Program-made: the position numbers and the translations under genes
Notes under the pieces: generated by a model
The model's input: only the letters and a program-made list of their open reading frames with translations
Told to the model about the DNA's origin: nothing
The model's database searches: none
Part shown: positions 1-10,775 of the stretch, one piece after another
How positions within the stretch are numbered: position 1 is the first letter of the stretch
How the letters are laid out: each line of letters begins with the position of its first letter
UHGV virus genome: UHGV-1753860
Length of the DNA stretch: 10,775 nt
Source of the DNA: a virus
Direction: 5' to 3' (one strand)

Positions 1-97
1 GAATAATTGCGATTTTTTCCTGAGGTGTTTTACGTTTACGCACCTCTTTTCCTAACAAAACGCCAGCCATCTCAAAATTAGAACTAGTGTTAGACAT
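1..97 (-). CDS. IS3-family transposase OrfA (HTH subunit), N-terminal fragment truncated by the window edge
   Basis: Minus-strand ORF from ATG at 97 (alternative ATG at 70) translates MSNTSSNFEMAGVLLGKEVRKRKTPQEKIAII. The basic tract followed by QEKIAI(I/V) matches the N-terminus of IS2 InsC-type OrfA as recalled (..PEKRRRRTTQEKIAIV..). Not in the supplied ORF track because it is shorter than 60 aa inside the window. Confidence 0.5.
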   Translation of the reverse strand, partial: MSNTSSNFEMAGVLLGKEVRKRKTPQEKIAII

Positions 98-161
98 ATA
101 TCCAAGCCTATCTCTTATTTTAAGATACATCTACTGTCTGGTATTTCAGGGGGCCAGCTCA
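1..161 (-). mobile_element. Partial IS3-family insertion sequence (IS2-like), terminal inverted repeat plus start of orfA; element continues beyond the left edge of the window
   Basis: Reverse complement of 131-161 reads TGAGCTGGCCCCCTGAAATACCAGACAGTAG, close to the IS2 left terminal repeat as I recall it (TAGACTGGCCCCCTGAATCTCCAGACAACC). An orfA-like ORF starts 64-91 nt inside the end on the same strand, as in IS2. Confidence 0.6.
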
Positions 162-284
162 CAGGAATGTTGAAAGAGTTCCTACAAGTTCATCGTCATG
201 AACATGGCGAATGAATATTACTTTCCCGTTTTTGATGGTCAGCAATACTCTGGTTTGTTCGTGTTCTGCTGTTTTCTGATGCAT
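162..284 (-). pseudogene. Possible 5' remnant of a gene interrupted by the IS insertion
   Basis: Minus-strand ATG at 284 preceded by GGGAGA with good spacing; 41 sense codons (MHQKTAEHEQTRVLLTIKNGKVIFIRHVHDDELVGTLSTFL) run exactly to the IS terminus. The stop codon TGA (159-161) is supplied by the first bases of the IS inverted repeat. Confidence 0.3.
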
Positions 285-478
285 TATTATCTCCCGTATG
301 CTTTACGCAGAAATAAGCAGGCAATATGCATGTAATTTTCACCGTATTGTGCAATAAGGCAGGCGGTCTTGTGTGATGCCATATTCTTTATAAAAGTCAC
401 AATAAAGCCTCCTGTGGATTAAGGTTGTAACAATCCCCGGCGATAAAACCGCAATAAACGTTCAGGGCATATTTGTTG

Positions 479-844
479 TTATTGCGCTAATTCTTTTTCG
501 GCAGCAGCTTTTGTATACTCACATGCAAAACTCAGAATTTCGCTGCCGAGTGTTTTCGTTTCGTGATTACTGGACATATGTAATACCTGTGTTGCATGCA
601 ATAAATGATAAACATTTACCGCAAATGAATCAGGCTCCAGACAAATGCCTTCGTAATTATCTTGCTGTGAGGTTGTTTCTGTCATTGCTCCTGAAGTGCA
701 TGCGAGCCTGTTTTTGACAATTCTCTTTTCTCTAATCACTATATCGGCAACATCTATTGCCTTTACAACCTCCGGGAGAAGTTCCGGGTTTGTATAATCA
801 AAGTCATCAACATGGAGAACAGTTATGTTTTCGAACTTTTTCAT
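479..844 (-). CDS. Hypothetical protein, 121 aa, no motif I recognise; second gene of the leftward operon downstream of the repressor
   Basis: ORF in supplied track; minus-strand ATG at 844 preceded by GAGGAA Shine-Dalgarno; AT-rich relative to the replication genes; no obvious transmembrane segment or catalytic motif by eye. Confidence 0.6.
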   Translation of the reverse strand: MKKFENITVLHVDDFDYTNPELLPEVVKAIDVADIVIREKRIVKNRLACTSGAMTETTSQQDNYEGICLEPDSFAVNVYHLLHATQVLHMSSNHETKTLGSEILSFACEYTKAAAEKELAQ

Positions 845-972
845 GGCTTCCTCAGCTGACTTATATGTTCTGCTATATAGCGAGTCTCAGAAGTGTTTTC
901 ATATTGAGACTGTTTCCGCAATGATTGATAAAAATGTTCGCATGTACCTTGAAGGGCGAAGCGGCGATTATG

Positions 973-1476
973 TCACCATTGGTATTGGTTCTTCCGCAGA
1001 AGAGCTTCGCGAGATAAGGGGCAAACTTGTTGAGATGCGTCATGGTGTTGCTGCTCCTCACTTTTTGGTTGCTCCGGAGGAGTAACCTCACCAGTTAACA
1101 GCCACATCGGATCGCAGCCAAGAATATTTGCCAGTGGGATAAGCATACTGATAGTTGGTTCATACTCTCCGCTCTCCCACTGGATGATAATTTCTTCATC
1201 GAGATCGAGCAGCCTGGCGAGTTCGGCGGTTGTTAAGCCGCAGGCTTCGCGTTGGGTGCGAAGACGGTTGTTGATTGCAGAATTTTTGTTCTGTAAAAGC
1301 ATTGCTGACGATAGCTTTCTGGATATGCTATTTGTCATATCCCATGCCAGTCCTGCGCATGACTCTATATCGCTAGAGAGCGTAGCATCAGGTGTTGCTT
1401 TTGCTATTAGTGTAATGAGGCTGCCGAGGTTTTTCAGTTCTTCGAGACAGTCAAGAGTTGTAGCTTTATTGATCAT
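973..1476 (-). CDS. HTH-XRE family DNA-binding protein, 167 aa, with N-terminal extension of unknown function and a Pro/Glu/Gln-rich C-terminal tail
   Basis: Central segment RLRTQREACGLTTAELARLLDLDEEIIIQWESGEYEPTISMLIPLANILGCDPMWLL is a classic Cro/C1-type helix-turn-helix. Minus-strand ATG at 1476 with GAGG Shine-Dalgarno 10 nt upstream. First gene after the candidate leftward promoter. Confidence 0.8.
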   Translation of the reverse strand: MINKATTLDCLEELKNLGSLITLIAKATPDATLSSDIESCAGLAWDMTNSISRKLSSAMLLQNKNSAINNRLRTQREACGLTTAELARLLDLDEEIIIQWESGEYEPTISMLIPLANILGCDPMWLLTGEVTPPEQPKSEEQQHHDASQQVCPLSREALLRKNQYQW

Positions 1477-1481
1477 GAGAT

Positions 1482-1559
1482 GATACCTCAGTTACGAACT
1501 TTGTTTTATGGTAACTAAGGTATCAAGGCGTGGCAAGTGATTTTTGATACTTTGGTTTC
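1482..1559 (-). promoter_or_regulatory. oL-like operator cluster (three 14-bp sites) with candidate leftward promoter (pL-like)
   Basis: Sites GATACCTCAGTTAC (1482-1495), GTAACTAAGGTATC (1511-1524, inverted) and GATACTTTGGTTTC (1546-1559) share the motif found in the divergent region next to the repressor start; the third differs at one position from GATACTTTGGGTTC at 2285-2298. On the minus strand TTGCCA (1536-1531), 17-nt spacer, TACCAT (1513-1508) forms a sigma70-like promoter overlapping the middle site; the first site overlaps the ribosome-binding site of the 973-1476 gene. Confidence 0.55.
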
Positions 1560-1579
1560 TTTTTGTGTTTTGTGTCTGG

Positions 1580-2236
1580 TCAGAAAATATCCCACCTGGC
1601 ATCAACCACAACACCTACTATTTCGCAATCATTGTCCATTTCTATGATTGGATATTGTGGATTAAGGGGCTTTAGAAACGCCTTTCCCATGTCAGAAATA
1701 TATTTTTTGAATGTTGCTTCATTGGTAGATTTTTTTCTGGCGATGACGTAACACCCTGAAAAAACTTCTTTATCTGGGTTGACAAGGATCGACATTCCTT
1801 CAGGAAATGTTATTCCTACGGGCGAAGTCATTGAGTCTCCGTGCACTTCCAGCCAGAACCCCCTCTCACCAGCGTATTTTACAGAATGCCTCCAATTATC
1901 CTGATCATACATGTTGTAGTCATCACCAGAAGTTGCGAATAATCCTGCCTGAACCCAGTTAATTACAGGGTAAGAGTGTGCTGTGTCTCTCTGTGGGCAG
2001 CTCTTAACATTATTTTCCCAATGCTTATCTTTTTCATCTCCGTTCTGAAGCCACTGCGGTGAACACCGCAGTGCAGCTGCAACTTTAAAAAGGGTGTCAC
2101 CGTTGAAACTTTTTGTAAGGCCTTGCTCGGCTTTACTGATTGCAACTCTGGTGACCCCAGCTTTTTTAGCCAACGCATCTTGTGTTAACCCAGCTTTTTG
2201 CCGTGCGTTGATGAGACGTTCACCTAAAGACTTCAT
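1580..2236 (-). CDS. cI: Lambda CI-type prophage repressor (N-terminal HTH, C-terminal S24 LexA-like autopeptidase domain)
   Basis: N-terminal HTH (LGERLINARQKAGLTQDALAKKAGVTRVAISKAEQG); C-terminal HGDSM serine motif and ARKK lysine region; C-terminus FKKYISDMGKAFLKPLNPQYPII closely parallels lambda CI [23 protein letters not shown] as recalled. Start placed at ATG 2236 (MKSLGERL) because of the strong AGAGGAG Shine-Dalgarno; the longer track ORF reaching 2311 has no such signal. Confidence 0.93.
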   Translation of the reverse strand: MKSLGERLINARQKAGLTQDALAKKAGVTRVAISKAEQGLTKSFNGDTLFKVAAALRCSPQWLQNGDEKDKHWENNVKSCPQRDTAHSYPVINWVQAGLFATSGDDYNMYDQDNWRHSVKYAGERGFWLEVHGDSMTSPVGITFPEGMSILVNPDKEVFSGCYVIARKKSTNEATFKKYISDMGKAFLKPLNPQYPIIEMDNDCEIVGVVVDARWDIF

Positions 2237-2260
2237 TTTTCTTCTCCTCTCATGGCTGTT

Positions 2261-2330
2261 GATACTAAAGTAACAGAATTTCTTGATACTTTGGGTTCCT
2301 GTGGTTAACATCGTTGGATAACAAAGTATC
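2261..2330. promoter_or_regulatory. oR-like tripartite operator region with candidate divergent promoters (pR rightward, pRM leftward)
   Basis: Three 14-bp sites GATACTAAAGTAAC (2261-2274), GATACTTTGGGTTC (2285-2298), GATAACAAAGTATC (2317-2330) with the same motif as the oL-like cluster. Plus-strand TTGATA (2283-2288), 17 nt, TAACAT (2306-2311) is a plausible pR; a weaker minus-strand -10 (TAGTAT, complement of 2263-2268) could serve the repressor gene. Confidence 0.55.
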
Positions 2331-2347
2331 TGGTGTGAGACTAAAGA

Positions 2348-2575
2348 ATGACCCTTTATGAAATATTAAAAATTCAATTTAAAACCAATGCCGCTATTGG
2401 TCGCAGGTTCCCAAAGAAAGGAAGGCCTCGTGGCAGTCAAGGTGTTGGAAAGTGGAAAACGCGAGGTGTTCCGGAGGATGTTGCCATTCTTTGTCATCTG
2501 GATCCGAGCATTCCATATACACACCCAAGTCTAGCGAATACAGAAGATGACAAGCCCACAGGAGACCAACAATGA
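2348..2575 (+). CDS. Small basic hypothetical protein (75 aa) in the position where cro is expected; coding status uncertain
   Basis: ORF in supplied track begins 18 nt after the last operator site and its stop overlaps the next start (ATGA at 2572-2575), but the Shine-Dalgarno is weak and I see no recognisable Cro-type HTH. Confidence 0.25.
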   Translation: MTLYEILKIQFKTNAAIGRRFPKKGRPRGSQGVGKWKTRGVPEDVAILCHLDPSIPYTHPSLANTEDDKPTGDQQ

Positions 2576-3279
2576 ACACCGCAATTTTTAACGGCAAAGC
2601 ATCCATGACCAGCGTTGAGATCGCAGAGCTGGTGGGAAGCCGACCAGATAGTGTTAAGAGAACTATTGAAACACTGGCTAAAAAGGGAATCATCCAATTT
2701 CCACAGACTGTGGAAATTGAGAATAAACAATCACTTGGGCCTCGCCGATTTTCTAGCGCGTATGTATTCGAAGGTGAACGAGGTAAGCGCGACAGCATCA
2801 TTGTCGTCGCACAGCTCTGTCCTGAATTCACAGCTCGCCTGGTAGATCGCTGGCGCGAACTGGAAGAACAGATCCGTAAGCCAATGAGCGAAATCGAAAT
2901 GGTTGCCGCGATGGCTCTTGAAGCCGTTCGCCAACAGAAACGGATCACTCAGGTGGAAGAAAAAGTCAGCCACGTTGCTGAAACAGTCGAGCAAATTAAA
3001 AAGGGCACTATTCGTGAGGGCTATGCCGGATATCGCCAACTGAAAGCAAAAACCGGTTTGTCAGATGATAAATGCCGCAATCTGGTGAACGCCTATCAAA
3101 TTCCTACAGACACACATGAGTTCATGACGCCGGACGGATTGTTGTCACGTCGCGCAATTGTTGCTGTGGAACCGTTTATGGCTGCTTTTTATCGGGTTAT
3201 GGAGGAAGCAGAACCGCGAGGGACTCGCTGGTATCACCCGAAAATGGGGTTATTTCAGGTTATTGGTTGGCAGCGGTGA
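2572..3279 (+). CDS. Rha-family (KilA-N clan) phage regulatory / antirepressor-like protein, 235 aa
   Basis: N-terminus NGKASMTSVEIAELVGSRPDSVKRTIETL and downstream RLVDRWRELEEQI fit the Rha-domain pattern as recalled (S.EIAEL.G.RHDNV.R.I, DRW.ELE). Strong AGGAGA Shine-Dalgarno 6 nt before ATG 2572. Confidence 0.75.
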   Translation: MNTAIFNGKASMTSVEIAELVGSRPDSVKRTIETLAKKGIIQFPQTVEIENKQSLGPRRFSSAYVFEGERGKRDSIIVVAQLCPEFTARLVDRWRELEEQIRKPMSEIEMVAAMALEAVRQQKRITQVEEKVSHVAETVEQIKKGTIREGYAGYRQLKAKTGLSDDKCRNLVNAYQIPTDTHEFMTPDGLLSRRAIVAVEPFMAAFYRVMEEAEPRGTRWYHPKMGLFQVIGWQR

Positions 3280-3302
3280 AAAAAAGCCGGGAGTAACCCG
3301 GC
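3279..3302 (-). terminator. Intrinsic (rho-independent) terminator for leftward transcription
   Basis: Plus strand reads A7 (3279-3285), GCCGGG (3286-3291), loop AGTAA, CCCGGC (3297-3302). On the minus strand this is a 6-bp GC stem followed by U7. No U-tract follows on the plus strand, so it is oriented for leftward transcripts and abuts the stop codon of the 2572-3279 gene. Confidence 0.6.
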
Positions 3303-3365
3303 TCACTCAACATCAATAACGGGGAGCTGTTTCGCATAAAACGGCTCCGAAACATCCAAGAACAG
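3279..3365 (-). ncRNA. Candidate leftward small RNA (OOP-like position), about 85 nt, ending at the 3279-3302 terminator
   Basis: Minus-strand promoter-like hexamers TTGAAA (complement of 3395-3400), 18-nt spacer, TATCTT (complement of 3371-3376) would start transcription near 3364; the transcript would contain the 3323-3348 hairpin and end at the U7 terminator. No protein-coding capacity. Hypothetical. Confidence 0.25.
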
Positions 3366-3409
3366 TTCTAAAGATATCAGCAGCTATATGATCATTTCAA
3401 GACCAAATA

Positions 3410-3438
3410 TTGATTCTGCAATTTCGGGACGTTAAACT
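3410..3438 (+). promoter_or_regulatory. Candidate sigma70 promoter of small-RNA module 1
   Basis: TTGATT (3410-3415), 17-nt spacer, TAAACT (3433-3438). The same arrangement recurs at 4066-4094 inside a 62-nt block that is 60/62 identical by hand alignment. Confidence 0.5.
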
Positions 3439-3444
3439 GTCTCT

Positions 3445-3521
3445 GCACCTTATAAAGCGGGTGCCGGGGGTCGCAGCCCGGAATTGTCAACGGCGATATA
3501 TGACGCGCCAGCGTCTTTTTT
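3445..3521 (+). ncRNA. Candidate small RNA 1 (about 77 nt): conserved 5' block, hairpin, single-stranded seed GUCAACGG, intrinsic terminator
   Basis: Predicted start G3445; hairpin CCGGG/CCCGG (3464-3481); seed GTCAACGG (3486-3493); terminator GACGC-GCCA-GCGTC followed by T6 (3502-3521). Seed is perfectly complementary to CCGTTGAC at 3590-3597 and identical to GTCAACGG at 3669-3676, which overlaps the GGAGG ribosome-binding site of the Rha gene at 3688. Confidence 0.5.
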
Positions 3522-3687
3522 ATCGTCCGCGCTCACGCACGCCAGAATTATGGTGGGCTGGGCAGGGGAGCCGAAAGGCTCGCCGGTCTCCGTTGACGCC
3601 GGTACTGCGAACCCTGTTCAGTCTGCCACCAGTGAGTTTCGCAGCTCCGGTGGTGGAAGTTTTTCACTGTCAACGGAGGCTGCCATC

Positions 3688-4050
3688 ATGGCTACTGTCC
3701 TAACTTCCCCATTCCTAAAAATCGAAGTCGTCAACGGCAAGGCCGTTATTTTCTCCCTGCATGTTGCCTGCCATTTCAAGCGCATGCACCAGAACATCGT
3801 TGACAAAATCGAGTATCTGAACTGCTCACGCGAGTTTTTTACCCGCAATTTCATACCGGGTACTTATCACATCTACGGTGACTCCCTGCGTGGTTATTAC
3901 ATCACCCTTGATGGTCTGATGATGCTTCAGCTTGGGTTAAGTCTGCGCACAATGCGGTACTACGAGAGCTGTATTGAAGCATTCCATGAGGCTGAAACCG
4001 TCCAGGGTCACTCCGCGTTCCGTCGTAATCAACGGGAGGTGCACCTATGA
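3688..4050 (+). CDS. Rha-family phage regulatory protein (short, about 120 aa, Rha domain only)
   Basis: MATVLTSPFLKIEVVNGKAVIFSLHVACHFKRMHQNIVDKIEYL fits the Rha N-terminal pattern. ATG 3688 has GGAGG 9 nt upstream. The supplied track extends the frame to a TTG at 3484, but that start has no ribosome-binding site. Confidence 0.75.
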   Translation: MATVLTSPFLKIEVVNGKAVIFSLHVACHFKRMHQNIVDKIEYLNCSREFFTRNFIPGTYHIYGDSLRGYYITLDGLMMLQLGLSLRTMRYYESCIEAFHEAETVQGHSAFRRNQREVHL

Positions 4051-4898
4051 TCCGCCACCAGCATATTGATTCTGCAATTTCGGGACGTTACACTGTCTCC
4101 GCACCTTATAAAGCGGGTGCCGGGCGTGGAAACCCGAAATTCAATATAGAGCACAACCGCGCTCATGCGGTTTTTTCGTGTCATGAGCATCGTTACGCCC
4201 AAATTATGGTGGGACGTGCAGGGCCAACTTCGGTTGGGCCGGGTTCTATGTTGACCGGTATTTCCACCCCTGTACGTCTCACCACCTATATGGTCGTGGA
4301 AAGCCTTGGTGGTGAGTTCATTGAATTCAACATAGGGGCTGTCACCATGACTACTCTCCCAGCCCAATCTCACCCTGAAATCACGATTATCAATGGTCGC
4401 GTTGTCACCACATCTCTTGCAGTAGCTAATTACTTTACTAAACGGCATGAGCGGGTTTTAGATAGAATTAGAAACCTCGAATGTTCCGCTGAATTTACTG
4501 AACACAATTTTGTGTTAAGTGAATACACCGACGCATCAGGCCGCAAACTCCCTTGTTACCAAATCACCCGCGACGGTTTTGCGTTTCTTGCCATGGGCTT
4601 CACTGGTAAACGTGCTGCCCAGTTCAAAGAGGCATACATCAACGCCTTTAACCAGATGGAGAAGAATTTATCTGGTGCTGACGCGGTTGATATGTCAGCT
4701 GTCGCACGAAACGCCAGAGGCGTATACCTGCATTTGCGTGAAATCCATCAAATCTGGACAAGCCAGCTTTATCCAATGCTTAAGGCCGTTGAATCTCCGC
4801 TGGCTAGCAAACTGTACGACCGTGTTGGTGATGCTGTTTTTGGCGCTGCACTTGTTGATTCCAGGCTGAATGGTTCTGACAAGGAGGTTCGCCCATGA
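4047..4898 (+). CDS. Rha-family phage regulatory protein; start ambiguous between ATG 4047 (long, 283 aa) and ATG 4347 (Rha domain at the N-terminus, 183 aa)
   Basis: Rha motif VVTTSLAVANYFTKRHERVLDRIRNLE begins about 10 residues after M4347, which fits the family architecture. ATG 4047 has a strong GGAGG 7 nt upstream and overlaps the previous stop (ATGA), and the frame is open throughout, so a long isoform or coupled leader translation cannot be excluded. The 4047-4346 stretch also holds the small-RNA module 2 signals. Confidence 0.7.
   Translation: MIRHQHIDSAISGRYTVSAPYKAGAGRGNPKFNIEHNRAHAVFSCHEHRYAQIMVGRAGPTSVGPGSMLTGISTPVRLTTYMVVESLGGEFIEFNIGAVTMTTLPAQSHPEITIINGRVVTTSLAVANYFTKRHERVLDRIRNLECSAEFTEHNFVLSEYTDASGRKLPCYQITRDGFAFLAMGFTGKRAAQFKEAYINAFNQMEKNLSGADAVDMSAVARNARGVYLHLREIHQIWTSQLYPMLKAVESPLASKLYDRVGDAVFGAALVDSRLNGSDKEVRP
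4066..4094 (+). promoter_or_regulatory. Candidate sigma70 promoter of small-RNA module 2
   Basis: TTGATT (4066-4071), 17-nt spacer, TACACT (4089-4094); paralogous to 3410-3438. Confidence 0.45.
4101..4176 (+). ncRNA. Candidate small RNA 2 (about 76 nt): same architecture as small RNA 1 but with seed UCAAUAUAG
   Basis: Predicted start G4101; hairpin CGGG/CCCG (4121-4136); seed TCAATATAG (4141-4149); terminator ACCGC-GCTCAT-GCGGT followed by T6 (4156-4176). Seed pairs with CTATGTTGA at 4246-4254 (8 Watson-Crick pairs plus one G-U) and matches TCAACATAG at 4327-4335 next to the ribosome-binding site of the Rha start at 4347. Confidence 0.45.
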
Positions 4899-5089
4899 TT
4901 AGTTACGAAATCATCATCTCCACTACGGAATACAGAAACGATGTATCAGTTCGCACGGATGTATCTGTCTGGCACCGTCGCTATAAATCCAGAAAAACAG
5001 CGGAACTGAAAGCGGCAGAGATGTGTGAAACCATCTCAATGAAAGGTAGCCCGGTTAAATACGTAACTACGGCGGAGGTGCGTCCATGA
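4895..5089 (+). CDS. Hypothetical small protein (64 aa)
   Basis: ATG 4895 overlaps the previous stop (ATGA); GGAGG 7 nt upstream; no recognisable motif. Confidence 0.5.
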   Translation: MISYEIIISTTEYRNDVSVRTDVSVWHRRYKSRKTAELKAAEMCETISMKGSPVKYVTTAEVRP

Positions 5090-5310
5090 TCCGCCACATC
5101 GTTAATTCCCTGTATCACCGATACAACCGTTGCCCCCGTGTGGGGCAGTGGTTCGCCACCAGCAACGGTCACGTTCTGCGGGTTTGCCTAGTCAACGCTG
5201 AAAGCCAGAAAGTCGTGTGCGAACTACAGGGGCGTAGCTACACCATCAGTTACCCTCTGGCGGTATTTCTGTCTGGAAAAATGTTTAAGCGTCTGGGAGG
5301 TGTGGCGTGA
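5086..5310 (+). CDS. Hypothetical small protein (74 aa)
   Basis: ATG 5086 overlaps the previous stop; GGAGG 7 nt upstream; begins MIRH, as does the 4047 ORF. Confidence 0.5.
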   Translation: MIRHIVNSLYHRYNRCPRVGQWFATSNGHVLRVCLVNAESQKVVCELQGRSYTISYPLAVFLSGKMFKRLGGVA

Positions 5311-5606
5311 ACTGTTTTCAGTTTGTGTGCGGATGTGCTTTCGATAACCCGATTCAGCGCCTGATTATGTTGCGTGTTTTGATGTCGGGTTCTTCAGACG
5401 GTGAAGGCGAGAGAGTTATTGATCATCAGGTGCTTGCTGATTTCTGCTGTTGTTCTAAGCAAGCGATATTCAGGGAAACCCTGGCACTGGAAAGAGCTGG
5501 TTATCTTCATATCCGAAAAATTGCAACGCTTACTATTGATGCAAAAGCCAGACTACAACCTGCGCGTGGCTACACAATTCTCATGCCGCGGAAGGAGGTT
5601 GTATGA
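5307..5606 (+). CDS. Hypothetical protein (99 aa), possibly a winged-helix DNA-binding protein
   Basis: GTG start overlapping the previous stop with GGAGG upstream; the segment VIDHQVLADFCCCSKQAIFRETLALERAGYLHIRK looks like an HTH or winged-helix recognition unit. Weak inference. Confidence 0.45.
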   Translation: MNCFQFVCGCAFDNPIQRLIMLRVLMSGSSDGEGERVIDHQVLADFCCCSKQAIFRETLALERAGYLHIRKIATLTIDAKARLQPARGYTILMPRKEVV

Positions 5607-6595
5607 GCCGTTACGCCCCCACACCGGAAGTTATGGCTATTGGTCAAATTAATATTTCCGGCAATGTTACACCTGCGAACTGGTGGAAATATATTCGACT
5701 ACCCAGTGGGCGTCCGGATGCGACGGCTATCGCTCTGCTTTCAGAGATCGTTTACTGGTACCGCCCGACAGAGGTCAGGGATGAGCACACCGGAGCGTTG
5801 CTGGGATATCGCAAGCGTTTTCAGGGCGACAAACTGCAAAGAAGCTACCAGGCGTTTGCTGAGCAGTTTGGTTTCGGGAAAAGGGAAACCGCAGATGCGC
5901 TGAAGCGTCTGCGCGATGCAGGGTTTATTACTCTGGATTTACGCACGGTGGAAATGCTCGATGGGGTGAAATGCAGCAATATTTTGTTTGTCGGGATCAA
6001 CCCACAGGCAATTGCGGCCATCACCACACCTTCTTCTGTTTCGCCAGAAAGTAACAGCAATAATGCAATCAGCGATACAGCTATTACGTTAAAACGGAAC
6101 ACCCCCCGACGTCATAACGGAACAGGGGATACGCCGAATGTTGATACAAATACAGAGATTACTACAGAGATTACAACGGAGACTAAAAACACTATTGATG
6201 CATCCGCTGACGCGTCTGCGCCAGCGCGTTCTGCCCGACAGGAATATTCACCGGAATTTGAACAGGCCTGGCAGGAATATCCCAAACGTGCTGGTGGCAA
6301 TTCCAAGTCAGCAGCCTTCAAAGCCTGGAAAGCCCGTATCAGGGAGGGAATAAAACCGGAGACCATGCTTGATGGCGTGAAGCGGTATGCCGCCTGGGTA
6401 CGTGCTACAGGAAATACCGGCACACAGTTCGTGAAGCAGGCTGCGACGTTCTTTGGACCCGATCGTCACTTCGAAGATTACTGGCAACAGCCAGCCGCTC
6501 ACGGAGGTGGGCGACAGCGACAGGTCGATGTCCTGGCTGGCCTGGGAGCCATGTCTGACAAATTCGGTAAATCCAGTAACAAATTGACATTCTGA
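5603..6595 (+). CDS. Phage replication initiation protein (O-like, partner of the DnaC-type loader); family assignment tentative
   Basis: 330-aa ORF with GGAGG ribosome-binding site, directly upstream of and translationally coupled to the DnaC-like and DnaB-like genes. Two-domain layout with a Thr/Ser/Asp-rich low-complexity linker whose DNA carries iteron-like repeats. Confidence 0.65.
   Translation: MSRYAPTPEVMAIGQINISGNVTPANWWKYIRLPSGRPDATAIALLSEIVYWYRPTEVRDEHTGALLGYRKRFQGDKLQRSYQAFAEQFGFGKRETADALKRLRDAGFITLDLRTVEMLDGVKCSNILFVGINPQAIAAITTPSSVSPESNSNNAISDTAITLKRNTPRRHNGTGDTPNVDTNTEITTEITTETKNTIDASADASAPARSARQEYSPEFEQAWQEYPKRAGGNSKSAAFKAWKARIREGIKPETMLDGVKRYAAWVRATGNTGTQFVKQAATFFGPDRHFEDYWQQPAAHGGGRQRQVDVLAGLGAMSDKFGKSSNKLTF
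6152..6185. repeat. Iteron-like direct repeats (2.5 copies of a 12-bp unit) inside the initiator gene; candidate origin element
   Basis: ACAGAGATTACT (6152-6163), ACAGAGATTACA (6164-6175), ACGGAGACTA (6176-6185), followed by a GC-rich near-palindrome around GACGCGTC. Lambdoid origins commonly sit inside the initiator gene. Confidence 0.35.
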
Positions 6596-6605
6596 GGTGA
6601 CAGCG

Positions 6606-7505
6606 ATGATGACGATTGACCAACGTGAGAAACAAACAAGACTACAGGCGCGAATGGATGAGTTACGGGCAGAAATGGATGAGTTACGGGCAGAGATTGC
6701 ATTTGCTCAGAAGGGCGAAAAGCCATGGCCTTATCGTTCCTGCCTGATGCGTGAAGGTCACGGATATTGCGAAAAACACGGTAAATATCGTACGCATATA
6801 CTGGTGTGGATCGATCGTAATGGCGAGGACAGAGAAAAAATTTCATGCTGCCCTGACTGCTTGATCGCTGAGGCCAGTGATTTGACCATGGAACTGTCGT
6901 CCCTCAAGGCGGAAGAACTGACTGATAACGCCGGAATTGCTCTGCGTTTTCGGGACTGCGAGTTTGATAATTATCTGGAGGTTAATCCTGACGCAGCCAG
7001 AAATCTTGCGGCCTGTCGCCGCTATGCGGAGAACTGGCCAGATATGCTGGAGAACGGTACCAGTCTTGTTATGACCGGCAGTTGCGGTACCGGGAAAAAT
7101 CATCTGGCGGTATCAATGGCAAAACACATCATCCGTAACTATCTGGCCAGTGTGGAGATCACCGACGTGATGCGCCTTACCCGGGCTGTGAAAAACTGCT
7201 GGCGGAATGACAGTGAAAAAACAGCGGATGACGTCATTGAGCATTATGCGTCACTGGATTTGCTGATTGTCGACGAAGTCGGCGTTCAGTTTGGCAGTGC
7301 GGCTGAAATGGCCATTTTGCAGGAAATTATCAATGCCCGGTATGAGGGTATTTTGCCAACTATCCTGATCAGCAACCTTTCACCGGAAGAATTGTGGGCG
7401 TTCATCAGTCCCCGGATTGCCGACAGGATCACCGATGGCGGGCGCAACTGGTTGTCGTTTAACTGGCCCAGCTACCGTTCTCGTATCGGAGGTGTTGCCG
7501 CATGA
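6606..7505 (+). CDS. DnaC-type (IstB-like AAA+) replicative helicase loader
   Basis: Walker A LVMTGSCGTGKNHLAVSMA resembles E. coli DnaC GKPGTGKNHLAAAI as recalled; Walker B LLIVDEVG; Cys/His cluster near the N-terminus. Start set at ATG 6606 (GAGGTG upstream) rather than the GTG at 6597 in the track. Confidence 0.88.
   Translation: MMTIDQREKQTRLQARMDELRAEMDELRAEIAFAQKGEKPWPYRSCLMREGHGYCEKHGKYRTHILVWIDRNGEDREKISCCPDCLIAEASDLTMELSSLKAEELTDNAGIALRFRDCEFDNYLEVNPDAARNLAACRRYAENWPDMLENGTSLVMTGSCGTGKNHLAVSMAKHIIRNYLASVEITDVMRLTRAVKNCWRNDSEKTADDVIEHYASLDLLIVDEVGVQFGSAAEMAILQEIINARYEGILPTILISNLSPEELWAFISPRIADRITDGGRNWLSFNWPSYRSRIGGVAA
6654..6695 (+). repeat. Perfect-to-near-perfect 21-bp tandem duplication inside the helicase-loader coding sequence
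   Basis: ATGGATGAGTTACGGGCAGAA (6654-6674) is followed by ATGGATGAGTTACGGGCAGAG (6675-6695); in frame, it encodes MDELRAE twice. Confidence 0.9.
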
Positions 7506-8902
7506 CCAGCCAGAACACCCCGGCATGGCGTAACGATGACCTGGAAGGCGCTGTCATCGGTGCGTTTTTTCTGCGTGGGGCCGATCCGGAAGTGATGGAT
7601 ATTCTGGCCACACTTCCGGCGGATGTATTTTTTGTGCGTCAGTACCGGGATATTTACGCGGGGATTTGCAGACAGGCTCGCATATCCGGCGTCATTGACC
7701 CCGTACTGCTGTGCAATGAGATGCCGGAACTTGCCCCGGTGATTACCGACACCGGACGCAAAACCTGGGTGAAGTCTTCACTGGAGCACTATGTCGCAGC
7801 GTTGCGGCGCAATGCCGCACTGCGCGATGCAGAAAAAACACTGACTGAAGCATTACAGAATTTACGTGATGCGTATACCTGTGAAGCAGCCGAGGATGCC
7901 CTGAAGGATGTGCAGAACATGATGGCCTCACTGTCGACCGGAAAGGGCGTCATTCAGCCGGTTCACATTGATGATGTCCTTCCGGAAGTGGTCGACCGTG
8001 TTGAATGCCGCAATCAGGGACTGGAGAAATCCAGGGCACTGATGACCGGTATTGATGAACTGGACGCAAAAACGGGCGGTATGGAGCCCGGAGACCTGGT
8101 ATTCATTGCCGCCCGTCCTTCGATGGGGAAAACCGAACTTGCGCTGGACATCATCGACAAGGTGACTGAGCAGGGGCATGGCGTGCTTCTGTTCACCATG
8201 GAGATGGCGAACATCCAGATTGGTGAACGTATGGTGTCTGCTGCCGGTGGAATGCCGGTATCCCGTCTTAAGTCTGTTGCCAGTTTTGAAGATGAAGACT
8301 GGGCGCGTTTCTCGCAGGGCGTGGGACGAATGACGGGGCGTAATATCTGGATGGTGGATCAGGCAAACCTGACCATTGATGAGATATGTGCAACCACGAA
8401 GCACCACCGGATGAAACACCCGGAAACGGCGCTGGTGGTGGTCGATTACCTCGGTCTGATTAAAACCCGCAGCACGGGGCGTCACGACCTTGCTGTGGGG
8501 GAAATCTCAAAGGGACTTAAAAGCCTGGCAAAATCCGGCGGTTTCCCGCTGATTGCTCTGAGCCAGCTCTCCCGAGGCGTGGAATCCAGACCCAATAAAC
8601 GTCCCATGAACTCAGACCTGAAAAACTCCGGGGAAATAGAGGCTGATGCCGACATCATTCTGATGCTTTACAGGGATGAGGTGTATAACCCGGATACACA
8701 GGCCAGAGGCATAGCAGAAATCAACATCACGAAACAGCGTAATGGCACACTCGGGACCATTTACCGGCGTTTTCATAACGGACATTTTCTGCCTGTGGAC
8801 CAGGAGAGTGCCCGGGTTCTTTCCACACCCATGACGCCGGGCAATCCGCGCAGATACAGCAATTACCGCATGTCGGGCAGTAAAACGGAGCGTTTATTTT
8901 GA
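7502..8902 (+). CDS. Replicative DNA helicase, DnaB family
   Basis: Walker A GDLVFIAARPSMGKTELAL; Walker B VVVDYLGLI; the hallmark stretch IALSQLSRGVESRPNKRPMNSDLKNSGEIEADADIILMLYRDEVYNP. ATG 7502 overlaps the upstream stop; GGAGG 9 nt upstream. Confidence 0.93.
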   Translation: MTSQNTPAWRNDDLEGAVIGAFFLRGADPEVMDILATLPADVFFVRQYRDIYAGICRQARISGVIDPVLLCNEMPELAPVITDTGRKTWVKSSLEHYVAALRRNAALRDAEKTLTEALQNLRDAYTCEAAEDALKDVQNMMASLSTGKGVIQPVHIDDVLPEVVDRVECRNQGLEKSRALMTGIDELDAKTGGMEPGDLVFIAARPSMGKTELALDIIDKVTEQGHGVLLFTMEMANIQIGERMVSAAGGMPVSRLKSVASFEDEDWARFSQGVGRMTGRNIWMVDQANLTIDEICATTKHHRMKHPETALVVVDYLGLIKTRSTGRHDLAVGEISKGLKSLAKSGGFPLIALSQLSRGVESRPNKRPMNSDLKNSGEIEADADIILMLYRDEVYNPDTQARGIAEINITKQRNGTLGTIYRRFHNGHFLPVDQESARVLSTPMTPGNPRRYSNYRMSGSKTERLF

Positions 8903-9156
8903 ACAACAGAACAATCACTGTTTCACCGGAACAACTTCGTCGGCAGGCGCAGGAGATGCTTCGTTGTGCTGAACAGATGGAAAAAACGAGCGTGAAAAAA
9001 GATACGCTCCGCAAGCAGCTTACTCCGGCGCTTCGTGATCTGCTGCAGGCAAAACACCGCACACAAAAGGCGGTGGATGAGCTGGTGGATTGCGTGGCGG
9101 AACTGGAAGGACAGGTAAGCCAGTTTGAAACGCTGGTGAAGGAGTTTACTGCGTGA
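8899..9156 (+). CDS. Hypothetical small protein (85 aa), predicted coiled-coil
   Basis: TTG start overlapping the helicase stop with GGAG 8 nt upstream; first in-frame ATG is at 8956; charged heptad-like sequence; no recognisable motif. Confidence 0.45.
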   Translation: MNNRTITVSPEQLRRQAQEMLRCAEQMEKTSVKKDTLRKQLTPALRDLLQAKHRTQKAVDELVDCVAELEGQVSQFETLVKEFTA

Positions 9157-9202
9157 TGGCTGAATTTTTTTCTCCTGCGTTCATGCAATACCGTTCGCTG
9201 AG

Positions 9203-10198
9203 GTGACCGTGAGAGCACTGCTGACCCCTGAAATTGCCCCGCGTATGGGGATCGTCTTGTTCAGACCCGGTTCAGAGCTGATGCCCCTGTTTATGCAGGG
9301 GCGTGTCCTGCTGGAGCCTGAGCCGGAACGTTATTCATCTTTTGCCAGTGGTGCCGTTCCGGCAGCATCACAACCGCTGGCGGATGATCCTGCCGTTCGG
9401 GCCGTGTTCCGCCATGAGGCGGTGATCCGTCGTGCTGGTGGCGTGGAATGCCTTGAGAGCTGGTTACTTCGTGAAAAAGGCTGCCAGTGGCCTCATTCCG
9501 GATGGCACAGCGAGAACATGACCACAATGCGACACGCGCCGGGCACAATCCGTCTGTGCTGGCACTGCGATAACCTGCTTCGCGATCAGTTCACGGAACG
9601 TCTGGAATCAATGGCAACGGATAACTGTGCCCGCTGGGTGTTGTCCGTAGTCCGTCGTGATCTCGGTTTTGATGACAGCCACGTTGTGACAATGCCGGAA
9701 CTGTGCTGGTGGCTGATTCGTAATGATCTGGCGGATGCCTTATCGGAAAGTGCAGCCCGTAAGGCACTGAGATTACCGAAGCCTGTTGTGCCGTCTGTCA
9801 CCCGGGAAAGTGACCTTGTGCCTTCGGTTCCTGCCACCAGCATCATCCAGGATAAAGCGAAAAAGGTGCTGGCGCTGAAAGTGGATCCGGAGTCGCCGGA
9901 GTCTTTTATGTTACGCCCAAAACGTCGCCGCTGGGTTAATGAAAAGTACACGCGCTGGGTTAAGACACAGCCGTGTGCATGTTGTGGAAAGCCCGCTGAT
10001 GATCCCCACCACCTGATAGGTCACGGTCAGGGTGGAATGGGAACAAAAGCGCATGACCTTTTTGTGTTGCCTTTGTGCAGAAAACACCATGACGAACTGC
10101 ATGCGGATACCGTGGCATTTGAAGAGAAGTATGGCTCCCAACTGGAGCTGATATTTCGTTTTATCGATCGCGCGCTGGCGATTGGTGTGCTGTCCTGA
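9203..10198 (+). CDS. Prophage nin-region protein with C-terminal Cys/His-rich domain (DUF968-like as recalled)
   Basis: C-terminus CACCGKPADDPHHLIGHGQGGMGTKAHDLFVLPLCRKHHDELH carries a CxxC..HH..PLC..HH pattern typical of a domain found between replication genes and Q in enterobacterial prophages. GTG start with AGGTG upstream; exact start uncertain. Confidence 0.65.
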   Translation: MTVRALLTPEIAPRMGIVLFRPGSELMPLFMQGRVLLEPEPERYSSFASGAVPAASQPLADDPAVRAVFRHEAVIRRAGGVECLESWLLREKGCQWPHSGWHSENMTTMRHAPGTIRLCWHCDNLLRDQFTERLESMATDNCARWVLSVVRRDLGFDDSHVVTMPELCWWLIRNDLADALSESAARKALRLPKPVVPSVTRESDLVPSVPATSIIQDKAKKVLALKVDPESPESFMLRPKRRRWVNEKYTRWVKTQPCACCGKPADDPHHLIGHGQGGMGTKAHDLFVLPLCRKHHDELHADTVAFEEKYGSQLELIFRFIDRALAIGVLS

Positions 10199-10215
10199 TT
10201 TTGTGGAGAAAGTTG

Positions 10216-10596
10216 ATGCGTGATATTCAGATGGTTCTTGAACGCTGGGGGGCATGGGCTGCAAGTGGTAACACCGGGGTGGACTATTCTCCGATCGCTG
10301 CCGGATTCAAAGGACTTTTACCATCTGCCACTAAACCACGTCCGGCCTGCTGCGATGATGACGGACTTATCATTGAAAACTGTCTTGCTCGTCTGAAGCA
10401 GAAAAAACCTGAGGAGTATTCGCTTCTCATTGCTCATTATTTGTTGCGAATATCAAAAAGACAGATAGCCAGGAAGAGAAAGAAAAGCGAAAAAGCAATA
10501 CGAATTGAGATGCAGATAGCCGAAGGGTTTATTGACGGATGTTTGTCTGTGCTGGGGGTAAGACTGGAGATGGACGACTGGCTGCTAAAAAAGTAA
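10216..10596 (+). CDS. Late-gene antitermination protein Q (small Q family, QuuD-like)
   Basis: N-terminus MRDIQMVLERWGAWAA matches what I recall of E. coli DLP12 QuuD and relatives; last gene before an intergenic region and a strong intrinsic terminator, as in the Q, pR', tR' arrangement. Start set at ATG 10216 rather than TTG 10201. Confidence 0.8.
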   Translation: MRDIQMVLERWGAWAASGNTGVDYSPIAAGFKGLLPSATKPRPACCDDDGLIIENCLARLKQKKPEEYSLLIAHYLLRISKRQIARKRKKSEKAIRIEMQIAEGFIDGCLSVLGVRLEMDDWLLKK

Positions 10597-10666
10597 AAAA
10601 TGATTAGTGCGGTCCGCAAAAAGTATGTCAGTATGTTAAGAGTGGTTACTTCGCCACACAGCTTAA

Positions 10667-10689
10667 ACCCGCCGCGAGCGGGTTTTTTT
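10667..10689 (+). terminator. Intrinsic terminator downstream of Q (tR'-like)
   Basis: ACCCGC (10667-10672), loop CGCGA, GCGGGT (10678-10683), followed by a T-run through 10689. Confidence 0.8.
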
Positions 10690-10775
10690 ATGGCTGAAAT
10701 CGGTCCAGTACAGTAAACGTGCTGGTGGCGGTGAATACCTGTCTTTCAGCTTGCTGGCTTTTTCGACAAGAGTTA

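Follow-up and report, generated by a model that had tools for sequence, protein, structure and literature searches.

Does the left edge of the 10,775-nt stretch analyzed here (the window) mark the place where a prophage has lost part of its genes, or has a mobile element merely settled there? An earlier note had recognized an IS2-like end of the IS3 family, with the start of orfA, at positions 1-161. This claim proved exact down to the coordinates and the tip at 161: all 161 nucleotides are identical (161/161, E = 5e-78) to many ISEc48 copies on chromosomes and plasmids of E. coli, a match far beyond chance. The name ISEc48, used by NCBI PGAP/ISfinder, was taken from the RefSeq label of the transposase in the matched copies, 'IS3-like element ISEc48 family transposase'. 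The matching end is carried by 744 of the 5,426 complete E. coli genomes searched and is also present on plasmids of Klebsiella and E. albertii. ISEc48 is an element of the IS2 subgroup of the IS3 family, and the window contains its orfA-proximal (IRL) end at 1-161.

Read on the minus strand from 161 to 1, the end starts with TGAGCTGGCCCCCTGAAATACCAGACAGTAGATGTATCTTAA, continues with a 49-nt leader and then with ATG GCT GGC ... up to the end of the sequence; the reverse complement of window 1-161 reads TGAGCTGGCCCCCTGAAATACCAGACAG..., followed by ATGGCTGGC..., which codes for MAGVLLGKEVRKRKTPQEKIAII. The left terminal inverted repeat (IRL, 42 nt) occupies 120-161 on the minus strand, has its 5'-TG tip at 161 and is identical to that of annotated copies, with which the window shares the tip TGAGCTGGCCCCC. 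At this tip, which ends at base 161 and reads TGAGCTGG... on the minus strand, the window shows the TG of the TG...CA ends typical of the IS3 family. The untranslated leader between IRL and orfA (71-119, minus strand) was placed by the orfA ATG of the reference copies. The remaining bases (1-70, minus strand) hold the first 23 codons of orfA (70 to 2) plus 1 nt, before the frame runs off the contig end. Starting at base 70 on the minus strand, orfA is transcribed leftward, in the same direction as the adjoining early-left prophage genes. A simple scan of the ISEc48 leader revealed no sigma-70 promoter, and no Rfam families or tRNAs were found in window 1-400.

Full reference copies whose end is identical to that of the window are 1,336 bp long. 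Their IRL (42 nt) and IRR (41 nt) are equal at 32 of 42 aligned positions, with one 1-nt gap, and show TG...CA ends. Between the repeats, the reference copies contain an orfA frame and an overlapping orfB frame, which are joined by a 'programmed frameshift' in the RefSeq annotation; orfA ends 142 codons into its open frame and the orfB frame comprises 306 codons, compared to the 23 orfA codons of the window itself. The fused orfA/orfB product of a reference copy reaches 270 bits with the NCBIfam IS3-family model NF033516 (cut-off 160) and contains the Pfam domains HTH_Tnp_1, HTH_21, and rve (65 bits for rve, the region of which lies beyond the window edge).

A variant was observed in E. coli UMNK88 (L006 2501-3837; 1,337 bp), where the copy carries one extra A at the frameshift site (CGAAAAATGG versus CGAAAATGG). 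Its orfA and orfB form a single ORF of 402 aa, such that no frameshifting is needed. Engineered IS2 mutants with fused frames are hyperactive.

The earlier note had also suggested a comparison with IS2-group terminal repeats, and here the architecture fits while the identity of the element does not. ISEc48 and IS2 are both about 1.33 kb long, have inverted repeats of 42 and 41 nt, encode orfA (HTH) and orfB (DDE) with a -1 frameshift, which for ISEc48 is an annotation of reference copies, and have kept the blocks CTGGCCCCCTGAA, CCAGACA, and CTTAA in their inverted repeats. In contrast, ISEc48 and IS2A of E. coli K-12 (L007) share approximately 70% nucleotide identity overall and approximately 63% within the first 161 nt, the IRL of ISEc48 has the tip TG and that of IS2 the tip TA, and the target duplication is 5 bp in IS2A compared to 14-16 bp in most ISEc48-type copies. 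By the ISfinder rule, isoforms share about 95% nucleotide identity or more. The best NCBIfam subfamily matches of ISEc48 are IS2 TnpA and TnpB, both of which score below their cut-offs (419.7 versus 597 and 168.8 versus 229, respectively). With these identities and these scores, IS2 itself is ruled out.

The site of the insertion can be given to the base. Window 161-10775 aligns with an IS-free prophage of E. coli JKHS016 (L001 9001-19615) at 99.95% identity, with 5 mismatches in 10,615 positions and no gaps. The insertion point lies between L001 9001 and 9002, and the boundary between IS and prophage is at window 161/162. The IS-free region is carried by 150 complete E. coli genomes. In L001, the interrupted coding sequence is an intact gene of 62 codons (8936-9124, minus strand) that belongs to phrog_340, a family of unknown function, and has no Pfam match. 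In the window, the ORF list gives a truncated form of this early-left gene (159-284, minus strand) with 41 of the 62 codons (284 to 162) and a stop, the TGA at 161-159, which is supplied by the IS tip.

The 90%-identity protein cluster that includes the 41-aa product also contains many other truncated forms (34, 48, 49, 53, and 56 aa), the majority of them situated at the ends of contigs. Breaks in assemblies, or further insertions, may be frequent in the phrog_340 region.

Judged by its sequence, the host of the insertion is a phiP27-like lambdoid E. coli prophage of the yecE-integrating type. The deposited phage PhiR49_2 matches window 162-1263 at 100% identity, and the Stx2e phage phiP27 shows 94.8% identity to window 262-2400. 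With L001, PhiR49_2, and phiP27 as references, window 161-10775 is collinear with its part of the gene order of known phages (int, xis, early-left genes, cI, cro, replication genes, and Q). To the right of the phrog_340 gene, the window encodes a 121-aa ORF, a 167-aa HTH protein and a LexA/S24-type repressor (1580-2236). To its left, L001 contains approximately 4.4 kb of early-left genes, followed by xis and int; this left arm is composed of a 193-aa gene (phrog_1515), DUF4752, Ea22-like genes, xis, and int, and is followed by a disrupted DUF72 gene. Since intact relatives carry the 193-aa gene, DUF4752, the Ea22-like genes, xis, and int in this place, the earlier view that the IS sits where the rest of the early-left region would be is borne out. 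Its placement immediately left of the immunity region has to be revised: the IS lies inside the 62-aa gene, about 1.4 kb and three ORFs away from the cI-like repressor.

In JKHS016, the integrase adjoins the truncated DUF72 (yecE-type) gene (L001 1-3246). The DNA directly beyond DUF72 belongs to a second prophage, represented by a serine recombinase gene and by genes for tail parts (baseplate, tape measure); two prophages adjoin at this site.

How the element is likely to be flanked was deduced from other copies. For 14 ISEc48-type copies, the target-site duplications (TSDs) measure 16 bp in five cases, 15 bp in six, 14 bp in one and 5 bp in one, and one copy has none. The 11 complete ISEc48 copies among them account for 16 bp (five), 15 bp (three), 14 bp (one), 5 bp (one), and none (one), while a TSD of 15 bp is found in each of the relatives at 97.6%, 88%, and 78% nucleotide identity (E. 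albertii, E. coli, and Klebsiella grimontii, respectively). The loci with duplications of 14-16 bp are L006, L008, L009, L011-L014, L016, L017, and L020-L022. Two empty sites, reconstructed with a single copy of the repeat, match many genomes at 100% over 600 nt. Thus, the repeats are true target duplications. For the window, these 14 copies and the empty site in L001 predict that the right-hand copy of the duplication, CAGGAATGTTGAAAG(A), covers 14-16 bp within 162-177.

TSDs of the IS3 family are 3, 4, or 5 bp long, and 5 bp in the IS2 subgroup (PMC10045372); most of the other ISEc48-type copies fall outside this range, the duplication of the window itself being predicted, while IS2A of K-12 shows the usual 5 bp. 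Discrete TSD classes of approximately 5, 15, and 25 bp have been described only for IS481, IS1202, and IS481EU (PMC10045372). The ISEc48-type copies resemble these in having approximately 15-16 bp and, in one case, 5 bp, classes that are about one helical turn apart. They differ in that ISEc48, with its orfA/orfB frameshifting, is a genuine member of the IS3 family. In the literature searched, with ISfinder outside the scope, no description of long TSDs was found for ISEc48 or the IS3 family, for which there are inventory mentions only. We tentatively suggest, with somewhat less than even confidence, that ISEc48 and its relatives form a lineage of the IS2 subgroup with a target stagger of 14-16 bp, occasionally 5 bp, and hence one helical turn above IS2. 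If this holds, the insertion in the window should carry a duplication of CAGGAATGTTGAAAG(A), discrete TSD classes one helical turn apart would extend from IS481/IS1202 to the IS3 family, and IS2 (5 bp) and ISEc48 (approximately 15 bp) would constitute a close natural pair for the study of target stagger in the copy-out/paste-in transpososome.

On the far side of the IS, the predicted reciprocal junction joins L001 ...8990-9016 to TGTTCTTGCCCCC..., or, with the alternative end points, L001 8900-9015, 8900-9016, or 8900-9017 to TGTTCTTGCCCCCTTATTTCCAGACAG.... A pattern that assumed a TSD of at most 11 bp, too short for ISEc48, had no match in IMG/VR, JGI metagenomes, and GTDB; the corrected pattern with a TSD of 14-16 bp had no match among viral contigs. 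Ten hypothetical chimeric ORFs spanning the reciprocal junction (TSD of 5 and 14-17 bp) were likewise absent (0 hits) from a collection of 15 billion proteins, where such ORFs, being antisense, need not be called. At the reciprocal junction, no start codon occurs in the own frame of the phrog_340 gene. The near-side junction of the window, searched by its exact sequence, had no match in IMG/VR, in the metagenomes of JGI, or among the species genomes of GTDB, and consequently these collections carry no information on the other side of the IS.

The window is the entire contig NODE_1693_length_10775_cov_8.99 of the ENA metagenome assembly ERZ1303425. As a complete short-read contig that ends in a repeat, it stops at an assembly break and not at a biological end. 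Caution is called for in reading such cases, as a contig edge inside an IS is no evidence of prophage truncation. The same origin might raise the suspicion that IS and prophage were joined by the assembler, with no insertion at this site: at about 9x the coverage of this metagenome contig is low, and the junction occurs in none (0) of the 5,426 complete E. coli genomes. However, gene calls on 31 public contigs of varied origin and assembly method (NCBI isolates, ENA, and Logan; up to 13.4 kb long) include precisely the same 41-aa chimeric product, and none of the 31 crosses the IS. In L003 and L005, the junction is the same as in the window base for base, and it falls exactly at the canonical TG tip of the element. 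An assembly chimera is effectively refuted by this recurrence, and we consider it extremely improbable.

Given a real junction, what remains to be weighed is the state of the DNA to its left. By analogy with the other ISEc48-type copies, 12 of 14 of which are simple insertions with intact duplications, the present state is probably a simple insertion as well. It is rather unlikely, if less so than the chimera, that the IS represents the end point of a deletion or rearrangement, where recombination between ISEc48 copies or an adjacent deletion would have taken the left arm and left a locked-in defective prophage. Some strains do contain more than 20 ISEc48 copies, and one of the 11 complete copies (L010) is devoid of a target duplication, as expected after inter-copy recombination. 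No complete genome combines the junction with an intact left arm, and compared with the closest relative a change at 3435 creates a stop in an annotated ORF. This change, however, may reside in an RNA leader rather than in a real coding sequence. Moreover, the predominance of simple insertions just cited argues against a deletion, as does the rest of the window, which matches a seemingly complete prophage at 99.95% identity and, in part, PhiR49_2 at 100%. Less probable still, and quite doubtful in our view, is a mere remnant, an ISEc48 cut off by another mobile element or a deletion shortly after element base 161. Truncated stubs are known from plasmids, in the form of matches of 140 nt and 106 nt and of copies cut by TnAs1 or IS100, and the contig reaches 161 nt into the IS, beyond a typical k-mer overlap. 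Yet full-length copies are much commoner than stubs among the best matches, repeat resolution by SPAdes or variation among IS copies would explain the overhang equally well, and the Logan contig L005 includes 27 nt of the IS and then ends, the pattern to be expected of an ordinary break at a repeat. The overhang of 161 nt may stem from a branch point where IS variants diverge, or from interruption of this copy itself; elsewhere, the ISEc48 copies L018 and L019 are truncated by other elements.

Taken as a whole, it is very likely that ISEc48 transposed into the phrog_340 early-left gene of a phiP27-like prophage, where it presumably resides as a full copy in a simple insertion. ISEc48 is a known IS, and its site in this known type of prophage is previously unrecorded. 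The locus enlarges the list of insertion sites of this common E. coli IS and accounts for the end of the contig at this point. From the biology of the IS3 family and of IS2, the expected route of arrival is copy-out/paste-in transposition, in which a circular intermediate with abutted ends is formed. OrfA and OrfAB, the latter made by -1 frameshifting, would act on the inverted repeats, and the circle would be pasted into the target with staggered cuts. The expected form is a full copy of 1,336 bp between target duplications of 14-16 bp.

For the prophage, an ISEc48 insertion at this site would have the following consequences. The IS would lie between the promoter and the early-left genes downstream of it, along with xis and int, and after induction leftward early transcripts would reach these genes only by traversing 1.3 kb of IS. 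A polar effect on excision is plausible, while immunity, as far as it is based on the repressor, would be left untouched. Polarity of IS2 in the early-left region of lambda is a classical observation, and it is relieved by lambda N. The classical IS2 insertions in lambdoid phages share with the present case an IS2-type element that separates the early-left promoter region from downstream genes such as xis and int and is oriented in the direction of transcription. In contrast to lambda, the phiP27-like phage encodes a 167-aa HTH protein next to cI and no evident N homologue. Should xis and int be subject to polarity, the insertion might contribute to locking a phiP27-type prophage in place.

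Further to the right, the window contains two isrK and C4 antisense-RNA modules in tandem on the plus strand, located at 3445-3521/3546-3633 and 4101-4177/4202-4289 (Rfam, 59-83 bits, above the gathering scores). The starts of the two modules coincide with a direct repeat of 79 bp (3407-3485 and 4063-4141, 91% identical). Both modules fall within annotated ORFs, each in the N-terminal 'Ash' portion and ahead of a domain of the Rha/antirepressor type. The pair looks like a duplicated antirepressor control unit similar to P1 immI, and the 'Ash' coding annotation may be spurious. At 3435, the window has an A where L001 has a C, so that codon 16 of the annotated 220-aa 'ash family protein' ORF (3388-4050) reads TAA instead of TAC (Tyr); the base lies 10 nt upstream of the first isrK match, in what may be an RNA leader and not a real gene. 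The same region varies in L004 (ENA ERZ28581431 scaffold_1639), which shares the IS junction: window 3435-4621, comprising one isrK-C4-Rha module, is replaced by approximately 100 nt of other sequence. Thus, the IS-bearing allele occurs in at least two prophage variants.

Follow-up and report, generated by a model that had tools for sequence, protein, structure and literature searches.

Gene organization left of the repressor

The window, by which we mean the whole 10,775-nt stretch of DNA that was analyzed (UHGV-1753860), represents the early region of an Escherichia coli lambdoid prophage. On the minus strand, a cI-type repressor gene (1580-2236) is followed by ORF1 (973-1476) and then by ORF2 (479-844), with both ORFs present exactly where the initial annotation had placed them. 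The DNA of this cassette is 100% identical to strain JKHS016 and ~95% identical to genes L08-L11 of the Stx2e phage phiP27, and a literature search retrieved no paper on phiP27 L08 or L10. The earlier description of a two-gene cassette was correct in that both named genes are real, but incomplete, as a third real gene occupies 825-1085 on the plus strand; the spacing between ORF1 and ORF2 in the window is 128 nt, with this antisense gene spanning it. The cassette is indeed more AT-rich than the replication genes, as had been noted (GC content of 0.436 for 479-1476 vs 0.526 for 5603-8902). Low GC extends beyond the cassette to the entire left 2.6 kb, including cI (0.423), while inside ORF1 it is restricted to the segment encoding the N-terminal domain (0.414, vs 0.511 for the HTH core). 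An Rfam scan of positions 1-2700 at E-values up to 1 returned no match.

The ORF1/ORF2 pair is conserved in prophages of E. coli, Salmonella, and Citrobacter, and the module was found in 316-326 of 5426 complete E. coli genomes (about 6%), with the HTH core of ORF1 present in 316 of the 5426 and given a generic annotation every time. Carriers include Stx1, Stx2a, Stx2d, and Stx2e converting phages. A survey of the genes occupying this slot in related prophages, as the initial annotation had proposed, identified a regulator and ORF2 in all 84 loci, and the order cI, regulator, ORF2 was the same in all three genera and whichever of the six unrelated repressor alleles was present. The two genes overlap by 4 nt in 5 of the 84 loci (e.g., L053/L054/L068 and L088), and are separated by just 5 nt in Stx1_14040 and 1 nt in phi467. 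The ORF1/ORF2 pair is, in short, a real, conserved, and uncharacterized unit.

Predicted operators and a candidate pL promoter precede ORF1

The motif GWWAC-N4-GTATC, with at most one mismatch allowed, occurs 12 times in the window compared to 1.5 expected, a count that none of 200 shuffles reached, and 9 of the 12 matches fall in the intergenic gaps on either side of cI, where they make up six sites. Three copies (2261-2274, 2285-2298, and 2317-2330) lie in the cI-cro gap, and three copies of the same motif (1482-1495, 1511-1524, and 1546-1559) all fall in the 103 bp that separate the cI stop (1580) from the ORF1 start (1476). By analogy with the lambda paradigm, these would correspond to oR and oL, respectively. 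A consensus scan also detected a pL-like promoter (TTGCCA, 17 nt, TACCAT; 1508-1536, minus strand) that overlaps the operators and is directed at ORF1, with both the promoter and the operator assignments predicted from sequence alone. The five other immunity types with this regulator likewise have strong promoter-like sites in the gap between it and the repressor gene. Given that the oL copies and the pL-like promoter precede ORF1, ORF1 is predicted to be the first gene of a CI-repressed pL operon, which supports the earlier proposal that a leftward operon starts at ORF1.

In lambda, rexAB is located between cI and oL and is made in the lysogen, while the position beyond oL/pL, which ORF1 holds here, is that of N. 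The cassette was initially likened to rexAB on the basis of its slot, and like rexAB and BstA it lies directly downstream of the repressor gene, is low in GC, and has a mosaic distribution. However, it is not located between cI and oL but beyond oL/pL, and it shares no homology with rexAB. The intervening oL/pL separates ORF1 from cI, so the pair would not be a lysogen-expressed passenger of cI, and the defense-slot analogy, which had been the main reason for interest in the locus, does not apply.

On the other side of cI, the 75-aa gene in the cro position (2348-2575) matched only phrog_4749, for which the function is unknown, and no Pfam HTH model. It is followed by Rha-family paralogues (2572-3279 and 4047-4898) and an ash-family gene, with no cII homologue.

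ORF1 combines a nearly invariant HTH core with an immunity-linked N-terminal domain

ORF1 encodes a 167-aa XRE/Cro-C1 regulator consisting of an N-terminal domain (aa 1-66; 1279-1476), an HTH (aa 72-126; 1099-1263), and a tail (aa 130-167; 976-1089). The central Cro/C1-type HTH described in the initial annotation was confirmed by a match to Pfam PF01381 HTH_3 (residues 72-126, profile positions 1-55, E = 3.8e-11, 43.3 bits vs a cut-off of 23), and the N-terminal ~66-70 aa, previously regarded as unrecognized, matched no family. Over its full length, the protein matches phrog_4739 (function unknown; E = 3.6e-99), and it also matches PHROG 4836 (E = 1.3e-40), which carries the label 'CII-like regulator'. 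Nearly all of the 164 proteins in the ORF1 family come from Escherichia, Shigella, and Salmonella, and some members of the regulator family contain two tandem HTH domains.

The closest solved HTH domains are the N-terminal domain of the P22 C2 repressor (E = 3.2e-6), followed by 434 repressor/Cro, and the best NCBIfam subfamily is DicA (NF007257; E = 4.3e-13, HTH part only). Membership in the DicA subfamily was rejected, with a score of 49.2 bits against a cut-off of 101 bits. ORF1 resembles P22 C2, 434 repressor/Cro, and DicA (Qin prophage) in its HTH, including the W-L-L-T-G motif at the domain end. Unlike these proteins, however, its DNA-binding domain is central rather than N-terminal, and it possesses neither an S24 peptidase nor the C-terminal domain of DicA; its gene is predicted to be the first of pL rather than the immunity repressor. 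The N-terminus is acidic and hydrophobic, with a pI of 4.7, and its sequence suggests two amphipathic stretches. Searches of Pfam and NCBIfam at E-values up to 1 returned neither the Phage_CII family nor the N antiterminator family for ORF1, and the arginine-rich N-terminal motif of N antiterminators is absent.

Among the surveyed loci, the HTH core (LRTQREACGLTTAELARLLDLDEEIIIQWESGEYEPTISMLIPLANILGCDPMWLLTG) is nearly invariant, while at least six unrelated types of N-terminal domain (A-F) are found upstream of it. In each of 83 loci, the type of N-terminal domain agrees with the neighboring cI allele. The allele in the window, cI1, which encodes a repressor with HTH_3 and Peptidase_S24 domains, travels with type A (49 loci), cI2 with B (24), cI3 with C (6), cI4 with D (2), cI5 with F (1), and cI6 with E (1). 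Both Stx1_14040 and L005 obey this linkage as well; Stx1_14040 had been considered as an exception, but it fits. Comparison of these loci indicates that the mosaic boundary of the immunity module cuts the regulator gene at the junction between the N-terminal domain and the HTH. The linkage may reflect a functional tie between the N-terminal domain and the immunity proteins, but it may also represent plain physical linkage, given that there is no internal homology permitting crossover.

The Pro/Glu/Gln-rich tail noted in the initial annotation is present, but most likely does not form a domain with a function of its own. In a set of 80 related IMG/VR loci, the long tail occurs only where the plus-strand gene is adjacent, and where that gene is missing or incomplete, the regulator stops ten residues past the HTH (138- or 153-aa forms). 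In ASU11, stops are present in the tail frame while the plus-strand frame is intact. Read-through of ORF1 into the strand antisense to the plus-strand gene therefore seems the best explanation for the tail.

A conserved gene lies antisense between ORF1 and ORF2

The plus-strand gene (825-1085) encodes an 86-aa acidic alpha/beta protein. It is convergent with ORF1, overlapping the 3' end of that gene by 113 nt, and head-to-head with ORF2, of which it overlaps the first 20 nt. A GGAG sequence (814-817) is present 7 nt ahead of its ATG. Comparison of homologous loci yielded pN/pS values of 0.19-0.28 in the frame of this gene, whereas the two remaining frames of the same strand gave about 0.8-2.3. 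The protein matches phrog_6104 (E = 1.4e-49, 80 of 80 profile positions) and contains the conserved motif of that superfamily, VLx[WY]SxSQxxFH[IV]ET..N..DY. The same PHROG was recovered with all 56 relatives tested, none of which matched a Pfam family. Homologues are found in E. coli, E. albertii, Salmonella, and Citrobacter, and the gene is real by each of these measures. PGAP leaves it unannotated in L001 (NZ_CP147059; 9287-9573) and likewise in other genomes.

An AF2 model of the 86-aa protein had a mean pLDDT of 79, with the core near 90 and agreement among all five models. No fold match was detected in the PDB, and the best hit of a BFVD fold search with this model had an E-value of 0.04. 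A profile search with the family retrieved 372 clusters at 50% identity, so the gene gives access to a large set of small proteins without functional or structural precedent. Two members of the family are notable for their architecture. In P0192 (L095, 2771-3268), a phrog_6104-type small domain is fused to a C-terminal XRE HTH, with an integrase and an IS91-type transposase as neighbors, and P0255 contains two copies of the small domain in tandem. Distant relatives are found on short contigs, in co-directional and unrelated neighborhoods, and a tblastn search of phage records with the distant members returned only the same E. coli phages.

A candidate promoter for the plus-strand gene (TTGACA at 714-719, 17 nt, CACTAT at 737-742) is located inside the N-terminal coding region of ORF2. 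Its putative -35 element is kept in all eight sequences compared, which come from three genera, but this conservation is confounded with that of the KNR/ADIVI codons of ORF2.

The plus-strand protein is 92-100% identical beside five unrelated repressor alleles, including non-S24 repressors, and 76% identical beside the sixth. The gene itself is missing or truncated in 27 of the 84 loci. In 21 of the 84 (e.g., L006, L015, and L069, as well as phiP27 [L002], at about 5085-5575), its 3' two-thirds are swapped for ~450 bp of unrelated DNA, leaving a 575-bp gap between the regulator and ORF2 and a 50-aa stump of the gene. The gap between the regulator and ORF2 is thus a hot spot for insertion or replacement.

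ORF2 is related to the N-terminal domains of sister regulators

The 121-aa protein encoded by ORF2 begins with a beta-alpha-beta-beta unit (aa 1-46; 707-844). A disordered linker (aa 49-69) joins this unit to a two-helix hairpin (aa 71-120; 485-634). The hairpin was modeled with a pLDDT of about 90 and the N-terminal unit with 60-75. In agreement with the initial report that no motif could be placed in this protein, there was no match in Pfam, NCBIfam, or PADLOC; its full-length match is phrog_5451 (function unknown; E = 1.7e-83). An AbrB/MazE-like fold for the N-terminal unit was considered because of its topology and rejected (hhalign probability of 0.5% against six AbrB-family sequences).

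Support for the reading frame differed between the two halves of the gene. The C-terminal half displayed an excess of third-position changes (codon-position counts of 9/6/21). Among close relatives, counts were too sparse for the N-terminus of ORF2 and for the plus-strand ORF, so more divergent loci were added to the comparison. With these included, the N-terminal 53 codons had a pN/pS of about 0.6 in all frames, indicating no frame-specific purifying selection, and the segment at 686-824 (codons 8-46), in which the DNA is highly conserved in three genera, likewise had values of about 0.6 in all six frames. The missing frame-specific selection in codons 8-46 may be due to overlap with the candidate promoter of the plus-strand gene, which suggests that 686-824 is under overlapping constraints, both as coding sequence and as the candidate promoter/5' UTR of that gene.

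The PGAP/RefSeq call for ORF2 is only 68 aa long, starting at M54 (WP_000141093.1; in L001 [NZ_CP147059], 9080-9286). The 121-aa form, with the N-terminal pattern ITVLH..ADIVI..KNR, is kept in three genera, and at some loci its start codon overlaps the stop of the regulator gene, implying that the 68-aa call is too short. As a consequence of this short call, and of the omission of the antisense gene, ORF2 and the plus-strand protein are under-represented in protein databases.

An HMM of ORF2 matched at least 58 sister regulators, always at their N-termini and in types B, C, and F (iE of 1e-10 to 1e-6). The ORF2 hairpin is 43% identical to the type-B N-terminal domain (BLASTP E = 2e-10), ORF2 matched ASU11 gp50 with an E-value of 6e-5, and phrog_4836 matches ORF1 and ORF2 in different parts of the profile. 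These similarities indicate that the ORF2 hairpin is a paralogue of the N-terminal domains of sister regulators of types B, C, and F. For the type-A domain of the window itself, comparison with the ORF2-type hairpin profile gave an hhalign probability of 0.3%, and with a BLASTP E-value of 0.57, direct paralogy between ORF1 and ORF2 in the window was rejected.

In phi467 and about 20 Stx phages, the partner consists of the hairpin only (63-68 aa) and is encoded 1-5 nt after the regulator. ORF2 is 93-100% identical beside regulators of types A, B, and D, and neither ORF2 nor the plus-strand gene co-varies with immunity type. Downstream of ORF2, a 41-aa ORF (159-284) corresponds to the C-terminal portion of phrog_340 (E = 9.8e-14, profile positions 17-56 of 85); this small early gene has either been truncated or been assigned the wrong start.

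A model for the module and its alternatives

Based on the data presented above, the reading that we favor, although tentatively, is that the three genes constitute a conserved early-left regulatory module of phiP27-like/lambdoid enterobacterial prophages, comprising an early regulator, a hairpin partner that would act on it much as SinI acts on SinR, and a gene in antisense orientation that is active when pL is off. Upon the lifting of CI repression, whether by infection or induction, pL would transcribe ORF1 and ORF2. The invariant HTH of ORF1 might then bind a conserved DNA target, while its N-terminal domain could oligomerize or dock. The hairpin of ORF2 would pack against a partner that bears a hairpin of its own, most plausibly the regulator, to give a helical bundle, and might thereby tune or antagonize the regulator. 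The plus-strand gene, which is read against pL, is predicted to be on in the lysogen, where pL is silent, and could be shut down by convergent transcription at induction.

There is precedent for such an arrangement. In SinR/SinI, the hairpins of the two proteins interlock as a four-helix bundle, which abolishes DNA binding (PMC3163267), and in arbitrium phages AimX blocks AimC oligomerization (bioRxiv 10.1101/2025.11.23.689978). Like SinR/SinI of B. subtilis and AimC/AimX, the module appears to place a Cro/C1-type HTH regulator with a helical domain beside a small protein bearing a paralogous hairpin. It differs in that its putative helical domain precedes the HTH, while that of SinR follows it, there is no sequence homology with SinR/SinI beyond the HTH, and the partner, at 121 aa, carries an N-terminal unit that SinI lacks. 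Moreover, paralogy is restricted to types B, C, and F, excluding the type A of the window, and the partner shows no co-variation with hairpin type. The weakest links in the favored model are accordingly that homology between the type-A domain and ORF2 was not detected, that there is no co-variation, and that no DNA target was found. The second of these counts against the model, since a specific SinI-like mimic would be expected to co-vary with the type of N-terminal domain. As for the target, comparison of six divergent pL regions for an operator shared by the invariant HTH revealed no motif, just A/T-rich k-mers. The 'bully phage' mechanism described in the literature proved to be Cro and is not relevant.

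It is possible, though unlikely, that ORF1 instead acts as a CII-like lysogeny-establishment factor, expressed from pL to activate synthesis of the repressor and integrase in the manner of lambda CII or YdaT, with ORF2 being either an accessory protein (CIII-like) or an unrelated early gene. YdaT is a non-homologous functional equivalent of CII (PMC9986795), and in the window Rha, ash, and Rha genes are found to the right of cro in place of a cII homologue. The label of PHROG 4836, the annotation of the ASU11 homologue as 'putative CII repressor', and the tandem HTH domains of some family members are also consistent with this role. However, these labels are annotation only and no match to Pfam Phage_CII was found, the gene is on the pL side rather than the pR side, and the HTH is invariant even though the cI-proximal DNA that it would target differs wholly among immunity types, with no common motif.

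A more elaborate scheme, which we regard as rather improbable, would make the module a second control layer of the lambdoid lysis-lysogeny switch. Here, the swappable N-terminal domain would make an immunity-specific contact with the cognate CI/Cro, the hairpin partner would act by titration, and the small protein of novel fold, expressed in the lysogen, would be toggled against pL through transcription that is convergent and overlapping. Such a contact, if it exists, would explain why the N-terminal domain travels with the cI allele in every locus.

The locus also bears some resemblance to the induction modules formed by a transcription factor and a small ORF (TF-smORF), which are defined by logic rather than sequence (Silpe et al. 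2023; PMC10432266). In this case, ORF1 would activate the counter-oriented gene at 825-1085, whose product would inactivate the repressor and drive or lock in lysis. As in VqmA-Phi/Qtip, TF72/smORF72, and XRE-LuxR/smORF (PMC10432266), a transcription factor, here of XRE type, lies beside the repressor gene together with a counter-oriented, unannotated small ORF without domain matches, and the components are modular and diverse in sequence. The P0192 fusion also ties the small-protein family to XRE regulators. We nevertheless consider this role quite unlikely. In the described modules, the transcription factor and smORF are divergent from a shared control region (PMC10432266), whereas ORF1 and the plus-strand gene are convergent with overlapping 3' ends, and it is ORF2 that is the head-to-head neighbor. 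The described modules are carried by linear plasmid-like phages, in contrast with the integrating lambdoid prophages here. ORF1 would also be under CI control and, being itself behind CI operators, would not provide an independent sensory input. A repressor-specific antirepressor would not be predicted to remain near-identical beside unrelated repressors, as the small protein does, nor does it fit that the small gene is lost or truncated in 27 of the 84 loci while the regulator-ORF2 pair persists in all, or that distant relatives of the small protein occupy unrelated, co-directional contexts.

Finally, a toxin-antitoxin, abortive-infection, or exclusion cassette in the rex slot, with ORF1 as the HTH antitoxin or regulator and ORF2 as the effector, is very improbable: although the neighborhood of prophage repressors is a known hot spot for defense genes such as BstA (PMC8585504), and the HTH-first two-gene layout, translational coupling in some loci, low GC, mosaic distribution, and weak HTH-only similarity of ORF1 to RmrA, CapH, and antitoxin models would fit, the cassette is outside the cI transcription unit and behind oL/pL, 128 nt with an antisense gene separate the two genes in the window, and ORF2 is an acidic, soluble hairpin protein, often of 63-68 aa, that is paralogous to regulator N-terminal domains. 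The regulator-effector or toxin-antitoxin-like pairing suggested in the initial annotation was accordingly not borne out as a defense system, with searches of Pfam, NCBIfam, and PADLOC revealing no toxin, effector, defense, N, or CII homology. In PADLOC-DB v2, ORF1 had matches in the HTH region only (RmrA, CapH, and HTH_VI) while ORF2 and the plus-strand protein had none (best E = 0.03), and no toxin fold or toxin family was found for ORF2. Most likely, the pair represents a variant of familiar regulatory schemes and not a new defense system.

The more surprising features of the locus are an unannotated antisense gene belonging to a large superfamily and an immunity boundary that runs through the domain junction of a regulator. 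The favored module sits behind pL, at an intensively studied control point of temperate phages, and yet its three proteins are without a name, with PGAP calling one at about half its length and skipping another entirely. The combination of an invariant HTH, an immunity-linked N-terminal domain, and a paralogous free hairpin provides a natural experiment on the evolution of specificity between regulators and their partners. Any role of the module in the timing of induction, if confirmed, would bear on Shiga-toxin release.

Repeats in the replication genes

Two repeats were observed in the replication region. A 12-nt tandem repeat, TACAGAGATTAC, is present in 2.7 copies at 6151-6182, within a gene for a 330-aa protein (5603-6595), where it encodes TEITTEITTE. 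By analogy with lambda, this repeat may represent origin iterons in an O-like initiator gene. At 6653-6694, a perfect 21-nt tandem duplication near the 5' end of a DnaC-like loader gene (6597-7505) doubles the peptide MDELRAE.

Follow-up and report, generated by a model that had tools for sequence, protein, structure and literature searches.

The DNA stretch analyzed here (10,775 nucleotides [nt], referred to as the window) is the immunity and replication region of a lambdoid prophage. Its repressor gene (1580-2236, minus strand) encodes a cI-type protein of 218 aa. To the left of this gene, on a single strand, the order is a gap of ~100 to 145 bp, a gene of a helix-turn-helix (HTH) family, small unknown genes, xis, and int. 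This order was kept in every close relative examined. In the window, the gap between the repressor stop codon (1580) and the ATG (1476) of the 167-aa HTH-family gene (973-1476, minus strand) measures 103 bp, and the region of interest, 1482-1559 (78 bases), lies within it. The second early-left gene (479-844, 121 aa, phrog_5451) is located on the same strand. To the right of the repressor gene are a cro-like gene (2348-2575), for which a Pfam search gave no match, Rha/Ash genes, replication genes, and the Q antiterminator.

The Stx2e phage phiP27 (NC_003356; L10-L11-L12) is 95.8% identical to the window over ~2.1 kb (window 410-2550), and the immunity regions of several Stx1a and Stx2a phages are ~86% identical to it. 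Among 5,426 complete E. coli genomes, 195 contain the segment 1400-2400 of the window.

Two tandem modules were detected on the plus strand (3445-3633 and 4101-4289), each comprising an isrK sRNA and, downstream of it, a C4 antisense RNA, with matches exceeding the Rfam gathering thresholds. Each module is located at the 5' end of an open reading frame (ORF) of the Ash or Ash+Rha type (3484-4050 and 4047-4898). The modules look like a duplicated secondary immunity system of the P1/P7 immI type (c4-ant) in a lambdoid prophage.

The repressor is a lambda cI homologue

Pfam domains HTH_3 and Peptidase_S24 were found in the repressor. It aligned to full-length lambda cI (3bdn) with E = 9e-34, and the alignment included a VQA-G sequence, the serine of GDSM, and the lysine of FKK. 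We take these to correspond to the Ala111-Gly112 cleavage site, Ser149, and Lys192 of lambda cI, respectively. Judged by its sequence, this protein is a true homologue of lambda cI that has kept the cleavage site and the catalytic residues. The pI of its N-terminal domain is 9.9.

The annotated start of the 218-aa protein at 2236 carries a GGAGAAG Shine-Dalgarno (SD) sequence. The reading frame is open further upstream to an ATG at 2311 (243 aa; additional part 2237-2311, minus strand), and this start is located within the oR/pR region described below. At 2052-2073, the repressor coding sequence contains a perfect 10-nt inverted repeat (CACTGCGGTG / CACCGCAGTG), the arms of which are 2 nt apart.

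Operator-like sites flank the repressor gene on both sides

In the 103-bp gap, an imperfect palindrome of 14 bp, GATAC-N4-GTWWC, occurs three times; the copies are here named L1, L2, and L3. L1 (GATACCTCAGTTAC, 1482-1495) contains the SD sequence of the HTH gene (GAGG, 1486-1489, minus strand), which by sequence reading is located 9 nt before the ATG at 1476. L2 (GTAACTAAGGTATC, 1511-1524) is an inverted copy of L1, and the two match at 13/14 positions, the central four bases included. L3 (GATACTTTGGTTTC, 1546-1559) is located 20 bp after the cI stop codon and matches L1 at 10/14 positions. It differs by one base from the copy GATACTTTGGGTTC at 2285-2298, and the likeness between these two sites runs to 26 nt. 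The latter copy is the middle one of a second cluster, oR (2261-2330), in the interval separating the repressor gene from the cro-like gene; the other two oR copies are at 2261-2274 and 2317-2330. The center-to-center spacings are 29 and 35 bp in oL and 24 and 32 bp in oR. The earlier note had reported three motif copies in 1482-1559, one of them a single change away from the 2285-2298 site and one overlapping a Shine-Dalgarno sequence. All three observations were reproduced, with L3 as the near-identical copy and L1 as the overlapping one (GAGG, 1489-1486); the inversion of L2 had not been mentioned.

We compared the frequency of the motif with that in shuffled sequences. The pattern GATACNNNNGTWWC, with at most one mismatch allowed, gave 12 strand-matches where 1.42 were expected, and 0/200 shuffles reached 12. 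Nine of these matches correspond to the six sites described above, which occupy the two intergenic regions on either side of the repressor gene. Because this pattern had been derived from the same data, a reciprocal cross-validation was performed, in which weight matrices built only from the oR sites or only from the oL sites were scanned over both strands of the 10.8-kb window. With the matrix from the three oR sites, the three oL sites outranked all sites outside both clusters, and the reverse test gave the same result.

A predicted leftward promoter is conserved together with the operators

A promoter scan recovered the minus-strand promoter that the earlier note had proposed. This predicted pL (1508-1536) consists of a -35 hexamer TTGCCA (1536-1531), a 17-nt spacer, and a -10 hexamer TACCAT (1513-1508). 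Transcription would start at ~1500-1502, ~7 nt downstream of the -10 hexamer, giving a leader of ~24-26 nt to the ATG at 1476. L2 overlaps the -10 hexamer and the spacer, L1 corresponds to ~+6 to +19 of the predicted transcript, and L3 is located 10 bp upstream of the -35 hexamer. L2 is thus the only copy that overlaps a core promoter element; the other two lie outside, L1 downstream of the start and L3 upstream of the -35 hexamer. For the cro-like gene, the scan predicted pR on the plus strand (2283-2311; TTGATA, 17 nt, TAACAT). The repressor promoter pRM had no confident placement; its best -10 candidate was TAGTAT (2267-2262), with a poor -35 sequence.

The predicted pL matches the consensus at 9/12 positions, and the scan yielded 8 promoter-like sites versus 4.7 expected, so that the match alone is not significant. 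We therefore rely on conservation. In an alignment of seq­uences of seven intergenic regions (the window, phiP27, an Stx2a phage, three E. coli prophages, and one Salmonella prophage), 4 of 51 operator or hexamer columns vary, compared to 29 of 52 other intergenic columns (Fisher p = 1.5e-7, a value that is only indicative because the aligned sequences are related). L2 does not vary in this alignment. A set of 23 distinct variants, taken from viral contigs and genomes, shows no change in the -10 hexamer TACCAT (23/23) and only single-base changes in the -35 hexamer TTGCCA. In L1, one central-base transition occurs in 2/23 variants (four loci, L041, L108, and L110 among them). In L3, the GATAC half is invariant, and the center and the weak half vary. 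The assignment of the putative pL is supported by this conservation of its hexamers and not by match statistics.

The motif changes with the repressor type in relatives

In Serratia sp. Ag1 (L003), the cI protein of which is 51% identical, sites of the type GTAAAC-N4-GTTTAC were found in both intergenic regions flanking cI, and a promoter-like sequence TTGAAC-17-TACAGT is present at the oL position. Relatives with 43-47% identical cI proteins have sites of the type AAATTAAG-N-CTTAAATT flanking cI on either side. Further E. coli immunity types, L043 and L047, have their own repeats and a pL-like promoter match. This match is near-consensus in L043 (TTGACA-17-TAATAT), as it is in the L130 type, and weaker in L047 (TTGCCC-17-TATCGT). 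The motif thus tracks the repressor type across the family, which fits its being the operator of the repressor.

The relatives were also inspected for terminators. A canonical hairpin-plus-T-run terminator is located after the repressor gene and before oL/pL in Serratia L003 (3664-3703), in L043 (~2375-2400), with which L132 is grouped, and in L047 (~2370-2405); L131 has one after the repressor gene as well. In L130 (Stx2a-phage type), neither an obvious terminator after the repressor gene nor a hairpin like that described below for L2 and L1 is present.

The first early-left gene encodes an acidic protein with an HTH fold

The 167-aa product of gene 973-1476 is composed of an N-terminal helical hairpin, an HTH_3 domain (aa 68-128), and a conserved tail; this layout comes partly from an AF2 model with a mean pLDDT of 67. 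The Pfam score for HTH_3 is 43.3 bits (cutoff 23), and the modeled HTH domain superposes on the N-terminal domain of P22 c2 with an rmsd of 0.9 A over 63 columns. The HTH_3 domain has a pI of 4.18 and a net charge of -6, and its recognition helix begins with DLDEE. Because the domain is strongly acidic, ordinary DNA binding by the protein is doubtful. "HTH protein" is therefore the right term for the fold of this product, which, to go by its composition, may not bind DNA. The acidic HTH_3 stretch is nearly invariant in the family, which is unusual for a DNA-binding XRE domain.

A Foldseek search of the AF2 model against the PDB returned generic XRE domains only and nothing for the N-terminal helical hairpin. 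Pfam, NCBIfam, PHROGs, and the names given in the source provided generic labels only ("helix-turn-helix domain-containing," "CII-like regulator," and "DicA"), and no characterized homologue was found in these four resources.

In three related proteins (P0034, P0009, and P0093), the same N-terminal domain is followed by two tandem HTH_3 domains, and P0034 shares the C-terminal tail of the window protein. Because these relatives have tandem HTH domains, the window form looks like a one-repeat deletion between duplicated "CDPMWLLTG" motifs. The N-terminal domain differs by immunity type, and the HTH domain is ~85-97% identical across types, which places a mosaic joint inside the HTH gene. In phiP27, the HTH gene encodes 138 aa, compared to 167 aa in the window, and the C-terminal tail is different. 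In Serratia L003, the first early-left gene encodes a 70-aa stand-alone version of the N-terminal helical domain.

No terminator-like site was found in the scan between 973-1476 and the second gene, 479-844. Residues 57-121 of the second product resemble, by eye and by a weak phrog_4836 match, the N-terminal helical domain of the 230-aa HTH proteins of the P0093 type. The C-terminal half of this product may represent either a remnant or a free-standing copy of that domain.

A plus-strand ORF at 843-1085 was considered as a gene and rejected. It has a full-length match to phrog_6104 (E = 1e-49) and shares 113 nt with the 3' end of the HTH gene; its start codon overlaps that of 479-844, which is encoded on the opposite strand. 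Relative to L131, 9 of 15 substitutions are at third positions of the HTH-gene frame, and 8 of 12 are at second positions of the plus-strand frame. By this substitution pattern, the ORF is probably a recurrent misannotation.

The leader lacks nut-like elements, and no N-like gene was detected

Relatives with 43-47% identical cI proteins served as positive controls for N and nut. In these, a hairpin-plus-T-run terminator after cI is followed by oL/pL and then by a leader of 200-330 nt, and the distance from the cI stop codon to the next ORF is 245-360 nt. In the leaders of L117, L118, and L124, boxA/boxB-like elements can be read (e.g., GCTCTTAAAAA...GCGCTGAAAAAGCGC), and all three encode an Arg-rich N protein (that of L117 begins with MDAQARRRERRAEKQAEWKAAN).

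In the window, no boxA with at most one mismatch was found in 973-1970, and Rfam revealed no RNA family at the pL leader. RNA starting at the predicted pL folds at -5.6 kcal/mol (z = +0.9), with no structure beyond that of shuffled sequence. An ORF with an Arg-rich N terminus was found neither in the left arm of the window nor in those of phiP27 and L042, a 100%-identical E. coli prophage with a left arm covered out to int; the controls L117 and L124 scored positive in this search. The earlier note had proposed a leader of ~24 nt without a nut site and a first early-left gene of the HTH type instead of an Arg-rich N-type antiterminator. Both proposals agree with the leader length of ~24-26 nt, the boxA search, the Pfam assignment, and the composition of the left arm.

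The lack of N in this lineage has been described. In a comparison of Stx phages, P27 was the only one without N, and cII and cIII were not identified in it (PMC3430580). Other "Eru" Stx phages are likewise reported to lack N, CII, and CIII (PMC8044961). The oL/pL analyzed here is thus of the ordinary lambdoid kind, within an N-less phage lineage in which the absence of N was known before. In the literature other than the original phiP27 genome paper, our search found no operator or promoter analysis for the phiP27 immunity type.

L2 and L1 could pair in read-through RNA

We searched the interval from the end of cI (1580) to the start codon of the HTH gene (1476) for an intrinsic terminator and found none; this immunity type, with members in E. 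coli and Salmonella, has no such element after cI. The cI promoter may therefore contribute part of the leftward transcription. Such a read-through transcript would form a 15-bp hairpin (1481-1525, minus strand), because L2 and L1 are inverted copies of each other (13/14). The 5' arm of this potential hairpin (1511-1525) is derived from L2 and the 3' arm (1481-1495), including the SD sequence, from L1; the arms are 93% complementary. For the read-through RNA, the folding energy is -20.6 kcal/mol (z = -3.7), a value equaled by 0/200 shuffles. The hairpin is possible only in transcripts that start upstream of pL, since pL-initiated RNA is without the 5' arm.

Variation in the stem was analyzed in 17 distinct variants. 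Twelve of the 15 pairs are invariant, two change to G-U, and in one variant a pair is broken; compensatory double changes are absent. Because the stems double as operators, covariation is uninformative on this hairpin.

Weighing of alternative explanations

Taken together, the motif on both sides of a lambda-cI-family repressor gene, the conserved elements, and the family-wide pattern bear out the view of the earlier note that the region is the oL/pL equivalent. The 78 bases at 1482-1559 are very probably the oL/pL of a phiP27-type E. coli lambdoid prophage, with repressor binding and the transcription start site predicted. A different reading is that not cI but another protein recognizes the motif, be it the HTH protein or only the cro-like protein, and that the region is not under repressor control. 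Cro proteins of lambdoid phages use the same operators as cI. However, within the family, a different cI type comes with a different motif on either side of its gene, and the HTH protein cannot be the determinant of specificity, because its acidic HTH domain is ~90% identical across types with different motifs. We therefore give this reading very little credence. Hardly more can be said for the view that there is no independent pL, according to which expression of 973-1476 and 479-844 depends entirely on read-through from the cI promoter, like that of rexAB in lambda. It is just as improbable that, as this view also holds, the three oL sites serve only looping or cooperativity with oR. The missing terminator-like structure between 1580 and 1476 and a promoter match of just 9/12 are in its favor. 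However, both hexamers are kept while the spacers drift, and in other immunity types a terminator is followed by a promoter-like match (near-consensus in L043) and then by the same gene family. In addition, the SD sequence would be occluded in the read-through RNA, and the left arm, with xis, int, and other lytic-phase functions, should be silent in lysogens.

The pairing of L2 with L1 is compatible with the oL/pL explanation and would add an RNA layer to it rather than replace it. According to this proposal, read-through RNA from cI folds back and buries the SD sequence of the HTH gene, so that the gene is translated only from pL transcripts. Several observations point in this direction: the degree of complementarity of the arms, the contrast between the read-through RNA (z = -3.7) and the pL-start RNA (z = +0.9), and the agreement of L1 with L2 at 13/14 positions including the center, compared to only 10/14 for L1 and L3. 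Moreover, four other types with the same downstream gene family (L003, L043/L132, L047, and L131; Serratia L003 counted by way of the stand-alone N-terminal domain of this family) have a terminator after the repressor gene, and 3/4 of the observed stem substitutions retain pairing via G-U. On the other hand, operator function fully accounts for the conservation of the stem, in which compensatory double changes are absent, 12/15 pairs are constant, and one pair is lost in a single variant. L130 has neither an obvious terminator nor such a hairpin, and repressor bound at oL might itself already stop read-through. On balance, we consider this additional layer a tentative and somewhat doubtful proposal.

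Discussion

We propose the following model for the oL/pL element. In a lysogen, dimers of the cI-family repressor (1580-2236) would fill the three 14-bp oL sites and silence the leftward sigma-70 promoter pL, with L2 covering the -10 hexamer and spacer, L1 covering +6 to +19, and L3 just upstream of the -35 hexamer. The same repressor, bound to the three oR sites ~0.75 kb away, would control pR and, presumably, the promoter of its own gene. Given that the C-terminal domain of the repressor is homologous to that of lambda cI, it is plausible that the repressor binds cooperatively and loops oL to oR; cooperativity is not assured, because the oL spacings (29 and 35 bp) are unlike the 23-24 bp of lambda. 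RecA-stimulated autocleavage of the repressor in the SOS response would allow pL to fire. The pL transcript, with its leader of ~24 nt, would then direct synthesis of the 167-aa HTH-fold protein, followed by the 121-aa protein and the left arm to xis and int, and this early-left transcription would proceed without N/nut antitermination. The cro-like protein probably binds the same operator sites.

The element would set the immunity specificity (GATAC-N4-GTATC) of a prophage group that includes phiP27 and Stx1a and Stx2a phages. In such Stx phages, toxin production and phage release are set by repressor control. The N-less design of the early-left operon is widespread and is documented here with internal positive controls. 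As a regulatory principle, the arrangement adds little beyond lambda, P22, 933W, and CP-933P; only the hairpin and the acidic HTH protein go beyond expectation. An unlikely idea combines the two: the two promoter-proximal operators would double as an RNA device, and the acidic XRE-fold protein would be a protein-binding or mimic factor, and not a DNA-binding regulator, that fills the slot of N. If this is true, synthesis of the first early-left protein is restricted to pL RNA, and the protein acts, for example, on a repressor or on a host target. The conserved, modular, acidic HTH-fold first gene is a reasonable target for functional work.

Comparison with known systems

The potential hairpin resembles the fold-back inhibition of IS10, in which an inverted repeat occludes the ribosome-binding site only in externally initiated transcripts. 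In both cases, the 5' arm lies upstream of the native start and the 3' arm over the ribosome-binding site. In contrast to IS10, the arms here double as repressor operators, and the resemblance is purely in silico. A first pL gene that is not an N antiterminator is presumably also present in HK022, which we take to be an N-independent lambdoid phage with Nun in the position of N. In HK022, put RNAs act in cis at positions downstream of the early promoters; the leader here is probably too short for an element of this type.

The closest general parallels are the oL-pL regions of lambda, P22, 434, and 933W, which likewise have copies of the oR motif beyond cI, overlapping the leftward early promoter, and a repressor homologous to cI that carries a RecA-type autocleavage site. 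Three operators per cluster are shared with lambda and P22. The operators here are of the 14-bp GATAC-N4-GTATC type, and their length is nearer to that of 434. In contrast to these four phages, the first gene here is not N, nutL is missing, and the leader measures ~24 nt instead of hundreds; one operator is located downstream of the start and none on the -35 hexamer. Moreover, lambda has rexAB and a terminator between cI and pL, whereas no terminator is found at this position in the window.

In the cryptic lambdoid prophage CP-933P, PL with OL1-3 is repressed by analogues of cI and Cro according to reporter assays; N is not mentioned in the sections on this switch (PMC8630535). This E. coli lambdoid system is similar in its predicted PL (PL933P), its three OR-like operators, and downstream genes without known function (PMC8630535). 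It differs in that the repressor PaaR2 of its PaaR2-YdaS-YdaT module is not an S24 peptidase, in contrast to the lambda cI homologue here, and in its operator motif; the first downstream gene here encodes an HTH_3-fold protein. The nearest match is phiP27, the operators, promoter, and repressor of which are the same as those of the window.

Follow-up and report, generated by a model that had tools for sequence, protein, structure and literature searches.

The spacer between the first Rha-family gene (rha) and the first isrK/C4 module of this prophage is best read as a small leftward unit of transcription that has a promoter and a terminator of its own and a cis-antisense RNA as its predicted product; from the sequence evidence we put the probability of this reading at roughly 55%. 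The spacer is 108 nt long, from the rha stop codon to the annotated start of the first module ORF (ATG 3388), and the best candidate for its product would be an unannotated cis-antisense small RNA (sRNA) of approximately 81-92 nt.

Genomic setting of the spacer

The window (the whole 10,775-nt stretch of DNA analysed here) is the early control region of a lambdoid E. coli prophage. Past position 160 it is 100% identical to the JKHS016 prophage, save for five single-base differences; positions 1-160 have no match to that prophage, so that the left end of the window contains a mosaic breakpoint. From rha to the first module (2572-4060) identity is approximately 92% to Stx2a-converting phages and approximately 89% to phiP27 and phage ASU11. 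The genes and RNA genes surrounding the spacer are as follows.

1580-2311, minus strand: LexA/S24-type CI repressor (from gene order)
2348-2575, plus strand: small gene in the Cro position (from gene order)
2572-3279, plus strand: first Rha-family gene, rha (PGAP: Rha family transcriptional regulator)
3277-3279, plus strand: TGA stop codon of rha, whose final A is the first base of the A-run described below
3410-3438, plus strand: inferred isrK promoter TTGATT-17-TAAACT (read from the sequence; 7 nt before the Rfam isrK start at 3445)
3445-3521, plus strand: isrK of module 1 (Rfam)
3546-3633, plus strand: C4 of module 1 (Rfam)
4101-4177, plus strand: isrK of module 2 (Rfam)
4202-4289, plus strand: C4 of module 2 (Rfam)

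After rha come the two tandem modules, followed by replication genes and a Q-like antiterminator. All of the other genes at 2348-10596, that is, every gene past the repressor, are oriented rightward, and consequently a leftward terminator at this place needs a local leftward promoter.

The tandem isrK and C4 modules (3407-3633 and 4063-4289) lie 656 nt apart; over 79 nt, their promoters and the 5' part of isrK share 91% identity, and each has a different C4 loop. The inferred isrK promoter, of which there is a similar copy at 4063-4141, falls below the threshold of the promoter scan. The isrK and C4 matches of both modules sit within ORFs annotated as ash or Rha family. One of the five differences from JKHS016 is found here: the codon at 3433-3435 reads TAA in the window and TAC in JKHS016 and nearly all other copies, owing to position 3435. 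TAA interrupts the annotated 'ash family protein' ORF (3388-4050) at its codon 16, and the same base lies within the inferred isrK -10, changing TACACT to TAAACT.

The C4 loop at 3588-3597 (CTCCGTTGAC) is the exact complement of 3669-3678 and a near complement of 3486-3496, a pattern that agrees with the classical a'/b' target arrangement. An in-frame ATG (3679) has a strong GGAGG, which is located within the C4-complementary site 3669-3678 (ORFs 3388-4050 and 4047-4898). The C4 RNA gene (3546-3633) falls where Pfam matches Phage_ASH in ORF 3484-4047 (residues 12-74, about nt 3517-3705). The 'Ash' N-terminal domain may largely be translated isrK/C4 RNA genes, and the true protein may begin downstream of C4, as in icd/ant of P1.

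A leftward terminator and a leftward promoter-like site

The features of the spacer that belong to the proposed unit are listed from left to right, i.e. from the 3' end to the promoter of the predicted RNA.

3279-3302, minus strand: leftward intrinsic terminator, consisting of the minus-strand stem-loop 3302..3286 (GCCGGG-TTACT-CCCGGC) followed by U7 from 3285..3279
3280-3364, minus strand: predicted leftward sRNA of approximately 85 nt (inferred start 3364 ± 3, seven nt past the -10)
3303-3322, minus strand: linker between the hairpins (minus-strand CCGUUAUUGAUGUUGAGUGA), U/A-rich and predicted to be single-stranded
3323-3348, either strand: middle hairpin GGAGCTGTTT / CGCATA / AAACGGCTCC (10 bp, 6-nt loop)
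3351-3363, minus strand: conserved 13-nt box at the predicted RNA 5' end (plus AACATCCAAGAAC, minus GUUCUUGGAUGUU)
3371-3379, minus strand: extended -10 TGaTATCTT (TATCTT at 3376-3371, TG at 3379-3378; promoter scan)
3395-3400, minus strand: -35 hexamer TTGAAA (promoter scan; 18 nt from the -10)

In plus-strand letters, the terminator hairpin consists of the stem GCCGGG (3286-3291), the loop AGTAA (3292-3296) and the stem CCCGGC (3297-3302). Seven A's (3279-3285) precede it, and it is followed by TCACTC, without a T-run. Read leftward, it shows the features of an intrinsic terminator (GC-rich stem, 5-nt loop and T7 on the minus strand), and its folding energy is -15 kcal/mol. It was the top terminator-like site in 2000-5000, where 10 such sites were found against 3.2 expected. 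The sequence-only reading had proposed a hairpin at 3286-3302 with the A-run on its left side only, acting as a leftward terminator at the rha stop codon. These coordinates proved to be exact, and the terminator scan lists the hairpin for the minus strand alone, at 3304..3284, with 8 pairs (6 G-C) and the tail TTTTT. The 3' end of the RNA is predicted at about 3280-3283.

The promoter-like site TTGAAA-18-TATCTT is the sole one on the minus strand to the right of the terminator in 2000-5000. The TG that makes its -10 an extended one, at 3379-3378, was absent from the sequence-only reading. The site matches the consensus in only 9 of 12 positions and its 18-nt spacer is suboptimal. Promoter-like matches numbered 5 in 3 kb against 3.6 expected, and such a match is by itself weak evidence; by a rough estimate, a correctly oriented site would fall no more than 100 nt from the terminator by chance about 1 time in 15. 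Neither a LexA box nor CII-type TTGC repeats were seen by eye at the promoter. The leftward promoter and the inferred isrK promoter stand back-to-back, with 9 bp separating their -35 hexamers, and because of this arrangement they may be co-regulated. In three viral contigs (L035, L040 and L125) a divergent protein gene running leftward has its start codon some 45 nt away from the isrK promoter; a back-to-back leftward promoter beside the isrK promoter thus seems to recur in unrelated contexts.

Distribution and three sequence types

Of 5426 complete E. coli genomes about 237 contained the spacer, and it recurred in many contigs of viral and metagenomic origin, invariably in the same context, between this Rha gene and the isrK promoter. 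It was absent from isrK promoters in other contexts, and absent altogether beside distant Rha homologues (Yersinia, Providencia, Proteus, Atlantibacter and others). The form of the window, type A, occurred in 204 of the 5426 genomes, and two diverged forms, types B and C, in 33. Strains O103:H2 12009, O111:H- 11128, O145:H28 RM13516 and JKHS016 carry type A, SE11 carries type B and MS8345 type C, and types B and C were found in others. The 91 copies collected from genomes and from viral and metagenome contigs gave 25 distinct variants. An nhmmer profile of the 25 variants, run against all fetched loci, returned full-length members of types A, B and C only, and 35 further metagenome contigs added one new middle-hairpin variant and no fourth type. 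Nine genomes harboured two type-A copies (213 places in 204 genomes); this co-residence gave no signal of mutual exclusion and was near chance by a rough estimate.

The flanks of the spacer (the last 500 nt of rha on one side, the isrK/C4 module on the other) were 80-100% identical between types, and the spacer core (3307-3384) only about 50%; for the DNA flanking the core the figure was 93-100%. The elements of the proposed unit were kept in this diverged core and at its borders. Between type A and types B and C, the A-run and terminator stems were identical in 19 of 19 positions and the -35 hexamer in 6 of 6. All of the consensus-defining positions of the TG and the -10 were kept as well (TATCTT in type A, TATTTT in types B and C, the extended -10 of the latter two being TGgTATTTT). 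The spacing was exactly 18 nt in each type, while only 8 of 15 positions of the promoter spacer sequence were identical and type B had a 6-nt indel between the -10 and the box. Across the three types the terminator stem and A-run were invariant and the loop variable, and the -35 hexamer was unchanged in 24 of the 25 distinct variants. The anatomy of promoter, terminator and box, together with its conservation, is in this way visible in the sequences themselves.

The same scan that found the minus-strand promoter and terminator pair in the window found it in type B (L002) and in type C (L019), which are about 50% identical to it in the core, and this raises the promoter above chance level. Its conservation may partly be due to other constraints, since the CATATG in the promoter spacer serves as the annotated start codon of ash, and the -35 occupies the place of an UP element for the isrK promoter. 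The sequence-only reading had derived a leftward transcript from TTGAAA-18-TATCTT; the promoter half of that proposal gained from its conservation across three types, and the transcript stays a predicted one. With three independent sequence types only, the statistical power behind the leftward-RNA reading is low.

The N-terminal helix-turn-helix of Rha (window 2620-2770, residues ~17-66) is itself hypervariable among prophages that are otherwise nearly identical: its DNA identity is 26-83%, against 93-100% for the remainder of rha. This part exists in five or six protein variants at least, which reassort independently of spacer type; one of them occurs with all three types. Co-evolution of the spacer with the Rha DNA-binding domain was considered and rejected, as the N-terminal variants combine freely with all three types.

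The middle hairpin and the question of strand

The second structure that the sequence-only reading had pointed out, a 10-bp hairpin at 3323-3348 with one T-G pair that becomes C-A on the minus strand, was recovered both in the sequence and in folding (T3328-G3343: a wobble on the plus strand, a C-A mismatch on the minus strand). Alone, the type A middle hairpin folds with -15.1 kcal/mol on the plus strand and -11.8 kcal/mol on the minus strand. The stem is replaced between types and a hairpin is kept at the same position: the arms are GGAGCTGTTT/AAACGGCTCC in type A, GGC-ACTTC/GAAGT-GCC in type B and GGC-CTGC/GCAG-GCC in type C. The hairpin of each type beats shuffled sequences, an equally good fold being reached by 0.25-3.9% of 2000 shuffles, depending on type and strand. 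Loop sequences of the two hairpins show free variation within types.

When a stem base undergoes a transition, one strand is left with a G-U wobble and the opposite strand with a C-A mismatch, and natural variants can be sorted accordingly. In type A, the resident T-G pair and two recurrent variants (GGTTCC and CTCTG) favour plus-strand pairing; the type B variants ACCTC and GAC and the terminator variant CCCAGC favour minus-strand pairing. A strand call from wobble-type variants was rejected as uninformative, the count being three to three, and the caution that the sequence-only reading had expressed about the strand of the second hairpin was well placed. The plus-strand fold of the 85-nt span has an energy of -28.5 kcal/mol and a z of -5.1 (z about -5 to -6, against -2.6 on the minus strand). 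If the spacer gives a cis-antisense RNA, the sRNA and its target both carry the hairpin; ambiguity of strand is then expected and is not troubling. Contact between the loops of mirrored hairpins starts pairing in several antisense systems (CopA/CopT, RNA I/RNA II).

The predicted leftward RNA

From the promoter and terminator positions the RNA is predicted to be about 85 nt long in the window (type A), the size given in the sequence-only reading, and about 92 nt in type B and 81 nt in type C. The minus-strand fold of the 85-nt span (-27.7 kcal/mol, z -2.6) shows a single-stranded 5' end, the middle hairpin, the U/A-rich linker and the terminator. The 13-nt box at the predicted 5' end was identical in types A and B (13/13), and CCAAGAAC is common to type C. 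The linker is less conserved: 13 of the 18 positions compared (3303-3320) were identical between types A and B. A U7 tail, the linker UUAUUGAUGUUGA and a conserved 5' box are present, which would be compatible with an Hfq-dependent sRNA, and in the modelled fold the linker (3303-3322) is a possible Hfq-type site. A trans target of the conserved 5' box was sought in the window, and only the cis complement was found.

All 4227 Rfam families (including C4, isrK and c4-a1b1) were searched, and none matched in 3280-3400 at E<=1. The spacer sequence was not found in the searchable literature, the reviews of which list no such RNA. A small protein encoded by the leftward RNA was considered for each type and rejected. 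In type A, ATG 3337 has a GGAG 7 nt upstream; its frame runs through the terminator, and the ATG is absent from types B and C. Types B and C have an ORF that begins at the palindromic CATATG; this start is located upstream of the -10, is missing in type A (ATA) and opens frames that differ past the hairpin.

Alternative readings of the spacer

The strand ambiguity of the middle hairpin bears directly on an alternative in which only the plus-strand transcript from pR exists and the hairpins are 3' stabilisers or processing sites of rha mRNA, or a structured spacer RNA before the isrK module, with no discrete leftward RNA. The plus-strand fold is the more stable and more unusual of the two (-28.5 kcal/mol, z -5.1, against -27.7 kcal/mol, z -2.6), and the type A T-G pair and the two commonest variants pair on the plus strand only; however, the type B variants ACCTC and GAC and the terminator variant CCCAGC pair on the minus strand only. 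An invariant run of 6-8 A's before the first hairpin and the missing T-run after it would go unexplained, as would the minus-strand -35, TG, -10 and 18-nt spacing conserved in a core that is 50% identical. We consider this alternative unlikely. It is still less probable that the leftward terminator is only an insulator, shielding rha, cro and cI from stray antisense transcription, with a promoter-like site and a middle hairpin that have no function. Phage phiP27 (L005, 2208-2260) speaks for such a role: a different spacer of 53 nt follows its related rha and starts with GGCCGG-N8-CCGGCC and then TTTCTTATTT, so that a hairpin stands right after the stop codon with a T-rich tail on the minus strand (read by eye), which suggests that a leftward stop at the end of rha is the selected feature. 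No convincing minus-strand promoter was seen by eye in this phiP27 spacer. In 2000-5000 of the window, by contrast, there is no other minus-strand promoter-like site to the right, and the conserved hexamers, their spacing, the 5' box and the structurally kept hairpin exceed what an insulator needs.

Two further alternatives seem very improbable. The plus strand could carry an antitermination site of the nutR or put kind, composed of a boxA-like GCUCACUCAAC (3301-3311) followed by the hairpin. The position is the appropriate one, the first intergenic spacer downstream of pR, GCTC[A/G]CTCAAC is kept in all three types, and the hairpin loops are A-rich in type B (ACAAAA) and type C (AUAAA). However, the boxA core (CUCUUUA) is not kept and GCUCACUCAAC lacks the boxA U-tract, while the stems (10 bp, or 4-5 plus 3 bp) and loops (6 nt in the window) are unlike boxB pentaloops. 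No N-like family or arginine-rich ORF was found among the visible pL-proximal genes within the window, and the A-run and the minus-strand promoter would be left without a role. The remaining alternative, equally improbable, treats the middle hairpin as a palindrome in the DNA: a phage DNA-binding protein would use it as an operator to control the back-to-back promoters, and both arms would change whenever the specificity of that protein did. Both arms are indeed replaced between types, and the Rha helix-turn-helix region varies greatly too; nevertheless, near-perfect 10-bp arms and bulge-tolerant replacements are more like those of an RNA stem.

Proposed mechanism and significance

Under the leftward-unit reading, we infer the transcript, its ends and all of the regulatory steps as follows. 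A sigma-70 extended -10 promoter (3400-3371) would start the RNA near 3364, and transcription would stop at about 3281, by the rha stop codon, through the intrinsic terminator (3302-3286 plus U7). Over its full length, the RNA would be the complement of the intercistronic stretch within the rightward early transcript (pR-cro-rha-isrK/C4/ash-replication genes), and it would probably act as a cis-antisense RNA. The mirrored hairpins on both RNAs would meet loop to loop and an RNA duplex of approximately 85 bp would then form. RNase III would cleave this duplex, removing the 3' structures of rha mRNA and splitting rha from the downstream genes, and rha mRNA would be destabilised or uncoupled, by analogy with lambda OOP and cII (PMC7067206, PMC12197685). 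Convergent transcription may also hinder read-through from pR. The outcome would be less of the anti-repressor-like Rha protein and fewer early-right products, a counterpart of the action of OOP on cII. As the predicted RNA leaves the coding sequence of rha uncovered, any effect on Rha like that of OOP would be less direct.

A bolder and rather improbable extension of this reading is that the spacer is a specificity island for an RNA-RNA interaction, in which the leftward sRNA and the mirrored hairpin of the pR target form at least three types that do not cross-react. The pattern of divergence, with a fixed scaffold and a changing hairpin, is what suggests it. If so, a third RNA layer beside IsrK and C4 would give type-specific control of anti-repressor and early genes in this prophage group, and it could also act on incoming phages of the same type.

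If the leftward RNA is real, an unannotated antisense regulator would operate at a lysis-lysogeny control point of a widespread group of E. coli prophages, which includes the Stx2a-converting phages of O157, O145, O111, O103 and O26 strains. It would adjoin two isrK/C4 RNA switches that control anti-repressor-type proteins, and would give the lambda OOP design a second, non-homologous example. With its three natural types, it lends itself directly to testing antisense specificity. In practical terms the value would be modest: better annotation of prophage early regions and a further candidate factor in the induction of Stx prophages.

Comparison with known systems

The predicted RNA shares its regulatory neighbourhood with C4 and IsrK (RF01695 and RF01394; P1/P7 immI, Gifsy-1) and would be transcribed back-to-back with the isrK promoter; it differs from them in strand, sequence and structure. 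P22 sar (68-69 nt, in the arc-ant spacer of immI; PMC12197685) is likewise a small antisense RNA located between two cistrons of an anti-repressor operon, and its promoter too lies within the operon and is convergent with the operon promoter. However, sar covers the ribosome-binding site of ant, whereas the predicted RNA lies downstream of rha and spares the start of the next ORF, as ATG 3388 is upstream of its start site.

The closest counterpart is OOP of lambda, an RNA of 77 nt transcribed from pO and antisense to the 3' end of cII, which has a positional counterpart, OOP-BTP1, in the Salmonella prophage BTP1 (PMC7067206). The existence of antisense RNAs in the OOP position in both lambda and BTP1 (PMC7067206) supports the leftward-RNA reading. 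In both OOP and the predicted RNA, a short leftward RNA lies in a rightward early operon just past the regulator gene that follows cro, its promoter overlaps the start of the next rightward gene and a strong intrinsic terminator stands at its end. The sizes are alike (77 nt against the predicted 85 nt, approximately). At the sequence level the layout of OOP is seen here, as a promoter-like site and a terminator serving the predicted RNA lie between the gene that follows cro and the next rightward gene. By contrast, OOP overlaps 55 nt of the cII coding sequence and the predicted RNA at most the rha stop codon; the upstream gene here is of the Rha/anti-repressor type and not CII, and the downstream one is the isrK/C4 module and not O. 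Alignment with oop gave only scattered matches and no sequence similarity. The analogy with OOP that the sequence-only reading had drawn consequently holds for position, and does not extend to sequence or to an overlap with coding sequence such as the 55 nt of cII. As far as can be read from these alignments, the predicted spacer RNA is not a homologue but a positional analogue of lambda OOP.

Follow-up and report, generated by a model that had tools for sequence, protein, structure and literature searches.

Two Rha genes of a lambdoid prophage each follow a leader in which the same block of promoter-like sequence, hairpins and short repeats recurs in the same order, with recognition sequences that differ between the copies. 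This arrangement raises the question of what kind of element has been repeated, and whether each copy serves only the gene behind it. The window, the 10,775-nt stretch of virus genome UHGV-1753860 analysed here, is part of an E. coli lambdoid prophage, and the two copies are placed in its early-right operon, in series and on the same strand, between cI-cro-ant-like genes upstream and O-like, DnaC-like and DnaB-like replication genes downstream. An earlier note had read them as RNA-pairing riboregulators in front of antirepressor-like Rha genes, a view that is upheld, as are the covariation of the complementary sites and the difference in recognition sequences between the two copies. Our reading is that the region 3410-4898 very probably holds two tandem RNA immunity modules of the IsrK-C4 type known from P1 immI, P4 and Gifsy-1, each gating its own Rha gene through a C4 RNA and a decoy. 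Taken alone, each module is an element of an already understood type, to which these two add new members; the high novelty implied earlier is not justified, because the system already goes by the names c4/c4-a1b1 (PMC2864571), 'IsrK-C4 immunity system' (PMC3632133) and isrK-orf45-anrP (PMC4825925). The tandem, differently keyed layout is a modest novelty.

Anatomy of the two modules

Both modules follow the classic order of a1 b1, then C4 (with b' and a'), then a2 b2, then the gene, and each is made up of its own weak candidate promoter, a 77-nt terminated small RNA, a C4 of about 79 nt, and the a2/b2 sites in the Rha leader (Table 1). The earlier note had marked a seed A in the small RNA, a reverse-complementary site B and a further copy, A2, before the gene, and all of the repeats, hairpins and distances it listed were recovered in place, far above chance: GTCAACGG occurs four times in the window against 0.40 expected, a count reached in 0 of 200 shuffles, and TCAAYATAG three times against 0.10 (again 0 of 200 shuffles). 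The likeness of the 5' blocks, 3407-3468 and 4063-4124, is likewise as described (60 of 62 positions identical), and the repeat reaches 79 nt at 91% identity. What did not hold is the division into two parts, a small RNA and its target. The module has three parts, with site B and the mid-leader tetraloop hairpin both belonging to an 88-nt structured C4.

Table 1. Features of the two modules and the genes that follow them; A, B and A2 are the sites as first marked.
Module	Feature	Position	Strand	Sequence, match or remark
1	Candidate sigma-70-type promoter	3410-3438	+	-35 TTGATT 3410-3415, 17-nt spacer, -10 TAAACT 3433-3438
1	isrK-like (c4-a1b1) small RNA	3445-3521	+	Rfam RF01394, 58.7 bits, full length 1-77
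1	a1	3471-3476	+	TCGCAG, loop of hairpin 2
1	b1	3485-3493	+	TGTCAACGG; corresponds to seed A
1	Seed A	3486-3493	+	GTCAACGG
1	Terminator	3502-3521	+	GACGC/GCGTC plus T6, terminator scan
1	C4-like antisense RNA	3546-3633	+	Rfam RF01695, 78.8 bits, model 1-87 of 87
1	P2 hairpin	3568-3581	+	C4 fold
1	P3 stem	3582-3586/3599-3603	+	C4 fold
1	b' loop	3587-3598	+	C4 fold
1	Site B	3590-3597	+	CCGTTGAC, inside b' loop
1	a'	3605-3611	+	CTGCGAA, in C4 junction
1	a2	3638-3644	+	TTCGCAG, complementary to a'
1	b2	3668-3679	+	TGTCAACGGAGG; pairs with all 12 nt of b' loop; contains A2; covers Shine-Dalgarno GGAGG
1	A2	3669-3676	+	GTCAACGG
1	Regulated gene 1	3688-4050	+	120 aa, Rha N-terminal domain only; PF09669 30.0 bits (cut-off 29.9)
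2	Candidate promoter	4066-4094	+	-35 TTGATT 4066-4071, -10 TACACT 4089-4094
2	isrK-like small RNA	4101-4177	+	Rfam isrK, 61.6 bits
2	a1	4126-4132	+	GTGGAAA
2	b1	4141-4152	+	TCAATATAGAGC; contains seed A
2	Seed A	4141-4149	+	TCAATATAG
2	Terminator	4155-4177	+	AACCGC/GCGGTT plus T-run, terminator scan
2	C4-like antisense RNA	4202-4289	+	Rfam RF01695, 83.0 bits, model 1-87 of 87
2	P2 hairpin	4224-4237	+	C4 fold
2	b' loop	4243-4254	+	GTTCTATGTTGA, contains site B
2	Site B	4246-4254	+	CTATGTTGA
2	a'	4261-4267	+	TTTCCAC
2	a2	4296-4302	+	GTGGAAA
2	b2	4327-4337	+	TCAACATAGGG; contains A2, overlaps Shine-Dalgarno
2	A2	4327-4335	+	TCAACATAG
2	Regulated gene 2	4347-4898	+	183-aa Rha-family regulator, antirepressor-like; PF09669 109 bits; PHROG 821, E 1.5e-105

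Family membership is given by Rfam, where both modules score above the gathering thresholds for isrK (RF01394, 50 bits) and C4 (RF01695, 45 bits). The sister model c4-a1b1 (RF03163, threshold 46.7 bits) stays below its threshold in the window, at 17.1 and 25.0 bits, and the isrK and c4-a1b1 models match one and the same element in P1, P4, Gifsy-1 and L107. The isrK-like RNA, with predicted starts at G3445 and G4101, begins with a pair of 5' hairpins, the second of which displays a1 in its loop; b1 follows directly on the 3' side of that hairpin, and an intrinsic terminator comes last. Both terminators proposed earlier were recovered by a terminator scan. RNAs of the isrK family are described as separate, Hfq-binding sRNAs with a promoter of their own. 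As to the candidate promoters here, the match to consensus is only 8 of 12 (TTGATT-N17-TAAACT and TACACT), below the cut-off of the promoter scanner; their position and the pattern TTGnnn-N17-TAnAnT are nevertheless shared by 24 related modules and by the annotated P1c4 promoter of phage P1.

The minimum free energy (MFE) structure of the C4 is the three-helix Rfam structure in both modules (-47.8 kcal/mol, z = -4.34 in module 1; -45.1 kcal/mol, z = -5.42 in module 2), with a long outer stem (17 bp in module 1), the tetraloop hairpin P2 and the large-loop helix P3. The two tetraloop hairpins of the earlier note are confirmed and are helix P2 of this fold, closed by GAAA in module 1 and UUCG in module 2. 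By the description of the family, C4 is released from a longer precursor by RNase P at a length of about 77 nt. The RNase P context, AUUAU followed by GGUGGG, is conserved with phage P1, whose mature c4 starts at the G after AUUAU; with the c4 boundaries of the annotated P1 record, the mature C4 is predicted at about 3552-3630 in module 1 and 4208-4286 in module 2.

For the target sites, the layout and spacings of A, B and A2 are upheld (A to B and B to A2, 104 and 79 nt in module 1, 105 and 81 nt in module 2), and A is identical to A2 in module 1; in module 2 they are one T/C apart, so that 'identical' fails there, although a G·U pair with B is retained at the differing position. A second recognition trio, a1/a'/a2, had been overlooked, and reads TCGCAG/CTGCGA/TTCGCAG in module 1 and GTGGAAA/TTTCCAC/GTGGAAA in module 2. 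Pairing in module 1 is complete (b':b2 12 of 12, a':a2 7 of 7), and in module 2 comprises 11 b':b2 pairs, G·U included, and 7 of 7 for a':a2. A2 overlaps the Shine-Dalgarno sequence of each Rha gene, as had been proposed: GGAGG at 3675-3679, 8 nt before the ATG at 3688, and TAGGGG before the ATG at 4347, these two start codons correcting the earlier account. The genes are indeed Rha paralogs (35% identical, E 5e-20), and the first belongs to PHROG 995 (E 1.6e-55). Two candidate extra sites within it were rejected: the fourth GTCAACGG (3730-3737, codons VVNG) is coincidental and present whatever the seed class, and the codons at 3730 and at CGTTGAC 3798 are the same behind modules of five other seed classes.

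Covariation across specificity classes

Whether the repeats act as RNA was examined in an alignment (A1) of 24 distinct specificity classes of related modules, in which covariation at A, B and A2 could be followed. Covariation extends to each of the four intermolecular helices: pairing is kept in 94.7% and 95.2% of cells, compared with 38-45% in slid controls, with covariation scores of 0.39 and 0.45 against at most 0.08 in slid controls, and 0 of 500 shuffles reach the observed values. Both sides have changed in 7 of 12 pairs of the b':b2 helix and in all 5 pairs of the a':a2 helix, where the counts are conservative because MAFFT moved a2 by one column in five module-2-type sequences, a shift that also accounts for most of 11 A·C cells. 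Between the small RNA and C4, 97.6% of cells pair in the a1:a' helix (6 of 7 pairs changed on both sides) and 88% in b1:b' (8 of 12). Within C4, the outer stem (helix P1) pairs in 100% of cells with four pairs changed on both sides, and P2 has 4 of 5 pairs so changed. Across the helices G·U occurs 236 times and A·C 18 times, a strand-specific signature, and this large excess of G·U points to RNA pairing rather than a DNA operator.

In a wider set, 185 unique modules resolve into 140 combinations of loop and junction (118 loops, 61 junctions), with matching a1, b1, a2 and b2 at conserved offsets. The b2 site lies exactly over the Shine-Dalgarno sequence in nearly all 140 classes, mostly ending in GGAG. 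The close subfamily in this broad table comes from viral contigs, and the table includes a homologous sister subfamily (Pseudomonas, Pectobacterium, Burkholderia and others) whose loci were collected with a 9-nt pattern for the spacer of the C4 outer stem, which is 8 nt in the window. The ATG of the first Rha gene is invariant in A1.

Known relatives and a proposed mode of action

The immI region of P1 and P7 (Citron & Schuster 1990; Rfam RF01695, RF03163) is reportedly ordered as the P1c4 promoter, a1 b1, c4, a2 b2 and icd-ant. The modules of the window match P1 immI in element order and spacing and align with it along the whole module, from the small RNA to the start codon, and both have the processing context AUUAUGGUGGG, b2 over the Shine-Dalgarno sequence and two determinants, a' and b'. 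The P1 record annotates c4, a1, b1, a2 and b2, and the same isrK and C4 families match there, whereas in the window the a1b1 part passes the isrK threshold and not that of c4-a1b1. The systems also differ in what they regulate, Rha-family genes (PF09669, 120 and 183 aa) in the window and icd and Ant1/Ant2 in P1, and in setting, since P1 is a plasmid prophage with one module, while the window is a lambdoid prophage with two differently keyed modules and is not known to have a C1 operator. Heteroimmunity between P1 and P7 is set by differences in a and b.

The isrK-orf45(STnc1160)-anrP locus of Gifsy-1, also a lambdoid prophage, shares the isrK and C4-like RNAs and a2/b2, with b2 over the Shine-Dalgarno sequence of an antirepressor-like gene; the likenesses to P1/P7 c4-ant and Gifsy-1 IsrK-AnrP that the earlier note had suggested are thus true homology, given the Rfam matches, the P1 immI alignment and the Gifsy-1 anatomy. 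AnrP itself is not homologous to the Rha proteins of the window by BLASTP (E 3.5). Gifsy-1 carries only one module, which lies in the late region after antQ rather than in the early-right operon. There, the isrK start and terminator have been mapped experimentally, and the C4 AUG is the start of orf45, at +106/107 (PMC4825925). The C4 AUG of the window lies at +106, and its frame runs stop-free into the Rha ORF, whereas orf45 (45 codons) ends at the regulated start, an arrangement that gives translational coupling in Gifsy-1. In both modules this AUG (3550 and 4206) shares the reading frame of the Rha ORF, so that some of the 'RNA' may be translated as well.

Phage P4 (seqA, CI RNA = seqB, seqC) has homologous RNAs (isrK 60.8 bits, C4 74.9 bits) and the same logic of one antisense RNA between two complementary sites, in a single module that acts, according to the literature, mainly via premature termination of the replication operon. 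In APSE phages, BRO-family genes are preceded by isrK and C4 pairs from the same two Rfam families (PMC7313666), and in the C4-derived sRNAs of Acinetobacter the a'/b' loops are the variable parts that give specificity (PMC5320573); tandem, differently keyed arrays are reported for neither. P4, P1, P7, N15 and lambdoid prophages have been grouped as carriers of an 'IsrK-C4 immunity system' (PMC3632133).

From these characterised homologs a mechanism can be proposed. The roles first given to the parts are the reverse of those in P1, where C4 represses in trans and the proposed role of the terminated small RNA is that of a decoy or activator. Transcripts reading through from the module promoter or arriving from upstream would yield C4, which in P1 is excised by RNase P (processing and the roles of a' and b' are summarised in PMC5320573), and a' and b' would then pair with a2 and b2, in trans or in cis, and block Rha translation, a block that would probably also cause polarity on downstream genes. 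The isrK-like RNA bears the a and b sequences of the mRNA; by mimicking the target it would draw off C4, or else it would open the leader, and either way it would turn translation on, as IsrK does for anrP in Gifsy-1. An a1b1 decoy has been hypothesized before (PMC2864571, supplement 1), and IsrK switches on translation in trans (PMC4825925).

The model for Gifsy-1 is a different one, in which activation is explained by alternative folds of the leader together with orf45 translation from the C4 AUG, and not by a C4:b2 block (PMC4825925). Transferred to the window, it would make each leader a cis-only, riboswitch-like device with b' as an anti-Shine-Dalgarno sequence in the same transcript, the terminated small RNA as the sole trans regulator and no role for free C4. 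This reading, the closest to that of the earlier note, is possible if somewhat unlikely. The MFE structure of the full module 1 leader prefers a long cis b':b2 helix that breaks the C4 fold and sequesters the Shine-Dalgarno sequence, and in Gifsy-1 IsrK supplied in trans raises anrP at least 100-fold and compensatory mutations back intramolecular helices between isrK and the C4 region (PMC4825925). However, the module 2 leader retains the C4 fold, and this ambiguity makes cis and trans action inseparable by folding. The covarying C4 outer stem and the RNase P context shared with P1 are both kept, though a plain anti-Shine-Dalgarno sequence needs neither; a processed stable RNA (STnc1160) from the C4 position is seen in Salmonella (PMC4825925), and P1 c4 works in trans (PMC5320573, PMC12197685).

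Control of termination as in P4 is an unlikely alternative to a translational block. Here, C4 pairing with nascent a1b1 and a2b2 would mainly control whether transcription started at PR or at the module promoters continues into the Rha and replication genes, and translation would not be the main target. P4 has the same isrK and C4 pair and its CI RNA acts via termination (PMC4825925, PMC3632133), both modules have intrinsic terminators, and they stand in series between cro/ant-like genes and replication genes on the same strand. Yet b2 covers the Shine-Dalgarno sequence in almost every one of the 140 classes, an indication that translation is the target, as it is in P1, and termination could be a secondary polarity effect.

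It is improbable that the region is primarily protein-coding, with an 'Ash' domain as the N-terminus of long Ash-Rha proteins and the repeats as by-products of coding. This is the form in which the locus appears in annotation: PGAP has a 220-aa 'ash family' protein and a 283-aa Rha protein spanning the modules in a 99.8%-identical genome, PF10554 (Phage_ASH) matches the translation (E 6e-16 to 6e-9; 36.8-59.2 bits against a cut-off of 26), the C4 AUG frame is stop-free over 120 nt in 64% of cases compared with 21-34% for other frames, and in Gifsy-1 there is translation of orf45, whose start is the C4 AUG (PMC4825925). However, an in-frame TAA at 3433-3435 cuts the module 1 'Ash' ORF in the window, C4 lengths (73-84 nt) are mostly not multiples of three and loops vary from 10 to 14 nt, and the gene start is out of frame with the C4 AUG in 44% of modules. 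Substitutions are compensatory for RNA helices, with G·U tolerated and A·C not, and the real gene starts are marked by a strong Shine-Dalgarno sequence and an invariant ATG. The PF10554 match coincides with the isrK and C4 RNAs, and in P4 it falls on an obsolete 'cI protein' ORF over the CI RNA, the true epsilon protein belonging to another family. The 'Ash' domain may therefore be mainly an artefact of translating an RNA region, with some translation from the C4 AUG.

Finally, the DNA-operator alternative named in the earlier note is scarcely credible; here a phage regulator, such as Rha itself, would bind A and A2 as direct copies and B as an inverted one. Repeated 8-9-mers do flank promoters and genes of DNA-binding proteins, but the mismatches are strand-asymmetric, the sites fall within the loops of RNA structures that covary and that two Rfam models match, the A/A2 difference in module 2 preserves RNA pairing only, and the half-sites are 80-105 nt apart without dyad symmetry.

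Predicted private keys in series

Under the preferred reading of two C4-and-decoy modules, the question of specificity turns on both determinants, which differ between the modules (a, TCGCAG and GTGGAAA; b, GTCAACGG and TCAAYATAG). The changes match one another across the three partners, from which it is predicted that each C4 and each decoy work for their own gene only. Cognate duplexes are predicted at -33.2 and -24.0 kcal/mol and cross pairs at -16.6 and -9.9 kcal/mol, the b':b2 duplex alone giving -22.7 kcal/mol in module 1 and -14.9 kcal/mol in module 2, and the cognate target is the best predicted partner in all 24 classes. On these thermodynamic predictions the two modules would not cross-react, with the qualification that the b determinants share a GUUGA/UCAAC core and b-only cross-pairing is -10 kcal/mol, not zero. 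An apparent cross-talk of the module 2 C4 with the whole module 1 leader (-24.6 kcal/mol) was rejected: its source is a GUGGAAG at 3653-3659 that is conserved in the lineage but out of the a2 register, and site-restricted windows give the cross term of -9.9 kcal/mol.

Of 5426 E. coli genomes, 94 carry the tandem array; Shiga-toxin phages have close relatives of module 1, and one viral contig has three modules with three different keys, each before nearly the same 120-aa Rha-N gene. A literature search for tandem IsrK/C4 arrays, which mostly did not extend to the older P1 and P4 papers, found none. In RefSeq the isrK and C4 RNAs are unannotated and swallowed by over-long 'Ash' and 'Rha' ORFs; with modules of a textbook type, the main value of the present analysis is thus correct annotation.

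More tentatively, prophages may assemble two or three IsrK-C4 locks, each with a private key whose a and b parts assort independently, as a combinatorial RNA 'barcode' immunity, with 'Ash' largely a conceptual translation. If this is true, a single prophage, making several C4s and decoys, could shut off or detect the antirepressor modules of several heteroimmune phages that share a polylysogen with it, diversifying selection would act on the keys and require all three sites to change together, and Pfam 'Ash', used as a protein marker in the literature, would be largely the conceptual translation of RNA genes. The 140 specificity classes could also be drawn on as parts in building synthetic orthogonal riboregulators. 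The tandem modules are predicted to be natural, side-by-side orthogonal triplets of antisense, decoy and target, and would provide a compact setting in which to ask how many base differences it takes to insulate RNA regulators, how three interacting sites evolve in step, and whether the lambdoid prophages of a polylysogen use private RNA channels over their antirepressors, and hence over induction.

Module anatomy and homologous systems

Searched against Rfam, the window gave four matches over the curated thresholds (gathering scores of 50 bits for isrK, RF01394, and 45 bits for the C4 antisense RNA, RF01695), one for each family in each of two tandem modules. The earlier note had described each module as a small RNA and its target in front of a Rha gene, and had likened them to P1/P7 c4-ant and Gifsy-1 IsrK; direct reading of 3200-4700 and a repeat search recovered all of its listed features, and the family guess was borne out by Rfam and by comparison with P1, P4, and Gifsy-1. 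The repeated 5′ block, 60/62 identical between modules, extends to 79 nt at 91% identity (3407-3485 vs 4063-4141), a terminator scan recovered both small-RNA terminators, the b sites are spaced 104/79 nt apart in module 1 and 105/81 nt in module 2, and the two Rha ORFs are paralogs with a mutual identity of 35%. The repeated words are beyond chance, with four copies of the module 1 word in the window (0.40 expected) and three of the module 2 word (0.10 expected), counts reached by 0/200 shuffles in either case. The fourth copy of GTCAACGG, at 3730-3737, lies inside the first Rha ORF and encodes VVNG; it was rejected as an additional module 1 recognition site, as the same VVNG-coding word is kept downstream of modules from five other seed classes and looks coincidental. 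CGTTGACAA also occurs inside this ORF (3798-3806).

Because the C4 matches cover both elements, the site previously reported as the complement of the small-RNA seed, whose sequence was confirmed, is the 12-nt loop of C4 helix P3, while the mid-leader tetraloop hairpin, also present as described, is helix P2; neither had been assigned to a C4 RNA. Both C4 elements adopt the Rfam structure on folding (z = -4.3 and -5.4). The single set of sites was itself incomplete, having overlooked a second complementary trio detected in both modules. From the Rfam matches and this second trio, the module order is therefore a1 b1 (on the isrK-like RNA), C4 (b′ a′), a2 b2, gene.

Features of the two modules and of the surrounding region (window positions; the b rows give the repeated word within each b site)
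Module	Feature	Position	Sequence	Detail
	LexA-like CI	1580-2311		
1	isrK	3445-3521		58.7 bits
1	a1	3471-3476	TCGCAG	loop of second isrK hairpin
1	b1	3486-3493	GTCAACGG	
1	terminator	3502-3521		
1	C4	3546-3633		78.8 bits
1	C4 AUG	3550-3552		
1	b′	3590-3597	reverse complement of GTCAACGG	
1	a′	3605-3611	CTGCGAA	C4 junction
1	a2	3638-3644	TTCGCAG	
1	b2	3669-3676	GTCAACGG	
1	Rha gene 1	start 3688		120 aa, Pfam Phage_pRha
2	isrK	4101-4177		61.6 bits
2	a1	4126-4132	GTGGAAA	
2	b1	4141-4149	TCAATATAG	
2	terminator	4155-4177		
2	C4	4202-4289		83.0 bits
2	C4 AUG	4206-4208		
2	b′	4246-4254	CTATGTTGA	
2	a′	4261-4267	TTTCCAC	
2	a2	4296-4302	GTGGAAA	
2	b2	4327-4335	TCAACATAG	
2	Rha gene 2	start 4347		183 aa, Pfam Phage_pRha
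	replication genes	5603-8902		O-like, DnaC-like, DnaB-like

The modules are new members of a long-known system, named the ‘IsrK-C4 immunity system’ by Barquist et al. and noted in P4, P1, P7, N15, and lambdoid prophages (PMC3632133). The annotated immI region of phage P1 (P1c4 promoter, a1, b1, c4, a2, b2, icd, ant) has an identical anatomy, and its alignment with either module begins at the small RNA and runs to the start codon; the same two Rfam families are present in phage P4 and at the Gifsy-1 isrK locus. In P1, c4 is excised by RNase P, and its a′/b′ sites pair with a2/b2 to block the ribosome-binding site (PMC5320573, PMC12197685), with a1/b1 proposed as a competitor of a2/b2 for c4 (PMC2864571, supplement 1). 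In Gifsy-1, a short IsrK RNA activates, in trans, translation of the read-through isrK-orf45-anrP mRNA, and a processed RNA, STnc1160, also arises at the C4 position; b′:b2 pairing does not figure in the consulted sections of the published model (PMC4825925). The Gifsy-1 locus (34076-34316, minus strand) holds a full C4 of 69 bits with b′ UCGGUGAU, and there too the b2 site, AUCACCGGAGG, covers the Shine-Dalgarno sequence, in this case that of anrP.

Drawing on P1, the a1/b1 competition, and the Gifsy-1 homologues, the C4 RNA would act as a repressor, by homology with P1 c4, the isrK-like RNA may serve as a decoy or activator, and a2 b2, over the Shine-Dalgarno sequence of rha, would be the target. 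The minimum free energy fold of the module 1 leader contains a cis b′:b2 helix and that of module 2 keeps the C4 fold; cis and trans action are inseparable on sequence.

Covariation and specificity of the recognition keys

Scanning viral and GTDB contigs by pattern yielded 209 C4 modules (185 unique), picked by C4 and isrK shape, with complementarity playing no part in selection. Nearly all carry matches to their own C4 at about -80 (a1), -65 (b1), +10 (a2), and +40 (b2), with b2 usually terminating in GGAG. The earlier claim that complementary sites covary holds in an alignment of 24 distinct specificity classes of a close subfamily, counted over named structures. When b′:b2 and a′:a2 are included, 94.7% of cells are paired (38-44% for slid partners) with a covariation score of 0.387 (≤0.076 slid), and when b1:b′ and a1:a′ are included, 95.2% are paired (38-45% slid) with a score of 0.450 (≤0.078 slid); in both counts, 0/500 shuffles matched the observed values. 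Changes on both sides were seen in 7/12 pairs of b′:b2, 5/5 of a′:a2, 6/7 of a1:a′, and 8/12 of b1:b′. The reading of these repeats as DNA operators is rejected, because mismatches across the helices are strongly asymmetric (236 G·U vs 18 A·C), as expected of RNA pairing on the plus strand and not of an operator.

Among the 185 unique modules there are 118 b′ loops, 61 a′ junctions, and 140 combinations, such that the loop and junction keys assort independently. The module 2 loop GTTCTATGTTGA, for example, is found with junctions TATTTCCAC, TTACGCCAA, and TTTCTCAC, with matching a1/a2 each time. Re-paired keys of this kind mean coordinated change at three separate places.

The two modules are predicted to be orthogonal in pairing. 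Duplexes of the determinant segments have calculated energies of -33.2 kcal/mol for C4-1 (the C4 RNA of module 1) with target 1 and -24.0 kcal/mol for C4-2 with target 2, against -16.6 kcal/mol for C4-1 with target 2 and -9.9 kcal/mol for C4-2 with target 1; predicted decoy duplexes behave likewise (cognate -26.7 and -24.2, cross -11.3 and -12.4). Over all 24 classes, the mean is -28.2 ± 3.0 for cognate and -12.6 ± 4.9 for non-cognate pairs, and the best predicted partner is the cognate target in 24/24. Cross-pairing is predicted to be lowered rather than abolished because the b keys of the two modules have a five-base core in common. Separately, the module 1 leader has a possible minor cross-talk site, GUGGAAG at 3653-3659, with which a′ of C4-2 could form 8 bp, one of them G·U; it belongs to a lineage-conserved GGTGGTGGAAG segment outside the a2 register.

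Ash annotation and the C4 AUG

In a near-identical RefSeq genome, the RNAs are without annotation, and their region is spanned by an ‘ash family protein’ of 220 aa and a Rha protein of 283 aa (window 3388-4050 and 4047-4898), with the Pfam PF10554 (Phage_ASH) match being exactly the translated isrK and C4 stretch. In P4 (8168-8584), PF10554 matches an obsolete ‘cI gene product’ ORF overlapping the CI RNA, while the genuine epsilon (Ash) protein is instead a member of PF25738. RefSeq/PGAP and PHROG families also lengthen Rha ORFs by 100-140 codons over the RNAs, and PF10554 has been used as a protein marker in published work (PMC8951638, PMC8628076). In the window, the module 1 Ash frame contains a TAA at 3433-3435, and among the collected modules C4 and loop lengths vary in steps that are mostly not multiples of three.

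A conserved AUG lies on the 5′ edge of C4, where Gifsy-1 orf45 starts. In the window, the two copies lie 46 and 47 codons ahead of their Rha ORFs and share the frame of these, with no intervening stop; 44% of modules have AUG and gene in different frames, yet the AUG frame is open more often than the others. Since this frame is often open and orf45 starts there, some translation of unprocessed transcripts is possible. In P1 (742-744), mature c4 has the G of this AUG as its first nucleotide. Cleavage by RNase P would therefore cut through the start codon and make c4 processing and AUG initiation mutually exclusive.

Tandem arrays and the early-right operon

Two C4 modules are present at 12 of ~195 loci, including Symbiopectobacterium, Janthinobacterium, and Pectobacterium, and three at one locus, as Rfam confirms. 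The latter (IMGVR_UViG_2671181028_000005, 9647-11212, minus strand) has three isrK-C4 modules at an exact 656-nt spacing, each with its own a and b keys and each before a near-identical 120-aa Rha-N ORF; the predicted 3x3 energy matrix is diagonal, and the unit looks like a repeatable cassette. We found no description of differently keyed tandem IsrK/C4 arrays in the searchable literature, and this arrangement, the independent assortment of keys, and the misannotation of RNA genes as ‘Ash’ are modest additions worth recording.

The window, 99.8% identical to E. coli JKHS016 (NZ_CP147059.1), covers the immunity and early-right region of a lambdoid prophage from E. coli, in which the LexA-like CI, cro-like, and Ant-like genes are followed by the two modules and the replication genes. 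The full tandem is found in 94/5426 complete E. coli genomes, module 1 by itself in Stx2a phages, and module 2 by itself in Salmonella ST64B-like and Stx phages. A candidate leftward small RNA (3284-3400, minus strand; fold z = -3.7) occupies the gap separating the Ant-like gene from module 1. Its promoter-like site (3400-3371, with TG) matches at 9/12 positions and precedes two hairpins and a strong U7 terminator (3304-3284); the placement of this RNA recalls the lambda oop RNA, and a comparison with Rfam gave nothing above threshold (sroD, 24.5 bits vs 50).

As a rival or an addition to the repressor, decoy, and target reading, it is reasonable to consider that termination or polarity affects the early-right operon much as in P4, because each module has an intrinsic terminator and the two follow one another ahead of the replication genes. 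Located on the coding strand, this pair of terminators has the cro/ant-like genes upstream and the replication genes downstream, so transcription running through the modules may gate replication gene expression, as in P4.

Follow-up and report, generated by a model that had tools for sequence, protein, structure and literature searches.

What controls the Rha/antirepressor-like gene that begins at position 3688 of the UHGV virus genome UHGV-1753860? The window, by which we mean the whole 10,775-nt stretch analyzed here, comes from a lambdoid prophage of E. coli and covers its immunity and early genes. These run from a LexA-like/S24 repressor on the minus strand through a small ORF in the cro position, an Rha/antirepressor-like gene and two RNA modules to DnaC- and DnaB-related replication genes. 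Each of the two modules precedes an Rha-domain gene. A 1041-nt query spanning both is 99.8% identical to an E. coli chromosome; it was matched in 1295 of 5426 complete E. coli genomes and also in many Stx-converting phages, which carry near-identical modules. A preliminary description had read positions 3410-3687 as a three-segment switch, in which a segment B pairs either with A, inside a candidate small RNA, or with A2, at the ribosome-binding site. The coordinates it gave for A, B, A2, the GGAGG, the ATG and the terminator are all correct to the base. Its interpretation was largely right, incomplete, and partly supported by our analysis. The region belongs to an already known class of prophage RNA control module and is not a new riboswitch-like element. 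Very probably it is a complete IsrK-C4 module of temperate phages, with the layout of P1/P7 immI and of the Gifsy-1 isrK locus and with the P4 immunity system as a relative.

Segment B reads CCGTTGAC (3590-3597), and its reverse complement, GTCAACGG, is the sequence of both A (3486-3493) and A2 (3669-3676); B is thus the exact complement of each. A2 overlaps the GGAGG Shine-Dalgarno (SD) at 3675-3679, which lies 8 nt from the ATG. A repeat finder extends the A/B pair to 11 nt at 91% (3486-3496 with 3587-3597) and the B/A2 pair to 10 nt at 100% (3588-3597 with 3669-3678). When 3410-3700 was shuffled with dinucleotides preserved, 8 of 3000 shuffles contained an 8-mer whose reverse complement recurred on either side of it. 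Three-way compensatory covariation across related modules, described below, is stronger evidence than this shuffle test. The complementarity is confirmed, and it is functional beyond reasonable doubt.

An Rfam search of the window at gathering thresholds returned four RNAs, isrK followed by C4, twice over. In module 1, the isrK model (RF01394) matches at 58.7 bits against a gathering threshold of 50 and is covered from 1 to 77 of 77, terminator included, which makes the candidate small RNA of the preliminary description an isrK-family RNA. The terminator itself was recovered by a terminator scan as 3502-3515 plus the T-run. The C4 model (RF01695) matches at 78.8 bits (gathering 45) and is covered from 1 to 87 of 87. 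The c4-a1b1 motif (RF03163) stays below its gathering threshold of 46.7 bits in the window, with 17.1 bits at 3432-3484 and 25 bits at 4088-4140. We regard the a1-b1 element as functionally equivalent to c4-a1b1, in a sequence subfamily that is captured by isrK instead. The IsrK-type RNA is built from two hairpins, the second of which (hairpin 2) carries a1 in the loop, then a linker that contains b1, and last the intrinsic terminator. In this anatomy, A is the counterpart of b1 in the P1/P7 immI system, B that of b' and A2 that of b2, and A sits in the single-stranded linker. The three segments first described are real, but B belongs to the loop of a C4 RNA and is not a free leader segment, and a second triplet, a1/a'/a2, had been overlooked. 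By homology with the c4 ends annotated in the P1 record, the mature C4-type RNA would span about 3552-3630. All features are listed in Table 1.

Table 1. Features of the two RNA modules and of the gene that follows module 1 (window coordinates).
Feature	Position	Strand	Sequence, basis or energy
Promoter-like site, module 1	3410..3438	+	-35 TTGATT 3410-3415, 17-nt spacer, -10 TAAACT 3433-3438
IsrK-type small RNA (a1-b1 leader RNA)	3445..3521	+	Rfam isrK RF01394
a1, loop of IsrK hairpin 2	3471..3476	+	TCGCAG; complementary to a'; duplex -9.7 kcal/mol
b1 (= A)	3485..3496	+	TGTCAACGG, then mismatched C, then GA; complementary to b'; -15.4 kcal/mol
Intrinsic terminator of IsrK-type RNA	3502..3521	+	GACGC-GCCA-GCGTC then T6; hairpin -8.3 kcal/mol
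C4-type antisense RNA	3546..3633	+	Rfam C4; fold -47.8 kcal/mol, z -4.3
AUG at C4 5' end	3550..3552	+	Counterpart of first AUG of Gifsy-1 orf45
b' (contains B), 12-nt loop of C4 hairpin 2	3587..3598	+	TCTCCGTTGACG; Rfam alignment, duplex, covariation
a', single-stranded junction of C4	3605..3611	+	CTGCGAA; repeat finder, duplex, covariation
a2, first downstream target site in leader	3638..3644	+	TTCGCAG; pairs with a'; -10.0 kcal/mol
Local anti-Shine-Dalgarno	3645..3649	+	CUCCG; pairs with 3674-3677 (CGGA, b2/SD junction) in the leader folded alone
b2 (contains A2)	3668..3679	+	TGTCAACGGAGG; 3' end = GGAGG 3675-3679; pairs with b'; -18.9 kcal/mol
Regulated gene, Rha/antirepressor-like protein, 120 aa	3688..4050	+	Pfam, PHROG
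Module 2, tandem paralogue with other specificities	4063..4349	+	Rfam, repeat finder, duplex energies
Module 2 isrK	4101-4177	+	Rfam 61.6 bits
Module 2 C4	4202-4289	+	Rfam 83 bits
Module 2 upstream sites	a1 4126-4132, b1 4141-4152	+	Complementarity
Module 2 C4 sites	b' 4243-4254, a' 4261-4267	+	Complementarity
Module 2 leader sites	a2 4296-4302, b2 4327-4337, ATG 4347 (second Rha gene)	+	Complementarity

Transcription of module 1 is predicted to start at about G3445. The promoter-like site agrees with the consensus at 8 of 12 positions, which is below the threshold of the promoter scan. Similarity between the two modules begins at 3407/4063, and across related modules the sequence diverges upstream of the -35 element, yet a -35/-10 pair is kept at the same spacing. 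Other promoter variants sit at the same place in related modules, and both Gifsy-1 and P1 have promoters at the equivalent position.

A separate feature was seen on the minus strand, where a promoter-like TTGAAA-18-TATCTT with a TG (3400-3371) is followed by a strong intrinsic terminator at 3304-3284 whose T-run extends to about 3277. To judge from these signals, a minus-strand RNA of about 85 nt could run between them (window 3284-3400). It would end at the 3' end of ORF 2572-3279, in a manner reminiscent of lambda oop RNA, and its one Rfam match was a weak one to sroD (24.5 bits).

In phage P1, excision of the c4 RNA involves an RNase P step. The c4 antisense RNA, icd and ant of the P1/P7 immI region were reportedly described by Citron and Schuster in 1990. 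The P1 record (NC_005856) lists, in order, the P2c4/P1c4 promoters, a "putative a1 target site," a "putative b1 target site," the 77-nt c4 RNA, a2, and b2; for b2 the record adds "repression of icd ant translation," and the icd start codon follows 10 nt later. The window repeats this arrangement of promoter, a1, b1, roughly 60 nt, C4 with a' and b', a2, b2 over the ribosome-binding site, roughly 10 nt, start codon, and antirepressor-type gene. The C4 fold is also the same, and scores 68.8 bits in P1 and 78.8 bits in the window. The a1-b1 leader of P1 matches c4-a1b1 at 51 bits and, with a terminator-like hairpin, isrK at a sub-threshold 35 bits. Because one leader matches both models, IsrK can be equated with the leader RNA that carries a1 and b1 in the immI layout. 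Comparative genomics work had described both motifs, c4 and c4-a1b1, in 2010. The window differs from P1/P7 in three respects. Its first gene after b2 encodes an Rha-domain protein, whereas P1 has Icd and then Ant, and no Icd homologue was found downstream of the module. Its a1-b1 RNA scores as isrK (58.7 bits) and not as c4-a1b1 (17.1 bits). Furthermore, its host element is a lambdoid chromosomal prophage, in which the module lies between the cI/cro side and the replication genes and has a tandem duplicate.

The Gifsy-1 locus, isrK-orf45(STnc1160)-anrP, is another relative, for which the activation mechanism has been published. Rfam scores it at 79 bits for isrK, 69 bits for C4, and 48.1 bits for c4-a1b1. 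It has an isrK with its own promoter, a C4-like RNA downstream, and all six a and b sites: a1 UUGGCGU, a' ACGCCAA and a2 UUGGCGU; b1 UCACCG, the b' loop UCGGUGAU, and b2 AUCACCGG, which abuts the GGAGG of anrP. The antirepressor-like gene anrP starts 8 nt after b2/SD, and the isrK terminator, at about -8.4 to -8.5 kcal/mol, is close to that of module 1 (-8.3 kcal/mol). When locus position 898 is taken as IsrK +1, the substitutions made by Hershko-Shalev et al. 2016 fall on G28 and G31 in the a1 loop and on C159 and C162 in a', while A107 belongs to the AUG at the C4 5' end, which is the orf45 start (PMC4825925). There are also differences: the a and b alleles are not those of the window, the Gifsy-1 module adjoins the late antiterminator Q gene while the window's module lies in the early region, and the orf45 TGA overlaps the anrP ATG, giving translational coupling, whereas the reading frame from AUG 3550 is open into the gene.

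In Gifsy-1, the isrK promoter drives the operon and the read-through mRNA is untranslated (280 versus 4 units), and short IsrK supplied in trans raises translation 139-fold and transcription 8-fold (PMC4825925). The substitutions G28A and G31A abolish activation when placed in the trans RNA; in cis, they raise basal translation from 4 units to 93 and 218, an effect that is undone in part by compensatory changes in a' (PMC4825925). Cis pairing between IsrK and C4 therefore belongs to the OFF state and not to release. These results sort the claims made for module 1. That terminator read-through yields the Rha mRNA agrees with the homologous Gifsy-1 locus, where such an mRNA is made and is translationally silent (PMC4825925). 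Release in trans by the terminated small RNA likewise has its published counterpart there (PMC4825925), but our co-folding with IsrK-1 keeps the SD paired. Release by A:B pairing in cis is contradicted by the Gifsy-1 cis mutants, and co-folding here shows none. Except for this in-cis half, the mechanism put forward in the preliminary description is essentially the one published for Gifsy-1 IsrK.

Among related modules, the copies of each site change together. A search of viral contigs with the invariant frame of hairpin 2 of IsrK, its loop left unconstrained, gave 120 loci, from which 57 unique modules with a C4 RNA were obtained. These 57 hold 13 b alleles (b' loops) and 8 a alleles (a' junctions) in 22 combinations; each kind covaries three ways, and the two assort independently. 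In nearly every module, b1 and b2 match the module's own b', and a1 and a2 its own a'. In a first analysis of 53 modules, a 7-nt downstream complement to the own a' was present in every one. For cognate b' pairs, the mean duplex energy is -13.7 kcal/mol with IsrK and -15.4 kcal/mol with the leader, compared with -8.1 and -7.6 kcal/mol for non-cognate pairs, an advantage of about 6-8 kcal/mol. In an alignment of 30 modules, compensatory changes occur at 8 of the 12 pairs of the b1:b' helix and at 8 of 12 in b':b2, both sides have changed at 5 of 7 pairs in a1:a', and the C4 stems are 100% paired, with covariation. The covariation score was 0.43 versus 0.16 in shuffles (none of 500 reached 0.43), and it fell to 0.09 or less when the partners were slid. 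We set aside column-wise covariation for a':a2, as MAFFT puts the leader gap of the two subfamilies in different registers; this pairing was judged instead by per-module best-match searches and duplex energies, where binding of CCAC by GGTGG runs of the leader adds noise to the test of a' against the leader. Three-way matching across modules indicates that all three copies, A included, are under selection to match.

Several modules depart from the common pattern. One at locus L065 (~11763-12024, minus strand) is a natural recombinant with b1 of the TCAATATAG type and b' and b2 of the TCACCAAAG type. Another, the second module of L118 (4746-5007), has b1 and b' of the CTATGTTGA type but b2 of the TCACCAAAG type, a mismatch that prevents pairing between the loop of its C4 and the module's own Shine-Dalgarno site. 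In L031, L055, L067 and L070, the C4 AUG lies at +145 and not +106, owing to a 39-nt insertion with a TATAAT between the IsrK terminator and C4. With this insertion, C4 may have a promoter of its own and no longer depend on read-through of the terminator.

What the pairing does once formed is a separate matter, and here P4 immunity provides the main alternative. Barquist et al. 2013 write of an "IsrK-C4 immunity system" in P4 and of systems that resemble it in structure in P1, P7, N15 and Salmonella lambdoid prophages. In P4 (seqA - CI RNA/seqB - seqC), likewise, the leader contains a processed structured RNA, and the transcript carries complementary sites both upstream and downstream of it; N15 has a system of similar structure. 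IsrK and C4 have been called structural homologues of seqA and CI RNA, respectively. The output of P4, however, is premature transcription termination that protects the replication genes, while the downstream site of the window overlaps the SD of an antirepressor-like gene. A C4-like RNA that acts on the nascent a1/b1 and a2/b2 sites might mainly cause termination, at the IsrK terminator or early in the gene, and not a block to initiation. The short distance from b1 to the terminator stem (5 nt in module 1, 2 nt in module 2) would suit this, as would a terminator-like hairpin of 6 pairs followed by ATTTTCT on the plus strand at window 3733-3747, 45 nt into the Rha ORF. Against it, b2 lies over the SD and in almost all modules ends at a constant distance of 8-9 nt from the ATG, an arrangement that speaks for translational control; the Gifsy-1 response to IsrK is 139-fold in translation and only 8-fold in transcription, and constitutive STnc1160 did not act as a termination factor there (PMC4825925). 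We consider termination unlikely to be the main output. The two outputs are not mutually exclusive, a termination output is possible alongside a translational block, and the hairpin at 3733-3747 could cause polarity when translation is blocked.

Folding predictions bear on a second alternative, in which no separate antisense RNA exists and B is an anti-SD segment that pairs with A (ON) or A2 (OFF) purely in cis, like an attenuator. The read-through RNA (3445-3710) has a minimum free energy (MFE) of -118.9 kcal/mol and pairs 3584-3611 with 3638-3683 in one long cis helix that combines b':b2 and a':a2. The predicted probability that the SD is unpaired is about zero in this RNA, and the same is true of the dimer between processed C4 and the leader, which is 7.4 kcal/mol better than the monomers and has the SD fully paired. 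Concealment of the SD by B:A2 pairing, as first proposed, is therefore borne out by prediction. Even without the C4 loop, the leader alone is predicted to half-sequester the SD through the CUCCG element. The long helix, and the order in which A, B and A2 are transcribed, so that A:B could form first, speak for a cis switch. However, the C4 RNA that holds B in its loop has fully paired, covarying stems, the P1 record gives c4 as a separate 77-nt RNA with the icd/ant mRNA as its target, and breaking the cis a1:a' pairing in Gifsy-1 raises expression and does not lower it (PMC4825925). Furthermore, the cis fold of module 1 breaks the canonical C4 stem, being 9 kcal/mol better than the fold with that stem enforced, but the MFE of module 2 keeps the canonical C4 fold. 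With the broken stem of module 1 and the limits of nested-structure programs, folding does not settle cis versus trans; taking all the evidence together, we find a purely cis switch improbable.

Co-folding gave the first proposal a mixed answer in that the SD is hidden in the read-through RNA as expected, but IsrK-1 does not free it. At equilibrium the SD of the mRNA stayed paired when IsrK-1 was present because b':b2 (-18.9 kcal/mol) is stronger than b':b1 (-15.4 kcal/mol), so that for activation IsrK would have to be in excess, have kinetic access or be helped by Hfq. Loop-loop pairing lies outside what nested models can depict, and we did not retain co-folding as a test of IsrK release, as its result is weak evidence either way.

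The protein encoded at 3688..4050 matches Pfam Phage_pRha at 30.0 bits (cut-off 29.9), and among PHROG families it hits 995 (190 bits), the Rha-like 518 (54 bits) and antirepressor families. The proteins downstream of the modules share the Rha domain and PHROG antirepressor/Rha-like matches, and their antirepressor role is putative. By sequence, the downstream genes are Rha/antirepressor-like, in line with ant of P1 and anrP of Gifsy-1. No stop codon separates AUG 3550 from ATG 3688, with which it shares its frame, as in 52 of the 57 modules. Module 1 has no orf45-type small ORF with a stop overlapping the antirepressor start; with AUG 3550 fused in frame to the gene, the stop/start coupling of Gifsy-1 via orf45 cannot apply unchanged. 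PGAP annotates window positions 3388-4050 as an "ash family protein" and 4047-4898 as a 283-aa Rha. The N-terminal parts of both proteins are translations of the IsrK and C4 RNA genes, and PHROG profiles 995 and 821 contain the same N-terminal over-extension. That the stretch simply encodes protein, as an ash family protein or an Rha N-terminal extension from ATG 3550 or upstream with incidental complementarities, is very hard to credit: it has those annotations and profiles, the frame open through both modules and the reported translation of Gifsy-1 orf45 (PMC4825925) in its favor, but two covariance models exceed their gathering thresholds, compensatory changes act at the RNA level while the a and b alleles rewrite the putative peptide, and the long ORFs, which we rejected as coding evidence, arise by chance in 6-11% of shuffles, while more distant modules have the frame interrupted.

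Around the end of the first Rha gene, TCAACGGGAGGTG followed by ATGA (window 4029-4050) supplies a strong Shine-Dalgarno together with a start codon overlapping the gene's stop. The TCAACGG at 4029 lies at the SD of ATG 4047 and matches the b allele of module 1; it shows no covariation in other modules. ATG 4047 opens a long ORF that runs through module 2. A further copy of TCAACGG lies at 3731. Both of these extra b-type sites look incidental, as modules with other alleles do not carry their own allele there.

We return to the IsrK-C4 reading. Family membership, anatomy, complementarities, three-way covariation and predicted SD occlusion were observed for the window itself; processing, repression and trans activation would follow by analogy with the homologues in P1 and Gifsy-1. 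Transcription would start near 3445 from the promoter at 3410-3438, and many transcripts would stop at the terminator at 3502-3521, yielding a 77-nt IsrK-type RNA that displays a1 in a loop and b1 in the linker. Read-through would enter the highly structured C4-type RNA, which presents b' in a loop and a' in a junction, and then the leader of the Rha/antirepressor-like gene with the second copies, a2 and b2. The a' and b' sites of C4 would pair with a2 and b2, either within the transcript or after excision as in P1. The b':b2 helix, aided by a':a2, would cover the ribosome-binding site and keep the antirepressor-like gene silent by default. Free IsrK-type RNA, with its mimic sites a1 and b1, would bind a' and b' in trans and leave the mRNA translatable.

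Modules 1 and 2 carry different a and b alleles and are orthogonal by duplex energies. Tandem module pairs also occur in L003, L007, L012, L058, L112 and L118. It is conceivable, if rather doubtful, that the a and b sites form a combinatorial address code, with at least 13 x 8 alleles in free reassortment and natural recombinants such as the second module of L118, by which the IsrK and C4 RNAs of one prophage would switch the antirepressor genes of co-resident prophages or of a neighboring tandem module on or off. If so, lambdoid prophages would be joined in an RNA-only network of cross-immunity and coupled induction, and tandem orthogonal modules would be two independently addressable inputs.

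The finding opens no new question; the architecture was already known in 1990, and the activation mechanism has been in print since 2016. For annotation, it means that protein calls (an "ash family protein," an over-long Rha) routinely displace the RNA genes and have now entered protein family profiles. For the biology of these phages, it accounts for how the antirepressor-like gene of an E. coli lambdoid prophage is probably silenced and released, with a bearing on prophage induction that includes the Stx-converting phages with near-identical modules.

Follow-up and report, generated by a model that had tools for sequence, protein, structure and literature searches.

We identify the two stretches that precede the tandem Rha genes of UHGV virus genome UHGV-1753860 as known phage immunity RNA genes: judging from their Rfam matches, each of these leaders consists of an isrK-type small RNA followed by a C4 antisense RNA. 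An open reading frame (ORF) runs across both RNA genes and on into Rha, and comparison with homologues indicates that this frame is kept open by selection. We consider it likely that the leaders are RNA immunity cassettes of the P1-immI/P4 type, set inside an ORF that is kept open in order to be translated, after the design of the P4 eta and kil genes. The window is the whole stretch of 10,775 nucleotides that was analyzed; positions refer to it, and features lie on its plus strand unless otherwise stated. The initial annotation, which had drawn attention to the open frame, overlooked both that the leaders are known isrK and C4 genes and that the frame had already been catalogued, as Phage_ASH and as P4 eta.

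The first isrK-type small RNA occupies positions 3445 to 3521 (Rfam RF01394, 58.7 bits) and the second occupies positions 4101 to 4177 (61.6 bits), both above the family gathering score of 50 bits. The C4 antisense RNAs at 3546 to 3633 (RF01695, 78.8 bits) and 4202 to 4289 (83 bits) exceed a gathering score of 45 bits, and each covers model positions 1 to 87 of 87. In copy 1, the isrK gene contains the segments a1 (TCGCAG, 3471 to 3476) and b1 (GTCAACGG, 3486 to 3493) and an intrinsic terminator (3502 to 3515, followed by a T run). The C4 RNA presents the b' loop CTCCGTTGAC (3588 to 3597) and the a' segment CTGCGAA (3605 to 3611), and its downstream targets, spanning 3638 to 3678, are a2 (TTCGCAG, 3638 to 3644) and b2 (GTCAACGGAG, 3669 to 3678), the latter overlapping the Shine-Dalgarno (SD) sequence GGAGG of Rha1 (3675 to 3679). 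The layout recurs in copy 2, with a1 (GTGGAAA, 4126 to 4132), b1 (TCAATATAG, 4141 to 4149, one G-U pair included), a terminator at 4155 to 4172 with its T run, the b' loop CTATGTTGA (4246 to 4254), the a' segment TTTCCAC (4261 to 4267), and downstream targets from 4296 to 4335, comprising a2 (GTGGAAA, 4296 to 4302) and b2 (TCAACATAG, 4327 to 4335), which abuts the SD sequence AGGGG of Rha2 (4334 to 4338).

The complements between b' and b2 are perfect over 10 nt in copy 1 and 9 nt in copy 2, those between a' and a2 extend over 7 nt, further complementary sites (a1 and b1) lie upstream in isrK, and all of them are copy specific. Given that the two copies carry different a' and b' segments and different targets, they appear to hold two specificities in tandem. 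Loops and targets covary among homologous leaders: 93 of these have 31 different C4 loops. In 82 of the 93, a complement of the loop of at least 8 nt follows C4 at a distance of about 35 nt, and in 66 a complement of at least 7 nt lies inside isrK.

A putative constitutive promoter is located ahead of each isrK gene, at 3410 to 3438 in module 1 (−35 TTGATT at 3410 to 3415, 17-nt spacer, −10 TAAACT at 3433 to 3438) and, by alignment with copy 1, at 4066 to 4094 in module 2 (TTGATT at 4066 to 4071, 17-nt spacer, TACACT at 4089 to 4094). A consensus promoter scan did not detect either one, their 8 matches to the 12 consensus positions falling below its threshold. Our assignment draws on conservation, the promoter sequence being kept across 122 homologous instances, in which the −10 hexamer reads TACACT or TATAGT, and on a position equal to that of PisrK in Gifsy-1 (PMC4825925). 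As the initial annotation had pointed out, base 3435 is A (in TAA, 3433 to 3435) where its counterpart at 4091 is C (in TAC, 4089 to 4091), and the difference falls within these −10 hexamers; the private C-to-A change thus sits inside the module 1 promoter as drawn here.

Rha1 (3688 to 4050) is a short Rha-like product of 120 amino acids that takes the place of P4 kil; its match to Phage_pRha is weak (E value of 3e-6; 28.2 bits, below the cut-off of 29.9). Rha2 (4347 to 4898; from the ORF list and Pfam), of 183 amino acids, has the full Rha domain (PF09669). Both Rha start codons have an SD sequence 8 nt upstream. The long ORF of module 2 is intact from its ATG at 4047 to 4898 (283 amino acids, Ash plus Rha, according to the ORF list and Pfam; E value of 2.3e-31 to Phage_pRha). 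Its ATG overlaps the module 1 stop codon as ATGA and is preceded by the SD sequence GGGAGG at 4034 to 4039, and the same ORF is labeled a Rha family protein by PGAP in Escherichia coli JKHS016. The corresponding Ash-like, eta-like ORF of module 1, in frame with Rha1, would run from 3388 to 4050 and is broken here by the TAA at 3433 to 3435, the sole stop in the Rha frame between 3400 and 3690. No SD sequence precedes its ATG at 3388, which lies 108 nt past the upstream gene.

Read directly, the Rha frame is free of stops at 3436 to 3687 and at 4047 to 4346, as first claimed. The shared peptide TVSAPYKAGAG begins at 3436 in copy 1 and at 4092 in copy 2, and from there to the Rha ATG the leaders indeed differ by one codon (84 versus 85). 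Within the window, the significance of this openness is weak, and chance cannot be rejected: after dinucleotide shuffling, the frame stays open in 11.5% of cases for leader 1 and in 6.2% for leader 2. Each leader also has a second open frame, a forward one across the whole of leader 1 (3410 to 3703) and one on the minus strand across leader 2 (4029 to 4448). Neither of these has a Pfam match; alternative forward frames are closed in most homologues, and we treat both as chance.

The significance of the open frame comes from homologues, not from the window. Among 94 distinct leaders sampled from IMG/VR with a scan pattern that fixes 21 bases, the ATG included, the Rha frame was open in 93, with one stop in one sequence. 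Distinct stop positions numbered 0 to 1 in the Rha frame and about 22 in each of the other two forward frames, and mean stops per leader were 0.01 versus 2.1 and 3.8. Mutational routes to a stop were about 30% fewer in the Rha frame (21.5 per leader versus 31). Leader lengths vary almost exclusively by multiples of 3, the classes of 106, 109, 112, 115, and 118 being equal modulo 3. Because the IMG/VR pattern included the ATG, the frame test was repeated on species-representative genomes with a pattern limited to the 3' half of C4. Of 95 C4 loci recovered in this way, 45 had the frame open for at least 105 nt upstream and at least 135 nt downstream, an extent that the other two frames reached in 10 and 2 loci; with cluster weighting, the values were 14.5 of 37 versus 3.8 and 0.4. 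The long ORF is therefore present in about 40% of divergent lineages and absent from about 60%, so the RNA system can work without it. Where it is present, we interpret the ORF through the leaders as kept open by selection.

These statistics contradict the possibility that the open frames are due to chance in GC-rich structured sequence, or that an N-terminal domain is decaying in the leaders, an explanation that the shuffles, the second open frame in each leader, and the stop in copy 1 might otherwise favor and to which we assign very little probability. According to the initial annotation, chance would show itself as frequent stops or frameshifts in homologues; a single stop position and lengths varying almost only by threes were found instead. 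The copy 1 stop itself appears to be a private mutation from TAC to TAA by which the long form of copy 1 was lost in this window. The codon at 3433 to 3435 is TAC in 108 of 122 homologous instances, TAT in 13, and TAA in this window alone. E. coli JKHS016, which is 99.9% identical, has TAC at the site and an intact copy 1 ORF of 220 codons over the module 1 span, annotated by PGAP as an "ash family protein," which answers the earlier question of whether relatives carry an intact long ORF in copy 1. That the stop is tolerated here counts against our main explanation.

Two possibilities had been raised for the leaders. That of a dual-function region, coding plus structured RNA, is upheld by the two curated RNA families in each copy, by the ORF kept open, and by the translation of homologues in Gifsy-1 (PMC4825925) and P4 (PMC10111431). 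That of a decaying N-terminal domain finds no support, the stop in copy 1 being private and no decay being seen in relatives.

An alternative hypothesis is that only the 3' half of the frame is functionally open, as an upstream ORF of the orf45 type that starts at the C4 AUG and is fused to Rha, with the isrK half and the upstream start open by descent. The C4 AUG (3550 and 4206) is in frame, is homologous to the orf45 start, and is present in 93 of 95 diverse C4 loci; no clear SD sequence precedes it. In Gifsy-1 and N15, a stop lies immediately before this AUG and the systems still work (PMC4825925), and the isrK part comprises just 35 codons. We nevertheless regard this hypothesis as unlikely. 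The isrK part has no stop in the Rha frame in 88 of 89 leaders, whereas the other frames are stopped at 7 and 9 distinct positions, and its length variants are multiples of 3. In most of 38 cluster representatives, Met (or, in a few cases, just Val) is found in this frame no more than about 20 codons before the isrK +1, and P4 eta likewise starts upstream of its promoter.

What the frame encodes is a separate matter. Both leader translations score above the cut-off of 26 bits for the Pfam family Phage_ASH (PF10554), with 57.7 bits for leader 1 and 36.8 bits for leader 2; E values were 1.9e-15 for translated 3436 to 4050 and 5.7e-9 for the module 2 long ORF. For the latter, 2,480 similar database proteins were found, and nearly all of the best 120 of these carry Ash plus Rha. 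The Ash stretch could accordingly be seen as a real folded N-terminal domain of Rha and Eta proteins that has its own function and with which the RNA genes simply overlap; the family is curated, both copies exceed its cut-off, the ORF is maintained, and we know of no function ever assigned to P4 Eta.

We find such a domain improbable: amino acid constraint is missing from the leader. The comparison of synonymous with nonsynonymous changes proposed earlier gave 23 versus 58 in the leader frame, that is, 28% synonymous against 25% expected, with no enrichment; in Rha of the same sequences, which served as the control, it gave 140 versus 62 (69% against 24% expected), a sign of strong purifying selection. 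Entropy by codon position is flat in the leader, with no excess of variation at third positions and no period of three, and is highest at position 3 in Rha. Leader substitutions are thus neutral at the amino acid level, and the "peptide" changes together with the RNA specificity sites. One protein (P0010) reads part of the second leader in a different frame ("NYGG" for "IMVG") that is still open. In an AlphaFold model (25 sequences) of low confidence overall (mean pLDDT of 46.6), residues 1 to 100 had a mean pLDDT of about 27, which weakly suggests that there is no folded domain. PF10554 also matches its founding P4 member, a conceptual "cI protein" ORF lying over the Rfam C4 match of P4 (the CI RNA), whereas the P4 epsilon derepression protein belongs to PF25738. 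Despite the likeness in score to Phage_ASH (PGAP "ash family protein"), the "domain" here looks like the conceptual translation of two RNA genes. Given that substitutions are neutral in the leader and 69% synonymous in Rha, it appears that the frame is kept for ribosome transit and not as a protein domain.

One of the closest known parallels is P4, in which eta and kil are reportedly nested genes with a role in anti-termination. As in P4, the long ORF begins upstream of an internal constitutive promoter, putative here, has its start joined through ATGA (in copy 2) to the gene before it, crosses isrK/seqA and C4/CI RNA, and is in frame with a nested short gene at "...EAAIMAT...," and both ORFs match PF10554; the "EAAIMAT" at the start of Rha1 is shared with the P4 sequence "QEAAIMATT," where kil begins. 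The P4 ORF (8168 to 8812) covers isrK (8615 to 8692) and C4 (8420 to 8507), and its length agrees with eta and kil, being 197 to 199 amino acids counted from MMM, of which the last 65 begin with "IMATT." In the window, copy 2 has such a long ORF, copy 1 has it interrupted by the TAA but intact in JKHS016, and in both copies a short in-frame product with its own ribosome-binding site starts just past C4 (3688 and 4347). The nested products differ: here both are Rha-family regulators (PF09669), whereas that of P4 is the 65-amino-acid Kil (Icd-like). The spacing between isrK and C4 is 24 nt here and 108 nt in P4, and P4 is a satellite, whereas the window holds two tandem cassettes, copy 1 with its long form knocked out, in the early operon of a lambdoid prophage. 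The account of P4 in PMC10111431, which cites Forti et al. 1999 (J Bacteriol 181:5225), states that eta contains the constitutive promoter, seqA, and CI and that its translation prevents termination.

The isrK-orf45-anrP region of Gifsy-1 has equivalent isrK and C4-like RNAs, an upstream ORF starting at the AUG of the C4 element's 5' end (MVGRMGEPKGSPV versus IMVGWAGEPKGSPV), and then an antirepressor-type gene. There, orf45 has a stop before its AUG and ends in AUGA at the anrP start, whereas in the window we found no such coupling of an upstream stop to the downstream start; the frame is joined to Rha and, on its upstream side, reaches back beyond the promoter. Translation of orf45 is needed for that of anrP, and its amino acid sequence is not conserved (Hershko-Shalev et al. 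2016, PMC4825925).

With the c4-icd-ant immI region of P1 and P7 (and cA-icd-ant of N15), the cassettes share a C4 antisense RNA (which here, too, would be processed from the transcript that it represses), a1/b1 and a2/b2 sites, of which b2 covers the ribosome-binding site of the next gene downstream, and specificity through covariation of loop and target; the P1 record annotates a matching a1/b1, c4, a2/b2 layout. P1 differs in lacking an isrK-type terminator element, in place of which it matches c4-a1b1 (RF03163), in that the Ash frame is closed inside c4, and in that a separate icd gene precedes ant; no icd ORF lies between C4 and Rha here, where the gaps to the Rha ATG are 54 and 57 nt. 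Stops close the long ORF in P1 and a Yersinia phage, and in N15 and Gifsy-1 its open part begins only at the C4 AUG. We rejected an obligatory pairing of the isrK terminator with the long ORF, since N15, Gifsy-1, and the Yersinia phage have isrK with no ORF through it. Several phages carry cassettes in tandem, with two to three per array.

We postulate the following mechanism, in which three elements are carried over from experiments on P4 and Gifsy-1: that the promoter is active, that the frame is translated, and that it acts in anti-termination or coupling. A weak constitutive promoter (TTGATT-17-TA[A/C]ACT) would start transcription at about 3444 and about 4100, and most transcripts would end at the isrK terminator as a short IsrK-type RNA. 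Read-through transcripts would carry the C4 RNA, whose single-stranded a' and b' segments would pair with a1 and b1 in isrK and with a2 and b2 over the Rha SD sequence, blocking Rha translation. The long ORF begins just upstream of the −35 element and passes the promoter, isrK, the terminator, and C4 on its way into Rha, with the copy 2 ORF linked through ATGA to the gene before it. The 3' half of the long ORF, which begins at the C4 AUG, is the homologue of Gifsy-1 orf45. Its start codon would be contained only in transcripts from further upstream, in the early operon. On these, ribosomes in the long frame would prevent termination and open the Rha start sealed by C4, so that transcription at the time of induction would override the immunity RNA. 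The frame would then lack stops and frame-breaking indels while its amino acids drift because ribosome transit itself would be selected. More tentatively, we speculate that the frame works in a lambdoid early operon as an override switch driven by ribosomes, which would melt the isrK terminator as well as the Rha start sealed by C4, with the tandem C4 specificities forming a multi-key anti-immunity array and the long and short Rha isoforms being differently regulated; this extension is possible rather than probable.

The underlying biology (P4 eta/kil, Gifsy-1 orf45, and P1 c4) has already been described, and the gain is incremental, mainly one of annotation and interpretation. In lambdoid prophages, Stx prophages included, an RNA immunity cassette of the P1/P4 type is concealed by the labels "Ash family protein" and "Rha/Ash domain." A match to PF10554 should not be taken to indicate a protein function, and the use of this family as a marker of P4 epsilon has been in error. 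If the override switch is true, one stretch of DNA would serve as a promoter, a terminated small RNA, an antisense RNA, and a "spacer" ORF that is functional only through being translated. Both in this cassette and in about 40% of the sampled divergent lineages, the overlaid ORF appears to be selected to stay open and not for a particular peptide, which would make it a clear case, found in nature, of selection acting on translation itself and not on its product.

Two RNA families matched each leader above their Rfam gathering scores: isrK, at 3445-3521 in copy 1 and 4101-4177 in copy 2, and the C4 antisense RNA, at 3546-3633 and 4202-4289. Both isrK copies carry an intrinsic terminator at the 3' end. 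In copy 1, the C4 hairpin loop CTCCGTTGAC is perfectly complementary to GTCAACGGAG (3669-3678), a site that overlaps the Shine-Dalgarno sequence of Rha1 (3688..4050), and is also complementary to GTCAACGG at 3486-3493, within isrK. The C4 loop of copy 2 is different (CTATGTTGA) and has its own matching site, TCAACATAG, at 4327-4335, ahead of Rha2 (4347..4898); the second single-stranded segment of C4 and its targets are also copy specific. Among 93 homologous leaders, we found 31 distinct C4 loops, a perfect complement of at least 8 nt about 35 nt 3' of C4 in 82, and a complement of at least 7 nt at a fixed position in isrK in 66. These pairing sites follow the same order as the annotated a1/b1, c4, a2/b2 elements of the P1 immI operon. 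The window holds two tandem RNA immunity cassettes that differ in specificity, both with a C4 that can base-pair across the ribosome-binding site of its own Rha.

The Rha frame is stop-free through both leaders, as the initial annotation had described. The only stop in this frame between 3400 and 3690 is a TAA at 3433-3435, and there are none from 4041 to 4349. The open stretch of leader 1 (3436-3687) is 84 codons long, and 85 codons separate the peptide common to both leaders (at 4092 in copy 2) from the Rha2 ATG at 4347; the copies differ by a single 3-nt indel in this stretch. The TAA of copy 1 was correctly traced to an A at 3435 versus a C at 4091, within a putative −10 hexamer (TAAACT/TACACT) located 17 nt 3' of TTGATT. 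Judged from the window alone, the open frames are not significant. Dinucleotide-preserving shuffles left the frame open in 11.5% (leader 1) and 6.2% (leader 2) of cases, and a further frame is open throughout each leader: 3410..3703 (plus strand) for leader 1 and 4029..4448 (minus strand) for leader 2.

Pfam Phage_ASH (PF10554) matches both leaders translated in the Rha frame (E values of 1.9e-15 and 5.7e-9). An intact copy 1 long ORF exists in the nearest relative, E. coli JKHS016 (99.9% identical), which has TAC in place of the window's TAA; PGAP annotates its equivalents of 3388..4050 and 4047..4898 as “ash family protein” and “Rha family.” A further PF10554 hit is phage P4's old conceptual “cI protein” ORF, located over the C4/CI RNA. 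The same frame is open in P4 from 8812 to 8168, giving 197-199 aa from MMM, and its final 65 aa begin at “...QEAAIMATTLTPSHPE”; we take these lengths to be the sizes of eta and kil given by Forti et al. in 1999. Both Rha start sites in the window lie at this same junction (“TEAAIMATV,” “GAVTMTTLPAQSHPE”). In the summary of Forti et al. 1999 provided by PMC10111431, seqA, CI, and a constitutive promoter all lie within P4 eta, the truncated form of the eta product is Kil, and termination is prevented by eta translation.

Both RNAs are also present in Gifsy-1, where the start codon of orf45 (MVGRMGEPKGSPV...) is an AUG at the C4 element's 5' end and its stop overlaps the anrP start in ATGA. Accordingly, 3550-3687 and 4206-4346 are orf45 homologs joined in frame to Rha. 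Gifsy-1 orf45 is translated, anrP translation requires orf45 translation, orf45 is conserved at the nucleotide level without amino acid conservation, and the S. dysenteriae version is a fusion with anrP (PMC4825925).

At the P4 locus (L122; 8168-8584 and 7888-8175), the PF10554 match is to the “cI protein” ORF and not to the epsilon derepression protein, a member of PF25738. PF10554 served as the epsilon marker in one survey of P4-like satellites (PMC8628076), where it probably picks up the RNA immunity region instead.

The initial annotation had allowed that the frames might be open by chance in GC-rich sequence, with frequent stops or frameshifts in homologs. An IMG/VR DNA-pattern scan recovered 120 loci; the window's two copies bring the set to 122 instances, which represent 94 distinct leaders and form 38 clusters at 90% identity. 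The Ash frame, which is the Rha frame, was open beyond the leader in 93 of the 94. Over about 240 nt, it had one stop position (in one sequence) versus 22 distinct positions in each other forward frame, with means of 0.01 versus 2.1 and 3.8 stops per leader and 21.5 versus 31 single-substitution routes to a stop. Measured from the isrK +1, the TTATGG motif bearing the C4 ATG ends at distances that fell into classes of 106, 109, 112, 115, and 118, equal modulo 3, with one exception (a single 119). Most of the 38 cluster representatives have an in-frame Met (in a few, only Val) at most about 20 codons 5' of the isrK +1. At the codon that reads TAA in copy 1, TAC occurs in 108 instances and TAT in 13; the one TAA is that of the window itself. 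In a second, less biased sample of 95 C4 loci from species-representative genomes, obtained with a pattern drawn solely from the 3' half of C4, with covariance-model confirmation, the Ash frame was open for at least 105 nt upstream and at least 135 nt downstream at 45 loci, versus 10 and 2 for the other frames (14.5 of 37 versus 3.8 and 0.4 when cluster weighted). The stop counts, length classes, and both samples therefore establish the long ORF as a recurrent trait under selection in a large subfamily. Exceptions exist: P1 and a Yersinia phage have a closed frame, and in N15 and Gifsy-1 only the part from the C4 AUG onward is open.

The region had been proposed to be either dual function or a decaying N-terminal domain. 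Comparing leaders inside clusters of at least 93% identity, we counted 23 synonymous and 58 nonsynonymous changes in the Ash frame (28% synonymous; 25% expected); the corresponding counts for the initial 300 nt of Rha from these sequences were 140 and 62 (69%; 24% expected). Codon-position entropy is flat over the leader; for Rha, position 3 has the highest value and position 2 the lowest. The leader “peptide” varies together with the RNA specificity sites. Residues 1-100 had an AlphaFold pLDDT of about 27 and Rha one of 55-73, in a model that is weak as a whole. In P0010, a 496-aa database protein from 279 contigs, one ORF joins two complete Ash-Rha modules; the 5' part of C4 in its second leader is read in another frame (“NYGG” versus “IMVG”) before the Ash frame resumes, a compensated frameshift that leaves the ORF open. 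The near-expected synonymous share, flat entropy, covariation with the RNA specificity sites, and P0010 frame switch argue against the leader being a protein domain, with minor support from the low pLDDT. The ORF over each cassette is stop-free, frame-preserving, and amino acid neutral.

By analogy with P4 and Gifsy-1, an internal promoter would yield IsrK and C4 RNAs that go untranslated in the lysogen and hold Rha off. The start of the long ORF would lie on transcripts coming from the upstream early operon, which includes a cro-like gene (2348..2575) and a Rha-family gene (2572..3279), and ribosome passage through the terminator and C4 may lead to read-through and Rha expression. The long form of copy 1 is inactivated in the window by a private nonsense change, which alters the −10 hexamer and leaves its consensus match count equal.

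Three Rha-related genes are consecutive in the early operon (2572-3279, 3688-4050, and 4347-4898). The product of the first (235 aa) and Rha1 score below the Phage_pRha Pfam cut-off, and Rha2 scores well above it. A GC-rich hairpin (3284-3304) separates the upstream Rha-family gene from module 1; it reads as an intrinsic terminator with a T run on the minus strand and follows an A run on the plus strand. In two P4-like elements (L013, 4260-4877, minus strand; phage P88, 1405-2061), the Ash frame is open for 186-219 codons and wholly overlaps an epsilon-like gene of the Derepression family, which lies in a different frame; in L013, ATGA joins its end to the next gene. Many database long ORFs, such as P0034 (383 aa) and P0005 (341 aa), reach 60-100 codons farther upstream in sequence that looks non-protein-like and has no recorded Pfam domain, suggesting that the frame is open still farther upstream in some prophages. 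Yersinia phage vB_YpM_39 has a ryfA RNA match (149-447, minus strand; 134.6 bits) about 1 kb from its isrK/C4 cassette.

Tandem arrays of two or three cassettes occur in the window (3388-4898) and at six other loci (L004, L016, L025, L064, L067, and L086), mostly with a period of 656 nt; spacings in two arrays are 863 and 869 nt. The C4 b' loops differ between copies in every array, and specificities are therefore never repeated inside one array. At least 80% of the two-cassette stretch is present in about 88 of 5,426 complete E. coli genomes. The junctions at 4035-4058 and 5074-5097 are near-identical (21 of 24 bases; GGAGGTGC..ATGATCCGCCAC), and MIRH starts both long ORF 2 (4047..4898) and a 74-aa ORF (5086..5310). 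These shared Shine-Dalgarno/start codon linkers suggest that cassettes are inserted or exchanged there by recombination.

The design is already known from P4 eta/kil, Gifsy-1 orf45, and P1 c4, and Pfam lists the frame as Ash. Rha/Ash proteins of Stx phages have been remarked on (PMC8951638), as have CI and seqA homologs inside such genes (PMC10111431). Our analysis adds quantitative evidence for selection on frame openness only, the in-frame fusion of Rha within a lambdoid early operon, and the arrangement of different specificities in tandem.

Follow-up and report, generated by a model that had tools for sequence, protein, structure and literature searches.

A short repeated gene junction at the boundaries of exchanged modules and tandem antirepressor cassettes in a lambdoid phage genome

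In the virus genome UHGV-1753860, of which we analyzed a stretch of 10,775 nucleotides (hereafter, the window), a short sequence recurs where one small gene ends and the next begins. This raises the question of whether the sequence is a linker at which modules of mosaic phage genomes are exchanged, as the first-pass annotation of the window had supposed, or a translation signal that looks alike in several places for functional reasons. Exchange of modules through short conserved flanking sequences has been proposed for lambdoid phages (PMC2327257, citing Clark et al. 2001 on HK620), and belongs to the modular and mosaic theory of their evolution. The features of the locus are listed in Table 1.

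Table 1. Features of the repeated junction (J) and the adjoining antirepressor cassettes in the window
Feature	Positions	Strand	Description
Cassette 1 left flank	3388-3406	+	ATGATCATTTCAAGACCAA; begins with ATGATC, analogous to the stub at 4047
79-nt direct repeat, copy 1	3407-3485	+	Inferred isrK promoter (TTGATT 3410-3415, 17-nt spacer, TAAACT 3433-3438) and 5' half of isrK
isrK-like RNA 1	3445-3521	+	RF01394, 58.7 bits; intrinsic terminator 3502-3515, then T run
C4 antisense RNA 1	3546-3633	+	RF01695, 78.8 bits
rha1	3688-4050	+	120 aa, Rha family (antirepressor-like), cassette 1; PF09669, 30 bits; phrog_995, E=1.6e-55
J-1	4035-4058	+	Final four codons of rha1 and TGA, GGAGG, 7-nt spacer, ATGATCCGCCAC (first four codons of orf74)
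79-nt direct repeat, copy 2	4063-4141	+	Inferred promoter TTGATT 4066-4071, TACACT 4089-4094
isrK-like RNA 2	4101-4177	+	RF01394, 61.6 bits; intrinsic terminator 4155-4172, then T run
C4 antisense RNA 2	4202-4289	+	RF01695, 83.0 bits; predicted specificity unlike that of C4-1
rha2	4347-4898	+	183 aa, Rha family, cassette 2; PF09669, 108.6 bits; TIGR02681, 102.6 bits
J-2	4883-4906	+	GGAGGTTCGCCCATGATTAGTTAC; rha2/orf64 boundary
orf64	4895-5089	+	phrog_7046; optional small module with J on both flanks
J-3	5074-5097	+	End of orf64, Shine-Dalgarno, true start of orf74 (MIRH...)
orf74	5086-5310	+	phrog_1153, E=7.5e-42; conserved small gene to which J belongs

The two closest copies, GGAGGTGCACCTATGATCCGCCAC (J-1) and GGAGGTGCGTCCATGATCCGCCAC (J-3), are identical at 21 of 24 bases, a similarity matched in none of 200 dinucleotide-preserving shuffles. 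The repeat had been described as 27 nt long; it is 24 nt, since the flanking bases 4034/5073 and 4059/5098 differ, and its uninterrupted identity covers just 12 and 8 nt. J-2, which the first-pass annotation had missed, is a weaker third copy (17/24), and the window has exactly three instances of the pattern GGAGGTN6RTGA where 0.04 would be expected. In the consensus, GGAGGNNCGYCC-ATGAT, a Shine-Dalgarno sequence is followed, after a spacer of 7 nt, by an ATGA in which stop and start overlap. As the first-pass annotation had it, both of the closest copies carry the last codons and stop of the upstream gene, a Shine-Dalgarno sequence (GGAGG 7 nt before the ATG), and a MIRH start. The upstream gene receives its final four codons from J (E-V-R/H-P/L-stop), and both rha1 (...REVHL*) and orf64 (...AEVRP*) end inside it. 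With translational coupling defined by a Shine-Dalgarno sequence 5-9 nt before the start and an upstream stop overlapping that start (ATGA), a coupling arrangement can be read at 4035-4050, 4883-4898, and 5074-5089. J is a putative translational-coupling junction heading the small early-operon genes orf74 and orf64.

The gene orf74 is a real coding gene, with codon-position entropies of 0.11/0.13/0.41. Searches of orf74 and orf64 in Pfam, NCBIfam, and PDB sequences gave no match, and both genes fall only into PHROG families without assigned function. The orf74 homologue of locus L089, which shares 55% amino-acid identity, retains GGGGGCGCAAATGATCCGG. J is not a linker in the free sense: the small genes downstream start their translation from it, and it is kept even in this diverged homologue.

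We collected 89 related loci via orf74, so that the census is biased toward orf74-containing contexts. Four kinds of upstream gene meet orf74 via J in these loci (orf64, rha1-type, rha2-type, or a fourth ORF), and the consensus sequences of the four upstream classes are unrelated through position -13 and conserved from -12 on. The arrangements observed were rha1-J-orf74, rha1-J-orf64-J-orf74, rha2-J-orf74, rha2-J-orf64-J-orf74, and tandem cassettes, with orf64 preceded by either rha1-type or rha2-type ends, in both cases via J. The cargo between J copies in relatives was orf64 alone, a different ORF of 77 aa likewise flanked by J, or a second cassette. In addition, the spacer variant GGAGGTTCGCCC stays with orf64 behind either rha type, and the variant GGAGGTACGCCC stays with rha1 ahead of orf64 or orf74. 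A scan of genome contigs with orf74 beyond E. coli phages yielded no confirmed relatives. The locus thus shows what marks a module-boundary linker, namely unrelated flanks around a conserved short sequence and alternative modules or an empty site. Because each optional module, whether orf64, the 77-aa ORF, or the second cassette, has J at either end, J may act as a recurrent recombination joint. The earlier proposal of a short conserved linker is supported in part, in that modules vary at J among relatives.

The similarity of the J copies might instead mean only that a good translation-initiation region arose convergently for functional reasons or was inherited in common, with no role in recombination. 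The GGAGG at 7 nt and the ATGA are functionally constrained, and the perfect identity between the copies is short. Two further coupled junctions in the same operon, at 5296-5310 (GGAGGTGTGGCGTGA) and 5592-5606 (GGAGGTTGTATGA), also have GGAGGT at a different spacing. However, the 7-nt spacer and codons 2-4 are conserved between the copies though unneeded for initiation, and an identical 12-nt leader stands ahead of three unrelated ORFs and the cassette stub described below. We consider this explanation unlikely; under it, joints would form by random illegitimate recombination and persist only where they coincide with the borders of genes, as in the Hendrix/Juhala model. Some of the similarity could nevertheless be convergent or inherited, since a strong Shine-Dalgarno sequence and ATGA are under functional selection.

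The positions of breakpoints in relatives bear on the same question. The alignment of locus L092 to the window runs over 2559-4056 and 5074-8880, with a 22-nt overlap that falls in J; with its breakpoints inside J, this locus lacks exactly window positions 4057-5073. This placement argues against convergence. L092 and three other loci (L001, L002, and L006) carry the same rha1 end and J continuing directly into a full-length orf74. The first-pass annotation had proposed a comparison with relatives lacking 4047-5085 or bearing other cargo, and such relatives exist in L092 and in the loci with orf64, the 77-aa ORF, or a second cassette. Exchange at J is accordingly found in related genomes, and the deletion geometry had been given correctly, in that recombination between the two J copies would remove the second Rha module together with the gene at 4895-5089. 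Loss of orf64 alone would take out 191 bp. The L092 breakpoints, which map inside J, and the spacer variants, which segregate with either neighbour, would fit crossovers within J. Among 5,426 E. coli genomes, no near-identical match to the predicted J-J deletion product, in which 4046 is joined to 5086 with the loss of 1,039 bp, was found, the best contiguous match being 96.3%, and there is therefore no evidence for recent recombination between these two J copies. The minimal length for efficient pairing by RecA/RecBCD is roughly 23-27 bp; perfect identities of 12 and 8 nt fall below it, so that J need not support homologous exchange with any efficiency.

Two tandem cassettes, putatively antirepressor cassettes of the immI-like kind, lie between roi and orf74. 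Each is composed, in order, of a promoter, an isrK-like leader RNA, a C4 antisense RNA within an orf45-like frame, and a Rha-family gene. Both isrK-like RNAs exceed the gathering score of RF01394 (50) and have a 3' intrinsic terminator, and both C4 RNAs exceed that of RF01695 (45) with full-length covariance-model matches. The C4 target sites lie just 5' of each rha start. In cassette 1, loop a' (3588-3597) is complementary to a2 (3669-3678, GTCAACGGAG), which covers the rha1 Shine-Dalgarno sequence, and loop b' (3605-3611) to b2 (3638-3644), over 10 + 7 nt. In cassette 2, loop a' (4246-4254) is complementary to a2 (4327-4335, TCAACATAG) and loop b' (4261-4267) to b2 (4296-4302), over 9 + 7 nt. 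The a2 and b2 sites are matched solely within their own cassette: C4-1 has no complementary run of at least 7 nt in cassette 2, and for C4-2 the leader of cassette 1 offers two unpaired 7-nt runs (3649-3655 and 3652-3658), which lie outside a2/b2 and do not involve the a' loop. By predicted pairing, the two C4 RNAs match different targets.

The two modules also share a direct repeat of 79 nt, far longer than J and absent from the first-pass annotation; its copies are 91% identical and comprise the promoter and the 5' half of the isrK-like RNA. The isrK promoters were not called by a sigma-70 consensus scan (TTGATT-17-TACACT scores 8/12 at a tool threshold of 9), and they are accordingly assigned from where the isrK 5' end lies and from their conservation in 86 cassettes. 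The nearest relative, L091 (99.6% identical), differs by a 656-bp indel via this repeat, with breakpoints in the repeat pair and not in J, and the indel takes out the first cassette, not the second. In a parallel search for the deletion product of the 79-nt repeat, contiguous matches reached 99.5%. Tandem cassettes are present in about 92 of the 5,426 E. coli genomes, many of them clonal ST131, going by strain names, and locus L008 is 99.97% identical to the window; both observations indicate that the tandem arrangement is real. In all, roughly 700 E. coli prophages gave matches.

The copy at 4035-4058 lies where cassette 1 meets cassette 2. Since relatives carry J between every rha/orf64/orf74 combination, this copy is best read as the stub of an orf74 start. 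The frame opened by the ATG at 4047 is orf74-like for 12 nt and then enters cassette 2, crossing its promoter and its isrK and C4 antisense RNAs, so that this ATG is not a normal gene start. The "next gene" that the first-pass annotation had placed here does not hold as an ordinary gene, as there is no codon periodicity in this region. The open frame amounts to a 283-aa "Ash-Rha" ORF with matches to PF10554 at residues 15-111 (E=5.7e-9) and to PF09669. The PF10554 span overlies isrK plus C4; in P4, which gives the same pair of Rfam matches as the window cassettes, it overlies the CI RNA region. The codon pattern of purifying selection is absent from the 4047 frame (0.51/0.54/0.51 in 47 unique cassettes), with orf74 as the positive control. 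Because this periodicity is missing, we rejected 4047-4898 as a conventional 283-aa protein. Annotation pipelines thus place a "gene start" (4047) and an "Ash domain" over a promoter and two non-coding RNAs.

The ATG at 4047 could still be a functional (re)initiation codon, at which ribosomes finishing rha1 at the overlapping TGA restart, and the J copy would then be no mere relic. Translation would pass through the promoter, isrK, and C4 into rha2 as the 283-codon ORF, tying the production of Rha2 to transcription and translation from upstream and bypassing control by C4-2. Frame conservation speaks for such a role: in 85 of 86 cassettes no stop interrupts the frame between the left flank and rha, stop-free segments were found in 44/45 and 27/27 unique sequences against 0.12 and 0.17 expected from shuffles, and cassette length differences are all multiples of 3. 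The lack of codon periodicity in this frame, set against that of orf74, points the other way, and in the window itself the cassette-1 frame is interrupted by a stop at 3433-3435. The left flanks are similarly divided. Types A, C, D, and E all open with ATGA(T/A), 19-22 nt before the promoter, and in contexts unrelated to one another the ATG often overlaps the upstream stop or lies directly against it (gctgcATGA in phiP27 and cgcATGA in L089), but an ATG is missing from types F, G, and H. Coupled translation of orf45 and anrP has been demonstrated in Gifsy-1 (PMC4825925), the long ORF is annotated by PGAP, and the three types of tandem joint are all in frame. Against this, the cassette's own transcripts would begin downstream of 4047, judging from the isrK 5' end, and the isrK terminator would block most read-through. 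Overall, we regard reinitiation at 4047 as improbable.

A regulatory use of the sequence has even less to recommend it. The J copies might be targets of C4 or IsrK controlling the downstream small genes, given that GCACCU at the IsrK 5' end is complementary to AGGTGC in J (6 nt only) and that 7 nt of the C4-1 a' loop match TCAACGG (4029-4035). Such matches of 6-7 nt are without the paired a/b architecture, and the J positions concerned vary among phages (TGC, CGC, TAC, TTC, or GGC) whereas the IsrK 5' end is invariant. When both C4 and both isrK RNAs were compared with the three J copies, only 6-7-nt matches at variable positions were obtained, and J was rejected as a C4 or IsrK target. Alternatively, the stub at 4047-4058, which lies about 54 to 43 nt ahead of the inferred start of isrK-2, might serve the second isrK promoter as an upstream element, but unrelated left flanks precede the same promoter in other cassettes. 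Both forms of this explanation, taken together, are very improbable.

We consider it probable that J is a coupling junction at which modules have repeatedly been exchanged, and that the copy at 4035-4058 is the relic of a rha1-to-orf74 joint. This old junction would have retained J and the first 12 nt of orf74, and the left end of cassette 2 (CCACCAGCATA, followed by the TTGATT promoter) would have been attached to it through a hexamer that both have, CGCCAC. A candidate parental flank is present in the single-cassette phages L005 and L006, which have the B-type left flank aagCGCCACCAGCATA. The 6-nt microhomology can account for the window-type joint under illegitimate recombination as well. 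However, three different tandem joints (ATGATCCGCCACCAGCATA, ATGATTCGCCAACATA, and ATGATCCGCTACCTGAATA), which are independent of each other, all fall within the first four codons and in the same frame, which argues against random joining. The most likely mechanism would be recombination through short or imperfect homology when lambdoid phages share a host, with selection then retaining the products whose coupled genes are intact. The anatomy, the RNA family matches, the module combinations among relatives, and the places of the breakpoints are observed directly; mediation of recombination by J itself and the order of these events are what we infer from sequence comparison.

Several features of the locus have counterparts in known systems. 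Morons (Juhala et al. 2000 and Hendrix, as cited in PMC2327257) are small additional genes that lie between conserved genes of a phage. In the same way, relatives either carry or lack orf64, the 77-aa ORF, and the extra cassette as optional insertions between conserved neighbours. In contrast to morons, orf64 and the 77-aa ORF lack both a promoter and a terminator and are putatively coupled via J, and the insertions are flanked by direct repeats of J. The boundary linkers of lambdoid phages, as PMC2327257 summarizes them from Clark et al. (2001), resemble J in being about 18-24 nt long, in lying at gene boundaries, and in being common to a subset of phages; J likewise has unrelated modules on either side, in every combination among relatives. 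Compared with the linkers as summarized there, J coincides exactly with a putative coupling signal (Shine-Dalgarno sequence, ATGA, and first codons), donates the four C-terminal codons of the upstream gene, and brackets stackable antirepressor cassettes, as read here from sequence.

The cassettes themselves resemble the characterized isrK-orf45-anrP locus of Gifsy-1 (PMC4825925), the immI operon of P1/P7 (c4-icd-ant), and the immunity region of P4 (seqA, CI RNA, and seqC). All share an isrK-like leader with a terminator, an antisense RNA of the C4/CI type within an orf45-like frame, and a Rha/Ant-type antirepressor gene whose ribosome-binding region is covered by the target sites; by analogy, the C4 RNAs of the window would be processed from the operon transcript by RNase P and would repress synthesis of the antirepressor. 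The window differs from these systems in having two tandem cassettes with different C4 loop/target pairs and in the in-frame fusion of orf45 to rha, a fusion noted for S. dysenteriae (PMC4825925). The locus therefore presents no new mechanism, as both the linker concept and the isrK/C4/antirepressor module have already been described, and the idea of module exchange is largely borne out, with J as a known kind of lambdoid linker.

There is a small chance that more is involved, in that J together with the ATGAT(C/T)CGC start may be a dedicated short-homology site for cassette exchange whose retained stub is functional via reinitiation into the next Rha gene. If so, lambdoid prophages could stack or swap antirepressor cassettes of distinct antisense-RNA specificity, and a frame selected to stay open without peptide constraint, through the isrK terminator and C4, would allow C4-independent antirepressor expression. 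Taken together, the locus offers a clean and well-populated natural case of module shuffling in lambdoid prophages, probably at a short shared boundary. The prophages concerned include Stx phages and an ST131-associated prophage, and the modules shuffled are antirepressor cassettes, which would influence prophage induction and the cross-talk between prophages.

The window corresponds to a lambdoid prophage's early-right region, with genes for a LexA-like repressor, a cro-like and a roi-like Rha/HTH protein and, later, O-like, DnaC-like and DnaB-like replication proteins; prophage L008, from E. coli JKHS016, is 99.97% identical to it. Two immI-like cassettes, each with a promoter, an isrK-like RNA, a C4 antisense RNA and a Rha-family gene (rha1 or rha2), were identified in tandem between roi and the replication genes. 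An intrinsic terminator lies at the 3' end of both isrK copies. The cassette is the module known in Gifsy-1 as isrK-orf45-anrP, in which translation of orf45 has been shown, with coupling to the antirepressor gene, STnc1160 is an RNA processed from orf45 and likened to P4 CI RNA, and IsrK is likened to P4 seqA (PMC4825925). Additionally, the minus strand has a strong hairpin that, together with a T run, resembles a terminator (3284-3304); it lies just past the roi-like gene, and no obvious minus-strand gene is upstream of it.

The loops of each C4 are complementary to two sites just 5' of the Rha start in its own cassette; positions 3688 and 4347 are therefore the most likely starts of rha1 and rha2. 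When both C4s were compared with the target sites of the other cassette, no match was found. One prophage appears to carry two antirepressor genes with separate antisense specificities. The C4 loops themselves differ between the tandem cassettes (3546-3633 versus 4202-4289), their own targets lying in 3638-3678 and 4296-4335.

Features of the tandem cassettes and of the repeated junction J
Feature	Position	Details
isrK RNA, cassette 1	3445-3521	Rfam 58.7 bits (gathering score 50)
isrK RNA, cassette 2	4101-4177	Rfam 61.6 bits (gathering score 50)
C4 antisense RNA, cassette 1	3546-3633	Rfam 78.8 bits (gathering score 45)
C4 antisense RNA, cassette 2	4202-4289	Rfam 83.0 bits (gathering score 45)
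C4 pairing, cassette 1	3588-3597 with 3669-3678; 3605-3611 with 3638-3644	First pairing GTCAACGGAG, spanning the Shine-Dalgarno
C4 pairing, cassette 2	4246-4254 with 4327-4335; 4261-4267 with 4296-4302
Open frame	3409-3690 and 4065-4349
Direct repeat, 79 nt	3407-3485 and 4063-4141	91% identity; common to both modules
J-1	4035-4058
J-2	4883-4906	Third, weaker copy; rha2-to-orf64 boundary
J-3	5074-5097

The first-pass annotation had described a 27-nt repeat at two module boundaries. Both copies (J-1 and J-3) are present there, with a length of 24 nt because the flanking bases differ, and they agree at 21/24 positions; no pair this similar occurred in 200 dinucleotide-preserving shuffles. As had been described, each takes in the end and stop of the upstream ORF (its final four codons plus TGA), a Shine-Dalgarno and the codons M-I-R-H, with GGAGG 7 nt 5' of the ATG and an ATGA stop/start overlap. 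Exactly three occurrences of the motif GGAGGTN6RTGA are present in the window, where 0.04 would be expected.

Among 89 loci with relatives of orf74 (5086-5310), four unrelated genes adjoin its 5' side through the same J, namely orf64 (C-terminus ...TTAEVRP), rha1-type (...FRRNQWEVRP) and rha2-type (...GSDKEAHP) genes and a 77-aa ORF (...MADVQEVRP). The four class consensuses are unrelated through -13 and conserved from -12 (GGAGG T/C G C/T G/A C/T CC ATGAT...), and GGGGGCGCAAATGATCCGG is retained in an orf74 homologue of Stx2a_1447 that is 55% identical. The codon-position entropy of orf74 (0.11/0.13/0.41) marks it as a genuine coding gene. Taken together, these results indicate that J is the translation-initiation region of small genes of the orf74/orf64 type; J also provides the last four codons of any upstream gene. 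The same J joins orf64 to preceding rha1-type or rha2-type ends and also flanks the 77-aa ORF. Neither family (orf74, phrog_1153; orf64, phrog_7046) has a known function. The 77-aa ORF (MCNNHYSD... or MRNNTRPD...) is optional between a rha1-type gene and orf74 (L075, L078, L080 and L056, ~2271-2504), and the J-like sequence upstream of it is 1 nt shorter, so that rha1 ends a few codons later there. Regulatory RNA targeting of J is the weakest rival explanation, since the complementarity is just 6-7 nt, at variable positions. The end of rha1 and start of J-1 (4029-4039, TCAACGGGAGG) resemble the a2 target of the first C4 (GTCAACGGAGG, 3669-3679), with an exact loop match of 7 nt, which could be chance or could mean that this C4 also touches J-1.

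Variants lacking 4047-5085 exist among related phages: L092 aligns to 2559-4056 (91.3%) and 5074-8880 (92.8%), and the 22-nt overlap of the alignments falls in J. Other cargo between the junctions is also present in relatives; thus, exchange-type variants at J are found beyond this phage. These variants agree with the proposal that J is a linker for module exchange. A recent deletion through J itself finds less support: a search of 5,426 complete E. coli genomes gave no contiguous match above 96.3% for a synthetic J-J deletion product, whereas the product of recombination at the 79-nt repeat had contiguous matches at 99.5%. Locus L091 lacks 656 bp relative to the window and shows 99.6% identity to it across ~7 kb to either side; its breakpoints fall inside that repeat, so it has cassette 2 only. 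Perfect identity between J-1 and J-3 is limited to runs of 12 and 8 nt, which is short for RecA-dependent exchange. Phage recombinases tolerate short, diverged homology (PMC2327257). The tandem joint occurs in ~92 genomes and has been stable enough for lineages ~5% diverged (L007) to share it.

In L001, L002 (phiP27), L006 and L092, a rha1-type end and J continue directly into full-length orf74. At the window joint, orf74 contributes its first 12 nt (ATGATCCGCCAC); CAGCATA and the cassette 2 promoter TTGATTCTGCAATTTCGGGACGTTACACT come next. As the natural left flank of this cassette type is ...aagCGCCACCAGCATA-TTGATT in the single-cassette phages L005 and L006, the joint can be parsed into the 5' end of orf74, CGCCAC and the left end of the cassette. 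Two further tandem joints differ in their breakpoints (L059, ATGATTCGCCAACATA; L070 and L078, ATGATCCGCTACCTGAATA), and in many single cassettes the left flank opens with a start resembling that of orf74 (ATGATCCGCAACCAACATA); bracketing of the cassette by J-plus-start sequences is thus recurrent. Spacer variants of J go with the upstream gene in some cases and the downstream gene in others, some evidence for crossovers within J. A rival reading is pure convergence, with illegitimate joints. On these sequence comparisons, J is best read as a coupling signal that may double as a recombination joint used repeatedly, in line with the proposal of short conserved flanking sequences in lambdoid phages (Clark et al. 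2001, as cited in PMC2327257). J-1 would then be a leftover stub at the site where a second antirepressor cassette sits 5' of orf74. Functional reinitiation at the J-1 ATG (4047) is a rival to the stub reading; in the PGAP annotation, 4047-4898 is a single Rha-family protein.

PGAP names the corresponding ORF of cassette 1 an 'ash family protein'. The Pfam Phage_ASH (PF10554) match covers residues 15-111 (DNA 4089-4379), that is, the isrK and C4 region; the cassette 1 counterpart is 3430-3720. In phage P4 (L093, 8330-8521), an obsolete 'cI gene product' ORF matches Phage_ASH where Rfam finds C4 (P4 CI RNA), with isrK just 5' of it. Codon periodicity is absent from this stretch across 47 unique cassettes (entropy 0.51/0.54/0.51), and a protein of defined sequence was rejected on this ground; PF10554 thus seems to represent the translation of an RNA locus, not a protein domain, although a 2022 paper still classes Ash among domains without known function (PMC8951638). 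Of 86 cassettes (L001-L092), 85 have an open frame all the way from the left flank, across promoter, isrK and C4, to rha, with lengths of 279, 282 or 285 nt that change in multiples of 3; the segments are stop-free in 44/45 and 27/27 unique sequences, against 0.12 and 0.17 in shuffles. Given that constraint at the amino-acid level is lacking, this suggests that translatability as such is under selection, in a stretch that reaches upstream of the published orf45 start. The open frame fits the published need for orf45 translation, and translation that enters from upstream may matter as well. The window differs from L008 at 3435 and 4362 only. Position 3435 is A in the window and C in all 85 other cassettes; this A turns TACACT, the inferred -10 hexamer of the first isrK promoter, into TAAACT and introduces the sole stop codon observed in the 'Ash' frame.

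Linker-type mosaic boundaries and isrK/C4/antirepressor modules were both already known, so this locus is a well-documented further case and not a new mechanism. The results have some value for annotation, in that Ash would be a translated RNA region whose frame stays open without peptide constraint.
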